A DNA stretch of 49,150 nucleotides from Methanobacteriota archaeon (GTDB lineage Archaea > Hydrothermarchaeota > Hydrothermarchaeia > Hydrothermarchaeales > BMS3B): positions 1-49,150 of the forward strand of contig QIGD01000002.1 in assembly GCA_003229935.1 (NCBI GenBank), written 5' to 3'. Made by a program: the position numbers and the translations under genes. The notes below the pieces were generated by a model, which made no database searches, was not told the origin of the DNA, and worked only from the letters and a program-made list of their open reading frames with translations. This document shows, one piece after another, positions 1 through 49,150 of this stretch. Numbering within the stretch: position 1 is the first letter of the stretch; each line of letters begins with the position of its first letter.

Positions 1-83
1 CTGCTTATTTTAGACAATAAAGGCTAAATTTAGCTTATTTCCCGTAGTATTTTTGATTACGGGACAGCCTCTTTAGTCGTGGG
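1..83 (+). mobile_element. Copy A of hairpin-nested 105-bp MITE, truncated by window edge
   Basis: nt 1-83 are near-identical to nt 10024-10106 (ctgcttattttagacaataaagg ... ggacagcct CTTTAG tcgtggg). Ends 8 nt from the rps27ae stop. Confidence 0.85.
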
Positions 84-90
84 TGATTGA

Positions 91-246
91 CTATTTCTTT
101 TTCCAGACAGTATAACCACATGTGCCACAGGAAGACCTATCCCCGTGTTCTGCAAGAAAAACTCCATCACCACATCTGGGACAAGTCTGACGTTTTCGCT
201 CCAGCTTGTCTCCTTTAATTTCGTAATGCTTCCATTTCTGACCCAT
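91..246 (-). CDS. rps27ae: Ribosomal protein eS31 (S27ae), 51 aa, below the ORF-track cutoff
   Basis: Own translation: [51 protein letters not shown]. Has a CPRC...CGTC zinc ribbon and sits directly downstream of rps24e, as is usual in archaea. Confidence 0.9.
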
Positions 247-248
247 CT

Positions 249-575
249 TTAAGCCTCCTGTTTAGCAGCTTTATTCCTGAGTGACTTAAGCTCATCCTCA
301 GAAAAGTTCTTTTTAAGCAGATGTTCAGCTTCAATTTCGAGCATTGCTTTTCTGTTCTCATAAATCATTGCAGAACCTTCAGAAACTTTTACTCCAAAGC
401 TAGACTCTATTTTTTTCAGAATAAAGGCATTCTTATCTGCGCTAAGGATAACAATAAGCTTATTCCTGACTTCAGTTCTTGATGGTGTGGCTCCTTTCTG
501 AATAATAACCTTAAACCTTACCTCTCTCCTGTGTAGAACTGGATTATTTTTATCTTCAAGTATTTCAATCTCCAT
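249..575 (-). CDS. rps24e: Ribosomal protein eS24 (S24e)
   Basis: 108 aa. The N-terminal [20 protein letters not shown] pattern is typical of S24e. Conserved S24e-S27ae gene pair. Confidence 0.9.
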
Positions 576-587
576 GACTTAGCCTCC

Positions 588-1106
588 TTATATCTTAAGT
601 TCTTTTCTATCCATTATCATCTTTATAATTATACCGACATGAAGTTTAGAGTCGTCACTACAGCTAACAAGAACAACACCCTGCTCCGGCTGCCCGTATA
701 TAACATAATCACCCCAATCTGCTTCAATAACAGCAGGGAGAACAGCTAGGTCTTCTTCACCTTCGACAATAATAGTAACTTCATCATCACTGTTAACAGC
801 CTCACGCACTGCATCCCAGAGTTCCTTTGTGATATGGGCAGGAGGGTTCTTTGCCCTTATCACCCTGCCAGAAGGCTCATGGCTATCAATGTTCTTCCTC
901 TTTGTTCTGAAGTCTATAATCTTCAATTTGGGTTTTATCCCTGCTTTCTCAGCCTCACTCGAAACTACATCTCCTACTGTTATGACCTTTGAGTCTCTAA
1001 CTCTCTTTTTGATTCTTTCCATTGCACCATCTTCTGTAAAAAGCTCTCCCAGAGGCTTTCTCAGATAAGGCCTCAGAGTATCAGGTAAAATCAAGTCTTC
1101 CATCAC
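588..1106 (-). CDS. DUF359 family protein (GTP-dependent dephospho-CoA kinase type)
   Basis: 172 aa with VGDVV motif. Occupies the conserved archaeal position between spt4 and rps24e. Confidence 0.7.
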   Translation of the reverse strand: MMEDLILPDTLRPYLRKPLGELFTEDGAMERIKKRVRDSKVITVGDVVSSEAEKAGIKPKLKIIDFRTKRKNIDSHEPSGRVIRAKNPPAHITKELWDAVREAVNSDDEVTIIVEGEEDLAVLPAVIEADWGDYVIYGQPEQGVVLVSCSDDSKLHVGIIIKMIMDRKELKI

Positions 1107-1291
1107 CTAATCCTCAATGCATATCTACCATTAATTTTAACTCCAAGCTTCTGGGCTATCTCTGATTTCTCTGGATTTACAATATATACAAAGCCGAACC
1201 ATTCTTCAGATGTGTTTACATTGCAGTATATGCAGGTATCTTCTGAAGTTATCATCCTGCAATGCTTGCATGCCTTTTCCTTTTTTGCCAT
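1103..1291 (-). CDS. spt4: Transcription elongation factor Spt4 / RpoE''
   Basis: 62 aa with CKHC...CIYC zinc ribbon. Follows rpoE' with a 4-nt overlap to the next gene. Confidence 0.85.
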   Translation of the reverse strand: MAKKEKACKHCRMITSEDTCIYCNVNTSEEWFGFVYIVNPEKSEIAQKLGVKINGRYALRIR

Positions 1292-1293
1292 TC

Positions 1294-1878
1294 TTACTTC
1301 TCCTTCTCCTTATTCTTAGCATTTTTCTTTGCATCTTCAATCCATTTAAATTTACCAAGGCCTGGCTGTCTCATTGTAAGATTTATTTTGGATTCCTTCT
1401 TCTTATCCGGGTTTAGGCTCACTGCAACAATCCTTGCTCTCACTCTATCATTCACTTCAAGAGCCTTTCTTGTTTCCTTGCCTACAAGAGCCTCTCTCTT
1501 CTTATCGTGGCTTATATAGTCATCTGTAATCTGGGAGACATGCACAAGGGCATCAAAGGCTGCAAATCTTACAAAAGCTCCAAATTCAACTATCTCGACA
1601 ACTTCACCATCGATAATTTCGTGAAGTTCGGGATGGAAAATAAGAACCTCAAATTCTGTTCTGTGGTAGGCTGCACCATCACCTGGAATTATCTTGCCTT
1701 CACCTATTTTGGTGATTTTATAAATTGCAAGTATCATTCCCATATCTGGGTTAAGCCTTCCTTCAAAACCACCCTCCTGTCTTTCCTTGAACATATATCC
1801 TTTTCTCAGAATGTCCTCTATAACTTCTTCAACAGGACTTCCAAATTTCTCTGGTGGAACTCTTATAAGTTCTTTCAT
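1294..1878 (-). CDS. rpoE: DNA-directed RNA polymerase subunit E' (Rpo7) with S1 domain
   Basis: 194 aa. Motif GEVVEIVEFGAFVRF...DALVHVSQITDDY is an S1 fold typical of Rpo7. Confidence 0.9.
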   Translation of the reverse strand: MKELIRVPPEKFGSPVEEVIEDILRKGYMFKERQEGGFEGRLNPDMGMILAIYKITKIGEGKIIPGDGAAYHRTEFEVLIFHPELHEIIDGEVVEIVEFGAFVRFAAFDALVHVSQITDDYISHDKKREALVGKETRKALEVNDRVRARIVAVSLNPDKKKESKINLTMRQPGLGKFKWIEDAKKNAKNKEKEK

Positions 1879-1909
1879 TAAAGCTAGCTTAAAAATTTTT
1901 ATACCTCCT

Positions 1910-2175
1910 TTATTTCAAGAGGCAGTGACCTGCTATCAATGGAGCGAAAATCACTGCTATATTTGTCATCTTCCTAGAGCTCCTGCAGTTACTATGCCAA
2001 CACATTTTGCATATTCAGAGCCTGCCTTGCCCTCCAGAATCCTGGGAATTTCCATAAAATGTCTTCTTATTTCTTCCACTACCTTATGAGCATTGGCATC
2101 AACTCCCTCCATAGCAAAGGCTGCAACGATAAGGGCAAGAATATCAATACCTATTCCTATCAAAGCTATTTCCAT
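1910..2175 (-). pseudogene. hppA: Internal fragment of membrane H+-translocating pyrophosphatase
   Basis: KVVEEIRRHFMEIPRILEGKAGSEYAKCVGIVTAGAL matches the conserved MVEEVRRQF..IPGLMEG.AKPDYA.CV.IST block. Similarity continues after a frameshift (KMTNIAVIFAPLIAG). Only about 90 of about 700 codons are present. Confidence 0.7.
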
Positions 2176-2562
2176 CTAAATGCCTCCATAACCACTTATG
2201 TTTAAAAGCTTTTCCTGCCTTAAAAATATTACTGCCTTTCCCATTTTTCTTATCTTCTCCTTTAAAAGCTTATCGTTGGTAGCTATTATATAGCCCTTTT
2301 CAGCCAGTTCAACAAGGGCTTCATCTTCTCCTGCTTCTGTTTTAACAACTTTATATCTTTTAGCAAGCTCCAAGGCAAGTTTTGCATCTCTCTTCATCTT
2401 TCCATGGCTCAGTCCTATGAGCTCCCGTATAACAGAGCTGGGAATGGATATATCTGCTCCTGGGAGGAGCTCTTCAAGCTGTTCTTCTATATCAACCCTG
2501 AATTGAAAGGGTAGTAAGAGAAAGTTAGTATCTAAAGCAACCTTAGGCATTGTCACCAACAT
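2176..2562 (-). CDS. PIN-domain protein (Fcf1/Utp24-like archaeal PIN)
   Basis: 128 aa with ALDTNFLL ... IIATNDKLLKEKI motifs. Conserved position upstream of rpoE'. Confidence 0.7.
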   Translation of the reverse strand: MLVTMPKVALDTNFLLLPFQFRVDIEEQLEELLPGADISIPSSVIRELIGLSHGKMKRDAKLALELAKRYKVVKTEAGEDEALVELAEKGYIIATNDKLLKEKIRKMGKAVIFLRQEKLLNISGYGGI

Positions 2563-2637
2563 GCTAAAATATTTTAAGATGAAACAAAAGTATAACTTCT
2601 ATGTTTCCTATTGTATATATAGATAGGAATTTATAAA

Positions 2638-2673
2638 CTGACATACTCTCACAAGACCGTGGGCTTTCTGCCC
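2638..2673 (-). repeat. Degenerate solo copy (G) of the IS200/IS605-like end hairpin
   Basis: The reverse complement reads gggcagaaagcccacggtcttgtgagagtatgtcag. Compare gcgggaaagcccacga...tcgtgggagtatgtcag in the other copies. Confidence 0.55.
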
Positions 2674-2695
2674 ATCAATTTGTAAGTGTAGTATA

Positions 2696-2995
2696 ATGCT
2701 ATACATTAACGAATACATATTTAAGGTAGAAAATTTAAATGTAAAAAGAGTTAATATGGTGGACTTTACCTATCTGAAGAATTTTACAGCAAAGTGCATA
2801 TACTGTTCGAATATTATAATAAAGTGGAATTACAGTGGTGCAGAGCTAACTATGTTCTGTGCTCTTTCAAAAGATATGCGCTCAGAGGAATGCGGTTTCT
2901 TTGACCTTATTAAAGTTGTGGCATGCAATAAATGTGGAGAAAGGTGTGAGACAAATATGAAATACTGCTCAAATTGTGGTTCCCTTCTGAAATAA
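2696..2995 (+). CDS. Hypothetical zinc-ribbon protein (start possibly at 2756)
   Basis: C-terminal CNKCGERCETNMKYCSNCGS double CxxC motif. Confidence 0.45.
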   Translation: MLYINEYIFKVENLNVKRVNMVDFTYLKNFTAKCIYCSNIIIKWNYSGAELTMFCALSKDMRSEECGFFDLIKVVACNKCGERCETNMKYCSNCGSLLK

Positions 2996-2996
2996 T

Positions 2997-3410
2997 CTAC
3001 CCCTTCATTATGTAGAAAAACTCCCTTCCATAGTTAACAAGCTTTAAACCCTCGATATCGAAGCAGCAGTCACCAGAGAAAGGTCGAATAATTAAATCTG
3101 CCTTCACATATCTGGCAATTTTTTTTAGAGCGGGATAGAGTTCCGGTTCTGGCCTAATAGCATATATAAGCTCTGCCCCTCTATAAATCTCCAATTTTGG
3201 ATTAAATATATCATCTCTATCAATGCCCTTCAGGTCTTTAATGTCAACTCCAGTTACTTCACCATCAATCTTTTCCTTTAGTTTTGTCAGTACTTCAGTA
3301 TAATTACCAACACCAACTTCTACAATTTTACTGGCTGAAGAATAGTTCTTCAGGATATACTCTAAAATCTCCTGCATTACCTTAGAAAATAATTTAACAC
3401 AATAAAGCAA
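2997..3410 (-). CDS. UPF0146 family methyltransferase-fold protein
   Basis: IVEVGVGNY...VTGVDI...AELIYAIRPEPELYPALKKIA..ADLIIRP matches the UPF0146 pattern. Confidence 0.65.
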   Translation of the reverse strand: MLYCVKLFSKVMQEILEYILKNYSSASKIVEVGVGNYTEVLTKLKEKIDGEVTGVDIKDLKGIDRDDIFNPKLEIYRGAELIYAIRPEPELYPALKKIARYVKADLIIRPFSGDCCFDIEGLKLVNYGREFFYIMKG

Positions 3411-3429
3411 TATCTTAAAAGGTGCATAA

Positions 3430-3867
3430 ATGTTGATTATAAGGAAATTTACACCAGCTGATCTGTCAAGTGTTTATAAAGTGGAAGTTGAGAGTTTCGA
3501 AGACCCATATCATCCAGTATTTCTTATGAATCTCTATGAGCTCCATGGCGACATGTTTTTTGTAGTAGAATGGGTGGGCAAAATTGTAGGCTATATTATT
3601 GCAAGAGAGGTAGGTGATAGCGGTCATATAATAGCAATAGCTGTGGCAAAAGATTTCAGAAAAGAGGGTATTGGCAGCATGCTTATGGAAACTGTTGAGA
3701 AAACACTTTTAAGAAAAGGAGTTAGAGAAATATGGCTTGAAGTCAGAGTTTCAAATAAAGAAGCTATTGAGTTCTACACCAGACTTGGCTATTCTATGGC
3801 AGGTGTGCAGGAATATTACTATGTTGATGGAGAAGATGCACTTATACTGAAAAAATATTTCTATTGA
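3430..3867 (+). CDS. rimI: GNAT N-acetyltransferase, RimI/Ard1-like
   Basis: 145 aa with HIIAIAVAKDFRKEGIGSMLM acetyl-CoA binding motif and RVSNKEAIEFYTRLGY. Confidence 0.8.
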   Translation: MLIIRKFTPADLSSVYKVEVESFEDPYHPVFLMNLYELHGDMFFVVEWVGKIVGYIIAREVGDSGHIIAIAVAKDFRKEGIGSMLMETVEKTLLRKGVREIWLEVRVSNKEAIEFYTRLGYSMAGVQEYYYVDGEDALILKKYFY

Positions 3868-3880
3868 AGTGAAGGAAGTA

Positions 3881-4183
3881 TTATATTATGCCAAGACCAA
3901 TGATTCCCCATATAACAAGAAGTAGACCAGCAATTCTCATGGCTGTCTCGGCTATACCCTTACCTACAAATACCAGAGCAAGACCAATTATTACTGGCAG
4001 GGCTATATCTGGAAATGTATGTATTTTTATTATATAGTATTCATATCCAGCGAAGATTATAAATATAAGACCCACAGTTTTTACGACAAAGCCGACTATT
4101 CTCGAAGCAACAAATATCAGTACAATACCAACAATAATTTTAAATATTGGCATTGCAATAGGCACAGCAGTTGGTACATCCAT
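3881..4183 (-). CDS. Small membrane protein, about 3 TM helices
   Basis: Hydrophobic 100-aa ORF with no recognisable family. Confidence 0.5.
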   Translation of the reverse strand: MDVPTAVPIAMPIFKIIVGIVLIFVASRIVGFVVKTVGLIFIIFAGYEYYIIKIHTFPDIALPVIIGLALVFVGKGIAETAMRIAGLLLVIWGIIGLGII

Positions 4184-4229
4184 GATTTAACTTAATAACT
4201 AACTGATTGAAATACCTTTTGGTGATTAA

Positions 4230-4973
4230 ATGATTGAAGCAGATTTTCTAATTGAGAGTATGGGAAATAGCAGTTATGCAGTTGAAAGAAGTCTTAATAA
4301 ACTTGTGAAGGATATAGAGATAGATGAAGAGGTTGAACTTGTTGAAAAAGATGTGGGTGAAGTGAAAAAAGAAGAAGGCTCTTATACAGGTATAGTTGAG
4401 CTGGAGCTTAAATTCGGTGATATGAAAAGTTTTATCAGAGGAGTTATAAAGTATCCTCCAAGTGCCATTCTTCTGAACTCTCCTGCAGAAATAACTATGA
4501 GCAGAGATGAGTTTCAGCAGCTCCTTGCTTTTACAGGGAGTATAATAAAAGACCTTTATTCACACTATCATGTTGGATTTGTGTTTGAAGACATTGAAGA
4601 AGAGTTCACTCCTATTGATGAGGAGGAGATTGATTCTATTCTTGACCATGGCGCTGTAAGAGTTGGTGTACTTATTGAAAATGAGGATGAAGATTTTAAT
4701 ACCCTTATTTCAAGAGTTATTGAGTCTATAAATGGTGATGTAGAATACATTAAGGCTGAGGAGATGGAACTTGAGGCAGGCAGGGTTGTTGCTCTTGACC
4801 TTTTAATAGAACCTCCCAGCAGTGTGTTTGATATGGTGCTGAGACATGTGCCAATGGTTATAAAAATTATGGAGCCTGAAAACATAACTCTGAGTATGCT
4901 GGATATCCAGGATATAAGTACAAATGTTGCTGAAGTGATAAATGATGTTATGATTCAAAATGCAGTTAAGTGA
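4230..4973 (+). CDS. Hypothetical acidic protein
   Basis: 247 aa, Glu/Asp-rich, with an upstream ggtga RBS. No family recognised. Confidence 0.55.
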   Translation: MIEADFLIESMGNSSYAVERSLNKLVKDIEIDEEVELVEKDVGEVKKEEGSYTGIVELELKFGDMKSFIRGVIKYPPSAILLNSPAEITMSRDEFQQLLAFTGSIIKDLYSHYHVGFVFEDIEEEFTPIDEEEIDSILDHGAVRVGVLIENEDEDFNTLISRVIESINGDVEYIKAEEMELEAGRVVALDLLIEPPSSVFDMVLRHVPMVIKIMEPENITLSMLDIQDISTNVAEVINDVMIQNAVK

Positions 4974-4980
4974 TTGAAGT

Positions 4981-5400
4981 CAATCATCCACGGCTAAAGC
5001 ATGTGGACTTGTTCCGTGAGGAATAATTGTAACTAGTTTATTAGGAGGCATTAAAACATGCAAAAGTTATTGGTAGAGTTCAAGAACGCATCAGGAAATG
5101 TTCATCAAGCCCCCTGCTCTGTAAGTGGTAGAGTGTTAAACAGAGAGAAAAGTCTCAGTGCGCCTCACATAGTACTGGCTGATAACAGCTCTGATGAAGA
5201 CCAACACTCTGATAAGAGTGAGCAGGACTTGAGAGTTTCTGTCATAAATATGCAAAACCAACTGATACCTGATAGTGCTAAGAACAGTGAGCAGGTTAAA
5301 ATACCTGCTGGTTTGGATTGGATTAATACTCTTTTTCTTTTATACCATTCTAAAAAAGGTGAGATAGGGCAATTCCTCCTATCCTTGAAGGAGGTTGGTA
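4981..5400 (+). repeat. Hairpin-bounded ~0.4-kb repeat, copy 1 (PATE-like), carrying small ORF 5058..5411
   Basis: Aligns end to end with the reverse complement of 22819..23252 (roughly 70% nt identity by eye). Terminal hairpins at 4987-5007 and 5375-5394. Confidence 0.75.
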
Positions 5401-5411
5401 TCTTTGCCTGA
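5058..5411 (+). CDS. Repeat-borne small ORF, paralog of 22850..23176
   Basis: MQKLLVEFKNASG..APCSV..LNREKSLS..VLADNSSDED...EQVKIPAGLDWI aligns with the copy-2 ORF. RBS attaggagg and the ATG are conserved in both. Many non-synonymous differences, so coding status is uncertain. Confidence 0.35.
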   Translation: MQKLLVEFKNASGNVHQAPCSVSGRVLNREKSLSAPHIVLADNSSDEDQHSDKSEQDLRVSVINMQNQLIPDSAKNSEQVKIPAGLDWINTLFLLYHSKKGEIGQFLLSLKEVGIFA

Positions 5412-6471
5412 ATTTGATGAATTAAATGATGTTATAACTGGGTTAATGAAGAATATTGATGATGTCAGAGGGAAGGGAGAAGAAGAGGCAAAGATTAGAA
5501 CTAAGTTGGGTTTTGCCTATGCTATCAGCGGAGAGATAGAAAAGGCAGAGAAGGAATACAGTAAGGCTTTTGAAATCTACAGAAAGCTGAGAAATGACTC
5601 AGGGAAGGCGACCTGCTATGGTAACCTTGGAGTTATATATGGAATGAAAGAGGACTTTGAAAAGGCTCTGGAATATTACAATAAAGCTCTTGAATTACAT
5701 GAGAAGCTGGGACTTAGAAAGGAAGCAGCCCAGGATTATATCAATATGTCTCTTGTAAATAAAAGTATAAATAATCTTGAGGAAGCAGAAAAACGTCTAA
5801 AAAGTGCCCTTGATATTATACTTGAGGTAGAGGATAAGGAAAAACTGGCATCAGTATATTCTCTCTTGGGTACGCTAAAATTTGACATGGAAAAATTTGA
5901 TAAGTCAGCTATATATTTCAATAAGGCTGAGGATATCTATGATGAAATAGAGGATAATGAAGACTATGCTCTTGGAGCCATTAATCTTGCATCTGCTCTT
6001 CAGGCACAGACAAAGCTTGAGGAGGCAGAGAAAAGTTATATTAAAGCCTTTAATATGCTAAAAAAACTCAATAGTGCTGAGTTTTCAAAGGCTGCTCTGG
6101 GGCTTTTTGAAATTTATATAATATATGCGATTTCTGACTACAATCACAACAAGAATTATAAGGAGAAGATGAAACAGGCCTATGATTTTCTAAAAGATGT
6201 TGGTACCCAAGAAGCTCTTGAAGGTATAATAAAGAATTTCAATGGCCTCCTTAAAGTAAATCCTGGTTTTGTTGAGGTGGCAGTAAAAGAGTCAATTTAT
6301 CTGGGTGATGGAGCTCTGGAAACTCTCAGGCCTCTTGAGATAGCCGCACAGAAAATTGAAAAAGGTGAAACCTCTCTGGAAGATGTTAACATGGAATACA
6401 GAGATGTGGTGGGTAGCATACTTGAAAGGATTAAGCATTCTTCCCCTTTATCATCTCATAAAACTGGCTGA
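5395..6471 (+). CDS. TPR-repeat protein (start uncertain: TTG 5395 or ATG 5446)
   Basis: Repeated A..Y.KAL.I..KLG-type 34-aa units throughout. Confidence 0.75.
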   Translation: MVSLPEFDELNDVITGLMKNIDDVRGKGEEEAKIRTKLGFAYAISGEIEKAEKEYSKAFEIYRKLRNDSGKATCYGNLGVIYGMKEDFEKALEYYNKALELHEKLGLRKEAAQDYINMSLVNKSINNLEEAEKRLKSALDIILEVEDKEKLASVYSLLGTLKFDMEKFDKSAIYFNKAEDIYDEIEDNEDYALGAINLASALQAQTKLEEAEKSYIKAFNMLKKLNSAEFSKAALGLFEIYIIYAISDYNHNKNYKEKMKQAYDFLKDVGTQEALEGIIKNFNGLLKVNPGFVEVAVKESIYLGDGALETLRPLEIAAQKIEKGETSLEDVNMEYRDVVGSILERIKHSSPLSSHKTG

Positions 6472-6751
6472 AACTTATTTCTTTTCCTGAAGTTTCTTTA
6501 AGTACATATTTTTCATCATCTACTTTCCCTTTTAGATAATCAACAAGGAAGACTATTCGGCTGCTTTTTCTAAGTTCTTCATCATTCTTGCTTTTTATAA
6601 GTCCTCTGAGTTCAAAAAGAAATCTAGGTGTTTCTATTTCTGAATCAAAGCAGTTTCTGCACAGCACTCTGCCTGTTCTCAGTCTGTGATAAATATCCCT
6701 GACTATCTCCTTACCACAGAAACTGCATTCAATCGTCAGATTTTTGGACAT
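6431..6751 (-). CDS. Hypothetical CxxC...CxxC zinc-binding protein
   Basis: CSFCGKEI...VLCRNCF at the N-terminus. Lies downstream of mrp. Confidence 0.45.
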   Translation of the reverse strand: MSKNLTIECSFCGKEIVRDIYHRLRTGRVLCRNCFDSEIETPRFLFELRGLIKSKNDEELRKSSRIVFLVDYLKGKVDDEKYVLKETSGKEISFSQFYEMIKGKNA

Positions 6752-7560
6752 ATTTTTCGACCTCCTCTACTATCTTCCAGAAAATCTCTGCTGCTACAGA
6801 AGTATTATCTGTGACGAATGGTATGCCTTCTTCACTGAGCTTGCCCACTGTTGCCTCTATAGGTAATCTTCCCAGCAATTTCAGTCTGTACTTCTTTAAA
6901 AATCTGTCTACCTCTCGGAAAAATCTCTTCCTTAGTGCCACAGCTCCTGCAGATATGATAACTCATATTCTCTATAAGACCTATCAGAGGCACTTCCATC
7001 TTGTTCAGAAGTTCAACACTTTTTGTAGCGTCCATGAGAGCAATATTCTGGGGTGTGGTTACAACAATGGCACCTGTTATTTCAGGAAGTACCTGCATAA
7101 CAGTTAATATCCCATCTCCTATGCCGGGGGGCAGGTCTATTATGAGATAATCGAGATTTCCCCATACTACATCTCTGAGGAAGTTTACTATAGCTTTTAT
7201 TACCATTGGACCGCGCCATGCGACAGAACCCGAGAAGTAATCAAGCAGAGGTTCCATGGAGATTAACTTCACATTATAAGCTTCAAGAGGATAGATTCTG
7301 TCATCAAGAACCTCGGGTTTAGCAGCGTTTAGCCCGAAAAATCGGGTAATATTTGGTCCAGTTATATCTGCATCAATAAGACCAACTTTGGAATCTCTTG
7401 CTGCAAGAGCATAGGCAAGACTTGCCGAGATTGTGCTTTTACCAACCCCACCTTTTCCACCTACAACAATAATCACCTTCTTTACTCTTGCCATATTTTC
7501 AATTATCATACTCTGAAAATCGCTTCTATCTTCCATGACAGAGCAAAAAGAAGTTAACAA
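6729..7560 (-). pseudogene. mrp: Mrp/NBP35 (ApbC) Fe-S cluster carrier ATPase, split by a 1-nt frameshift near 6920-6930
   Basis: GGKGGVGKST Walker A, DLPPG and ENMSYHICRSCG motifs in ORF 6832..7560. The family C-terminus (DRFLKKYRLKLLGRLPIE...GIPFV) continues in ORF 6729..6941 in another frame. Confidence 0.75.
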
Positions 7561-7629
7561 AGTAACCCTAATTAAAATCAGACAAAATAAAAATCAGATT
7601 AAAAATATTAAAAGAAAAATAGATGGTTT

Positions 7630-8709
7630 TTACACCATCTTGAAGTTTGTACCCTTTCTATATGTTTCAACACTGAAAATCCAGTCATCAATGCTCTTGT
7701 CACTGAATGGGATGTCAGTTATTTGGAAGAATTTTTCCCAGCCGATGCGCTCTATCCACTCACCAACTCTCTCATCTTCTTCAGCATTGGCTTTGTAGAT
7801 ATCCACAATCTTCCTGACAACCTTAACAACATTTTCCCAATGTGGTGGTTCATTTGGCATGAATGGTATTATCAGGCGTGCAAGAAGTGGTCCTTTCCTT
7901 GTATTGGACACCTTACCACCAACCCATATACTCACACCATCATACTCAGGGTTATGTATTGGCATACCTTCACACAGACTATAGCAGATACCACAGTACA
8001 TACACTTCTCTTCATCAATAACAACAGTCTTTAAATTGCCTCTCTTTGGTTTTATTGCATATTTTGGGCATGACTTGATCAAGTTGGGCACAGAGCAGAA
8101 CTTCTCGACTATCTCATCAATCACAGTTGGTACTTTTCTGTGCATACCAATTATGGCTATATCACTGGCATGTGTTGCTCCGCACATGTTAATGCAACCT
8201 GAAACAGCCATCTTTATTCTCTCAGGGAAAGCATTGTTGTCCTTAAACTCATCATAGAACTCTTCATAGAGAGCTTTTGTTATTGAAGGAGAGTCTGTAG
8301 CTGGAGTATGGCAGTGAGTCCAGCCTACACACTGAATTATTGCCTTCAGGCTGTGATCAGTGCCTCCAACTGGGAAACCCATTGCCTCAACGTCTTTTAT
8401 AACACTGTCGACATCTTTGGCTTTGGGTACTATAAAGCTCACATTGTGTCTTGAGGTGAACTTTATGTAGCCTTCGCAATACTTTTCAGCTATATCGCAG
8501 AGTTTGTTTACAGTTTCTGCTGCAACATACTTTGGTATAGCTGCTCTTACAGTATAGGCTTCATCTCCGCTCTCTGCCACATGCTTTATCACACCACCCT
8601 TTATATGCTCGTGGTATTTCCACTTACCATAATTTTTCTTGGACACAGGCGGTAAAAACTCCTTATAATCCGGTGGTCCAAAATCCAGTTCATCAAGACT
8701 TAGTACCAT
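7630..8709 (-). CDS. dsrB: Dissimilatory sulfite reductase beta subunit
   Basis: GPPDYKEFLPPV..KNYGKW.YHE, CVGWTHCHTPATD, SGCINMCGATHASDIAIIG, EEKCMYCGICYSLC and ERVGEWIERIGWEKFF blocks are typical of DsrB. Confidence 0.85.
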   Translation of the reverse strand: MVLSLDELDFGPPDYKEFLPPVSKKNYGKWKYHEHIKGGVIKHVAESGDEAYTVRAAIPKYVAAETVNKLCDIAEKYCEGYIKFTSRHNVSFIVPKAKDVDSVIKDVEAMGFPVGGTDHSLKAIIQCVGWTHCHTPATDSPSITKALYEEFYDEFKDNNAFPERIKMAVSGCINMCGATHASDIAIIGMHRKVPTVIDEIVEKFCSVPNLIKSCPKYAIKPKRGNLKTVVIDEEKCMYCGICYSLCEGMPIHNPEYDGVSIWVGGKVSNTRKGPLLARLIIPFMPNEPPHWENVVKVVRKIVDIYKANAEEDERVGEWIERIGWEKFFQITDIPFSDKSIDDWIFSVETYRKGTNFKMV

Positions 8710-8710
8710 T

Positions 8711-9862
8711 TTACTCTACCTCCCCTGGCCAATAGAACCAGAAGGGATTTGCCCTTGGTCTTGTTATCATCTGGGGTACAGGGTCTATTCCCAGTTCTTT
8801 ACCTACTTCAAATAAGAATTTACCAAAACCAATTCTGTATATAGCTTCGCCAACTCTTTCCTTTGGATTCCCTATTTCATCCCACCAATCCTGGATGCCT
8901 ACTATTATTTCAATCAGTCTGGTGTATGGTGCTTCAACCTTTATGAATGGTATGAGTGTCCAGCCCAGAAAAGCGCCTATTCTACCTCTTGCTCTGGCGC
9001 CTATGAGGATTGTTGCTCCCTTATCATCACCGGGTCTGAGTGCTTTGGAAAACTCATTAATGCAGTACATGCATCTTGTACAATTTCCCATATCTATATC
9101 AAGTTTCTCATTCTCGTAGCTCATACAGCTTGTAGGACACTTGTTGACTACCTTCAGAATCTTCTCTTCTGGATACTCCTTCAGAATATTCTGGTCTATC
9201 TTGATAGCATCTCTGAAGTTGCCGATTATAGCAAAGTCACTCCTTGCAGTTGCAGCCACGCAATCATTTGGACACCCTGGGATCTTGATTTTCCATTTAT
9301 ATGGAAATCTTGGACGATGAATATCTTCTATAAAGCGCATTGTTAAGGCTTGGTAGAGATCAAGAGTATCGATATTGCTGTATTCACAAATAGCAGGACC
9401 TCCACAGGCTGCAAGCGTTCTCACATCACCGCCACTTCCACCGAAGTCATAGTGAAGCTTCGCCAGCTCCTCAAAAGCAGGCTCTATATTTTCTGTCTCA
9501 ATACCAACAAGCTGCAGACTTCCAGTAGCACCGTGGAAGTTAATAAGTCCGTTTCCATATTTTGTCCAGACATCTACAACCTTTCTAAGTGATTCTGTTT
9601 TGTAGAACCAGCCTGCAGGCTCGAGCATTCTGAATACATGGGAACTTCCAAGAATTTCTGGCATGTCTGAAAGTCTTCCTATTACCCCTGCATCATAACC
9701 AGGGTAGCCCACCATTCCGCCGTGTTTGAAGTGGGTCTTTTTATCTTCTAAAGCTTTATTGTAAATTTCCACTAAACCAGTGTAGCCAGCTTTTTTCCAT
9801 TCAGTAACATAGCTAGGCCACTTCCCCTTTTCAAGTTCTTCAACTGGCCTTGTCATAAGCAT
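8711..9862 (-). CDS. dsrA: Dissimilatory sulfite reductase alpha subunit
   Basis: KWPSYV, HFKHGGMVGYPGYDAGVIGR, ACGGPAICE, HRPRFPYKWKIKIPGCPNDCVAATARSDFAIIG, CTRCMYCIN and ERVGEAIYRIGF..F..PRANPFWF blocks are typical of DsrA. Confidence 0.85.
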   Translation of the reverse strand: MLMTRPVEELEKGKWPSYVTEWKKAGYTGLVEIYNKALEDKKTHFKHGGMVGYPGYDAGVIGRLSDMPEILGSSHVFRMLEPAGWFYKTESLRKVVDVWTKYGNGLINFHGATGSLQLVGIETENIEPAFEELAKLHYDFGGSGGDVRTLAACGGPAICEYSNIDTLDLYQALTMRFIEDIHRPRFPYKWKIKIPGCPNDCVAATARSDFAIIGNFRDAIKIDQNILKEYPEEKILKVVNKCPTSCMSYENEKLDIDMGNCTRCMYCINEFSKALRPGDDKGATILIGARARGRIGAFLGWTLIPFIKVEAPYTRLIEIIVGIQDWWDEIGNPKERVGEAIYRIGFGKFLFEVGKELGIDPVPQMITRPRANPFWFYWPGEVE

Positions 9863-9950
9863 ACCTCCTATATTCCAAACTGTATATCTTTAATATATAA
9901 AATTTTTGTTTTCTAATCGGTGTTGCACCAGTATAATATACCATAGCTAA

Positions 9951-10116
9951 GTTACGATATCGTGAGCGGGAAAGCCCACGAACTTTAGAGGCTGTCCGAC
10001 AATTACTCTCAGTAATAAAAAGACTGCTTATTTTAGACAATAAAGGCTAAATTTAGCTTATTTCCCGTAGTATTTTTGATTACGGGACAGCCTCTTTAGT
10101 CGTGGGAATATGTCAG
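9951..10116 (+). mobile_element. Copy B: left-end-like sequence plus end hairpin, carrying the 105-bp MITE in its loop
   Basis: gttacgatatcgtgagcgggaaag | cccacgaa CTTTAG(9983-9988) | aggctgtcc...ggacagcct (9989-10093) | CTTTAG(10094-10099) tcgtggg aatatgtcag. Confidence 0.85.
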
Positions 10117-10193
10117 AGTATACCATTAATTTAAAATTAAAAAAAGATTGAATATTTACCAAAAGTGTTAAGGAAATTTAAACAAAAGAGGAC

Positions 10194-10367
10194 TTATTCA
10201 CATGTAATTGCTTGGACTGGACAGGCTTCTGCAATTTCATCGCAGGTTGCACAGTCATCACATATCACCTGACTTTTATCGTCCACTAATTTAAAACAAT
10301 CTGGGTCCATACTTTCACATGTTCCACATCCAATACATGCTTCCTGATCAACAACTGGTCTTGCCAT
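10194..10367 (-). CDS. fdx: Small single-cluster ferredoxin, 57 aa, below the ORF-track cutoff
   Basis: Own translation: MARPVVDQEACIGCGTCESMDPDCFKLVDDKSQVICDDCATCDEIAEACPVQAITCE. CxxCxxC...CP pattern, on the same strand upstream of dsrAB. Confidence 0.8.
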   Translation of the reverse strand: MARPVVDQEACIGCGTCESMDPDCFKLVDDKSQVICDDCATCDEIAEACPVQAITCE

Positions 10368-10453
10368 ATCTAAATCACCTCACTAACTTTTTGCTCTCTC
10401 TTAGAAGGTATTAGTATTTAAAGGTTACTATTTTAAGAGATTAAAAAATCATT

Positions 10454-12529
10454 TTATTTTTCTTTTTGTCTTGCCTGATTATACTTTCCTTTACTCTTGC
10501 AGTTCATATCTATACAGCTTATAATTCTTCTATTGCCAAAAGATATGCTTACCATGGGTAACCCACATGTGCTGCAGAGTTTATCAGTAGGATAAACATT
10601 TTTTTTCTGAGGGAGAGGGAAGGATGTTTTACACTTTGGGTAGTTTGAACATCCTATAAATTGTTTTCCTGAAGCTTTTGAACGGATTATTCTCAAATTG
10701 CTCCCACAGTTAGGACATTTACCTATAATTTTCATCTCTCTGTCTTTTTCGATGAATCCTGCAGCAATACTCTTACCAATACTTTCTTCTTTTTCTCTGA
10801 AAATTTTCAGAGTTTTTATTAATTCTTCCTTTGCTTCTTCGATAGTTTCCTCTTTCTTTGCCTCACCACGCTGAATTTTCTCTAGTTTTTCTTCAAAGTA
10901 TTTTGTGAGATTTTCATCAATAATCTTTGGGATATTTTTCTCTAGAGCCTCTATGACGCGCATACCAAGAGGAGTAACTTTTATAGAAACTCCTTTTATA
11001 TATTCCCTTCTGTATAATGTATCCACAATCTCAGCCCTTGTAGCCTTTGTGCCGAGTCTTAGAGCTTCAAGTTCTCTGACAAGTGAGGCAGGGTTGTACC
11101 TTCTTGGTGGCGAGGTCTCCTTCTTATCACCTGCGATTTTTAATATCTTAAATATATCTTCTTCATTAATTTCAGGTAGTTGAATTTCTTCCAGCTTCAG
11201 GTAGGGATAAAATTCACTCCAGCCCCTTTCAAGAGTTCTTGAAGCAGAGAATCTGAAATCTTCATCTTTGATTTCTACTTTAACATTAATGTTCTCTCTC
11301 TGCATGCTATCACCAAAGGTTGCAAGGTAGCGATATGTTATAAGCTCATATATCTTTTCAGCCCTTGATTCCAGCTTCTTTGGAGTCTGGCCTGTTGGAA
11401 ATATTGCTGGATGTGCAGGGTCATCCTTTTTTCCCTGTCTTGGATATAACCTTTCCTTTTTGAGAAGCTTTTTTGACGCCTCCGCAAATTTTGCGTTTTT
11501 GCCAAGAGCTTCTATAATTCTTCTATAACCAATGGCTGGAGGAAGTTTTTGAGAGGAGGTTCTGGGATATGAAATGCAACCTTCTTCATATAGGCTCTGA
11601 GCTATATCCTGAACCTGTTTTGGAGTTAATCTGAAGGCTTTATAGGCTTCAGACTGAAGTGTGCCCAAATCAAAAGGTACAGGTGGAGGTATTATACTCT
11701 CTTTCCTTGTTACGCTCCTGATTATCCCCTCTTTCTCATCTTTGATTTTATTTAATATCTCTTTAGCCTTTTGGATGTCAAAAATTCTACCAAGAACATG
11801 CTCTGCTCTTATCTTTTTTCTTGAAACTTTGAGGTCGGCATAGACTTTAATATAAGGTTCAGGCTTGAAGCTGGATATCTCCCTCTCTCTTCTCACAAGT
11901 ATAGCCAAAGCAGGTGTTTGAACTCTACCAGCGCTGAAGACTGCATAGCGTTTTAAGCCCTTTTTAGCAGCTTCGGTTAAAGCTCTTGAGATGTTTATAC
12001 CCCAGTACCAGTCAAGGATATGTCTTGTTTCTCCGGCTTCAACAAGATTGTAGTCAACTTCAGAAAGCTCGGAGTAAGCCTTCCTCAAATCAAGAGTGGT
12101 GAGGGTGGAAAAACGCATTCTCTTTATTTTATCTTTATTTATTGTCTTATCGCCAAGAACGGCATATTTGAGTGCATTGTATCCAAGTAGTTCGCCTTCG
12201 ATATCATAATCAGTGGCGATTATAAATACGTCTGTTTCTTTTCCGAGTTTCTTCAGGAGATTTACATACTGTTTTATGTAGCTCTTGCCCTTTCCAATTT
12301 CATATAGAGGTGCCCATTCTATATTGAATGTAGGGTAGTCTCTTGAGGATTTCTTTTCCTTCAGTGAATAGAGATGACCTGCTGCACTGGCAATTACAAT
12401 ATCCTTATCGTTGCTTGAAAGCTCATAGTAATTAGCTCTGCCATGACGCTTTTTCTTGTAGTCTTTTGACAGTGCAAAAGCTATCTTCTGACCTACTTTT
12501 GGTTTCTCAGCTATAATCAGAATTTTCAT
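10454..12529 (-). CDS. topA: Type IA DNA topoisomerase with C-terminal zinc ribbons
   Basis: 691 aa. Toprim domain (MKILIIAEKP...ATDYDIEGE), active-site block ISYPRTSSQ, and C-terminal CPNCG...CSNYPKC and CSTCG fingers. Confidence 0.9.
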   Translation of the reverse strand: MKILIIAEKPKVGQKIAFALSKDYKKKRHGRANYYELSSNDKDIVIASAAGHLYSLKEKKSSRDYPTFNIEWAPLYEIGKGKSYIKQYVNLLKKLGKETDVFIIATDYDIEGELLGYNALKYAVLGDKTINKDKIKRMRFSTLTTLDLRKAYSELSEVDYNLVEAGETRHILDWYWGINISRALTEAAKKGLKRYAVFSAGRVQTPALAILVRREREISSFKPEPYIKVYADLKVSRKKIRAEHVLGRIFDIQKAKEILNKIKDEKEGIIRSVTRKESIIPPPVPFDLGTLQSEAYKAFRLTPKQVQDIAQSLYEEGCISYPRTSSQKLPPAIGYRRIIEALGKNAKFAEASKKLLKKERLYPRQGKKDDPAHPAIFPTGQTPKKLESRAEKIYELITYRYLATFGDSMQRENINVKVEIKDEDFRFSASRTLERGWSEFYPYLKLEEIQLPEINEEDIFKILKIAGDKKETSPPRRYNPASLVRELEALRLGTKATRAEIVDTLYRREYIKGVSIKVTPLGMRVIEALEKNIPKIIDENLTKYFEEKLEKIQRGEAKKEETIEEAKEELIKTLKIFREKEESIGKSIAAGFIEKDREMKIIGKCPNCGSNLRIIRSKASGKQFIGCSNYPKCKTSFPLPQKKNVYPTDKLCSTCGLPMVSISFGNRRIISCIDMNCKSKGKYNQARQKEK

Positions 12530-12574
12530 CGGGAGAATTTTGAGATAGTAACATTAGCTAAATATTCTGGTTAT

Positions 12575-12883
12575 TTATTTCTGTGAAGTCAACCCTTTAG
12601 AGAGTATATCAATAATTCTGGACTTCTCTCTGGGAATAAAAACAGTCTTCTGTCTGGACTTTTTTCCATTTACTATTTCCACTCTGCACTCAAAGATCTC
12701 TGAAAGGTATTCTTCGAGCTCTTTGTTGGCTTTGTTATCCTTTGCTTCGACTTTTATTTTAATCTCAATTCTTCCACGCCAGCTATTGAAGCCTGAAAGC
12801 TCGTTCCTTCTAACTCCAGGTTGGACGATAATCTCAAGAAGGCAGCCATTGGAAGTAATCTTAATAGAATTTTCTAGTTTCAT
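12575..12883 (-). CDS. DUF167 / YggU (UPF0235) family protein
   Basis: LEIIVQPGVRRNEL...IKIKVEAKDNKANKELEEYLS...VEIVNGKKSRQK. Confidence 0.65.
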   Translation of the reverse strand: MKLENSIKITSNGCLLEIIVQPGVRRNELSGFNSWRGRIEIKIKVEAKDNKANKELEEYLSEIFECRVEIVNGKKSRQKTVFIPREKSRIIDILSKGLTSQK

Positions 12884-13110
12884 TTTTTTTCATTTCTGTT
12901 TCTGTAATATTCTCTGAAGAATTTATCAAAACCTATGAGTAGAAGACCAAGAGCCTCTTCATGCTCTGTCTTTTTTATATTAATATGGTAATGCCTAACC
13001 GGGTTTTTTTCATAATCAATGAAGCATTCCTGACACTGATATGTCTCCTCAAGGAACTTCTTCACCCATATGAGGAACTCATGAAGAACAAGAATTTCAT
13101 CTTTGTACAT
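12880..13110 (-). CDS. UPF0058 family archaeal protein
   Basis: MYKDEILVLHEFLIWVKKFLE...HYHINIKKTEHEEALGLL matches my recollection of the UPF0058 pattern. Confidence 0.5.
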   Translation of the reverse strand: MYKDEILVLHEFLIWVKKFLEETYQCQECFIDYEKNPVRHYHINIKKTEHEEALGLLLIGFDKFFREYYRNRNEKK

Positions 13111-13411
13111 CCTACCATAATGTTATGAATCTACCATAAATATATTTCTCTGGACTTCTGGCAATGTTGTAGATACTGGAGGATTGATATGAACTAGGTC
13201 ATGCTTCTCATATTGAGAGCTTATGCTTTGTCAGTTACAATACCTTCAATTTCCATTCGATGGCATAGAAGCTACTGGTGTGTATTAATTTAATTATAGA
13301 CTCATTTTGTAAAGGTATGTAATCACTTAAGATTACTTTATATTTAATATTCATAAGCTTTAAATATCAATGTAATGGAGTACGCTAATATATAACACTA
13401 GGAGGTGTAAT

Positions 13412-14629
13412 ATGTTAAAGAAAATAATAGCTATATCGATACTGTTCGTTGTTCTGTTAAGTGCAGGTTGTACAACTGCTCCGAAACAAGTAAAAACTAC
13501 AAAAACAGCTGCCAGTACTGTTCAAAAAACATCAACAACCACAAGTAGTCCTGCTGTGTCTACCAATTCTGGTATCACAGTAATTGCCGCAGGGTCTTTG
13601 GGATATGCGTTAAAAGACCTTGGTCAGAAGTGGCGTGAGGTATATCCTAATACCCCAATTCTACCAGGCGGAGGAATCTTTATGGGTAGTATTAAAGGTG
13701 GAAAGCAGATTGGTGTGCTGCACAGACAATATGATGTTTATGCATCTGCGGCTTCCAGTGTAATACCTCAGGTTCTAGCCCCAAAATATGCATCGTGGAT
13801 GATAGTATTTGCAACTAATCAGGTCTCTGTCTTGTATTCACAGAGTTCTAAAGCACCTATAACCATAGAAGGTAAAACTTATCCCGTAAGTGATATCAAT
13901 AATCAAAATTGGTGGAAGTTTGTAACAGCGCCTGGAGTGACAATAGGTGTCAGTAATGGCAGTCTAGACCCAGCGGGATTTCAGGCAATACAGGCTATGA
14001 AACTTGCAGGAATATATCTGGTACAGCATGACAATACTGCATACAATGCATGGTTCCACAAAGAACTTAATTATCCTGTAAATGACACTAATGCAATATT
14101 TCAGGCAATATGGATACACAAAACTAAAACAGGATATCTCAGGCCTGTGGGCATAGAAGCGAGCCTTGATGCAATGATAAAGACAGGAGCGCCATATTTC
14201 GGGATTTCTTACAGAAGTCTTGCAAAGTCTTACGGATTGGGATATATACAGTTGCCATGGCAGGTAAATCTTGGCTATACAAATGAATCTGCAATTCGCT
14301 ATTATTCACAGATTAATAGCAGTGGTGCCCCCATGGGATTAAGTGGTTCGAGTAGTGAAGCAGCACAGTCTGGAGCACCGATATTTTACGCAGTGACCAT
14401 TCCTACAAACGCCCCTAATAAAGTATTGGCAAAGAATTATATCATGTTGCTATTAGGGCCTATCGGACAGCAGGTACTGAAAGATACATATTTTAAGCCA
14501 CTTTCTAAACCTTACTTTGTACCGTTCAACTCCAAGGTCACACTTCCATCCGGTCTGTCTCCATATACTCAGAAGTTGCCAGCGCGGTTACAGTCAGGAC
14601 CAGGCTATAAAGCAATGATGGGATCATAA
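13412..14629 (+). CDS. ABC transporter substrate-binding lipoprotein, ModA/WtpA-like oxyanion type
   Basis: Signal peptide with LLSAGC lipobox-like Cys, a Thr/Ser-rich linker, and a VIAAGSL start to the binding fold. Convergent with a ModBC-type permease and ATPase. Substrate not determinable from sequence. Confidence 0.6.
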   Translation: MLKKIIAISILFVVLLSAGCTTAPKQVKTTKTAASTVQKTSTTTSSPAVSTNSGITVIAAGSLGYALKDLGQKWREVYPNTPILPGGGIFMGSIKGGKQIGVLHRQYDVYASAASSVIPQVLAPKYASWMIVFATNQVSVLYSQSSKAPITIEGKTYPVSDINNQNWWKFVTAPGVTIGVSNGSLDPAGFQAIQAMKLAGIYLVQHDNTAYNAWFHKELNYPVNDTNAIFQAIWIHKTKTGYLRPVGIEASLDAMIKTGAPYFGISYRSLAKSYGLGYIQLPWQVNLGYTNESAIRYYSQINSSGAPMGLSGSSSEAAQSGAPIFYAVTIPTNAPNKVLAKNYIMLLLGPIGQQVLKDTYFKPLSKPYFVPFNSKVTLPSGLSPYTQKLPARLQSGPGYKAMMGS

Positions 14630-15601
14630 GATCCTTCTATATTTTTTTATTTTTATTTTTATATTATCTCCATTTATACTGAACTTTGCATTGGATTTTA
14701 TCTTGATTAAATTTTCAAAAAGTAGGCCAGTGATCATCAGGCTTTTTTCTAGTTTTATTACCTGCTGGATTTCTACTGGTATTCCATCTACTCCATTGCC
14801 TTTGTCTATAAGCAGTATAACATCTTCAGGAGTAAATGCGACTGTGGTGTCTTCTGGCAGGTTTAGATATCTATTCAACTCTCTACAATTAACCACATTT
14901 TCAATACCCAAAAACTTAGCTATAAACTCATTTTTTGGGGCATTAATAAGGTCATCGAATTTACCCACCTGTTCCAATGTTCCATGCTGCAGTATTCCCA
15001 CGCGGTCTCCCAGTTCAATCGCTTCTATACGATTATGAGTTACGTGGATTGTGGGAATGCCATATTCATCATGAATCCGTTTCAGTTCGTAGATAAACCT
15101 GTCTTTCAAATTTTGATCAAGTCCACTGAATGGTTCGTCTAATAATAGCAGTTTTGGAGAGGTTGCAAGGGCACGAGCCAGTGCAACTTTTCGTTTCTCG
15201 CCACCGCTCAGCACCTCAGGTCGTTTCTGCAATAAATCTTTAAGTTCAAGAGTTTTTATCAGGCGCTTGAGCTGTTGATATGCATCGTGGTGTGAGACAC
15301 CATGGACTCTCAATCCAAATGTAAGGTTATCTATTACTTTCATGTTATCGAATAGCGCGTAATCTTGAGGTACATATCCTATTTCACGGCATTCAGGTCT
15401 TTCATGCGTGATATCCCTGCCATTCAGCATAATTTCACCAGATTCAGGACTATAAGCGCCTGCTATTATATCTAACAACAGGCTCTTTCCAGATCCGGTT
15501 GGTCCTAAAAGTACAAAATATTCATGGTCATGGAGATGTAATGTTATCCTATTAATGGTGAGTGAAGGTACCTCGAGAAGCAAATTTTTAATATCAATCA
15601 T
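14624..15601 (-). CDS. ABC transporter ATPase (ModC/WtpC-like)
   Basis: GPTGSGKS Walker A, LSGGEKRKVALARAL signature, LLLDEP Walker B. Confidence 0.85.
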   Translation of the reverse strand: MIDIKNLLLEVPSLTINRITLHLHDHEYFVLLGPTGSGKSLLLDIIAGAYSPESGEIMLNGRDITHERPECREIGYVPQDYALFDNMKVIDNLTFGLRVHGVSHHDAYQQLKRLIKTLELKDLLQKRPEVLSGGEKRKVALARALATSPKLLLLDEPFSGLDQNLKDRFIYELKRIHDEYGIPTIHVTHNRIEAIELGDRVGILQHGTLEQVGKFDDLINAPKNEFIAKFLGIENVVNCRELNRYLNLPEDTTVAFTPEDVILLIDKGNGVDGIPVEIQQVIKLEKSLMITGLLFENLIKIKSNAKFSINGDNIKIKIKKYRRIL

Positions 15602-16443
15602 CTTTCTACACCTGGCATATAAAATATTTTTTGATACTGTATCACTTTAAGCACTATCAATATTATCAGGGAGATAATAATAAGCACTGCAGATAATCCT
15701 ACTGCACCTTTCATACCTGTCGATACAAACTGGTTATATACTTCGATACCTGCAATCTGGTGATACGTGGGTATTACGTACGGGGCAACAATCATGATAG
15801 CTGCCACTTCACTCATTGCACGACCCCAGCTTAATATACCGCCAGTAAGTATGCTTCTTGAGATTTGAGGAATGATAATCATTCTTACTACCTGCCATTG
15901 CGATGCACCGAGTGTTCTGGCAACAAGCTCAATTCTTGGATGTACGCTCTTTATCGCTTCTTCCATGGTCTTTATTGCATACGTGCCACTTACGAACATA
16001 TATGCCATCACTATTGCAAGCATGCTGTAGCCAAATGATAATCCGAAACGACTCAATAGCGGTCCAGCAGGTTCACTCTTCGCAAATACTAATAATAGTG
16101 CAATTCCTACAACAGTGTGTGGAATCATTATGGGTAACTCCACAATAGCGTCTATCATTTTCTTGCCTATAAACTGGTACCTTGCAAGAATATATGCAAG
16201 TGGAAAACCGAATATTACCACTATTACTGTAGACACTGTAGCAGCTAATAAAGTAATCTTAATCCCTTCAAGATTTACAGGAGAAAGAAATTGAGAAAGT
16301 AAATATCTCGGTGAGTCATATAATAACAATCTTAGAATTGGTACTATGAAAAACAGTATAAAGAGAATGGATGTGGTCCAAACAATAATATTAAATGATA
16401 TGCTTCCTGATATAGTTTTAGGTGTCTTTTTATTACTATGCAT
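15598..16443 (-). CDS. ABC transporter permease (CysTW/ModB family)
   Basis: 281 aa, multi-TM, with EAA loop EEAIKSVHPRIELVARTLGAS. Confidence 0.8.
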   Translation of the reverse strand: MHSNKKTPKTISGSISFNIIVWTTSILFILFFIVPILRLLLYDSPRYLLSQFLSPVNLEGIKITLLAATVSTVIVVIFGFPLAYILARYQFIGKKMIDAIVELPIMIPHTVVGIALLLVFAKSEPAGPLLSRFGLSFGYSMLAIVMAYMFVSGTYAIKTMEEAIKSVHPRIELVARTLGASQWQVVRMIIIPQISRSILTGGILSWGRAMSEVAAIMIVAPYVIPTYHQIAGIEVYNQFVSTGMKGAVGLSAVLIIISLIILIVLKVIQYQKIFYMPGVER

Positions 16444-16684
16444 ATTGATATGTTGTACAATTTCTATACTTAAACTTTCGTCTTTTACAAGGATATGTAA
16501 ACCATTTTGGTTACATAGAAGTGAAAATTCATAAACTTTAGATATACAATGTATTAGAACCTCGCTTACATCAGACTGTATGAAAACAACAAATTTTATG
16601 AATTTCCTATACCATTTCTTGATTACATGGGCAGATTTGGTTCATTTTTATGTGAACATGAGTTTTTACACCATATGACGTAGC

Positions 16685-16721
16685 GTAGAACCACACGACT
16701 TTAGTCGTGGGAGTATGTCAG
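16685..16721 (+). repeat. Copy E: unoccupied end hairpin with a single CTTTAG in the loop
   Basis: gtagaa ccacacga CTTTAG(16699-16704) tcgtggg agtatgtcag. This is the arms of copies B, C and D without the 105-bp insert. Confidence 0.8.
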
Positions 16722-16761
16722 CATTATTCTTGCAACACACAAGCAGGAAGAGACATTTAGC

Positions 16762-17237
16762 GTGAGTGGTAGAATAGCTGTGTTCAATGAGGGTAATCTG
16801 GAGCAGGTTTCAGGGGTTGAAGAAATCTTCCATTTTTCAGAGATAAAATTTGCTGCAGAGTTCACAGGTATGTGCAACATTTTCTATGGTAAAGTTAAGG
16901 GTAAAGAGAGCAGGGAAACAATAGTTGAAGTGGTGGGAGAGTCTTTATCTTTACCCTTTGAAGTCTCAGGCTCCGAAGTGTCTTTGGAATAAGGCCAGAG
17001 GAGGTTATGTTTCTGAGATAGGATGTACCGGTAAATACAATCCACAGAAATATATTTAATGGAATAATTATAGACATTAACCCAAAAAACAGTGCTCTAA
17101 AAAGATTCACTCTGGACACAGAAAAAATTAGAGTTTTAGCGGACCTGCCAAATCATGCTATTGAAAAAATGCAGTTCAGAAAGGGAAAGAAGGTTATGTT
17201 TTCGCTCAAGCTTTCCTCAATCAGGAGATTAATTTGA
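16762..17237 (+). pseudogene. 3' remnant of a ModC-like ABC ATPase with TOBE domain, at least 2 frame breaks
   Basis: RIAVFNEGNLEQVSGVEEIF...FAAEFTGMCNIFYGKV, then IRPEEVMFL, then NIFNGIIIDINPKNSALKRFTLD...GKKVMFSLKLSSI, in three frames. The 5' part is missing, starting about 40 nt 3' of hairpin E. Confidence 0.7.
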
Positions 17238-17638
17238 TGGAAGACTATGGATTTCTAACTAAACGTCAGATGGAAGTTCTCGGGTTCAGAGCTCAGGGCT
17301 ACAGTCAGGGAGAGATTGCCAAGCTTCTAGGTACAAGCAGGGAGAATATAACAATAATAGATAAGAGAGCAAGAGAAAAAGTTAAGAAGGCAAGGACTAC
17401 TATAAAAATATTTGAAAGCCTTGAACCTGTCGAGATAACTATACCGATTTCTATAAATCTTTTCAGTGCGCCTCAGGTTATTTTTCATGCGGCAGACAGA
17501 CATGAGATTAGAGTAAGGTATAATTCCACAACAGTTATAGGGATACTGAGAAGGAAAGCTGGAAATTGTATCGTAGGCAATTCAGTTGTGGAGCCTATAA
17601 AAATAAAAATCCTTAGAAGTGGTCATATTGTCGTTTAG
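17234..17638 (+). CDS. tfx: Tfx family DNA-binding transcriptional regulator (probable ATG at 17237)
   Basis: LTKRQMEVLGFRAQGYSQGEIAKLLGTSRENITIIDKRAREKVKKA is a LuxR-type HTH followed by the Tfx C-domain. Confidence 0.8.
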   Translation: MMEDYGFLTKRQMEVLGFRAQGYSQGEIAKLLGTSRENITIIDKRAREKVKKARTTIKIFESLEPVEITIPISINLFSAPQVIFHAADRHEIRVRYNSTTVIGILRRKAGNCIVGNSVVEPIKIKILRSGHIVV

Positions 17639-17671
17639 ACCAGAGTATCTCTATAATATCCTTCAATATCT

Positions 17672-17788
17672 CTATAGCAGACTTGTTTTGCAGGCTGGAT
17701 GTTCTTTTAAGATATGCTCTGCCAGTTCTTCTCCAGAGTTAAACTCCTTACTGCATATATGACACTTAAATTCGTATTTTTCTGTCAT
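17672..17788 (-). CDS. 38-aa C2H2 zinc-finger protein, below the ORF-track cutoff
   Basis: Own translation: MTEKYEFKCHICSKEFNSGEELAEHILKEHPACKTSLL, a CxxC-x12-HxxxxH pattern. Starts 3 nt after the nac stop. Confidence 0.55.
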   Translation of the reverse strand: MTEKYEFKCHICSKEFNSGEELAEHILKEHPACKTSLL

Positions 17789-17790
17789 AT

Positions 17791-18117
17791 TCAACCCTGG
17801 AGCTTTATTATAGCTTCGGCAAGATCTCCGTTGCTCTCTTCAAGAGCTTTTTTTGCCTCTTCTGGAGTTACATTAGTCTGCTCTGCAACAAGCTTTATAT
17901 CATCTTCAGAAATAGAGCTTCTTACTGTTTCCTTGCCAATAATCTGGTAGGTTGTCTGACCCATGGCTTTAACAACACTCACCTGAGGGTCTGAAATAAC
18001 TATCTCACTGTCTTCAAGCTTTATTATTACCTCTTTAACATCAATTTCTTCCATTTCCATTCCCATCTGTTTCATCATCTTTTTCATTTGCTTGGGATTT
18101 ACTTTTCCTGGAAACAT
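17791..18117 (-). CDS. nac: Nascent polypeptide-associated complex protein (NAC plus UBA)
   Basis: [14 protein letters not shown]...EV.I...[19 protein letters not shown] and a C-terminal UBA-like [18 protein letters not shown]. Confidence 0.9.
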
Positions 18118-18164
18118 AATCTCACCAAAACAATTTCAGACGCTACCCTTAAAAACATTCCGCT

Positions 18165-18425
18165 TCATTTCTTTCTGAAATATAACTTAAAAGTTCCCTG
18201 CTCTTTTATATATCCAAGGAGAATACATTCTGTATTCTGCAGAATTCTTGGTACAGTTTCTGCAGAAGCTGGATTTGTCAATATTACCTCTGCTACCTCA
18301 CCTGATTTCAGGTGAATAGCAGCTTTCTTAACTTCAAGCTGGGGTCTTGGACAGACCATGCCAGAGCAGTCAACAACAGTATCAACTGTTATTCTACCTA
18401 CTTTTGGGATTTCAACTTCACTCAT
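18165..18425 (-). CDS. tusA: TusA/SirA-like sulfur carrier protein
   Basis: VDCSGMVCPRPQLEVKKA contains the CPxP active-site motif. Confidence 0.75.
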   Translation of the reverse strand: MSEVEIPKVGRITVDTVVDCSGMVCPRPQLEVKKAAIHLKSGEVAEVILTNPASAETVPRILQNTECILLGYIKEQGTFKLYFRKK

Positions 18426-18527
18426 TTTCCATCCTCCTTGGTTTTTACATAGAATTTTAACCTCAATATTCTATGTTTTAGATGCTGAAACAAAAAGATA
18501 TTTATATTAAAAACCTGATGTAGGCTT

Positions 18528-19211
18528 ATGGATAGAGCAGCTACTGGTGTGAGAGGTCTCGATGATGTGCTTCATGGAGGATTTCCTTTTCCCAGTGTTG
18601 TTCTTATAGCTGGTGAACCTGGAGCTGGTAAGACTACCCTCTGCATGCAGACTCTCTTTGAAGGTGCAAGACGCGGTGAATCAGGACTTTATATAACAGC
18701 CATCTCAGAACCTGTTGACCAAATTCATAGATATATGGCAGGCTACAGGTTTTATGACCGCTCTCTTGTGGAAGAAGGTCTGATAAAGTTTCTGGATATA
18801 TCATCACTGCTGCTCAAAGAGGAGCATGAGGGAGGTGGAGCTAAGGCTGCCCTGGATTTTGCTATGGATTTTATAAGGAAGAGTGGGGCCAGAAGAGTGG
18901 TAATAGATAGTATAACTCCTTTTTCCTTTACATTTGCGGAACCTAGAGGTTACAGGAGATTCCTCCATGAACTTTTTATTATGCTAAAAGCCATGGAAAC
19001 CTTAACACTTCTTGTTGCAGAATTCTCTCCTGATGAAACCACCAATCCAGAGAATTACATGGCTGATGGCGTTATATTTCTGTACCTCCAGAAAACGGAG
19101 GTGGTGGATATTTTTAAGCCTGCAATCCAGATAAGGAAGATGAAGGGAACAGAGCATACAAAGGATATTCTTCGCCTGGGTTTTACAAGAGAAGGTCTAA
19201 GGATACTGTAG
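18528..19211 (+). CDS. Single-domain KaiC/RecA-superfamily ATPase
   Basis: TGVRGLDDVLHGGFP....LIAGEPGAGKTTL Walker A and VVIDSITP Walker B. Confidence 0.8.
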   Translation: MDRAATGVRGLDDVLHGGFPFPSVVLIAGEPGAGKTTLCMQTLFEGARRGESGLYITAISEPVDQIHRYMAGYRFYDRSLVEEGLIKFLDISSLLLKEEHEGGGAKAALDFAMDFIRKSGARRVVIDSITPFSFTFAEPRGYRRFLHELFIMLKAMETLTLLVAEFSPDETTNPENYMADGVIFLYLQKTEVVDIFKPAIQIRKMKGTEHTKDILRLGFTREGLRIL

Positions 19212-19213
19212 CC

Positions 19214-19885
19214 ATGGAATATGAAGAATGGAGAAAATTTTACATAAAAATTCTTAAAGATTTCGGATTTTCAGAAGAGGAGGATTTGAAGGCAGGTATA
19301 TTATTGAAAAATTTTCTTGAAAGTCAGCAGAGAAGTGGCTGTAAAGAACTCGAGAAGTTAATAAAAAGTAAAAGAGTGAATATCTTCGGTGCAGGGATTG
19401 GTCTGGAGAGACTGAAAGAGATTCCAGAAGGAACAAATATAGCATGTGATGGTGCAACAACTTTCCTAATGGAGAGAGGGATAAAGCCTGAAATAATTGT
19501 GACTGATCTTGACGGTAAAGTTGAAGACCAGATTGAAGCATCTGAAAATGGAAGTCTGGTTGTAATTCATGCTCATGGTGATAATATTTCTTCACTGAAG
19601 AAATTTTTGCCAAGATTTAGGAAGGTAATTCCAACCATGCAAGCTGAACCGGTGGAGGGAGTTTATAACTTTGGAGGATTTACAGATGGTGATAGGGCAG
19701 TGGCTCTTGCATGCCATTTCGGAGCCGGAGAGATTATGTTATATGGCTTTGATTTTAAGGGAGCTATAGGAAGATATTCTTTTACATTAGATATTAAAAA
19801 GAAAAGAAAGAAACTTTTATGGGCTGAAAGAATAATAGGTTATCTTGTTAATAATGGAGAAAAAATAAGGTGGTATGATGGTTGA
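19214..19885 (+). CDS. mptE: 6-hydroxymethyl-7,8-dihydropterin pyrophosphokinase, MptE-like (DUF115)
   Basis: FGAGIG...IIVTDLDG...VIHAHGDN motifs. Confidence 0.7.
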   Translation: MEYEEWRKFYIKILKDFGFSEEEDLKAGILLKNFLESQQRSGCKELEKLIKSKRVNIFGAGIGLERLKEIPEGTNIACDGATTFLMERGIKPEIIVTDLDGKVEDQIEASENGSLVVIHAHGDNISSLKKFLPRFRKVIPTMQAEPVEGVYNFGGFTDGDRAVALACHFGAGEIMLYGFDFKGAIGRYSFTLDIKKKRKKLLWAERIIGYLVNNGEKIRWYDG

Positions 19886-20447
19886 TTACATTGTCATAGC
19901 TAACAGAGGGCAGTACAATCATAGAATTTACAGGAGAGTGAAGTATCTGGGTGAAGATGTTAAAATGGTACAGAACACCATTACACCTGAGGATATCGAG
20001 AAGGAAGAACCGGAGGGTATAATCATTGGTGGTGGCCCATACCTTGATGAAGTTGGTAATACTCCTGAAATATTAAAAAAATTTTATAAAGAAGTTCCGA
20101 TTCTGGGTATATGTCTGGGCCTGCAGTTCATTGTAAAAGAATTTGGAGGAACTATTAAAGAGGCTGATGTCGGCGAGTATGCAGAGGCTGAAATTATTGT
20201 AGACGAGGAAAATGAAATCCTTAAAGGTTTATCTCCCGGTTTTAAAGCCTGGGTGTCCCACATGGATGAAGTAAAGAGACTTCCAGAAAATTTTAGACCT
20301 CTTGCTCATTCAGCCACATGTGAAATTGAAGCTGCAGCTCATAATAAGTACCCTGTTTATGGAGTGCAGTTCCATCCTGAAGTCGAGCATACACCCAGAG
20401 GTGAGGAAATATTTAAAAATTTCATTGAACTATGTAAAAGAATTTAA
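19875..20447 (+). CDS. guaAA: GMP synthase subunit A (glutamine amidotransferase)
   Basis: ILGICLGLQ catalytic Cys and YGVQFHPEVEHTPRG His/Glu block. The 190-aa size fits the archaeal split GuaA. Confidence 0.85.
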   Translation: MMVDYIVIANRGQYNHRIYRRVKYLGEDVKMVQNTITPEDIEKEEPEGIIIGGGPYLDEVGNTPEILKKFYKEVPILGICLGLQFIVKEFGGTIKEADVGEYAEAEIIVDEENEILKGLSPGFKAWVSHMDEVKRLPENFRPLAHSATCEIEAAAHNKYPVYGVQFHPEVEHTPRGEEIFKNFIELCKRI

Positions 20448-20515
20448 ATATAATTGTAATATACTTCAGATAAATGGTTAAAAATACCGGAAGTTTAAAA
20501 TATTTTTAAACAAAG

Positions 20516-21100
20516 TTACGATATCGTGAGCGGGAAAGCCCCCTATCTTTTTTCCCTAGTTGTGGGATGAAAGCGAACCATAGTTAATTGTTAGCGAAAT
20601 ACTAGTATATAAGTGCCACCCACATATCTTAAGTCATTCAGGTATTCCATGAACAGTTGGTCGTTCTATCAGCTTCGACAGATGATAGAATACAAGGCTA
20701 AACTGCTCGGAATACTTATTATTGTCTATATTGATTCACAATATACCAGTTAAGAATGTTCAAGATGTGGACTGATAGGCAGCAAGAATGGCAAAGTGTT
20801 TAAGTGTCCCCATTGTGGTCACGATGCTGACGTAAATGCTACGTTCAATATAGCATTGCGTCAAGGCATAGGTCAATCTGTTGCAGACAGAGATGTAACA
20901 GAAGGGAACATTGATATCCCTAAATAGGTAACTCTATGGACGATGGAGACCTTAGAACCCCACGAACTTTAGAGGCTGTTCCGTAATCAAAAATACTACA
21001 ACAAATAAGCTAAATTTATCCTTTATTGTCTAAAATAAGCAGTCTTTCTATTACTTAGAGTAATTGTCGGACAGCCTCTTTAGTCGTGGGAGTATGTCAG
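20516..21100 (+). mobile_element. Decayed IS200/IS605-type element: left-end-like relic (F, 20516-20575), tnpB 3' remnant, right-end hairpin with MITE (copy C)
   Basis: 20516-20542 equals the left part of copy B (gttacgatatcgtgagcgggaaagccc). The tnpB remnant is followed by tagaaccccacgaa CTTTAG(20967-20972), a 105-bp insert (20973-21077), then CTTTAG(21078-21083) tcgtgggagtatgtcag. Confidence 0.75.
20613..20927 (+). pseudogene. tnpB: TnpB (IS605 OrfB) C-terminal remnant with in-frame TAA
   Basis: [36 protein letters not shown]...[22 protein letters not shown] is the RuvC-III and zinc-finger region of TnpB. The N-terminal roughly 300 codons are absent. Confidence 0.8.
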
Positions 21101-21309
21101 TTCTCAATAAGCCTATACGCAGGGAAGATGCTTTAGAAATATTGACTTGGTCAATAGCCATGTTTGAAAGCATTATAAAATACCTCAATGGCAGTTCACC
21201 CAGCATCAACATGCCAGAGAAAGCTGGACGTGAACCTTCAGAACCTCCTTCATCTGAAGAAAGAGAAGCCAGTTGGATAGGGGCACAATATTGGAAAAGT
21301 TCAATATGA
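21064..21309 (+). CDS. Hypothetical ORF; the annotated start lies inside the repeat, so any real start is probably ATG 21094
   Basis: ORF only, no family recognised. Confidence 0.25.
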   Translation: MSDSLFSRGSMSVLNKPIRREDALEILTWSIAMFESIIKYLNGSSPSINMPEKAGREPSEPPSSEEREASWIGAQYWKSSI

Positions 21310-21639
21310 ACGAGCCTGATGAAGATTTTGCAGAACAGTTTCTGGAAGAATATAAAGCAAACGGAACTATTTAAAAGGCAGAATTTGAGGCTGCACTGTT
21401 CACAATAAGGTCTGAGCTCATCAAAATAGTCGATGAAAAAAAGGCGAGAAAGATTACACAGAATAAAGTTGATGTCCTTAGGATAAATATTGAGAAGGCA
21501 GGTTTTAATGATTTAGAAGAACTTATGAATATAACCTTCAGTGATTTATTTAAAACCATGCTTTGGGATGCAAAAGCAAGAAGAGCAGAAAAAGCTTTGA
21601 AAGGTAATATAATGGATATAATCAGATAAGAATTATAGT

Positions 21640-22848
21640 CTATCTAGTTTTGTCAATTAAGATATTTGTGAGTTCCCATCCTTTTATTTTATGATATCTG
21701 CCTTTATCAGCATCCTTCTCTGAGAAAGCTTTCATTTCATCTCTGTTATTACCCAAGCCATATACTGCAAAGGGCACTGCATCAGCAGTATGAGTTCTTA
21801 CTTCAATTGGTGTTGGGTGATCAGTTACCACAGCTATTCTGAAATTCTCAAGATTATCAAGAAGTCTTCCTATAATCTCTTTATCTATAGCTTCAATAGC
21901 CTTTATTTTCATCTCAAGGTTACCTTCATGTCCAGCCTCGTCAGGCGATTCAATATGAATATAACAGTAATCTACCTCTTCAATAATTTTTAGAGCATAA
22001 TCTGCCTTATTTCCATAGTTTGTGTCATAGTAACCTGTAGCACCTGGTACAGATATAGCTCTCAATCCTGTATAAATCCCAAGTCCCTTGATTAAATCAA
22101 CTGCTGAGATTACAGCACCCCTGAGGCTGTAGACTTCTTTAAAATCTGGAATTTCGGGTTTTTTTCCCTGTCCCCAGAGCCATATCATATTGGCAGGATT
22201 ATGTCCAGCTGCCACTCTTTTTCTGTTAACTTCAGATTTTTCAAGGATGTTTTTCGAGTCGAGCATGATTTTATTCAGAAGCTCGGCACTCTCTCCATCC
22301 TTTATTAAATTCCTATCAATTCTCTCTCCAGTTATATCATGAGGAGGAACAGCTTTAACATCTGCGCCACAGGAACATATGAAGAGGTTTCTATAACTCA
22401 CTCCAGCATGGAATTTTCCATGTGTAGTGAGTCTGCTGGTGTTTAACAACCCTATTAACTGCTTTCCCTCCTGGCCTGAGATATGTCCAGCTGTAAAATC
22501 CTCAATTCTGCCGTTATGCTCGGTTATAAAGTTACATCTGAAGGCAATTTCTCCTCTGCCAAGAGGAACTCCAGCACTGGCTGCTTCGAGTGGGCCTCTG
22601 CCTGTATAATATCTTTCAGGATTATAACCAAGAAGTGATAGATTTGCAACGCCACTCCCTCTGGGCATGCCATTAGGAATTGTGACAAGTTTTCCACCTT
22701 TACCTTTACTGGCGATAAAATCCATATTTGGCGTGGAAGCAACTTCTAGAGGAGTTTTACCCTCCAGAACTTTCAGAGGATAATCTGCCATACCATCGCC
22801 AACAACCACGACATACTTCATAATAATCTGGGCAAGGAGACCACCCAT
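21640..22848 (-). CDS. apgM: Cofactor-independent phosphoglycerate mutase, archaeal type (probable start 22821, MKYVVVVGDG)
   Basis: KYVVVVGDGMADYP...TPNMD...GSGVANLSLLGY...HIESPDEAGH...VTDHPTP motifs. Confidence 0.9.
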   Translation of the reverse strand: MGGLLAQIIMKYVVVVGDGMADYPLKVLEGKTPLEVASTPNMDFIASKGKGGKLVTIPNGMPRGSGVANLSLLGYNPERYYTGRGPLEAASAGVPLGRGEIAFRCNFITEHNGRIEDFTAGHISGQEGKQLIGLLNTSRLTTHGKFHAGVSYRNLFICSCGADVKAVPPHDITGERIDRNLIKDGESAELLNKIMLDSKNILEKSEVNRKRVAAGHNPANMIWLWGQGKKPEIPDFKEVYSLRGAVISAVDLIKGLGIYTGLRAISVPGATGYYDTNYGNKADYALKIIEEVDYCYIHIESPDEAGHEGNLEMKIKAIEAIDKEIIGRLLDNLENFRIAVVTDHPTPIEVRTHTADAVPFAVYGLGNNRDEMKAFSEKDADKGRYHKIKGWELTNILIDKTR

Positions 22849-23252
22849 TTCAATGGGTGGAGGAATGCCCTACCTCACATATTTTAAAATTTGTATAAGA
22901 ATAATAATTTTTAATCCAATCTAAACCAGTAGGTATTTTAACCTGCTCAGTGTTCCTAACACTACTATCAGGTATTGGTTTTTTATGCATGTTTAACGCA
23001 GGAACTCTCAAGTTCTGCCTACACTTGCCAGAGCGTATGTCCTCTTCGGAGCTGTTATTGGCCAGTACTTTGTAGGGTACACTGAGAGTTTCCTCTCTGT
23101 TTAATGCTCCATTTACAGAGCAGGGGACTTGAGGAGCATCCCCCGATGTGTTCTCGAACTCTACCAATAACTGCATTCTTAAATACCTCCTAATCAACCT
23201 GCTACCCATATCTCTCACAAGACAAGCCACCCATTTTAATGGGTGGTGATTG
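22819..23252 (-). repeat. Hairpin-bounded ~0.4-kb repeat, copy 2, with small ORF 22850..23176
   Basis: Bounded by ccacccatttcaatgggtgg (22841-22860) and ccacccattttaatgggtgg (23227-23246). The interior aligns with 4981..5400 in reverse orientation. Confidence 0.75.
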
Positions 23253-23256
23253 GCAT

Positions 23257-24468
23257 CTATCTCCTGATTATCCTTTCAAGTTCTTCAATGCTTGGTTCAA
23301 TCTCTACAGGTTTCTTATAATGGCTGAGAATAGCCTCTGGGTCCTTTAAAGCGTTTCCTGTGGTTATACACACAACTCTTTCACTTTTGTCAATCTCTCC
23401 ACTTTCAACAAGTTTCTTTAAACCCGCAATACTTGAGGCGCTGGCAGGCTCCACACCTACGCCAATAGTCCTTGCAAGAAGCTTCTGGGCATCAATAATC
23501 TCCTCATCGCTGACAGCTTCGGCAGTGCCACTGCTCTCTTTAATTGCCTTAAGAGCCTTTGAAGCATTTACAGGAGCACCAATTCTTATGGCAGTTGCAA
23601 TAGTTTCAGGGTTTTCAATGGGTTCAATTTTGTCTTTACCTGATTTAACAGCCGTAACCACTGGAGAAGCACCTTCAGCCTGAATTCCAGTCATCTGTGG
23701 CATCTCATCTATTAACTCTGTTTCATAAAACTCCTTGAAGCCTTTCCATATAGCTGATATATTGCCGCAATTTCCTACTGGCAGAATAACCCTGTCGGGA
23801 GGCTCAAAATCGAGCTGGTCTATAATTTCGTAAGCTTCGCTTTTCTGACCTTCCAGACGCCAGGGATTAATCGAGTTGAGAAGATATATATTAAAAGCTC
23901 TGCTTGCCTGCTGTATTAACTTGAAGGCTATGTCAAAATTCCCACGAATTCCTATGACCTTGGCACCGTGTAGTATAGCCTGAGCTAGCTTACCCATGGC
24001 TATTTTACCGCTGGGAAGCAGTACATAGCACTTAATCCCCGCTTTTGCTGAATAGGCTGCAAGACTGGCACTTGTATTGCCTGTGGATGCGCATCCAACA
24101 GCATTAACTCCGAGTTCAAGAGCTTTTGTAACACCCATGGTCATGCCTCTATCCTTAAATGAGCCGGTTGGATTTGCTCCTTCATTCTTAACATAGAGTT
24201 CCTTTATACCAATTCTTTCAGAAATTCTGTCTGCTTTATATAGAGGCGTACCTCCTTCTTCCAGCGAAATAATCTTTGCATGTTTGCTGACTGGCATAAA
24301 CTCTCTGTAGCGCCATAGGTTAAAGCGCCTCCTTCTGAGCTTTTCTCTTGTAACCTCAATCAAATCCAGGTCAAGATTCACCTCCAGCAGACCACCACAA
24401 TGGCACCTGTAAATTATCTCACTGCTACTATATTTGGCATCGCATTCAATACATCTAAGTTCAAACAT
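23257..24468 (-). CDS. thrC: Threonine synthase
   Basis: N-terminal CIEC...CHCGG zinc ribbon, PLP lysine block NPTGSFKDRG, and GCASTGNTSAS. Confidence 0.9.
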   Translation of the reverse strand: MFELRCIECDAKYSSSEIIYRCHCGGLLEVNLDLDLIEVTREKLRRRRFNLWRYREFMPVSKHAKIISLEEGGTPLYKADRISERIGIKELYVKNEGANPTGSFKDRGMTMGVTKALELGVNAVGCASTGNTSASLAAYSAKAGIKCYVLLPSGKIAMGKLAQAILHGAKVIGIRGNFDIAFKLIQQASRAFNIYLLNSINPWRLEGQKSEAYEIIDQLDFEPPDRVILPVGNCGNISAIWKGFKEFYETELIDEMPQMTGIQAEGASPVVTAVKSGKDKIEPIENPETIATAIRIGAPVNASKALKAIKESSGTAEAVSDEEIIDAQKLLARTIGVGVEPASASSIAGLKKLVESGEIDKSERVVCITTGNALKDPEAILSHYKKPVEIEPSIEELERIIRR

Positions 24469-25297
24469 GTTCTCGCCTATTTTCGTCTATATAATAAACC
24501 GCTTCATATACATAGATAAAGCACATTGACAAAGTTCCAAAAATAATGTCAGCAATCAGGGCTGAGAAGGATACACCAAAGCTTGGATTTGGAAAGTCAC
24601 CAGTGAAATTCCCAAGTGCCATGATGTTCTGAAAGTTTGTAAATATATGATAGCCTATAATAATTACTACCGGCAGAGCAAGAAACGCTGAAGTTAAAAA
24701 TTTCATCACAGATAGACCAATCACAGATAAAAGCCTACTTCTGGAGAAACCAAAGCTCCTTTTAAAGGAATTCACAGGGCCAAGCGAGTCAATTACAATG
24801 GCTGTACTATAGAACTGAAGCATAATAATAAAGATTGTAATAATAACTGACCAAATTGAAATGAATATAAACATAGAACCAACAACAAAAGCGGTACTAT
24901 GGATTACAAATTCTGAAATGGAAGATATAATCGCAATTCCTATAATCATGGTGATAATAGAAGTAAAAATAATTAGAATCATTATTATGCTAGATATAAG
25001 TAGGTTAACATAATTTCTTTTCCCATCCTTAAGAAGAACATTATAAGAAATGTCTTCGCCATTTTTAATCCTCTTAATCGCACCAATAGTTGCTCCTGCC
25101 ACCAGAGGTATAAGAAACCATACAAATAAATTGTAGATTAATACAAAAATCGGGGATATGGTGGAAATTTTCATTCCGAAGACATCAAAGACAAAAACAG
25201 GCGCCATTAGTATTACAAGCAGTAGAGAAGGAAAAAGAAGAACAGGTTTTTTTGCAAGAATTTTCCAGCCTTCGAAGTATGAATCAAGAGCACTCAT
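24461..25297 (-). CDS. Polytopic membrane protein, unknown function
   Basis: 278 aa with about 6 hydrophobic segments. Overlaps the thrC start by 8 nt. Confidence 0.6.
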   Translation of the reverse strand: MSALDSYFEGWKILAKKPVLLFPSLLLVILMAPVFVFDVFGMKISTISPIFVLIYNLFVWFLIPLVAGATIGAIKRIKNGEDISYNVLLKDGKRNYVNLLISSIIMILIIFTSIITMIIGIAIISSISEFVIHSTAFVVGSMFIFISIWSVIITIFIIMLQFYSTAIVIDSLGPVNSFKRSFGFSRSRLLSVIGLSVMKFLTSAFLALPVVIIIGYHIFTNFQNIMALGNFTGDFPNPSFGVSFSALIADIIFGTLSMCFIYVYEAVYYIDENRREHV

Positions 25298-25344
25298 GGA
25301 TGATATTTTGCCTATGAGGTATATAAAGATTGAGTTATTGGAAT

Positions 25345-25389
25345 TTCATAATAATCTGGGGCAAGGAGACCACCCATTTGAATGGGTGG
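25345..25389 (+). repeat. Solo copy of the ~44-nt end and hairpin of the 0.4-kb repeat
   Basis: ttcataataatctggggcaaggagaccacccatttgaatgggtgg, compared with 22817-22860 ttcataataatctgggcaaggagaccacccatttcaatgggtgg. Confidence 0.8.
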
Positions 25390-25460
25390 TGATTGACCAA
25401 CCTGTTTTTATGAATCCCATAATATCAATTGGAACCTTCAGGGAGTATTATGTATAAAAA

Positions 25461-26219
25461 TCATGATATAAGTGTGGGAAGAATAAAACCCAAATCTTTC
25501 TTAATCATATCCGCAATATCTGCATAAACTCTCTTTTCAGAGTTCCCTATAACAATAATTTTATGCCCTTCAGATTCAATGGGAAAAATAAATTTGAAGC
25601 TGCTTCCATAGAACTCCGCAAAGTTATTATCATTATTAAAAATCTGTTCGGCAAGAGAAACTGCTTGTGCTGCCATCTCCTCTGGCTTTTCAGCACTTGA
25701 AAGTATAACAAGCCCTTCAGCACTGGCAAGAGTGAGATTTGATAACTTGTACTTATCTGTCATGGTTTTTATAAATTCTTTAGAATCTTTTATTTCACTC
25801 AGGTCAATATCTCTGGGGCTATAGGTGGCCTTAACAGGAACTTTTTTTTCAACAATCTTCTCAACTACTCGTCCAATTTTCTTTTCGATGATTATAGGTT
25901 TGAATCTTGCAATAACTTCTAGGTTTCCGGAGGAAAAAATTTTCTCCTCTTTCATCTTGCATTTTTCTTTATATTTCTTAGCTTTTTTCAATTTTATAGA
26001 TTTCCTTCTATAAATATAGGCTAATATTATAACTATAGCGACAAGAATCAGGATAATGGCAAATAAAAACGATACTAGAGACAAACCCAACATTTTTAAT
26101 GTTTTATTTGTCCAGAAATTAATGTATGTAATCTGTTTACCAAGAAAACTCAGTATAGAATACATAAGAGCCATATATGTATTTTTATTCACTACACTAT
26201 AAAAGTTTCCCCAGTGCAC
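25461..26219 (-). CDS. Membrane-anchored protein, C-terminal domain possibly Roadblock/LC7-like (start possibly internal)
   Basis: TM segment LGLSLVSFLFAIILILVAIVIILAYI. The family call for the C-terminal region (LASAEGLVILSS...AAQAVSL) is weak. Confidence 0.4.
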   Translation of the reverse strand: MHWGNFYSVVNKNTYMALMYSILSFLGKQITYINFWTNKTLKMLGLSLVSFLFAIILILVAIVIILAYIYRRKSIKLKKAKKYKEKCKMKEEKIFSSGNLEVIARFKPIIIEKKIGRVVEKIVEKKVPVKATYSPRDIDLSEIKDSKEFIKTMTDKYKLSNLTLASAEGLVILSSAEKPEEMAAQAVSLAEQIFNNDNNFAEFYGSSFKFIFPIESEGHKIIVIGNSEKRVYADIADMIKKDLGFILPTLIS

Positions 26220-26625
26220 TATTCACTCTGTCTTTTACTATCTCTGCAAGTCTTTCATCCCCGCCAATATTGGCTGTGTAGATAATTTCAACATCTTCAG
26301 GAGCTTTAACTATACTGTTATTCTCATCTGTTTTGCCTTCTTTCAATCCCAGAATGACCGGTATATCATCAGTTACATGAAGTCCTGGTAGAAGAAACAG
26401 TGGCACGACCACAATTTTCTTAAAGCCCTCCTTTATTGAAGATGTTACGGCTTCATATATACTGGGTTCCCAGTGTTTCATATATGCCACTTTAGTTGGA
26501 ACTCCAAGCTTCTCACTGACAAGCTTTCCAACCTTTTCATAAACTTCCTTGGTTTCAGGAAGCCTTGAACCATGCCCTACCACAACCACACATATGTTAT
26601 TCAACAAAATCACCTTCGTTATCAC
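26197..26625 (-). CDS. cbiX: Small CbiX-type sirohydrochlorin chelatase
   Basis: VVVGHGSRLPE...VVPLFLLPGLHVTDDIP. The 142-aa size fits the CbiX(S) class. Confidence 0.8.
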   Translation of the reverse strand: MITKVILLNNICVVVVGHGSRLPETKEVYEKVGKLVSEKLGVPTKVAYMKHWEPSIYEAVTSSIKEGFKKIVVVPLFLLPGLHVTDDIPVILGLKEGKTDENNSIVKAPEDVEIIYTANIGGDERLAEIVKDRVNSALGKLL

Positions 26626-26754
26626 TAAAAGGAAAATGATATACGATATTTATAAATATACCGTTTTGGTTTAGAAATGTTTACATTTGGGGAAACTATC
26701 CTGTGGGTTATATGTTTAGAGACTTTTTTTATTTTGAGCAGGATTATTTAAAAT

Positions 26755-27024
26755 CTACTCATACTCCTCCTGTATTTCTCTCACGAGTTTATGAATATTC
26801 TTTCCCTTCTCAGTAAGATAGTAATAAACCGGCATATATTTCTCTATATGCACTTCCCTTCTAACCATTCATTTTTTTTCGAGAATCTTTAGATGTCTCG
26901 TTGTGGTTGATGGATTACCCAGAATATTTTCAATTTTTCCATACTTCCTCCTTTTTATAGCAATACAATCAAGTATCTTTATCATACCTTTCTTTCCCAG
27001 GATTTTGAATATTTCCTCATTCAC
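26755..27024 (-). pseudogene. Winged-helix regulator (about 89 codons, GTG start) with in-frame TGA at 26869-26871
   Basis: Own translation: (M)NEEIFKILGKKGMIKILDCIAIKRRKYGKIENILGNPSTTTRHLKILEKK*MVRREVHIEKYMPVYYYLTEKGKNIHKLVREIQEEYE. The stop falls between the recognition helix and the wing. Confidence 0.55.
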
Positions 27025-27182
27025 AGATTATTCAGGTTTATGGTTTGATATATATTAATTTCTATTGTTAGAAAGTAAACACTCAGAACTTTTTGATATA
27101 GGAAAAATCCCGATAAAACCAGATAAAAAAATATGTGTGGAAAATTTTATAATTAAGTGCAGAAAGTTATACATGTGATATC

Positions 27183-29105
27183 ATGGCAGAAAAGATAGAA
27201 TCTTTATTAAAAGAGGAGGGAGTTTATCATCCCAGTGATGATTTCAGGGAAAAAGCTTTGGTGAAGGATGAGAGTATATATTCGGAGGACTATGAGCAGT
27301 TCTGGAAAAGGGCGGCTGAAGAGGTTGACTGGTTTGAACCATATTCAGAGCTTCTGGATGATAGTGGAGCACCTTTCTTCAAGTGGTATATTGGTGGTAA
27401 GATAAATATTGCCTACAACTGCCTTGATAGACATGTTAATAGTTGGAGAAAGAATAAGGCAGCAATACTCTGGGAAGGTGAGAATGGAGATAGAGTTGTT
27501 TTAACATATTATCAACTTTACAGGGAAGTTAATAGGTTTGCGAATGCTCTCAAAGGGCTGGGCGTAAAGAAAGGGGATAGGGTGACAATCTATCTTGGAA
27601 TGGTACCTGAATTTCCAATTGCCATGTTAGCATGTGCAAAAATAGGAGCGGTACACAGTATTGTATTTGGAGGTTTCAGCGCTCTTGCTTTGAGAGAGAG
27701 GATTGAAGATTCTCAGTCAAAGATAGTGATAACTGCAGATGGTAGTTACAGGCGTGGGAAAGTTGTACCATTGAAGGAGAATGTGGATGAATCTCTTGAA
27801 GGTATAGATGGTGTTGAGAAGGTTGTAGTTGTAAAAAGGACTGGAAATGAAATAAATTTTGTCGATGGAAGGGATATCTGGTGGAATGACTTTATTGAAG
27901 GACAGAGTACAGAGCTTGAGGCTGAGCATCTTGATAGCGAACATCCTCTTTTTATACTTTATACCTCCGGCACAACAGGCAAGCCTAAGGGGGTTGTGCA
28001 TGTACACGGCGGTTACAATGTGGGCACCACCATAACAACAAAACTTATCTTTGATTTAAAAGATGAGGATGTCTACTGGTGCACGGCAGACATAGGCTGG
28101 GTTACTGGGCACAGTTATATTATATATGGGCCTCTGAGTCTTGGAGCTACGACTTTGATGTATGAGGGTGCTCCTGATTACCCCTCACCTGGGCGTTGGT
28201 GGGATATTATTGACCGGTATGGTGTGAATGTATTCTATACTGCTCCTACAGCTATAAGATACTTCATGCGCCTTGGAGATGAATATATAAAAAAACATAG
28301 CCTTTCCACTCTTCGCCTTTTAGGTACTGTGGGAGAACCAATAAATCCTGAGGCATGGCGCTGGTACTATAGAACTATTGGAAAAGAGAATTGTCCTATA
28401 GTTGATACCTGGTGGCAGACTGAGACAGGGATGATATTTATTACGACATTACCTGGGATACTCCCCATGAAGCCAGGTTCAGCCGGTAAGGCTTTTCCTG
28501 GAACGGAAGCAGATATTCTTAATGAGAATGGAGAGTCTGTGGGATTAAATGAGGGTGGCTATCTTGTGCTGAAGAAACCATCGCCTTCAATGCTCAGGAC
28601 AATATATGGTGACCCAGATAGATATGTGAATGTCTACTGGAGTAAATTCAAGGGTTGCTATCTTACTGGCGACGGAGCGAGAAAGGATGAGGATGGCTAC
28701 TTCTGGATCCTAGGTAGGATAGATGATGTTCTGAATGTCTCAGGCCATAGGATTGGAACTATGGAGCTTGAGAGTGCTTTAGTTGCCCATCCACTGGTGG
28801 CTGAGGCTGCTGCTGTTGGAAAACCCCATGAGATTAAAGGGCAGGCTATTGTGGCATTTATTGTAATGAAGGTTGGAGTTATACCCGGAGATGAACTTAG
28901 AGAAGAGATAAGGGAGTTTATGGTCAAAGAGATAGGTTCCATAGCAAAGCCTGATGAGATTCATTTTGTGGAGAAGCTTCCAAAAACAAGAAGCGGGAAG
29001 ATTATGAGGAGGGTGATAAGGGCCATAGCAGAGGGGAGAATTGATGTGGGTGATATCTCAACCCTAGAAGATGAGAGTGCTCTGGATGAAATCAGGAAGA
29101 AGTAG
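27183..29105 (+). CDS. acs: Acetyl-CoA synthetase (AMP-forming)
   Basis: 640 aa with [42 protein letters not shown] and [11 protein letters not shown] motifs. Confidence 0.95.
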
Positions 29106-29193
29106 CTATGGTATATTAAGGGGAATAAGAGTCTGGAGATACTTATTCTCCTGACTCTAATACTTCTACTTTTATGGAAAATATAGCAGAAGA

Positions 29194-29334
29194 CACACGA
29201 CTTTAGAGGCTGTCCGACAATTACTCTCAGTAATATTAAGACTGCTTATTTTAGATAATAAAGGCTAAATTTAGCTTATTTCTCACAGTATTTTTGATTA
29301 CGGGACAGCCTATTTAGTTGTGGGAGTATGTCAG
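29194..29334 (+). mobile_element. Copy D: end hairpin with the 105-bp MITE in its loop
   Basis: cacacga CTTTAG(29201-29206), aggctgtcc...ggacagcct (29207-29311), ATTTAG(29312-29317), ttgtggg agtatgtcag. Confidence 0.85.
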
Positions 29335-29482
29335 TTTCTTTGTCGAGTTTGCTGGCAGCTATTACATCATCTATTCTCAGAATCATTACTACAACTTTGC
29401 TTGTGCTGTCGATGGCCTGGGTTTTGACATTTGTGGGGGTTATAAACCCAACTTCAATCATATTTTCCAGCCTTTTTGTCAT
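29335..29482 (-). pseudogene. 3'-terminal remnant of a second thermosome gene
   Basis: [44 protein letters not shown] compared with residues [44 protein letters not shown] of 45214..46812. About 85% nt identity by eye. Truncated 5' and abutting MITE copy D. Confidence 0.8.
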
Positions 29483-29570
29483 AAACTGTATCTACATGAT
29501 AAAATAATTTAATAACTTAAGGTAATGATTCTACGGTATATTTTTATATGGTCTAATATATTATTTAATC

Positions 29571-30512
29571 ATGGTCTTGGTATCCTCTCCAGGTAAGGTG
29601 ATATTGTTTGGTGAACATGCTGTTGTTTATGGCTTTCCTGCTCTAGCCAGTGCTATTGACAGAAGGATTTATGTTAAGGCTGAAAAGAACAGTTTAGGGA
29701 AGATTGTTATAGCTTCGAAGGGGAAAAAAACTTCTTTTTCCTTTAAAAGTCTTAAAAGGAGAAGGGGCGAGTTCAGGTATATTCTCAGAGCCTTAAAAAT
29801 AGCCTTTGACACCCTTGGTATGAACTTTGGCGTTTCAATTGAAATAGATTCGAAGATACCCAGAGCTGCAGGATTGGGTTCAAGTGCTGCAATAAGTGTT
29901 GCTGTACTTAAGGCTGCTTATTATATAGCAGGAGAAGATATTAAAAAAGGTAAGCTTGCCGCTCTGGGGCATAGAGTTGAGCTGGAGGTACAAGGCTCAG
30001 CTTCTCCTACTGACACAGCAACGTCAGCCCTGGGTGGTGTGCTTTTCATACGTTCCGGAAAAGCTATAGAAAAGATTGAAATCAGGCAGGATATTTCATT
30101 GATTGTTGGATGTACTGGAATGAAACGGTCAACAAAAGAGCTTGTTGCAAAGGTTAAAACTTTTAAGGAAACATATCCAAATATAGCAGAGCCAATAATT
30201 GCAAGTATAGGAGAGATTACCATAGAGGCACGAACTGCTCTGGCAAATGGTGACTACCAGAAGCTTGGAAAGCTTATGCTGGTTAACAATGCGCTTCTCG
30301 ATGCACTGGGAGTAGGCAATATGGCTTTATCAAGGAGGGTGTATTCTGCCATAAAGGCAGGTGCAGCAGGTGCAAAGCTTACTGGAGCAGGTGGTGGAGG
30401 ATGTATGATTGCCCTTGCCAGAGAAAACAGAGAACTGGTATTGAAAGCTCTGGGCAAGAGAGCTTTTGTCACAAAAATTTCAAAAGAAGGAACGAGAGTT
30501 GAGCACTTATGA
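29571..30512 (+). CDS. mvk: Mevalonate kinase
   Basis: PGKVILFGEHAVVYG, GLGSSAA and KLTGAGGGGCMIAL GHMP kinase motifs. Confidence 0.9.
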   Translation: MVLVSSPGKVILFGEHAVVYGFPALASAIDRRIYVKAEKNSLGKIVIASKGKKTSFSFKSLKRRRGEFRYILRALKIAFDTLGMNFGVSIEIDSKIPRAAGLGSSAAISVAVLKAAYYIAGEDIKKGKLAALGHRVELEVQGSASPTDTATSALGGVLFIRSGKAIEKIEIRQDISLIVGCTGMKRSTKELVAKVKTFKETYPNIAEPIIASIGEITIEARTALANGDYQKLGKLMLVNNALLDALGVGNMALSRRVYSAIKAGAAGAKLTGAGGGGCMIALARENRELVLKALGKRAFVTKISKEGTRVEHL

Positions 30513-31300
30513 TTATTGTTAAGCTGGGTGGAAGTCTTCTGACTTCAAAAAATAATGAATTCTCTCTGAGAAGGGATGTTCTTCGTAGAGTTGCCAGAGA
30601 ATTAAAAGAAGGAATTGACGGAAGTGCTATAATAGTGCATGGTGGAGGTAGTTTCGGACATCCACTTGCAGAGAAGTATTCACTGCACGAAGGTTTTAAG
30701 AGTAGAAATCAGATTGAAGGTTTTGTTTTAACAAGGCTGGCAATGCAAAGTTTTAACAGCGAGGTTGTGGCTTCTCTTGTTGAGGTAGGTTTACCTGCTA
30801 TATCTCTTGCAACTTCTTCGATCTTTATAACCGAAAATAAGTATATAAATAGCTACTCAAGAAACATTGTTGAGGGTTTTCTCAGGCTCGGAACTTTTCC
30901 AGTTCTCTATGGTGATGTTGTTCTTGACAGAGCAATGGGCTTCTGTATTCTATCAGGAGACAGAATAATTTCAAAGCTTACCCAGGAATTTAAACCAGAT
31001 AGAATTATTCTTGCTACAGATGTTGACGGCATATTTACAGCGAGCCCGAAGTTAAGTAGCAATGCAGAGCTGATTGAAGAGATAAACCCTGAAAATTATA
31101 GAGAAATATTAAGCTTGCTGACTCCTGAGAAAGGAGATGTTACAGGAGGAATGCTGGGTAAACTGGAGGAACTGGTTTCTATGGCAAATCTGGGTTATGA
31201 ATCAATAATCGTAAATGCTCTTTCAGAGGGAAGACTTAAGAAAGTTTTATTAGGTGAGAAAGTAAAAGGCTCTGTTATTAGAGGAGGAAACTATTATTGA
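30509..31300 (+). CDS. ipk: Isopentenyl phosphate kinase
   Basis: IIVKLGGS...IVHGGGSFGH...ATDVDGIFT amino-acid-kinase fold. Position between mvk and idi2. Confidence 0.85.
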   Translation: MIIVKLGGSLLTSKNNEFSLRRDVLRRVARELKEGIDGSAIIVHGGGSFGHPLAEKYSLHEGFKSRNQIEGFVLTRLAMQSFNSEVVASLVEVGLPAISLATSSIFITENKYINSYSRNIVEGFLRLGTFPVLYGDVVLDRAMGFCILSGDRIISKLTQEFKPDRIILATDVDGIFTASPKLSSNAELIEEINPENYREILSLLTPEKGDVTGGMLGKLEELVSMANLGYESIIVNALSEGRLKKVLLGEKVKGSVIRGGNYY

Positions 31301-32355
31301 GTACAGAAAGCAGAAAGTTTGACCACATAAGAATATGTCTCAAAGAGAAAGTTGAGAGTGGTGTGAAATCCAGTTTTGAGGATATAAAGCTGGTTCACAG
31401 ATGTCTACCTCAGATTGACTTCAGAGATATTGAGCTTGAAGCTGACTTTCTTGGCAGAAAACTTTCCTCACCTATTGTTATTGCTGCTATGACAGGGGGT
31501 CATGAGAAAGCTTTAAAAATAAATGCAAATCTTGCAGAGGCTGCAGAGAATTTTGGCATTGCTATAGGTGTTGGTAGCCAGAGAGCTGCTATTGAGGATA
31601 AAAGTTTTGAGTATACATATAAAGTAGTGAGGGAGAAGGCTCCCAATGCTTTTGTGATTGCCAACCTTGGAGCTGTGCAGTTCTGTAGAGGTTATACAGT
31701 AAAGGAAGCTAAGCGAGCTGTTGATATGATTGAAGCTGATGCTATTGCTCTTCATCTCAACCCACTGCAGGAGGCTGTGCAGAAGGAGGGGGATTTAAAC
31801 TTTTCCTGCTGTCTTGAAACTATTGAAGAGTTATCCTCCGAGCTATCTGTGCCTTTGATTGTTAAGGAAACAGGAGCAGGGATTGCGATGGAAGAGGCAA
31901 TGCTTATTGAGAAGGCAGGGGCCTCTGCTATAGATATAGGGGGTCTTGGAGGAACAAGCTTTGCGGCAGTTGAAAGTTATAGAGTTAAAGATTCAAATAT
32001 TGCAAAAACTTTCTGGGACTGGGGCATTCCAACGGCAGTAAGTCTGATAGAGTGTGCATCTTCAGTTTCAATACCTCTTATTGCAACTGGTGGCCTCCGC
32101 TCCGGTATTGATGCTGCCAGAGCAATAGCCTCTGGTGCATCTCTGACTGGTTTTGCCCTTCCCCTTTTAAAACCAGCAGTAAGAAGCTATAAAGACGTGG
32201 TTATAAAAATCGAAGAAATTAGTAATGAACTTAAAATTGCAATGTTTCTGACGGGAAGCAGAAACATTTATGAGTTGAAAACAGCTGGTTTTGTGCTAAC
32301 TGGTGCCACAGGTGAGTGGCTTAATGAAAGAAAATTAAAATTAAAAAAGGTGTAA
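31297..32355 (+). CDS. fni: Type 2 isopentenyl-diphosphate isomerase
   Basis: FDHIRI...AMTGG...VGSQR...VKETGAG...GGLGGTSFA...ATGGLRSG motifs. Confidence 0.9.
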   Translation: MSTESRKFDHIRICLKEKVESGVKSSFEDIKLVHRCLPQIDFRDIELEADFLGRKLSSPIVIAAMTGGHEKALKINANLAEAAENFGIAIGVGSQRAAIEDKSFEYTYKVVREKAPNAFVIANLGAVQFCRGYTVKEAKRAVDMIEADAIALHLNPLQEAVQKEGDLNFSCCLETIEELSSELSVPLIVKETGAGIAMEEAMLIEKAGASAIDIGGLGGTSFAAVESYRVKDSNIAKTFWDWGIPTAVSLIECASSVSIPLIATGGLRSGIDAARAIASGASLTGFALPLLKPAVRSYKDVVIKIEEISNELKIAMFLTGSRNIYELKTAGFVLTGATGEWLNERKLKLKKV

Positions 32356-32358
32356 ATA

Positions 32359-33678
32359 ATGGAAATAATTGGTGTAGGCGGCTATGAAGAAGTAGGCCGT
32401 AATATGACCCTTTTTAGGTCAGGTGAAGATGCTATTATTATTGATATGGGTATACGTCTTGATAGGGTATTTATCCATGAAGATACGGATTTGAACAGAT
32501 TATCTCATAAGGAACTGGCAGAAAAGGGTATTATTCCTGATGACAGTGTAATAAAATCCTTTAAAAGTAAAATCAAGGCTATTGTATTGAGTCATGGTCA
32601 TCTTGACCATCTGGGAGCAGTTTCTATTATAGCAAAGAAATACCCTTCCGCTCCTATAATAGGTACTCCATATACTATCGAGCTGGTGAAAAAGGAGTTT
32701 AGAGGGAAGTGTCAAAATCCTATTTATACTCTTGTAGCAGGGGAAGTACTCCAGATTTCAAGAGATATGAGTATAGAATTTGTTAAGGTTACTCATAGTA
32801 TTCCTGATGTTGTTGCTCTGGTCGTGCATTCAAATGAAGGGAAATTCCTTTATATGAATGATTTCAAGCTTGATGATAATCCTATTCTGGGCGAACCTCC
32901 TGACTATGCAAGGCTTAAAGAGCTTGGTAAAGAGGGAGTAAAGTTGATGGTTATTGAAACCACAAGAGTTGCAAGGGAGGGAAGGACACCAAGTGAGAGT
33001 ATTGCAAGATATCTGCTTAAAGATACAATAAAGAAGAGCGATTCAGATGCAGGGCTTATTGTTACAACATTTTCGTCTCATATTGCAAGGATTCAGAGTG
33101 CAGTAGATTCAGCAAAGGAACAGGATAGAATACCTATACTTCTAGGTAGGAGTATGGAGAAATATGTGGGTATAGCTGAAAGAACCGGAATTATTTCATT
33201 GCCTGACAATGCGCGGATATATGGTGCTCAGAAATCAATAACGAAGGTTCTTAATAAAATTGCCAAGGGTGGAAGAGAAGAGTATATGCTGATTATTACA
33301 GGACATCAGGGAGAGCCGGATGCTTTACTATCAAAAATAGTCAAGCACAAGTATGACTTCAGAATTGATAAGGGTGACAATGTTGTCTTTTCTGCCGATA
33401 TAATCCCAAATCCCATAAATGTTGCTCAGAGATATACACTTGAAACAAAGCTGAATATGCAGGGAGCAAGAATTTTTAAGGGCGCTCATGTCAGCGGGCA
33501 TGCTGCCAGAGAAGACCACAGGGATATTATCAAGATGATAAAGCCCGAGAATATAGTACCAACTCATGGTACTCTGGAAATGCTGGCAATCTATGCGGAA
33601 CTGGCAGAGAGTGAGGGTTACATTCTGAACAAAAATCTATACCTTATAAGAAATGGTCAGAGGGTTGAAGTAAGGTGA
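32359..33678 (+). CDS. rnj: Archaeal RNase J (metallo-beta-lactamase / beta-CASP)
   Basis: LSHGHLDHLGA motif, a beta-CASP region and HVSGHAARED. 439 aa. Confidence 0.8.
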   Translation: MEIIGVGGYEEVGRNMTLFRSGEDAIIIDMGIRLDRVFIHEDTDLNRLSHKELAEKGIIPDDSVIKSFKSKIKAIVLSHGHLDHLGAVSIIAKKYPSAPIIGTPYTIELVKKEFRGKCQNPIYTLVAGEVLQISRDMSIEFVKVTHSIPDVVALVVHSNEGKFLYMNDFKLDDNPILGEPPDYARLKELGKEGVKLMVIETTRVAREGRTPSESIARYLLKDTIKKSDSDAGLIVTTFSSHIARIQSAVDSAKEQDRIPILLGRSMEKYVGIAERTGIISLPDNARIYGAQKSITKVLNKIAKGGREEYMLIITGHQGEPDALLSKIVKHKYDFRIDKGDNVVFSADIIPNPINVAQRYTLETKLNMQGARIFKGAHVSGHAAREDHRDIIKMIKPENIVPTHGTLEMLAIYAELAESEGYILNKNLYLIRNGQRVEVR

Positions 33679-33682
33679 AGGG

Positions 33683-35370
33683 ATGAGAGAACTTATTTTC
33701 AAGTATGCTCTGAAGAATGCTCTCGATTTTGGCAATGCAAATCCAAAGGCTGTTATCGGTAAGGTGATTGCTGAAAATCCTGATATGAGAAAGAAGGTTA
33801 AGGATTTATTTCCTGTTGTAGAGGAGGTCATTGAGGAAGTCAATTCTCTTAGCAGAGATGAGATAGAGGGATATATTAAGAGTTTCACCTTTGAAGAAAA
33901 GGAGAGAAAAAAAGAACAGAAGCTTCAGGAATTGAAATGTGCGGAGAAGGGCAAGGTGGTGATGCGTTTTGCGCCCAACCCTTCGGGACCTCTTCACATG
34001 GGTCATGCAAGGGCTGCTGTGCTCAACAGTGAATATGTAAAGTACTATGGGGGGAAGCTGATTCTCAGGTTTGAGGATACAGACCCTGCCAGGGTTATGC
34101 CTAAAGCTTATAATATGATAAGGGAGGATTTAAGGTGGCTTGGAATTGAATGGGATAAAGAGGTGGTTCAGTCTTCAAGATTAGAAATTTACTATAAATA
34201 TGCAAGGGAGCTTATAGAAAAAGGCTTAAGCTATGTATGTACATGCACCGCTGAAGAATTTCAAAAATTGAAGATAGGTAAGGTTGAGTGTCCACATAGA
34301 AACACCGCATCCAGGAAAAATCTTGAAAATTTCGAGAGGATGTTTTCAGATTTTAATGAGGGTGATGCTGTTTTAAGATTTAAGTCTGGAGTTGATTTAC
34401 CTGACCCTGCTATGAGGGAATTTCCTTTAATGAGAATAAGTGAAAAAAAGCATCAAAGCATCCTCTTGTTGAGGCGAGAGTTTATCCTCTTATGAATTTT
34501 TCAGTTACAGTGGATGATCACCTTCTGGGACTTACCCATGTGCTTAGGGGTAAGGATCATATTGTCAACACGAGAAAGCAGGAGTTTATCTACAATGCAT
34601 TTGGCTGGGAAATGCCGGAATTTATCCATTATGGCAAGCTGAAAATTGGAGGTCTTGCTTTGAGCACCTCGAAGATAAGCGAAGGTATAAGAGCAGGGCT
34701 TTACAGCGGATGGGAGGATGCAAAGCTTGGTACTCTGAGGGCCCTGAGGAAGAGAGGATTGCAGCCTGAAGCTATAGTAAAAACAATGCTTGATGTTGGA
34801 GTTAAACAGAGTGATATTAACTTTTCCTGGGAGAATCTCTATTCTTATAACAGGGCAATTATCGAACCGGATGCAAATAGATACTTTTTTGTAGCACAGC
34901 CTAAAATTCTTGAGGTTGAGAATGCGGAGAGTGTTGAAAATTATGCTCCGTATCACCCGGATTATCCTGAAAGGGGTAAGAGAAGGCTTGTTATAAATGC
35001 TGATAAAGCTGGTAAGGTAAGAGTGCTCATTTCTTCAAGGGATTTCTCAAATTTAAAGCAAGGAAATTTTATAAGATTGATGGGGGCTTTCAACATTGAA
35101 ATTCTTGAGGTTGGAGAGAAGGCCAGATGTATATTCAGGAGCTTTGAGCTCGGAGAAGCAAGAAAAAGAAAGGCAAGGCTTATTCACTGGTTGCCCGAGG
35201 AGGGTAATATTGAGGTTAAGGTTGTGAAACCTGAGGGTATCGATACCGGTTTTGCGGAGAGGCTTCTTGAGAAGGAAAAGACTGGCAGTATTGTGCAGTT
35301 TGAGCGCTATGGTTTCTGCAGGATTGATGATAAAAATTCTATTATTACTCTCTATTTCACCCATGAGTGA
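33683..35370 (+). CDS. gltX: Glutamyl-tRNA synthetase, read in two frames joined by a -1 shift at the A7 run 34443-34449
   Basis: [16 protein letters not shown] (HIGH) in ORF 33683..34495. The -1 frame opens at 34444 and reads [39 protein letters not shown], continuing through the rest of class I GluRS to the end of ORF 34492..35370. Confidence 0.85.
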
Positions 35371-35460
35371 GACGAAAGCAAAGATGATGAGGTTATGGGA
35401 GGTTGCAAAAGGTTTAATATAATCTGGGTTGTATGGGATTAGGCCGGTAATTTATATGAT

Positions 35461-35901
35461 GTGATGAGGGAGGGTGATGAAATGAGTGAAAAAGAGTTTA
35501 GGAATAGATTGGTTGAGGATTTGGAAGAAGAAGGTATATTCTCACTAAATTTAGGGCAGGGGACATTTGATATATACGTGTTTGATTGGAAAAAATTCAT
35601 AGAACTAAAAGAAATGGTTGATTTATCTAGAGCTCCAAAAACAACAGAAAACATAGGTATAAAATTTACAAAAAGGCAAACAGCCATCTTAAAAAAGTTA
35701 GAGAATGAAGAGTATTTTCCAATCGTGATTGTAGAAGATAGCGGCAATTATCAGATAATATCCTCAGAGAAATTAAAAATTCTAATAAATCATCCTGAAA
35801 GAAGGTCTAAAGATAAGATTATAATTTCAAAAGGTTACTTTGTGTCAAACCCTTTGTCTTATGAAGAAATGTGGAATAAGCTTTGTAATATGATGAGTTA
35901 G
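35461..35901 (+). CDS. PD-(D/E)xK nuclease-fold protein, Hjc-like (probable start at Met8, 35482)
   Basis: E11...GTFDIYVF...FIELK spacing (E, D, ExK) and downstream KFTKRQTAILKKLE resemble archaeal Holliday junction resolvase Hjc. Assignment is by pattern only. Confidence 0.4.
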   Translation: MMREGDEMSEKEFRNRLVEDLEEEGIFSLNLGQGTFDIYVFDWKKFIELKEMVDLSRAPKTTENIGIKFTKRQTAILKKLENEEYFPIVIVEDSGNYQIISSEKLKILINHPERRSKDKIIISKGYFVSNPLSYEEMWNKLCNMMS

Positions 35902-36144
35902 ATGGCATATAAAATAATTGCCAAGCCTAACTCTGGAGTGCTTTGCAAAATCGGAATACTCCAGTCCTATGAGATTAAACATACGGGAAAACTCCTCCTT
36001 GGACATTCCGAGAATTTCTGCAACCTTGGCAAGAGATACCTGCCTTGTAAAAAGCAATCCCAGAACAGTAAAGAATTTCTCTTTTTGTTTGTAGCTCTCT
36101 AATAGGAAAAACTTATTTATAGCACTCAATTCCATAGTTAACAC
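35845..36144 (-). CDS. UPF0175-like small HTH protein (putative antitoxin-type)
   Basis: SLAKVAEILGMSKEEFSRMFNLIGL matches the UPF0175 core. The 3' end overlaps the convergent nuclease gene by 57 nt. Confidence 0.45.
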   Translation of the reverse strand: MLTMELSAINKFFLLESYKQKEKFFTVLGLLFTRQVSLAKVAEILGMSKEEFSRMFNLIGLEYSDFAKHSRVRLGNYFICHLTHHITKLIPHFFIRQRV

Positions 36145-36292
36145 ATAAAAGGTTTAATCCAGTAACTACTTGTTTGCATGAAAACAACAAGTGCACCCCC
36201 TAAATTGAAAAATAATGTAGAAAATTCACAAAATTTAGGGTTTTCACACAGTCTGACTTTAGGCGATATCGTGTCTAAAAGGAGATAAAAAG

Positions 36293-36874
36293 ATGATGTG
36301 GATTTATGTAGTTTTAATTATTTTCATAGCTGGCTGGGTGATGCTGGGCATATATGTCTTTTCAGAGATAAAAAAGACCTACGATAGAGGGGGTGTATTT
36401 ACAAGCAAACTTCTGCTTATCTGGTATGTTATGTGGGGATTTCATCATCTAACATTGATTCTATCGTCTTTATATGGTTTGTGGTCAATACCGATTAACA
36501 GAACATTTGCTTTGGCAGGAGGTTTGATTCTCTTTGTGGTCGGGGTTGTTATACTGCCTGCCGGGATGATTGAGTTTCGTTCCCTGCGCAGGTCCACAGG
36601 ACAGGATATTTCAAAGCTTATAACTACAGGCATATATCAATGGAGTAGAAATCCGCAGTTTCTTGGCTGGTCTTTAATGCTTTTTGGAGTATCGCTTATA
36701 GGACGCTCAGGTCTTGCTTTGGCACTTACGGTGGTATTTGTTATAATACTTCATTTGTACACTGTCCGGTTGGAAGAGCCTTACCTTGAGCGCCTCTATG
36801 GAGATGAGTACTGTATGTATAAATCGAGAGCTGCAAGGTGGATTGGGATACCACAAGAAGATATCCAAAATTGA
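36293..36874 (+). CDS. Isoprenylcysteine carboxyl methyltransferase (ICMT/PEMT) family membrane protein
   Basis: GIYQWSRNPQFLGW......EEPYLERLYGDEYCMYKSRAARWIG. Confidence 0.75.
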   Translation: MMWIYVVLIIFIAGWVMLGIYVFSEIKKTYDRGGVFTSKLLLIWYVMWGFHHLTLILSSLYGLWSIPINRTFALAGGLILFVVGVVILPAGMIEFRSLRRSTGQDISKLITTGIYQWSRNPQFLGWSLMLFGVSLIGRSGLALALTVVFVIILHLYTVRLEEPYLERLYGDEYCMYKSRAARWIGIPQEDIQN

Positions 36875-36942
36875 TTGATGAATAGTTTAATAGCACAGTA
36901 CTGGAAGGTAGTTTTTTATATTTAATTCAACAATATGTTATT

Positions 36943-37740
36943 ATGGGCTTTAAAGTTAAAGGCGTGGTTATAGAGTATTTGGAGAAGCCTAAGGTTAAGA
37001 AGGGCAGGCTGATTCAGGGACTTCTTGGAGTTGGGCAGGTAGGGTTGATGGCTGGTAAGCAGATTATAGACTCTACAAAGGCAAGGAAAATAGCACATAT
37101 ATATTCTAGCAGTTTTTTGTATCCTGGGGTTGTACTGCCTGGGGTAGTTTATGATGATAAGAATCTTGTTGATCTTCACAGAAATGAGATATATTTCGAT
37201 GAGGAAAAAGAAATTTTTATTATCACAGGTATATATCAAGGAACTTCCCCTGAAAGTTACTTTGAGGTGGCTGAGGCTACAACTGAGTTCTGCAGAGAAG
37301 TAGGAGTTAAAGAGATATATACCCTAGGCGGATATGGTGTAGGGAAAAAGATTGAAGAGCCTGCAGTCTATGGTGTGGTTTACTCTGAAGAGAGAAAGAA
37401 AGAACTGGATGAAAATAATATTGAGCTTCTCAAGGCTACTGATGGTACACTTGGTGCCACGGGCCTTGCAGGAATATTGATTCCATTAGGTGAAAAAAAT
37501 GGATTTAAAAGTGTATGCCTGCTGGCTGAGACTCCCGGTAGTTACCCTGACCCTAAGGCTTCCAAAACAATTCTATCTGTACTTAGCAAACTGATTGATA
37601 TTGAGATTTCAAGTGAGGAACTTGATGAACAGATAAAGACTATGGAGAAGGAACTTGCCAAGATGGAAGAGTATGAAAGAAAGATGTCAGAGATGTATAA
37701 GACCCCTTCCAAGGAAGAGACTTTACATTATATAGGATAG
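36943..37740 (+). CDS. PAC2-family proteasome assembly chaperone-like protein
   Basis: GLLGVGQVGLMAGKQII...TLGGYGVG...GATGLAGIL..., followed by a C-terminal coiled-coil tail. Confidence 0.65.
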   Translation: MGFKVKGVVIEYLEKPKVKKGRLIQGLLGVGQVGLMAGKQIIDSTKARKIAHIYSSSFLYPGVVLPGVVYDDKNLVDLHRNEIYFDEEKEIFIITGIYQGTSPESYFEVAEATTEFCREVGVKEIYTLGGYGVGKKIEEPAVYGVVYSEERKKELDENNIELLKATDGTLGATGLAGILIPLGEKNGFKSVCLLAETPGSYPDPKASKTILSVLSKLIDIEISSEELDEQIKTMEKELAKMEEYERKMSEMYKTPSKEETLHYIG

Positions 37741-38126
37741 CCTCTTCTTTTCTATCTTTTCTTCTAATATTACGCTGGGTAAAGGATTGATAACTCGGGT
37801 TGGTGAATTCATCCATGAATTCTTCGAACACGGAATTAAGTTTTGCTGGTACTCCTACGAGACCATCCAATTACCCCTTTAAAACTCTGGTTCTAATTGG
37901 ATAAGATCAATTCGAAACTCCTCCTCCTATACCTTCCAGCTAAAATTCTATATAAAATCAGTGGAAACGTGGTCTCTTAATCAGCCGAAATCGGTTGAGG
38001 TCGTGTTAAACAAAATCGGGATGAAGGATTTACTACAAGAAGAGACCCGACTGAAAGTGTAGGTAGCACATCGTCGCTATTCAGGTAAATATAATGAAGA
38101 AGAAGATATTTACTCATATTATATAA

Positions 38127-38210
38127 CGCCGGGGAAGGGATTTGAACCCCTGGGCTCAAACGAGCACCAGATCTCGAATCTGGCGCCTTTCCTAGCTAGG
38201 CTACCCCGGC
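38127..38210 (-). tRNA. tRNA-Ser (anticodon CGA), class II with long variable arm
   Basis: Reverse complement: GCCGGGGTAGCCTAGCTAGGAAAGGCGCCAGATTCGAGATCTGGTGCTCGTTTGAGCCCAGGGGTTCAAATCCCTTCCCCGGC plus discriminator G. 7-bp acceptor stem, anticodon loop TTCGAGA, T-loop TTCAAAT. Confidence 0.9.
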
Positions 38211-38310
38211 CACATCCTTATTATAAAACCTGACAACTCAAGATTTTTCTGTTTTTAAACTTAAAATATTTTATAAAGTACACGTTTAATCATATAGTTA
38301 CCTATCATAG

Positions 38311-38349
38311 TTTTACAACAATGTTTCCAGACTTAAAAGATTGTTGTAA
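38311..38349. promoter_or_regulatory. Candidate recombinase or operator site: 10-bp inverted repeat ttacaacaat / attgttgtaa with a 17-nt spacer
   Basis: 38313-38322 and 38340-38349 are exact reverse complements. The 16-nt motif ttttacaacaatgttt recurs at 38427-38442, and with 14/16 identity at 40450-40465. Confidence 0.4.
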
Positions 38350-38455
38350 TTATACATCAGACAAATTAACCTATTTAACATATCCTATATAAAATATATG
38401 TTAGAAACTAACTATTCAACGGAAATTTTTACAACAATGTTTTAAAAGGCAAGGG

Positions 38456-39130
38456 TTATTGTAATTTTAATTTTTCAAGGATTTTAAGCGTTCTATAAAC
38501 CTTTACGTGATTTATATCAATTTCAAATTCTTCTGCAACTTTGGTGGCTATTTTTCTGTATGATAACTTCCTCTGCCTCAATTCCTTAATTCTTAGTGCT
38601 GCCTCGGATGGTGTAACCTTTGTGTGCTTTTCTCTTTCTACCTCAAATAAGTCTGGAATTCTACCTATCCAGTATCCATCCTTCTTTATCTTCTGCATTC
38701 CAAACCTGGTCTTTCTTGCTAAATCTTTTCTGAAATAGGTTGCAAAACCGGCCTGAAGAGTGAAAAAGAGTTCACCTTCGGGAGATGTTATATCAACATC
38801 CAGGTTTGAAAATCTGAATCTCACCTGATGTCTGAGGAGCTCCTGGGTGATCGTTAGAGCATCTTTTGTATCTCTGCTTAGCCTGTCGTTGTGATAACAT
38901 AGGACAACCGAAAATTCTTTGTTTTTTGCGTCTTTGATTAGTTTCTGGAGAGCAGGTCTTTTCAAATTTTTCCCACTGTAGCCTTCATCAGTATATGTGC
39001 CGTAAACTTCAAAATCTTCTTTTTTTGCCCATTCCTCAAGAAACTCTTTCTGTGCTTCAATACTGGCTCCTTTTTCGACCTGCTCCTCTGTGCTTACTCT
39101 GATGTAAAGAGCTGCTTTTTCACTGCCCAT
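38456..39130 (-). CDS. Small serine recombinase (resolvase/invertase type) with C-terminal HTH
   Basis: ALYIRVSTEEQ nucleophile motif, YHNDRLSRD, the alpha-E region, and C-terminal LSYRKIATKV HTH. 224 aa. Confidence 0.85.
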   Translation of the reverse strand: MGSEKAALYIRVSTEEQVEKGASIEAQKEFLEEWAKKEDFEVYGTYTDEGYSGKNLKRPALQKLIKDAKNKEFSVVLCYHNDRLSRDTKDALTITQELLRHQVRFRFSNLDVDITSPEGELFFTLQAGFATYFRKDLARKTRFGMQKIKKDGYWIGRIPDLFEVEREKHTKVTPSEAALRIKELRQRKLSYRKIATKVAEEFEIDINHVKVYRTLKILEKLKLQ

Positions 39131-39215
39131 AATGTTAGATTGTGATGGTTCATATATATCTGTTACGTAAGGGAGCCCTTACGTAACTGAAAATTTCAAG
39201 GAAAATGGGGTAATT

Positions 39216-39941
39216 TTAAGGGACATTGTCTTTGAGATACCGGGACTGGAAATCAAAAGCGTCGTTGACTATGGGAGTGTATGAGAGGCCTTTCAGTCTT
39301 GATAAAGCCTCCTCATACTCTTTTTCAGCAATTATTGCTTTGTGAGAACCTTTAACAAGAATGTTGTTCCATCTCAGATAACCACAGTATATAGGATTTG
39401 AAAGAATCTTTGATATGGTCTGCTTTTTCCATTTTTTACCTTTCTTTGTCAGGACTTTTCCTTTATTCAGAATCTCTACTATTTCAGAAAGACTTTTTCC
39501 GTTTATATATAAAGAAAAAATTTTTTTTACATGCCAGAACTCCTTTCTCTCAATAATAAGTCTGTTATTCCTATAGGTATACCCATATGGTGCAGAAAAC
39601 CCTGGATAGTTTCCTGATTTGACTCTTCTTTCAAGACCAAATCTGATTTTTTCAGAAATATTCTGGGATAAATCAAGAATTTTTATAAGAAATGTATTTC
39701 TGTCTTTGAAAGAAGTTATATTTTCTCTGGCCAGAGCAACTTCTATATCTTTTGAAAATAATTCTGCTAGAAAATATGGGAAATTTCTAATCTCTCTCTG
39801 TGCTGCAGCAAGAGATGATAAAACAATCACATCCACGTCTGTGTTCTCTGGATACTCTCCAGCATATATCCATTTCATTTTATTTATATAATCCAGTATT
39901 CCTTTTTTCTTTCCAGATACTGAGGCAGCTTTTACACTCAA
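39216..39941 (-). CDS. Recombinase-domain protein (large-serine-recombinase RD) without a recognisable catalytic Ser motif or zinc ribbon
   Basis: PYGYTYRNNRLIIERKEFWHVKKIFSLYINGKSLSEIVEILNKGKVLTKKGKKWKKQTISKILSNPIYCGYL is the PF07508-type block. The N-terminal 110 aa resemble only the distal part of a resolvase domain. Confidence 0.65.
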   Translation of the reverse strand: MSVKAASVSGKKKGILDYINKMKWIYAGEYPENTDVDVIVLSSLAAAQREIRNFPYFLAELFSKDIEVALARENITSFKDRNTFLIKILDLSQNISEKIRFGLERRVKSGNYPGFSAPYGYTYRNNRLIIERKEFWHVKKIFSLYINGKSLSEIVEILNKGKVLTKKGKKWKKQTISKILSNPIYCGYLRWNNILVKGSHKAIIAEKEYEEALSRLKGLSYTPIVNDAFDFQSRYLKDNVP

Positions 39942-40438
39942 TTCTTTTCTCCTCCAATAATACTTTCAATATTTTTGAGAATTTCATGTCTAAGCTGAAC
40001 TTTTTCTATGTCTTTTGGTCTTGTTTTTAAAGTTAAATATTTTATTCTACCCAGTACTCTTGCAGATTTTGGAAGTACTTTACCCTTCTCTTCTATCTCA
40101 TCGAGTACTTTGTTAATTCTTAGGTTATATCTCTCAAGCTTGCCAGTCAGCATATATTTTTCTTCACTTTCTTTATAATCTTTATCTTCAATATTTGCCT
40201 TAATCTCTTCAATAAGTTTGGCAATTCTCAACCCTTTTTCAGTCAAAATTAGCTTCTTCTCTCTCCCTGTTTTTTCACTTTTTATTATTTCTATCTCTTC
40301 AAGGCCTTTTGCAACATTAAATAGATGAGAGTAAGAGGCTTGAAGATTCCTTCCAATTTCTGAGATATTTGAATTTTTTTTCTCATTCAGGTAGAGGATC
40401 AGACCGGTTCCTATCTTCTGAAATATCAATTTGCTCAT
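39938..40438 (-). CDS. Winged-helix DNA-binding protein with coiled-coil C-terminus
   Basis: NISEIGRNLQASYSHLFNVAKGLEEIEIIKSEKTGREKKLILTEKG. First gene of the recombinase cassette, with a 4-nt overlap to the next gene. Confidence 0.6.
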   Translation of the reverse strand: MSKLIFQKIGTGLILYLNEKKNSNISEIGRNLQASYSHLFNVAKGLEEIEIIKSEKTGREKKLILTEKGLRIAKLIEEIKANIEDKDYKESEEKYMLTGKLERYNLRINKVLDEIEEKGKVLPKSARVLGRIKYLTLKTRPKDIEKVQLRHEILKNIESIIGGEKN

Positions 40439-40449
40439 ATCATTTCACC

Positions 40450-40465
40450 TTTTACAATAATGATT
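40450..40465 (+). repeat. Third copy (14/16) of the 16-nt motif bracketing the recombinase cassette
   Basis: ttttacaataatgatt compared with ttttacaacaatgttt at 38311 and 38427, in the same orientation. Confidence 0.4.
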
Positions 40466-40605
40466 GTATTTTAAAACATATCTATAAAATTTTGATATAC
40501 AAACTATATTTTATATAATATATAATACTTTCTATTCTTTATTAAACATATGTCTTTCTTTTAAAAAGAAAAGACTTAAAAGCCCCAATAAATTATAATA
40601 AATTC

Positions 40606-41913
40606 ATGGAAAAGAAAATCTGTCTTACTATTGCTGGGTCAGATTCAGGAGGAGGTGCAGGCATACAACAAGATTTGAAAACCTTTGCAGCTCTGGATGT
40701 TCATGGTGTCAGTGCAATAACCGCTCTTACAGCTCAGAATACATGCGAGGTTAGAGAAGTTTTTCAAATAACCTCAGATTTTATTAAGAGTCAGATTGAT
40801 GTTATATTTAGTGATTTTAATATTTCAGCAGCCAAAACAGGTATGTTATATTCCAGTAGTATAATATCTGCTGTAAGCAGTTATGCTAAAAAGGTGCCTT
40901 TCATTGTGGACCCTGTCATGGTTTCCACTTCAGGTGATATTTTACTTGAAGAAGAAGCTCTCAGCATACTGAAAGAAAAGTTACTGTCCAGAGCTGCTTT
41001 AATCACTCCGAATATCAGGGAAGCTGAGATTCTCACAGGAATTAAGATTGAAAATTTTAGGGATATGAAGAAAGCTTCAGAGGAATTAAGTGTTTATGCC
41101 CCTGTCCTCCTTAAGGGTGGTCATCTCAGTGCAATGGATATTCTATTTTACGATAATAGAGTATATAAATTAAAAGGGAGATATATAGAAGGTGAATTTC
41201 ATGGCACAGGATGTGCCTATTCTGCTGCAGTAACTGCCTATATTGCGAGAGATTATAATCTCGTAGATGCTGTAAGGATGTCAAAAACTTATATTCAAAT
41301 CCTGATTGAAAACTCCTGCTACTATGGAAAAGGTGCAGAAATACTTGACCCTCTTTATAATCTCAAAAGAGAAGCTGAAAAGATAGGAGTTATTGAAGAA
41401 CTTTCAAAAAATGTTGAGAAACTCATTGAAATTAAAAATATTGATATGCTTATACCTGAAGTTGGTATGAACTTTGGATATGCTCTTAAAAATCCACAAA
41501 CAACTGGAGATGTTGTAGCCCTCAATGGCAGAATAGTAAAAGTTAGAGGAAAAGCCCGTACATATGGCTGTGTTGAATTTGGTGCATCAAAGCATATAGC
41601 AGGAGTTATCCTTGCAGCTTCAAAACTTTATCCAGAAATAAGAGCATGTTTAAATATAAAATTCAGCAGAAAGGTCCTTCAGGCATGCTTTAATTCTGGT
41701 ATGAGTTATGCAAGTTTTGATAGGGGAGACGAGCCATCTGGAAAAAGTACTATGGAATGGGGAACAGCCAGTGCTATGAAAAAGGCCGAAAAAGCTGTTG
41801 ATATTATATATGACAGAGGAGGTACAGGTAAGGAGGCGATGATAAGAGTGCTGGGTACCACACCTTTTGAAGTCATTGAGAAAGTTGCAGGTATAGTCGC
41901 GGGGTTAAATTAA
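40606..41913 (+). CDS. thiDN: Bifunctional ThiD (HMP/HMP-P kinase) and ThiN (thiamine-phosphate synthase)
   Basis: N-terminal ICLTIAGSDSGGGAGIQQDLKT...GTGCAYSAAV, plus a C-terminal ~190-aa ThiN-like domain. Confidence 0.85.
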   Translation: MEKKICLTIAGSDSGGGAGIQQDLKTFAALDVHGVSAITALTAQNTCEVREVFQITSDFIKSQIDVIFSDFNISAAKTGMLYSSSIISAVSSYAKKVPFIVDPVMVSTSGDILLEEEALSILKEKLLSRAALITPNIREAEILTGIKIENFRDMKKASEELSVYAPVLLKGGHLSAMDILFYDNRVYKLKGRYIEGEFHGTGCAYSAAVTAYIARDYNLVDAVRMSKTYIQILIENSCYYGKGAEILDPLYNLKREAEKIGVIEELSKNVEKLIEIKNIDMLIPEVGMNFGYALKNPQTTGDVVALNGRIVKVRGKARTYGCVEFGASKHIAGVILAASKLYPEIRACLNIKFSRKVLQACFNSGMSYASFDRGDEPSGKSTMEWGTASAMKKAEKAVDIIYDRGGTGKEAMIRVLGTTPFEVIEKVAGIVAGLN

Positions 41914-41940
41914 TAAACGTGAAGATTTCAATCCTCTTCC

Positions 41941-43722
41941 ATGAATCAAGAGACTGAAACCCATCTGGAATATTCATTACATAGAGAAAAGGCTAAAACT
42001 CCCGAAGAGCTTTATATTGATTATAAAAATACCTATATTTATCTTATACTTTCGAAAATCCAGAGGAAATTTGATGAGAAGGGCTTTCACCAGATGTTAG
42101 CCTATCTTGTGATGGTGATATTCACCTTTGATTATCTTGACCGCACAGGAAATCATAGAGAAACCAGAGAATTTTTAAAGTTTACAGGCTGGTCACTTGA
42201 CAGGTACTCAGAACTTTCAGGTAAAAACCTTGAAGATAAGATAACTCTGGCTGTGAATATTGAATATCCCCAGCTACCTGAAGATGAAAAATCTGAAATT
42301 ATAAAGATGGTGAAGGCTTCTTGGAAATGGCTGAATCTGGATAAAAATGAGACAGAAAATTTTGAAAAAATTATAGACGAAAAAAGAAGGTTATATAAGT
42401 TAATTGACACTCTCCATGATAGAGAAAGATTAAACATAATTGAATTTTTGAGAGAAAATATGGGTACTGAAACCAGTATTGAACTTATGAATATTGGAAT
42501 AGTACCTACAGAGCTTTGTGTTAATAACTGCCGCTTCTGTGTTGCAGCATGGAAATCAAAACCAGAGGAGAGAGGTAAAAGTATAACTCCTGAGGATTTT
42601 AAGCGTATTGCCTCGGAAGTAATGACTTTTGCAAATAAAGAGAACCTGATAGTTACAGTAACTGGAGGTGAGCCTTTCCTAGAGCTTGATAGGCTTGAAG
42701 ATCTGATTTCTAGAGCAGACTCCAGAATTGATATAACTACCAGTGGTATATGGGCATCCTCTGAAGAAAAAGCCTATGAAGTTCTCAGCAGGATTGATAG
42801 AGCGAGAAAGAAAAATACAAATAAAAACTTTCATATGTCCCTTCAGCTTAGTTTAGATGCCTTCCACCAGGAGGTTTTCCATGATGAAAGAGGAAATTAT
42901 TATCAGAATGTGCCTGTTGAATATCTGATTAATATTATCAATGTTATACATAAGAAAATCCCTGAAATTGAACTTGTTCTCCTTACAAAGCTATCTGTTT
43001 ATCCTGACCCTCTTGTCCAGTTAATTCTCAGACTTGGGGAAAATGGGTATACAGTGAGGCTGGGGGAGAAGTTCTATAAAGAAAGTATTAAAATACCTAT
43101 TATTGAAGGTAGCGATATTATAACAAAACCGGCATTACTGAAAGCCTATATGTATCTTGTGCCTCGTGGCACCACGGGGCAGGAAGTCCAGCCAATTCTT
43201 ATCTTCTATACTGCTGTTGAGAGTATAGGCAAAGCTTCTGCCCTTGAAGAATTTGAATTTCCTGGCTTCAGAAGGGAAGTGAAGCAATTTCTCGAAGGAA
43301 AGTTTCCTGAACCCCTGCCCCTCATTGGAATAGAGGTGAGTGACGATGGTCTTGTGTACCCTGGAGCTCACTCCCTATATACATGGAGTATAGGAGATGT
43401 GTTGCATGAAAGTCTTGATGAGATTTATGATAGGATAAAATATGACCCTCTTGTTAGAGCTCTTAACACCTCACCCTATCTCATAGTAAAAATTGCCTTT
43501 GAGGCTGAAGAACTCGAGCTTGAAAGAGAATCATCACCCCTTGCTGCAGTATATAAAGTTCTTGAAAGACCTGAACTCCGTCTTTATATAACTAAAAGGC
43601 TCCTTCAGGAACTTCTAGAGTACAACCCATTCATAAGGAAGTTAAGAATACCAGAAAAGAAATATCTATTACGTGATTATAAAAATGCTGTAAAAAATAA
43701 CACAATATATAAAAATGAGTGA
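41941..43722 (+). CDS. Radical SAM protein with ~190-aa N-terminal and ~200-aa C-terminal extensions of unknown type
   Basis: CVNNCRFC (CX3CX2C) around residue 194 and a GGEPFLE SAM-binding motif. No SPASM or twitch cysteines visible. Confidence 0.7.
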   Translation: MNQETETHLEYSLHREKAKTPEELYIDYKNTYIYLILSKIQRKFDEKGFHQMLAYLVMVIFTFDYLDRTGNHRETREFLKFTGWSLDRYSELSGKNLEDKITLAVNIEYPQLPEDEKSEIIKMVKASWKWLNLDKNETENFEKIIDEKRRLYKLIDTLHDRERLNIIEFLRENMGTETSIELMNIGIVPTELCVNNCRFCVAAWKSKPEERGKSITPEDFKRIASEVMTFANKENLIVTVTGGEPFLELDRLEDLISRADSRIDITTSGIWASSEEKAYEVLSRIDRARKKNTNKNFHMSLQLSLDAFHQEVFHDERGNYYQNVPVEYLINIINVIHKKIPEIELVLLTKLSVYPDPLVQLILRLGENGYTVRLGEKFYKESIKIPIIEGSDIITKPALLKAYMYLVPRGTTGQEVQPILIFYTAVESIGKASALEEFEFPGFRREVKQFLEGKFPEPLPLIGIEVSDDGLVYPGAHSLYTWSIGDVLHESLDEIYDRIKYDPLVRALNTSPYLIVKIAFEAEELELERESSPLAAVYKVLERPELRLYITKRLLQELLEYNPFIRKLRIPEKKYLLRDYKNAVKNNTIYKNE

Positions 43723-43746
43723 CTGGTTTCAGATTGTAAAAGAAAG

Positions 43747-43759
43747 AATATATATATTA
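43747..43759 (+). promoter_or_regulatory. TATA-like box upstream of the small-ORF / SPASM maturase unit
   Basis: aatatatatatta lies about 30-40 nt upstream of ATG 43788, and ggtga lies 5 nt upstream of that ATG. Confidence 0.35.
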
Positions 43760-43787
43760 CCTGTGTTAACAATATTATGGTGATAAT

Positions 43788-43856
43788 ATGAAAATAAGTA
43801 AAATAAATAAGAAGGTTCTATATAGTTGTGCTCAGTGCCATAAGGGCTGCATGTAG
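43788..43856 (+). CDS. 22-aa Cys-rich peptide, candidate RiPP precursor
   Basis: Own translation: MKISKINKKVLYSCAQCHKGCM. Lys-rich N-terminal half and a CxxCxxxC C-terminal half that includes CAQCH. The stop TAG abuts the next ATG. Confidence 0.45.
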   Translation: MKISKINKKVLYSCAQCHKGCM

Positions 43857-44006
43857 ATGATTAATATGGGGCTAACTGAAGAAGTGAGGACAAGAGTGTG
43901 TACCAAGTGTGATTTTTATAAAGAAGAAGAGAAGCTGGAATGTGCAGCCTTCAAAGAAGCAAGAAAACTGGTTGAGCAAAAGAAAATAACACTTGATGAT
44001 CTCTGA
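43857..44006 (+). CDS. 49-aa Cys-containing small protein, alternative precursor or accessory
   Basis: Own translation: MINMGLTEEVRTRVCTKCDFYKEEEKLECAAFKEARKLVEQKKITLDDL. Its TGA overlaps the ATG of the maturase (cTGATG at 44004-44008). Confidence 0.45.
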   Translation: MINMGLTEEVRTRVCTKCDFYKEEEKLECAAFKEARKLVEQKKITLDDL

Positions 44007-45169
44007 TGTATCCTAAACTTAAGAATTCAGTTTTGAAGATGGCTGAATCTCCTTTTTTGTATAATTATTTAGAAGATGAAATATATGAATTGGATTTTGA
44101 AGCCTTTGACCTCCTGAAACATTTCACAGGTAAAAATTCATTGGAATCTATTACAAGAGACCCTTCGGAGGAGGTTAAGGAACTGATTGATTTCTTGGCC
44201 TCTGAAGGATGTATAGAAGACAGCCATATGAAACATTCCTGTGATATGTTCAATGTTGTAGAAAATTCTAAACCTTCTCTCAGATATCTCCAGATGCACA
44301 TAACAACAAAATGCAATCTGGACTGTGCCCACTGCTACCTTGGAAAGAAAAGTGGTATTGATATGGAAAAAAAGCTTGCTTTTAAAATAATAGATGAGTT
44401 CTCTGAGGTTGGATGGAAGCTTTTGATAACTGGTGGCGAACCCTTTCTAAGCAGTCACTTCTGGGATATTCTGAAATATGCATCAAAGAAACCCCTGAGA
44501 ATTGAGGTTTTCACAAATGGAACACTTCTCACAGAAGGTATGGCAGAAAAGCTTGGCAAATATGCTCACATGGTACAGATTAGTCTTGATGGTATTGAAA
44601 CAGGGCATGAAATTTTGAGAGGAAGGGGAACTTTCAAAAGTACAATAAAAGGGATAGAAAATGCCAGAAAATACGTTGAGGTTTCGATAGCCACTATGAT
44701 TCACTCCTATAATCTTAAGGAATTCCCGGAACTTTCGGAATTAATTGAAGAACTTGATATTGAGGGTTGGAGCCTTGATGTACCCTCATCCAAAGGCAAT
44801 CTTGAATTCAGGCAGGAGCTTATTCCTGATTATAAAGAAGCAGCCAGAATATATTCTAGCTATGGTTTCTCCAATGAAATGCATCTTGGGAGTGAGAATT
44901 TTGCATGTGGCTCTCATCTTATGTCTGTAAGTGTTGATGGAAATATAACAAAATGTGGCTTCTTTGATAGGAGTTTGGGCAGAATTGGTAAAATCTCGCT
45001 TATGGAGGGCTGGAAGAAAGTTATTGAAAATTTTGTTCCAGATTTACAGGAGTTGGAATGCCGAGAATGTATAAACCTCAGAGAATGTAGGGGAGGTTGT
45101 AGATATAGGGCTGAATTAAGTGGGGATTTTCTTGCTAAAGACCCCTTCATGTGCACACTTCTGGAATAA
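44006..45169 (+). CDS. Radical SAM / SPASM peptide-modifying enzyme with N-terminal PqqD-like (RRE) domain
   Basis: Residues 1-90: IYELDFEAFDLLKHFTGKNSLESI...VKELIDFLASEGCIE. CNLDCAHC at Cys103/107/110 and GGEPFL. C-terminus: C-x10-G-x4-C (CGSHLMSVSVDGNITKC) then CRECINLRECRGGC (CX2CX5CX3C) and a trailing Cys. Confidence 0.85.
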   Translation: MYPKLKNSVLKMAESPFLYNYLEDEIYELDFEAFDLLKHFTGKNSLESITRDPSEEVKELIDFLASEGCIEDSHMKHSCDMFNVVENSKPSLRYLQMHITTKCNLDCAHCYLGKKSGIDMEKKLAFKIIDEFSEVGWKLLITGGEPFLSSHFWDILKYASKKPLRIEVFTNGTLLTEGMAEKLGKYAHMVQISLDGIETGHEILRGRGTFKSTIKGIENARKYVEVSIATMIHSYNLKEFPELSELIEELDIEGWSLDVPSSKGNLEFRQELIPDYKEAARIYSSYGFSNEMHLGSENFACGSHLMSVSVDGNITKCGFFDRSLGRIGKISLMEGWKKVIENFVPDLQELECRECINLRECRGGCRYRAELSGDFLAKDPFMCTLLE

Positions 45170-45213
45170 CTCTAGGAAAATAGGACAGAGAGGGTTTATT
45201 AAAAACCTCCTTC

Positions 45214-46812
45214 TCAGGCACCTCCCTTCCCAAGGCTGCTGGCAGCTATTACATCATCTATTCTAAGAATCATAACTGCAACTTCACTTGCGCTGTCTAT
45301 AGCCTGAATTTTGACATTTGTAGGAGTTATGAGTCCAGATTCAATCACATTCTCCAGCCTTTTTGTCATAACATTGTATCCTATATCTCTATTCTCTTCA
45401 TGCTTTGTTCTTAGTTCTACAAGAGTATCTATCGGGTCCAAACCTGCGTTTTCAGCCAGTGCTCTAGGTATAACCTCCAGAGCGTCAGCGAATGCCTCTA
45501 TTGCAAGCTGTTCTCTTCCACCTATACTCTTGGCATATTCTCTTATCCCTCTGGCAGTTTCAACTTCAGATGCGCCTGCTCCTGCAATAACCTTTCTATA
45601 TCTTATGGCAGAAATTACAACACCCAGAGAATCATCTATAACTCTCTCAATCTCATCCACTATATGCTTTGTTCCACCTCTCACGAGTATTGTCACAGCT
45701 TTAGGTTTCTTACACTCTTTCGTGAATACCATTCCGTCATCGCCGATTTTCATTTCTTTAACTATGCCAGCATATCCTAAATCCTTTTCTGATATATCCT
45801 CAAGATTTGTTACTATTGTTGCTCCTGTAGCTCTTGACAGTTTTTCTATATCGCCTTTCTTCACCCTTCTCACAGCAAATATTCCTTCTTTTGCAAGATA
45901 GTGCTGTGCTAAATCATCGATACCCTTCTGGCAGAATAACACAGTAGCACCGCTTTCTTTAATCTGCTCCACCATAGTTTTTATCATTCTCTCCTCTTCA
46001 TTAATGAATGCCTGTAGCTGACTCGGGTCAGTGATATTAATCTTTGCATTCACTTCGGTCTTTTCAATTTCAATTGGAGCATTCAGCAGTGCAATTTTTG
46101 CATTACTTATTTTAGTTGGCATTCCTGGGTGTACTCTCTCCTTGTCTATCACAACACCCTGAATAAGCTCTGTATCTTTTATACTTCCTCCTTCCTTCTT
46201 CTCTATTTTGATGTTGTCCACATCAATTATAACCTTTCCATTATCTTCTTCGGCAATAGTCTCCACTGCCTTCACAATAAGTTCAGATAGGTCATTTTTT
46301 ACTTTTTCTGCTACTTTACCTGTCATAGCCATAACTGCAACATTTTTTAAAGAATCAATATCCTCAATAGAAATTTCATGGGACATATCATCAAGTATTT
46401 TCTTTGCCTTTTCTGCAGCTAGACGATATCCACTTGCTATTATTGTTGGATGCACGTCCTGCTCGAGAAGGTCCTCTGCACATTTCAGAAGCTCTCCAGT
46501 TATAACCACGGCAGTTGTTGTACCATCGCCAGCCTCATCTTCCTGAGTCTTGGCAATATCAACCATCATCTTGCCCACAGGATGTTCAATATCCATCTTT
46601 TTGAGTATTGTAGCACCATCATTTGTTATAACTGCATCTCCTATGCTGTCCACAAGCATCTTGTCCATCCCTTTTGGACCTAGGGTTGTCTTTAGAGCTT
46701 CTGCAATAATTCTGGCAACGAGAATATTTATCCTCCTCGCTTCTCTTCCTGTGGTTCTCTCTGTACCTTCCTTCAGTACGATTGCAGGCTGTCCTCCTGA
46801 TTGTTGAGCCAT
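45214..46812 (-). CDS. ths: Thermosome subunit (group II chaperonin)
   Basis: 532 aa with [29 protein letters not shown] and VAGAGASE motifs. Confidence 0.95.
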
Positions 46813-46937
46813 ACTTATCTACCTCCTGTATATCATAATACAAATCCTACACTTTAATTTTTCTCTCAATAAATCAAAAAAAATTATAACTGACAGTTGA
46901 AATATCACAGAATGAAAAAGATAGAGTATTTGTTTAG

Positions 46938-48301
46938 TTACCCTACGCAAAGCTCTTTTCTCAGCAGATTTTCCATCTCTTTGTAGACATCTTTTTCCAG
47001 AAGTTGCCATGTGGCCAACAGCGATGCGATGTACTGGTAATGCTCAGCTCCTTTCTCAGACCTGAATGTCCCGATTATCTTCCTCATGATAACATGTTCC
47101 CGCATGGCCTGTTCACCTAGATTATTTGTAGGTTCCATGCCTGAGTAGAGCAGACATGTGTACCAGCACCCAAGCCCATTCTTTATATATGTCATAGGTT
47201 TGTGAAGTCCCTCATACTTAGTGAATCTTTCCACTAACTGGGCCATCTCAATATCCCACTGTTTTTTCATTTGTTTCCTATCTTCCATGGGCGGCTCTTT
47301 ATCCAGGAACTTCCTCATTTTCTTGAATTTGCAGTGGATGACCTTTGAGAGTTCTTCTCTTTCTGGCATGTCCTTATAGTCATCCACTTCCCGAAGGAGA
47401 TGTACCCAGCATCGCTGCAAGACCTGAAAGGTATTGTATGCTGATCAGCCGTCGGTTATGCCAACACCTGCAATTTTTGCTCCCAGGATTTCCTCCAACA
47501 CTTTCCTACTTTTTGATGGCCTGATTACCACCAGAATATCCGTGGGTGTCCTGAATATCCATAGCCACCAGTTTTTGCCGTTGACTCTAATTCCAGTTTC
47601 ATCCACGTATTTCTAGGGTGCATTACGCGTTCAAGGGTTCGGAGATACTCGTTCTGGCAGGCGCTGCCCACCCTTAAAAGCATGTCTTGAATGCCTTTAG
47701 GGCTGATGCCAAAGTCATTAACCTTGCTGGTAAAATTCCCAATCTTACGAAGAACACCTCTGAGCATGAACTTGAGCATGGTGACATAGACCAGAAGACC
47801 TATGCCGAACCTGCCTTTCTGTGGGCAATCCTCATGCTTGGCTGTGAACTAGTGACCACAGTTATTGCATTTGACGACACTCCTATCAAACTGTGTAGCT
47901 TTGATCTGCTGGAGTCGGTATATTAAATCCTCAATTACTACAGGATTAACATCAATCTATTCAAGGTCGCTGCTGCCGCACTTCTCACAGTGGTCTGCGA
48001 ACACACCTACGTATTCGTCAGGATTTTGGATGGGCCTTGTGTCTCCTCTGTGGCCTTTTGGTGCTCCACGTTTCTGGCCATCCTTGCGTTTCGGTTTCTT
48101 CTTGAATCGCTTTGCTGATGAGGGTGTGTGAGGGTTCTCATATTTTGCCAGCTCTTTCTTGAGATATGCAATCTCTTTAGCCTGAGCAGCAATAATTTTA
48201 GCTTGCTTGGCTACCGTTTTATTAAGTTCCTCTACACGGACGTGGATGTCCATGTAGGATGGGTCTGGGGATGAAGGTAATTTGGCCAAACTTGCTGCCA
48301 T
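46938..48301 (-). pseudogene. IS66-family transposase, broken into at least 3 frames
   Basis: N-terminus: leucine-zipper AKQAKIIAAQAKEIAYLKKELAKYENPHTPSS...CEKCGS (47957..48301). Middle piece at 47525..47779. C-terminus: RCWVHLLRE...EPTNNLGEQAMREHVIMRKI.GTFRS..GAE (46938..47420). Confidence 0.8.
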
Positions 48302-48432
48302 GAAAGGTGATACAACCTCATGCCCTTATAAAACATAGCCAAGAGAGCGTGGGAAAAGTGTTAAGAAGGTGAACTAGCTAAACATATACAAAGAATTTAA
48401 AGAAAGAATAAAGAAGCAGGAGGTGAATCAAA

Positions 48433-48612
48433 ATGAGGTGGAATATGTGTGTATATTGTAAGAATTATATTCCTGATATTGGATTTGGATATATGCAAAC
48501 TATCGGATTAAGAGGAAATCAAATTGATAGTAAAATATGTATAGATTGTAAATTAACAGATAATAAAGGAATACCAGAAAAATTTGAAAGGAGGAATAAA
48601 AATGGAATTTGA
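48433..48612 (+). CDS. 59-aa double-CxxC small protein, below the ORF-track cutoff
   Basis: Own translation: MRWNMCVYCKNYIPDIGFGYMQTIGLRGNQIDSKICIDCKLTDNKGIPEKFERRNKNGI. Strong RBS aggaggtga 7 nt upstream. Confidence 0.45.
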   Translation: MRWNMCVYCKNYIPDIGFGYMQTIGLRGNQIDSKICIDCKLTDNKGIPEKFERRNKNGI

Positions 48613-48654
48613 AGTAAGAATAAAGTTGCATAGCACAATCTAGGAAAACAAGGA

Positions 48655-49032
48655 TTGAAACAGGATTCCAATTCTTGCCTCAAGTTTAGTTTCTTTTGTT
48701 GCATTGTCATGGGAGTTATCCCAGTGCTGGATAGCAAGAAGATTAAAGCGGATGATTTGATTAAGGGGACAAATCACCGGTACAGAAAATGTGTGTTCGG
48801 AAAATTCACAGAAAATGTTCTGAATGCACTGGCAAGGCTTAGACCTGCTTGTGAAAGGCTATTTTCAAGAGAGGAAAAGTATTCTCAGGCAAGACTACCA
48901 TCAAGGACACTGAAAAGAGCAAGATTCTGGTTACTAATGGCTGAACTCGTTTCTCTAATGACAGATATGACAGCAGTAAGTTTCAGAAGAATGGGTCTGG
49001 CAAGATGCACTACTGCCTTTAAAAGGCTATGA
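48655..49032 (+). CDS. Hypothetical ORF, no family recognised
   Basis: ORF only, adjacent to the IS remnant. Arg/Leu-rich. Confidence 0.25.
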   Translation: MKQDSNSCLKFSFFCCIVMGVIPVLDSKKIKADDLIKGTNHRYRKCVFGKFTENVLNALARLRPACERLFSREEKYSQARLPSRTLKRARFWLLMAELVSLMTDMTAVSFRRMGLARCTTAFKRL

Positions 49033-49150
49033 AAAGATTACTTTTTTTATAAGAGGGGGATAACCTAGATTTGACAGTTTGCTCCGCTAACTTATTCGAA
49101 AAATGAATTTGACAGAAGCCGGAAATATGTGGTTTTGACCCTAGATTTAT

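What the first reader, a model, noticed from the sequence alone, without database searches (positions are those of the whole stretch)
9951..10116. 105-bp TIR-MITE nested in the loop of an IS200/IS605-like end hairpin, flanked by CTTTAG duplications (4 occupied copies)
Copies at 1-83 (partial), 9975-10116, 20958-21100 and 29194-29334 all share one architecture:
- arm cccacga(a)
- CTTTAG
- insert aggctgtcc...105 bp...ggacagcct, with perfect 9-bp terminal inverted repeats
- CTTTAG (ATTTAG in copy D)
- arm tcgtggg
- agtatgtcag

The insert length is exactly 105 bp in all three complete copies. The duplicated hexamer is in direct orientation while the arms are inverted. That is what a cut-and-paste insertion with target-site duplication into a hairpin loop would produce.

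This gives a two-tier arrangement, a MITE whose only visible target is another mobile element's terminal hairpin. I cannot match it to a described family from memory. No autonomous partner with these TIRs is in the window.
Basis: seen in the sequence. Interest (0 to 1): 0.62.

Follow-up and report, generated by a model that had tools for sequence, protein, structure and literature searches.

The report
Hairpin-seeking mini-transposon nested in transposon ends
A 105-base gene-less mobile element, derived from an IS1182-family insertion sequence that lands in DNA hairpin loops, has repeatedly inserted into the end hairpins of another transposon family (IS200/IS605) in this uncultured archaeon. 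It is a clear case of one transposon nesting in another, but its behaviour fits what is already known of IS1182 elements.

Summary
The window has four occupied copies (1-83 partial, 9975-10116, 20958-21100, 29194-29334) and an empty hairpin at 16691-16721.

- **Counts in the genome.** About 49 hairpins carry the unit and about 200 of the same type are empty.
- **The unit.** It sits in the loop of CCCACGA(A)C-TTTA-GTCGTGGG, in either orientation. The loop is duplicated on both sides.
- **The hosts.** They are true IS200/IS605 ends, including 48-50-nt single-hairpin mini-elements. They insert 3' of TTAC or TTAT with no duplication, and the hairpin lies 19 nt from the left cleavage site and 10 nt from the right, as in IS608.
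- **The partner.** The sister genome has a 2005-bp IS1182-family element (562-aa transposase) in the same kind of hairpin loop, and its first 33 nt are identical to the unit. Relatives of 1.7 kb and 115-bp MITEs with the same 16-18-nt ends occur in hairpin loops across Methanosarcinales.
- **Size of the duplication.** Those outside copies point to 4 bp (the loop), not 6.

Targeting of palindromes and hairpins by IS1182 members is already published. I therefore class this as a new archaeal member of a known kind, with an apparently undescribed habit of nesting in IS200/IS605 hairpins.

The parts
1..91 (+). Copy A, cut by the contig start. It comprises unit positions 36-105 (1-70), CTTTAG (71-76), right arm TCGTGGG (77-83) and the right-end tail TGATTGAC (84-91, a different IS200/IS605 right-end class).
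9956..10116 (+). Composite B, a 50-nt single-hairpin IS200/IS605 mini-element with the MITE in its loop. Layout: TTAC|19 nt (9956-9974), left arm (9975-9982), CTTTAG (9983-9988), unit (9989-10093), CTTTAG (10094-10099), right arm (10100-10106), 10-nt tail ending TCAG| (10107-10116).
   Evidence: (the whole 161 nt is absent at the orthologous G001 site, inserted 3' of TTAC with no duplication)
9989..10093 (+). The 105-bp MITE unit (reference copy). With the flanking G and C it is 107 bp and has 10-bp terminal inverted repeats GAGGCTGTCC.
   Evidence: first 33 nt identical to the left end of the G001 IS1182-family element
16691..16721 (+). Empty host hairpin CCACACGAC-TTTA-GTCGTGGG plus tail AGTATGTCAG. 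This is the unoccupied state, with a single CTTTAG.
20520..21100 (+). Decayed IS200/IS605 element. It has a left end after TTAC (about 20520-20575) and a TnpB C-terminal remnant with a stop codon (20664-20852). Its right-end hairpin holds copy C: arm 20958-20966, CTTTAG 20967-20972, unit inverted 20973-21077, CTTTAG 21078-21083, arm 21084-21090, tail 21091-21100.
29176..29334 (+). Composite D, a mini-element inserted 3' of TTAT. Unit at 29207-29311, CTTTAG at 29201-29206, ATTTAG at 29312-29317, arm TTGTGGG at 29318-29324, tail at 29325-29334. It is absent at the orthologous G001 site.
2638..2681 (-). Degenerate 44-nt mini-element after TTAC, with a damaged hairpin (ccacggtcttgtgag) and tail AGTATGTCAG. 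Unoccupied.
4979..5010 (-). Empty right-end hairpin of the TGATTGAC class (CCACATGC-TTTA-GCCGTGGA + TGATTGAC).

Best explanation
The 105-bp unit (107 bp if the terminal G and C are counted) is a MITE. It is a deletion derivative of an IS1182-family DDE insertion sequence and is moved in trans by that element's transposase.

Like other IS1182 members, the transposase chooses targets by shape. It joins the element ends into the loop of a DNA hairpin or cruciform, and gap repair then duplicates the loop. The duplication here is TTTA, read as CTTTAG because the element ends in G...C.

In this archaeal genus the abundant perfect hairpins are the subterminal hairpins that the IS200/IS605 TnpA transposase recognises. 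These lie on full or decayed TnpB elements and on 48-50-nt single-hairpin mini-elements, so the MITE ends up nested in another transposon's end.

**Shown**
- Anatomy of the insertions.
- Occupied and empty hairpins.
- Both orientations and many host classes.
- An autonomous partner with identical ends in the same kind of site.
- The family of the transposase.
- The IS200/IS605 nature of the hosts.

**Inferred**
- Mobilisation in trans.
- Structure-dependent targeting, by analogy with IS1272.
- The exact stagger of the cut.
- Whether an occupied hairpin still works for TnpA or TnpB.
For: **Occupied versus empty sites**
- The empty form is ...ACGAC-TTTA-GTCGT.... The occupied form is ...ACGAC-TTTA-G[AGGCTGTCC...GGACAGCCT]C-TTTA-GTCGT....
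- There are 31 complete units in G000, all in this type of hairpin: 19 in one orientation and 12 in the other relative to the host.
- About 49 right-end hairpins are occupied, 122 right-end hairpins are empty and 76 left-end hairpins are empty.

**Independent insertions**
- Mean unit-to-unit distance is 8.0% for the same orientation and 8.05% for opposite orientation.
- It is 8.4% within a host class and 7.9% between host classes.
- The closest unit pairs sit in different host classes.

**Autonomous partner**
- G001, in the same genus, has a 2005-bp element at L121 157-2161 with a 562-aa ORF.
- It lies in ccaacgaCTAAAG[...]CTAAAGtcgttgg.
- Its first 33 nt are 100% identical to the MITE consensus, and it has 16-nt perfect terminal repeats.

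**Transposase family**
- Pfam finds DDE_Tnp_1_6 and DUF772.
- NCBIfam NF033551 (IS1182) scores 442 and 430 bits against a cut-off of 270.

**Relatives elsewhere**
- The end AGGCTGTCCGACAATTAC is found in more than 100 stretches, mostly Methanosarcina and other Methanosarcinales.
- These include 1.65-1.73-kb full elements (L021, L037, L040, L061, L088) and about 115-bp MITEs.
- 40 of 54 end pairs are flanked by an identical 4-nt repeat inside inverted arms. The repeats are TTTA/TAAA in 28, CTTG/CAAG in 7 and others in 5.

**Literature**
- IS1272 (IS1182 family) targets inverted-repeat structures.
- Loop-only duplication is one of the pathways proposed for it.
- Siguier et al. are cited there for palindromic targets in the family (PMC5678879).
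Against: - No intact IS1182 transposase is in the G000 assembly, only a remnant at C50:13658-14193. Current mobility in this organism is therefore unproven. Repeats are also poorly assembled: the genome is in 227 contigs.
- I found no orthologous locus where only the unit differs between G000 and G001. Every polymorphic site differed in the host element as well.
- The MITE's right end shares only 9-10 nt with the IS. The middle 60 nt or so has no identified source.
- The size of the duplication (4 or 6 bp) cannot be settled within this genus. One copy (C13:7880) has CTTTAT on both sides, which fits 6 bp better.
- The base next to AGGCTGTCC varies (G or C, independently at each end) among Methanosarcinales copies. 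This is unexplained.
- No left-end hairpin out of 76 is occupied in G000 although the loop is the same. Shape-only targeting does not predict that.
Confidence: 0.88

Rival explanations
1. The 105 bp is simply part of one composite IS200/IS605-derived repeat. It entered a hairpin once and has since been copied only by the host's TnpA.
For: - Composites B and D are present or absent as whole units (mini-element plus unit) relative to G001, and sit 3' of TTAC or TTAT.
- One mini-element class (TTAC|GATATTTTAGGCAGAAAG...) is occupied in 13 of about 16 copies.
- The composite still folds with the host stem closed and the 19-nt and 10-nt spacing intact.
Against: - The unit occurs in at least eight host contexts, in three right-end tail classes, and in left-end hairpins in G001.
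- It occurs in both orientations within a single host class.
- Unit similarity does not follow host class or orientation.
- A full-length IS with the same ends occupies the same type of loop.
- Hitch-hiking may add some copies, but it cannot be the main route.
Confidence: 0.07
2. The two orientations arise by inversion, through recombination between the inverted arms or terminal repeats, rather than by independent insertions. The CTTTAG repeats would then be part of an extended palindrome rather than a target duplication.
For: - The arms plus terminal repeats form a 22-nt inverted repeat broken only by TT versus AA.
- Copy C117:11330 has CTAAAG on the left and CTTTAG on the right.
- C203 has right-end tails on both sides. 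Both suggest occasional recombination or assembly chimeras.
Against: - Empty hairpins with a single CTTTAG are common.
- In 29 of 31 copies the two flanks are direct repeats, whichever way the unit faces.
- In other genomes the duplicated loop differs with the host hairpin (CAAG, CTTG, TAAA, GTAA, TGAC), as expected for a target duplication.
- Inversion may explain a few copies but not the family.
Confidence: 0.04
3. The insert is a functional structured RNA or ssDNA module added to the TnpB guide RNA (omega RNA) or to the TnpA hairpin, not a selfish element.
For: - The unit lies in the right-end hairpin 10 nt from the transposon end. In TnpB elements that position falls in the 3' part of the omega RNA (established knowledge; not tested here).
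- The composite folds strongly (-27 kcal/mol, z = -5.5).
Against: - There is no Rfam match.
- Both orientations occur, which would give different RNAs.
- Most occupied hosts are gene-less mini-elements or decayed TnpB copies.
- The ends and the partner are those of a DDE insertion sequence.
Confidence: 0.02

Closest known systems
IS1272 / TnSha1 and other IS1182-family elements (DDE; NCBIfam NF033551) with structure-dependent insertion at stem-loops (PMC5678879)
   Same: - Same transposase family, established for the partner element.
- Terminal inverted repeats.
- Targets are inverted-repeat or hairpin structures of varying sequence.
- Loop-only duplication is one of the outcomes drawn in that paper's model.
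   Different: - IS1272 was reported to replace the stem-loop and leave no duplication. Here the hairpin arms are kept and the loop is duplicated.
- The hosts here are archaea.
- Here the targeted hairpins belong to another transposon rather than lying downstream of genes.
- The element in the window is a 105-bp MITE, not the IS itself.
IS1397 / ISKpn1 (IS3 family) inserting into the loops of REP/PU palindromes in enterobacteria (recalled from memory, not read here)
   Same: An insertion sequence whose preferred target is the loop of a repeated genomic hairpin. This gives a nested arrangement of one repeat inside another.
   Different: - Different transposase family (IS3, not IS1182).
- Bacterial REP elements, not IS200/IS605 ends.
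- The resemblance is an analogy of behaviour only.
IS608 / ISDra2-type IS200/IS605 elements and their gene-less derivatives (PATEs); this is the host, not the insert
   Same: - Insertion 3' of TTAC without duplication.
- A hairpin 19 nt from the left cleavage site and 10 nt from the right one, which ends TCAG here and TCAA in IS608 (PMC3201880).
- Y1 TnpA and TnpB genes are present in the genome.
   Different: - Many hosts here are only 48-50 nt, with one hairpin serving as both ends.
- A quarter to a third of right-end hairpins carry a foreign 111-bp insertion.

Membership tests
MITE (non-autonomous DDE transposon) | Short, non-coding, terminal inverted repeats | tested here: met
   105 bp with 9-10-bp terminal repeats (G)AGGCTGTCC. 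There is no room for a gene.
MITE (non-autonomous DDE transposon) | Target-site duplication, with empty sites showing one copy | tested here: met
   CTTTAG/TTTA lies on both sides in 29 of 31 complete copies. Empty hairpins have a single copy.
MITE (non-autonomous DDE transposon) | An autonomous element with the same ends encodes the transposase | tested here: met
   G001 L121 157-2161: the first 33 nt are identical to the MITE, it has 16-nt terminal repeats and a 562-aa ORF. No intact copy is in G000 itself.
MITE (non-autonomous DDE transposon) | Presence or absence of the unit alone at orthologous loci | tested here: inconclusive
   Every G000/G001 polymorphic site also differs in the host element. 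Logan contigs break at the repeat.
IS1182 family | Transposase matches the family model above its cut-off | tested here: met
   NF033551 scores 442 bits (G001) and 430 bits (L040) against a cut-off of 270. Pfam finds DDE_Tnp_1_6 + DUF772.
IS1182 family | Insertion at palindromic or hairpin targets | tested here: met
   All G000 and G001 copies are in hairpin loops. 40 of 54 external end pairs have a 4-nt repeat inside inverted arms. Literature: PMC5678879.
IS1182 family | Transposase actually mobilises the 105-bp unit | not testable with these tools
   Needs a transposition assay.
IS200/IS605 (the host elements) | Y1 TnpA and/or TnpB genes linked to the ends | tested here: met
   The genome has 13 Y1_Tnp and 35 TnpB zinc-ribbon matches. 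The hairpin follows the TnpB 3' ends (window 20664-20852 then 20958; C67 8417-8614 then 8707).
IS200/IS605 (the host elements) | Insertion 3' of a tetranucleotide (TTAC) without target duplication | tested here: met
   G001 reads ...aagTTAC|agtatacc.... G000 reads ...aagTTAC|[161 nt]|agtatacc.... Site D lies after TTAT.
IS200/IS605 (the host elements) | Subterminal hairpin 19 nt from the left and 10 nt from the right cleavage site (IS608 geometry) | tested here: met
   Composite B has 19 nt, the hairpin, then 10 nt ending TCAG. IS608 values are from PMC3201880.
IS3-family REP-loop inserters (IS1397 type) | IS3-family transposase | tested here: not met
   The partner transposase is IS1182 family.

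The most novel reading that the evidence does not exclude
An archaeal IS1182 clade, with ends AGGCTGTCCGACAATTAC conserved while its transposases have diverged to 43% identity, is a specialised hyperparasite of IS200/IS605 elements. On this reading it is not merely drawn to any hairpin. It preferentially lands in the TnpA-recognition hairpin, here in right ends only (49 of 171 right-end hairpins against 0 of 76 left-end hairpins). That could disable or modulate TnpA excision and the TnpB omega RNA, making it an arms race between two transposon families.
Probability: 0.2. Interest if true: 0.65.

Novelty: new member of a known kind. Interest (0 to 1): 0.45.

Why it matters
- **Named family and partner.** The finding gives a named family and an autonomous partner to a repeat that makes up much of the repeat landscape of this archaeal genus. 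Related copies are common in Methanosarcina genomes.
- **Insertion outcome.** It documents the 'loop-only duplication' outcome of hairpin-directed IS1182 insertion with dozens of occupied and empty sites. In the paper read here (PMC5678879) that outcome appears only as a proposed pathway.
- **Assays it makes possible.** A DDE transposon is shown using the recognition hairpins of single-strand (Y1/TnpB) transposons as landing pads. This sets up simple tests of how a DDE transposase reads DNA shape, and of whether a 111-bp loop insertion is tolerated by TnpA and by the TnpB guide RNA.
- **Annotation.** These composites explain many contig breaks in such metagenome-assembled genomes.

Tried and rejected
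- **Rfam, whole window.** Only a HEARO RNA and one tRNA were found, and nothing on the unit.
- **Autonomous partner inside G000.** I searched by terminal-repeat pairs at long spacing and by tblastn. No convincing long-range terminal-repeat pair turned up, and tblastn found only a transposase remnant on C50.
- **Locus-specific polymorphism in public runs.** Only Logan contigs were available. They break at the repeat, and the 'skip 104' joint has 25-nt sides that fit any empty hairpin, so it is uninformative.
- **Unit-only polymorphism between G000 and G001.** I checked 11 G001 copies and 14 kb of synteny. Every difference also involved the host element.
- **Terminal-base test.** I tested whether the variable base next to the terminal repeat is fixed in the element's own frame in Methanosarcinales MITEs. 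It is not, and orientation is hard to define because the ends are 28-nt palindromes.
- **TnpB next to external insertion sites.** tblastn with G000 TnpB against the external loci gave no hits. The hosts there are short TTAC-flanked mini-elements.
- **TnpA as the mobiliser of the unit.** Rejected. The unit has a duplication, occurs in both orientations, and its relative encodes a DDE transposase.
- **Organism name.** Not obtained. There is no mcrA, so it is not a methanogen or ANME.
- **Literature.** No paper contains the end sequence, and none links IS1182 to Methanosarcina elements.

Full report
**Observation**

- In B, C and D the unit is exactly 105 bp: 9989-10093, 20973-21077 and 29207-29311.
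- It is bounded by AGGCTGTCC...GGACAGCCT. Copy C's left repeat has one mismatch.
- It is flanked by CTTTAG on both sides, with ATTTAG on the right of D.
- It is enclosed by the inverted arms cccacga(a) and tcgtggg.

Two things were missed. Copy C carries the unit in the opposite orientation, with the CTTTAG flanks unchanged. Copy A ends in TGATTGAC, not AGTATGTCAG. The window also contains the unoccupied state at 16691-16721: ccacacgaCTTTAGtcgtgggagtatgtcag, with a single CTTTAG.

**Genome-wide picture**

The window is contig C2 of a 1.75-Mb archaeal metagenome-assembled genome in 227 contigs, with 39% G+C. It has no mcrA.
- BLAST finds 31 complete units and about 15 cut by contig ends. Apart from three truncated or rearranged copies (C12:3586, C16:9439, C118:423), all are in this type of hairpin.
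- A scan for hairpin plus tail gives about 49 occupied right-end hairpins, 122 empty right-end hairpins and 76 empty left-end hairpins.
- Normalised to the host, 19 units face one way and 12 the other. In 29 of 31 the two flanks are direct repeats whichever way the unit faces.
- Unit-to-unit distance does not depend on orientation (8.0% against 8.05%) or host class (8.4% within, 7.9% between). The nearest unit pairs lie in different host classes.

This pattern fits repeated independent insertions from a master copy. It does not fit one composite being copied.

**The hosts are IS200/IS605 ends**

- The genome has 13 Y1 TnpA and 35 TnpB matches.
- The hairpin follows TnpB 3' ends, as at window 20664-20852 then 20958. 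On C67 it also forms the left end of a full element.
- The sister genome G001 is syntenic with the window. At the orthologous site it reads ...aagTTAC|agtatacc..., where the window has ...aagTTAC|[9956-10116]|agtatacc.... Composite D lies after TTAT and is likewise absent in G001.
- Insertion is therefore 3' of TTAC or TTAT with no duplication.
- In composite B the hairpin foot lies 19 nt from the left junction and 10 nt from the right end, which finishes TCAG. IS608 has TTAC, 19 nt, 10 nt and TCAA (PMC3201880).
- Many hosts are only 48-50 nt, with a left-end leader, one hairpin and a right-end tail.

**The partner**

The 18-nt end AGGCTGTCCGACAATTAC hits more than 100 stretches in public genomes. 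Most are Methanosarcina or other Methanosarcinales.
- Pairs of ends define MITEs of about 115 bp and full elements of 1.65-1.73 kb, such as L040 5312-7028.
- The L040 ORF (512 aa) has DDE_Tnp_1_6 and DUF772 and matches NCBIfam's IS1182 model at 430 bits against a cut-off of 270.
- G001 holds a 2005-bp element with a 562-aa IS1182-family transposase (442 bits). It is inserted as ccaacgaCTAAAG[IS]CTAAAGtcgttgg, in the left-end hairpin of an IS200/IS605 element.
- Its first 33 nt are identical to the MITE consensus.
- G000 has only a transposase remnant on C50.
- The two transposases are 43% identical, yet they keep the same 16 nt at their ends.

**Size of the duplication**

Within this genus, CTTTAG (6 bp) with a 9-bp terminal repeat and TTTA (4 bp) with a 10-bp terminal repeat GAGGCTGTCC cannot be told apart. 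The hairpin's closing pair is C-G and the element ends in G...C.

In the external loci, 40 of 54 end pairs have an identical 4-nt repeat one base out from AGGCTGTCC, and only 5 fit 6 bp. In L040 the closing pair is G-C, yet the flanks read CAAG-G[...]C-CAAG. The duplicated tetranucleotide changes with the host hairpin: TTTA/TAAA, CTTG/CAAG, GTAA, TGAC.

I therefore favour duplication of the 4-nt loop. One G000 copy (C13:7880, CTTTAT on both sides) fits 6 bp better. The base next to the terminal repeat varies (G or C) independently at each end in Methanosarcinales, and I cannot explain that.

**Mechanism**

IS1272, an IS1182-family element, was shown to insert at inverted-repeat structures of differing sequence. 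The model drawn for it includes attack at the loops with loop-only duplication, and Siguier et al. are cited there for palindromic targets in the family (PMC5678879).

The present element fits that behaviour. A DDE transposase recognises a hairpin or cruciform, joins the ends across the loop, and repair duplicates the loop. Archaea generally lack hairpin terminators (my own knowledge), so IS200/IS605 hairpins are probably the main perfect hairpins available. That alone could produce the nesting.

In Methanosarcina the hosts are again short TTAC-flanked repeats with a central hairpin. Some share the GGGGTAGTTCA tail seen here.

**Distribution**

Both tiers, the hairpin and the unit, occur only in G000 and G001 among 41 relatives. 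G000 has 107 exact empty hairpins and G001 has 12.

**What remains open**

- No locus differs in the unit alone between the two genomes.
- Public contigs break at the repeat.
- 0 of 76 left-end hairpins against 49 of 171 right-end hairpins are occupied in G000, although G001 has three occupied left-end hairpins.
- The composite still folds with the host stem closed (-27 kcal/mol, z = -5.5). Whether TnpA or the TnpB guide RNA tolerates the insert is untested.

**Verdict**

This is a new archaeal member of the hairpin-targeting IS1182 group. Its nesting in IS200/IS605 hairpins appears undescribed: I found no paper with these ends.

Earlier notes of this scan on IS1182-type hairpin MITEs in other genomes agree with this reading. 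They were consulted only after the family had been identified here and are not independent evidence.

Noticed in passing
window 22823-23254 (- strand RNA; Rfam HEARO at 23035-23254): A 432-bp HEARO (IscB-type omega RNA) element with no IscB gene lies between apgM and a PLP-enzyme gene. At the orthologous G001 site it is precisely absent (...acttcat|atctatc...), while G001 has more than 25 copies elsewhere. It is therefore a mobile, gene-less HEARO element.
   Followed up: partly
window 9956-10116, 2638-2681; G000 genome-wide: There are 48-50-nt mini IS200/IS605 elements built from one hairpin that serves as both left and right end (19-nt leader, hairpin, 8-10-nt tail), in dozens of copies. The four bases 5' of the hairpin co-vary with the target (AAAG with TTAC, AAAA with TTAT), as the IS608 guide rule predicts.
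   Followed up: partly
G000 genome-wide: The MITE occupies 49 of 171 right-end hairpins but 0 of 76 left-end hairpins, despite the same TTTA loop. In G001, three left-end hairpins are occupied. Unexplained.
   Followed up: partly
L015-L115 (Methanosarcinales loci): The base between the 4-nt duplication and AGGCTGTCC is G or C independently at each end (C/C 15, C/G 14, G/G 11, G/C 9). It is not fixed in the element's own frame. Unexplained.
   Followed up: partly
window 29335-29439: 105 nt directly after composite D is also absent from the orthologous G001 site and has a paralogue at G001 C23:42276-42409. It is possibly a second small mobile element inserted at the same spot.
   Followed up: no
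G000 C50:13518-14193: The only IS1182 transposase remnant in this genome abuts a MITE-carrying mini IS200/IS605 element and has internal deletions. The two transposon families appear to disrupt each other.
   Followed up: no
L121 1995-2085 (G001 IS, element positions 1838-1927): The 3' part of the G001 IS1182-family element contains a repeat of about 90 bp found at more than 25 places in G000, next to IS200/IS605 right ends (for example window 16568-16620). It lengthens the transposase ORF to 562 aa.
   Followed up: no
window 7630-9862 (- strand): Two adjacent sulfite/nitrite-reductase-like genes (NIR_SIR domains, DsrAB-like) occur in an archaeon without mcrA. Composite B sits just upstream of the first of them.
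   Followed up: no
window 25330-25397: A 68-nt stretch joins the two end sequences of the HEARO element (aataatctgg...ccacccatttgaatgggtggtgattgac). It looks like a mini derivative of that element.
   Followed up: no

Follow-up and report, generated by a model that had tools for sequence, protein, structure and literature searches.

The window, as the whole 49,150-nucleotide stretch of archaeal DNA analysed here is called, carries on its forward strand a cassette of three genes that spans 1.4 kb. The first, gene A (43788..43856), encodes a basic peptide of 22 amino acids (MKISKINKKVLYSCAQCHKGCM), a probable precursor; the second, gene B (43857..44006), an acidic mini-protein of 49 amino acids with three Cys, probably an accessory partner of the maturase; and the third, gene C (44006..45169), an enzyme of 387 amino acids with an RRE / radical SAM / SPASM organization. 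The TAG stop codon of A directly abuts the ATG of B, and the B/C junction reads TGATG, the TGA of B overlapping the ATG of C. Upstream, an A/T-rich, TATA-like box (43747..43759, forward strand) can be read in the sequence as a putative archaeal promoter, about 35 nt 5′ of the ATG of A, and a GGTGA ribosome-binding site (43779..43783) lies on the same strand, 4 nt 5′ of this ATG. Boxes of the same type, 35–45 nt 5′ of the A gene and accompanied by GGTGA, are also found in the loci L081, L084 and L087, which bears out the TATA-like box placed ahead of the unit by an earlier description of this DNA from its letters alone (the sequence-only reading). The stop/start coupling of the two small ORFs noted there also holds, but their description as unannotated does not: the 49-aa ORF is a GenBank hypothetical protein in sister MAGs (GCC10180.1, GBE54103.1). 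Nor are they well described as Cys-rich, with only three Cys in each, and what had been called simply the upstream gene (41941..43722, forward strand) itself encodes a radical SAM protein, of 593 amino acids and without a SPASM domain. It is reasonably likely that A, B and C form one transcription unit for RiPP-type peptide maturation.

In C, residues 1–92 (44006..44281) are predicted from the modelled fold to form an RRE-like (PqqD-like winged-helix) peptide-recognition domain; residues 93–290 (44282..44875) make up the radical SAM core, with its CX3CX2C motif (C103-x3-C107-x2-C110) at nt 44312..44335; and residues 291–387 with the stop codon (44876..45169) form the SPASM domain, all on the forward strand. 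The seven Cys of the latter are arranged as C301-x10-G312-x4-C317, C352-x2-C355-x5-C361-x3-C365 and C383. Among 120 orthologues of C, no substitution is seen at C103, C107, C110, C301, C317, C352 or C355, and each of C361, C365 and C383 is retained by at least 90%, so the radical SAM motif and the complete seven-Cys SPASM signature recognised earlier are present and conserved. The two profile checks proposed for them agree: PF04055 scores 81 bits (cut-off 29.5) and TIGR04085, for SPASM, 37.7 bits (cut-off 27); the Pfam SPASM profile PF13186 stays sub-threshold on C, at 17.9 against 21.5. By motif and PF04055, C belongs to the radical SAM superfamily, and by its seven-Cys motif and TIGR04085 to the SPASM subgroup. 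For the N-terminal domain, the PqqD-like character suggested earlier is supported by fold but not by the sequence profile, PF05402 (PqqD) having no match on C. In the AF2 model (pLDDT 94), residues 3–66 form four strands and three helices (strands 3–5, 8–12, 16–20 and 25–28, then helices 31–37, 46–49 and 55–66). The best structural matches found by Foldseek are SuiB, SkfB and CteB, the full-length matches being those to SuiB, CteB and TigE, and the profile alignments of C begin within the RRE, from residue 10 for TigE, 15 for CteB and 18 for SuiB. At the level of the predicted fold, C counts as an RRE-dependent RiPP maturase.

Peptide A is basic, 20–22 amino acids long, and has the consensus M-[TK]-I-K-K-V-x-K-K-x4-C-K-C-x-x-S-C. 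In the window it consists of a leader MKIxKIxKK and a core C-x-x-C-x3-C, with the core letters C-A-Q-C-H-K-G-C-M; an example of a canonical A-B-C set is the MTIKKVAKKFSGLCKCKASC locus. The peptide is near-invariant from Hydrothermarchaeota to Nitrospirota, Desulfobacterota and Actinomycetota, and among 47 distinct A peptides C14, C16 and C20 are invariant while I3, K5, K15 and S19 are nearly so. When A of the window alone is used as a phmmer query against 48,587 six-frame segments, the top ranks are taken by the A ORFs of L081/L099, L084/L100, L087, L104, L102, L103 and L126. A has no Pfam or NCBIfam family and, as a peptide of about 20 amino acids, is normally missed by gene callers. Differences between A genes number 4520, 4351 and 10092 at the first, second and third codon positions, which indicates third-position drift; codons of both the TCN and the AGY type are used for Ser19, and nearly all of 60 distinct A genes have GGAGGTG, or a related purine-rich variant, 5–9 nt 5′ of the start. 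At the level of sequence comparison, this pattern marks A as a translated peptide under purifying selection. The possibility raised earlier that the small ORFs are untranslated finds no support for the 22-aa ORF, with its coding-type conservation and ribosome-binding site.

The position of A at the 5′ end of the operon in the window, its very short length and its three Cys codons would also fit a cis-acting regulatory leader peptide (a Cys-codon attenuator or uORF) with no product of its own. This is extremely improbable. The placement of the gene varies: it may precede or follow C, and in L001, L163 and L167 it is encoded on the other strand. Most bacterial genome loci and 31 of 43 metagenome loci have it 3′ of C, with a strong ribosome-binding site of its own, and its amino acids are kept while its codons drift.

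The conservation of A as a peptide is matched by that of its gene neighbours. Counting outward from B, C lies directly downstream in all 70 metagenome loci that offer more than 320 nt 3′ of B. Where C is complete and at least 200 nt are available on either side (45 metagenome loci), A is present in 43, in the order B-C-A in 31 and A-B-C in 12. Twenty genome loci have a full-length C orthologue; 18 contain A, one of these copies being cut where the contig ends, and B, whether as a single or a duplicated gene, is found in 13. All six archaeal loci found by identity look-up have B directly 5′ of C, and three have A. By comparison, 60 control loci of other rSAM-SPASM families have no A (best 9–11 bits) and no B. 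Orthologues of C thus do carry adjacent small Cys ORFs, and, judged from these neighbourhoods, A, B and C are a module co-inherited across archaea and bacteria. By co-location and co-conservation with its modifying enzyme, A would qualify as the precursor gene of a RiPP system. The three-gene cassette is real and is found, with hardly any change, in anaerobes of both domains, and its interpretation as precursor and RRE-rSAM-SPASM maturase is strongly supported by comparative genomics. It is not, as had been thought, an archaeal system: besides Hydrothermarchaeota and relatives of Methanoperedens, the carriers include Nitrospirota, Desulfobacterota, Rokubacteria and Actinomycetota.

There are exceptions to this pattern. 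Searches of locus DNA, by profile and by eye, find no A near L089, L091, L093, L004 or L012, and B-C pairs without a detectable A within the locus DNA occur in L089, L091 (Methanoperedens), L093 and L101. Because of such loci, it may be that A can be dispensed with or has its gene at another site, and that B is a substrate there. In L098, where the maturase is 94% identical to that of the window, A is broken, with no start codon and only its end left (...SCSQCHKK, then the stop). A of the window is the only one of the 47 variants with C-x2-C in place of C-K-C, and its maturase has Met at position 306, where at least 90% of the 120 orthologues have Cys. The stretch around this position, a candidate fourth ligand of auxiliary cluster I, is not spanned by the anSME alignment. 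Since the Cys at 306 is absent from its maturase, the window copy of the system may be diverging or decaying.

Mini-protein B is acidic, with C15, C18 and C29 in a helix / Cys loop / helix layout; C15, C18, F20, L27, E28, C29 and A31 are invariant, and the AF2 model (pLDDT 78) predicts that it folds. Its family comprises 633 clusters at 90% identity and 122 at 50%, all unnamed and without a Pfam domain. The HMM of B matches only the orthologue loci, and B has no PDB match by sequence or fold and no Pfam or NCBIfam family. In two bacteria (L008 and L013) a duplicated B forms the N-terminal part of an in-frame fusion with C, and in L020 it is half-fused. Because of the fusions in L008 and L013, B is more likely an accessory partner or subunit of the maturase than a substrate. 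Of the two small ORFs that the sequence-only reading had offered as precursors, A does look like one, while B appears to be a folded Cys3 mini-protein.

It is nevertheless conceivable, if unlikely, that B is the true or a second substrate, its three invariant Cys being cross-linked, and that A is an accessory or an optional second substrate. The invariance of C15, C18 and C29 would fit such a role, as would the presence of C after B in all 70 loci and the position of B directly 5′ of C, translationally coupled to it, in every archaeal locus, including L089, L091 and L093, which have no A. An in-frame fusion to the enzyme would, however, be unusual for a substrate; B is predicted to be a folded helix-loop-helix and has no copy adjacent to C in some A-containing Nitrospirota loci (L003, L010, L014 and L016), and it is A that has the short leader and core layout expected of RRE-dependent precursors. 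The reading of A as the precursor and B as the partner of the maturase is therefore preferred.

All-against-all clustering of the flanking ORFs finds no conserved protease, exporter or immunity gene beside the cassette, in keeping with the earlier remark that no protease or exporter is adjacent. Flanking conservation is limited to clade-level synteny: TPR proteins in Nitrospirota and, in a single clade, NifS/NifU together with an ATP-grasp protein. The 593-aa radical SAM protein (PF04055, 39.7 bits) belongs to a family of 54 clusters, which adjoins A-B-C in the window, L081–83, L087–88, L098 and L099, that is, only in close Hydrothermarchaeota relatives. In L095–L097 a homologue has MoeA, MobA, AOR or a Mo-oxidoreductase as its neighbour, A and B both being absent from the surroundings, and in GCA_002011125.2 the 593-aa type and A-B-C are on different contigs. 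It was rejected as a part of the cassette; it is probably an independent enzyme with a connection to the Mo/W cofactor. This neighbour, together with MOT1 or Mo-oxidoreductase genes near some loci, was the source of the idea of a Mo/W link. A general connection of A-B-C to Mo/W cofactor genes was also rejected: tblastn with eight Mo/W proteins gives matches near 8 of 115 cassette loci (several of them duplicates) and 1 of 60 controls.

The same neighbours bear on another reading, in which the small ORFs are incidental and C matures a cofactor or a protein, in the manner of AhbD/NirJ, anSME or the tungsten-cofactor maturase. In favour are the occurrence of the 593-aa family beside MoeA, MobA and AOR, the few loci with MOT1 or Mo-oxidoreductase genes near the cassette, and the NCBIfam scores of C, which are best for AhbD and NirJ; with anSME, these enzymes share the two-auxiliary-cluster SPASM layout. 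The scores are nonetheless three- to five-fold under the cut-offs (AhbD, TIGR04545, 115.7 against 500; NirJ, TIGR04055, 107.6 against 500; anSME, TIGR03942, 62.6 against 349), and that for the W-cofactor maturase is 76 against 380. None of these families has an RRE, which is present in C, and AhbD, NirJ and anSME have no partner peptide; A and B co-occur almost perfectly with C, and Mo/W genes lie near few cassette loci. Such a function for C is thus very unlikely, and a grouping with AhbD, NirJ or anSME, named earlier as the finding that would speak against a peptide maturase, is not seen by these family cut-offs.

As a peptide maturase, C can be compared with several known systems. The SCIFF/CteB system (Tte1186 type; TIGR03973/TIGR03974) likewise pairs an RRE / rSAM / SPASM enzyme with a neighbouring short Cys-rich peptide, and CteB is among the best matches of C in both sequence and fold. 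The SCIFF peptide is highly conserved over a wide taxon and is not known to have a conserved protease or exporter. A, with its 20–22 amino acids, three Cys and strongly basic leader, bears no resemblance to it, and the SCIFF system has no counterpart of B. TIGR03974, for the SCIFF maturase, gives C 11.9 bits against 425, in the SPASM part only, and SCIFF is found in Clostridia, whereas A-B-C occurs in anaerobic archaea and in Nitrospirota, Desulfobacterota and Actinomycetota. The best structural match is SuiB/StrB, the streptide Lys-Trp maturase (E 4e-17, TM 0.69, over the whole length including the RRE), with a sequence identity of only about 15%. The best PDB sequence match is SkfB (E 4.9e-26), limited to residues 99–248 of the rSAM core. 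Automatic annotation has named the maturase of a sister MAG (GBE54104.1) ‘subtilosin biosynthesis protein AlbA’, but in contrast to the AlbA/SkfB systems there is no subtilosin-like precursor and there are no transporter or immunity genes here. Scores of C for sactipeptide and ranthipeptide families are also far below cut-off (StsB, NF045574, 83.8 against 625; PapB, NF047865, 73.8 against 340).

The PqqA/PqqD/PqqE and MftA/MftB/MftC systems share with A-B-C a small, strongly conserved precursor, an RRE and an rSAM-SPASM enzyme, and PqqE is a fold match of C. Their products remain inside the cell. In these systems the RRE is separate, while in C it is fused; the precursor core is Glu/Tyr or Val-Tyr rather than Cys-based as in A; and none of their tailoring enzymes (PqqB/C/F, MftD/E/F) is conserved beside A-B-C. 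The MftC profile TIGR03962 gives 79.5 on C against a cut-off of 265, and there is no MftA-like peptide with a C-terminal GVY. Neither A, B nor the enzyme clade is described in Pfam, in NCBIfam or in the literature searched in full text, including the rSAM-RiPP compendium paper. Radical SAM/SPASM peptide maturases are of a known kind; the two partner families of this clade are unnamed in the sources searched.

A mechanism can be proposed in which the basic N-terminal half of A (M-K/T-I-K-K-V/I-x-K-K) would serve as a leader docking on the RRE of C. The enzyme would cleave SAM reductively to give a 5′-deoxyadenosyl radical, two auxiliary Fe-S clusters taking part, and the radical would modify the near-invariant C-terminal core, C-K-C-x-x-S-C, of A. 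By analogy, the most likely chemistry would be at least one intramolecular cross-link through Cys sulfurs, of the thioether type of sactipeptides or ranthipeptides, the type of cross-link being a guess from the nearest structural relatives of C. Of these, SkfB and CteB form thioethers and SuiB forms a Lys-Trp C–C bond; A has no Trp, so the chemistry must differ from that of SuiB. B could act as the partner of C, either as a metal or Fe-S binding module or as a chaperone for the very basic A, and is probably not itself a substrate.

The product is probably a small peptide, cofactor-like or metal-binding, that the cell retains, rather than an antimicrobial, since no protease, exporter or immunity gene travels along and the peptide hardly varies between phyla. 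The possible intracellular role that the sequence-only reading had left open gains support from this near-invariance and from the lack of a conserved exporter or protease. That A is nearly the same in both domains argues against a variable antimicrobial destined for secretion and favours a housekeeping or cofactor-like peptide. It is possible, though somewhat doubtful, that A-B-C yields an unrecognised peptide-derived cofactor, or a metal- or redox-active mini-peptide, matured from A by C together with B and used inside the cells of anaerobes of both domains after the logic of PQQ and mycofactocin. A is conserved across the divide between bacteria and archaea to a degree otherwise seen for PqqA, MftA and the SCIFF peptide, and such conservation suggests a physiological role in anaerobes and not that of an antibiotic. 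The minimal A-B-C system could bring to light a new small cofactor, or radical chemistry of a new kind acting on a Cys-Lys-Cys core.

The three genes of interest lie on the forward strand of the window, where the ORF listing places A (43788..43856, a 22-aa cysteine peptide, MKISKINKKVLYSCAQCHKGCM), B (43857..44006, a 49-aa mini-protein with three cysteines) and C (44006..45169, a 387-aa maturase). The stop codon of A directly abuts the start of B, and the B stop and C start codons overlap in TGATG, as expected from the sequence-only reading, which had described the two small ORFs as coupled to each other and to the maturase. The TATA-like box noted 5' of the unit is also present, as an A/T-rich stretch (43747..43759) before A; a GGTGA (43779..43783) is likewise read from the sequence 5' of A. 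Upstream of A is a gene for a 593-aa radical SAM protein without a SPASM domain (41941..43722, +), preceded by ThiD-ThiN. Downstream of C, the opposite strand carries a gene for a thermosome subunit, identified from its translation (PF00118 is found on the syntenic gene of locus L081), and broken IS66 transposase ORFs. The contig comes from a Candidatus Hydrothermarchaeota (MBGE-A) population of deep-sea sulfide deposits, with sister MAGs IPdc08 and BMS3Bbin15 (PMC6759336). In these two, pipelines name C 'AlbA', B 'hypothetical' and the 593-aa protein 'QueE' (its label from GenBank pipelines), while A is unannotated.

The assignment of C to the radical SAM-SPASM enzymes is borne out by matches to PF04055 (81 bits) and to the SPASM model TIGR04085 (37.7 bits vs a cut-off of 27). 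Among 120 orthologues, the SAM-cluster cysteines and four of the seven SPASM cysteines are invariant, and the remaining three are at least 90% conserved. The proposed PqqD-like N-terminus holds as a fold but not as a match to the Pfam PqqD model, which does not hit this region. In the AF2 model (pLDDT 94, pTM 0.92), residues 3-66 form four strands followed by three helices; among PDB folds it matches three RRE-bearing peptide maturases best (SuiB, SkfB and CteB), with anSME, ChlB, TigE and PqqE next, and alignments of the C family profile to CteB, SuiB and TigE start inside their N-terminal RREs. Domain matches, cysteine conservation, predicted fold and structural relatives together confirm an RRE / rSAM / SPASM architecture. 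No NCBIfam equivalog cut-off is reached, the top model being AhbD at 116 bits vs 500. The family (∼390 aa, conserved along its full length) is carried by Hydrothermarchaeota, Methanoperedens, Methanosarcinales and Pyrohabitans, but also by Nitrospirota, Desulfobacterota, Rokubacteria and Actinomycetota (loci L001-L020), so that the system, first described from an archaeon, is not restricted to archaea.

The first homologues of A, spotted by eye, came from L008 and L013; those of L081, L084 and L087 followed. A profile matches at 26-41 bits in 18 of the 20 genome loci with full-length C orthologues (L002, one of the two others, is cut by a contig end), and its top score elsewhere is 11 bits. 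To avoid circularity, the window's peptide was also run by itself through phmmer against 48,587 six-frame segments; its 14 best non-self matches are A ORFs of other archaeal cassettes (best E-value 3e-4). The reverse test, a scan of metagenomes with B, gave 80 loci: each of the 70 that leave over 320 nt for it has C immediately 3' of B, and A is found in 43 of the 45 with complete C and flanks, in the order B-C-A (31 loci) or A-B-C (12). The small ORFs therefore do co-occur with maturase orthologues.

The 80 instances of A collapse to 47 different peptides, which are 18-22 aa long (almost always 20-22) and share the consensus M-[TK]-I-[KR]-K-[VI]-x-[KR]-[KR]-x4-C-K-C-[KHN]-x-S-C(-x). For the 20-aa form, comparison of 45 distinct DNA sequences gives 4520, 4351 and 10092 differences at codon positions 1, 2 and 3; the three cysteines are encoded by TGT as well as TGC, and Ser19 by both TCN and AGY. 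In almost all copies GGAGGTG or a near variant, a site of ribosome-binding type, stands 5-9 nt 5' of the start. Judged by these sequence comparisons, the short ORF is a real gene, and A a translated peptide under selection. A cis-acting leader ORF is excluded because the gene can precede B, follow C or sit on the opposite strand.

By its profile, B lies directly 5' of C in each of the six distinct archaeal loci examined. The profile also picks up B in 13 of the 20 loci from genomes, either single or duplicated (110-120 aa, eight cysteines), and matches none of the 60 control loci (L021-L080), which belong to other rSAM-SPASM families. Three cysteines (C15, C18, C29) are invariant, as are F20, L27, E28 and A31; the protein is acidic around these cysteines and is predicted to fold as helix, Cys loop and helix (pLDDT 78). 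It has no relative in Pfam, NCBIfam, PDB sequences or PDB folds, and its family is rare (122 clusters at 50% identity among 1.84 billion representatives). The small ORFs had been proposed as the precursor(s). This likely stands for A, whereas B is likely an accessory protein, which by its sequence features looks like a partner of C rather than its substrate: a duplicated, eight-Cys B forms an in-frame N-terminal extension of C in L008 (Syntrophaceae, 5596-7134) and L013 (5650-7044), natural fusions in which A stays a separate gene, and in Nitrospirota loci L003, L010, L014 and L016 A is beside C without B. At L020:5605-7116 B is divided, its second half being joined to C and its first half having an ORF of its own. 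The alternative, that C modifies B itself, keeps some weight because L089, L091 (Methanoperedens), L093 and L101 have B-C and no A in the DNA examined.

Around A-B-C no other gene is conserved in the loci compared, and no protease, exporter or immunity gene recurs, in line with the absence of an adjacent protease or exporter first reported for the window. One clade (L112-L175, A being MTIKKVAKKFSGLCKCKASC) has synteny specific to itself: an ATP-grasp_3 gene 3' of B-C-A on the same strand, and NifU and NifS (Fe-S assembly) upstream and divergent (e.g., L166:5506-6423, L142:1786-2964, L125:2976-3815). In one Hydrothermarchaeota locus (L093:6217-7317), ThiS-like and TtuA-like sulfur-transfer genes lie 3' of the maturase; no other locus showed them. 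The 593-aa gene, from a small family (54 clusters), is syntenic with A-B-C only in the closest Hydrothermarchaeota (the window, L081, L087, L098, L099). Its homologues in three other genomes (L095-L097) sit among MoeA, MobA, MoeA-PBP and AOR / molybdopterin-oxidoreductase genes, without A or B, which suggests an uncharacterised enzyme tied to Mo/W cofactor. A general Mo/W link of the cassette was tested across loci and rejected.

Elsewhere in the window, an IS66-family transposase (46938..48301, -) is split into several short ORFs, with a DDE_Tnp_IS66 match on 46941..47420 and further IS66 fragments upstream of that ORF on the same strand; it is a decayed insertion sequence adjoining the thermosome gene. 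The catalytic domain of a class I Glu/Gln-tRNA synthetase (33683..35370, +) is split over overlapping ORFs (33683..34495, 34492..35370), by either a frameshift or an assembly error. Serine recombinase domains (38456..39941, -) occupy two ORFs in reversed order, Recombinase (39216..39941) being upstream of Resolvase N (38456..39130).

The original observation is thus confirmed and its interpretation largely right for cassette and maturase, less so in the roles given to A and B and in its archaeal scope. Building on the demonstrated module, architecture of C and coding status of A, the system would function in the manner of RRE-dependent rSAM-SPASM RiPP pathways. In this scheme A would dock by its basic leader on the RRE of C, which, with the 5'-deoxyadenosyl radical and its two auxiliary clusters, would introduce a cross-link or some other modification into the C-K-C-x-x-S-C core. 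B might help, either as a metal- or Fe-S-binding module or by chaperoning the cationic peptide, and the product would be retained in the cell. By analogy with SkfB and CteB, a thioether is the default guess. SCIFF with CteB is closest in spirit, sharing a conserved Cys peptide, and A also resembles the small invariant precursors of PQQ and mycofactocin. A-B-C misses the membership cut-offs of all these families, and no curated family contains A or B. Literature searches by text found no description of A-B-C, though papers outside the searched collection may exist.

The window's own copy departs from the family pattern. Among A variants, only this one has CAQC (C-x2-C) in place of C-K-C. Residue 306 of C (44921..44923), a Cys in at least 90% of 120 orthologues, is Met, as in the close relative P0003 (Ala in P0065). 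This Cys might serve the SPASM domain as an eighth cluster ligand; alignment to anSME gave no assignment for the position. In L098 (1780-2000, contig VAOY01011081.1), a relative whose maturase shares 94% identity with that of the window, the DNA separating the 593-aa gene from B has diverged, and A is a start-less remnant (...SCSQCHKK*). Because of the CAQC variant, Met306 and this remnant, the MBGE-A lineage may be modifying or losing peptide A.
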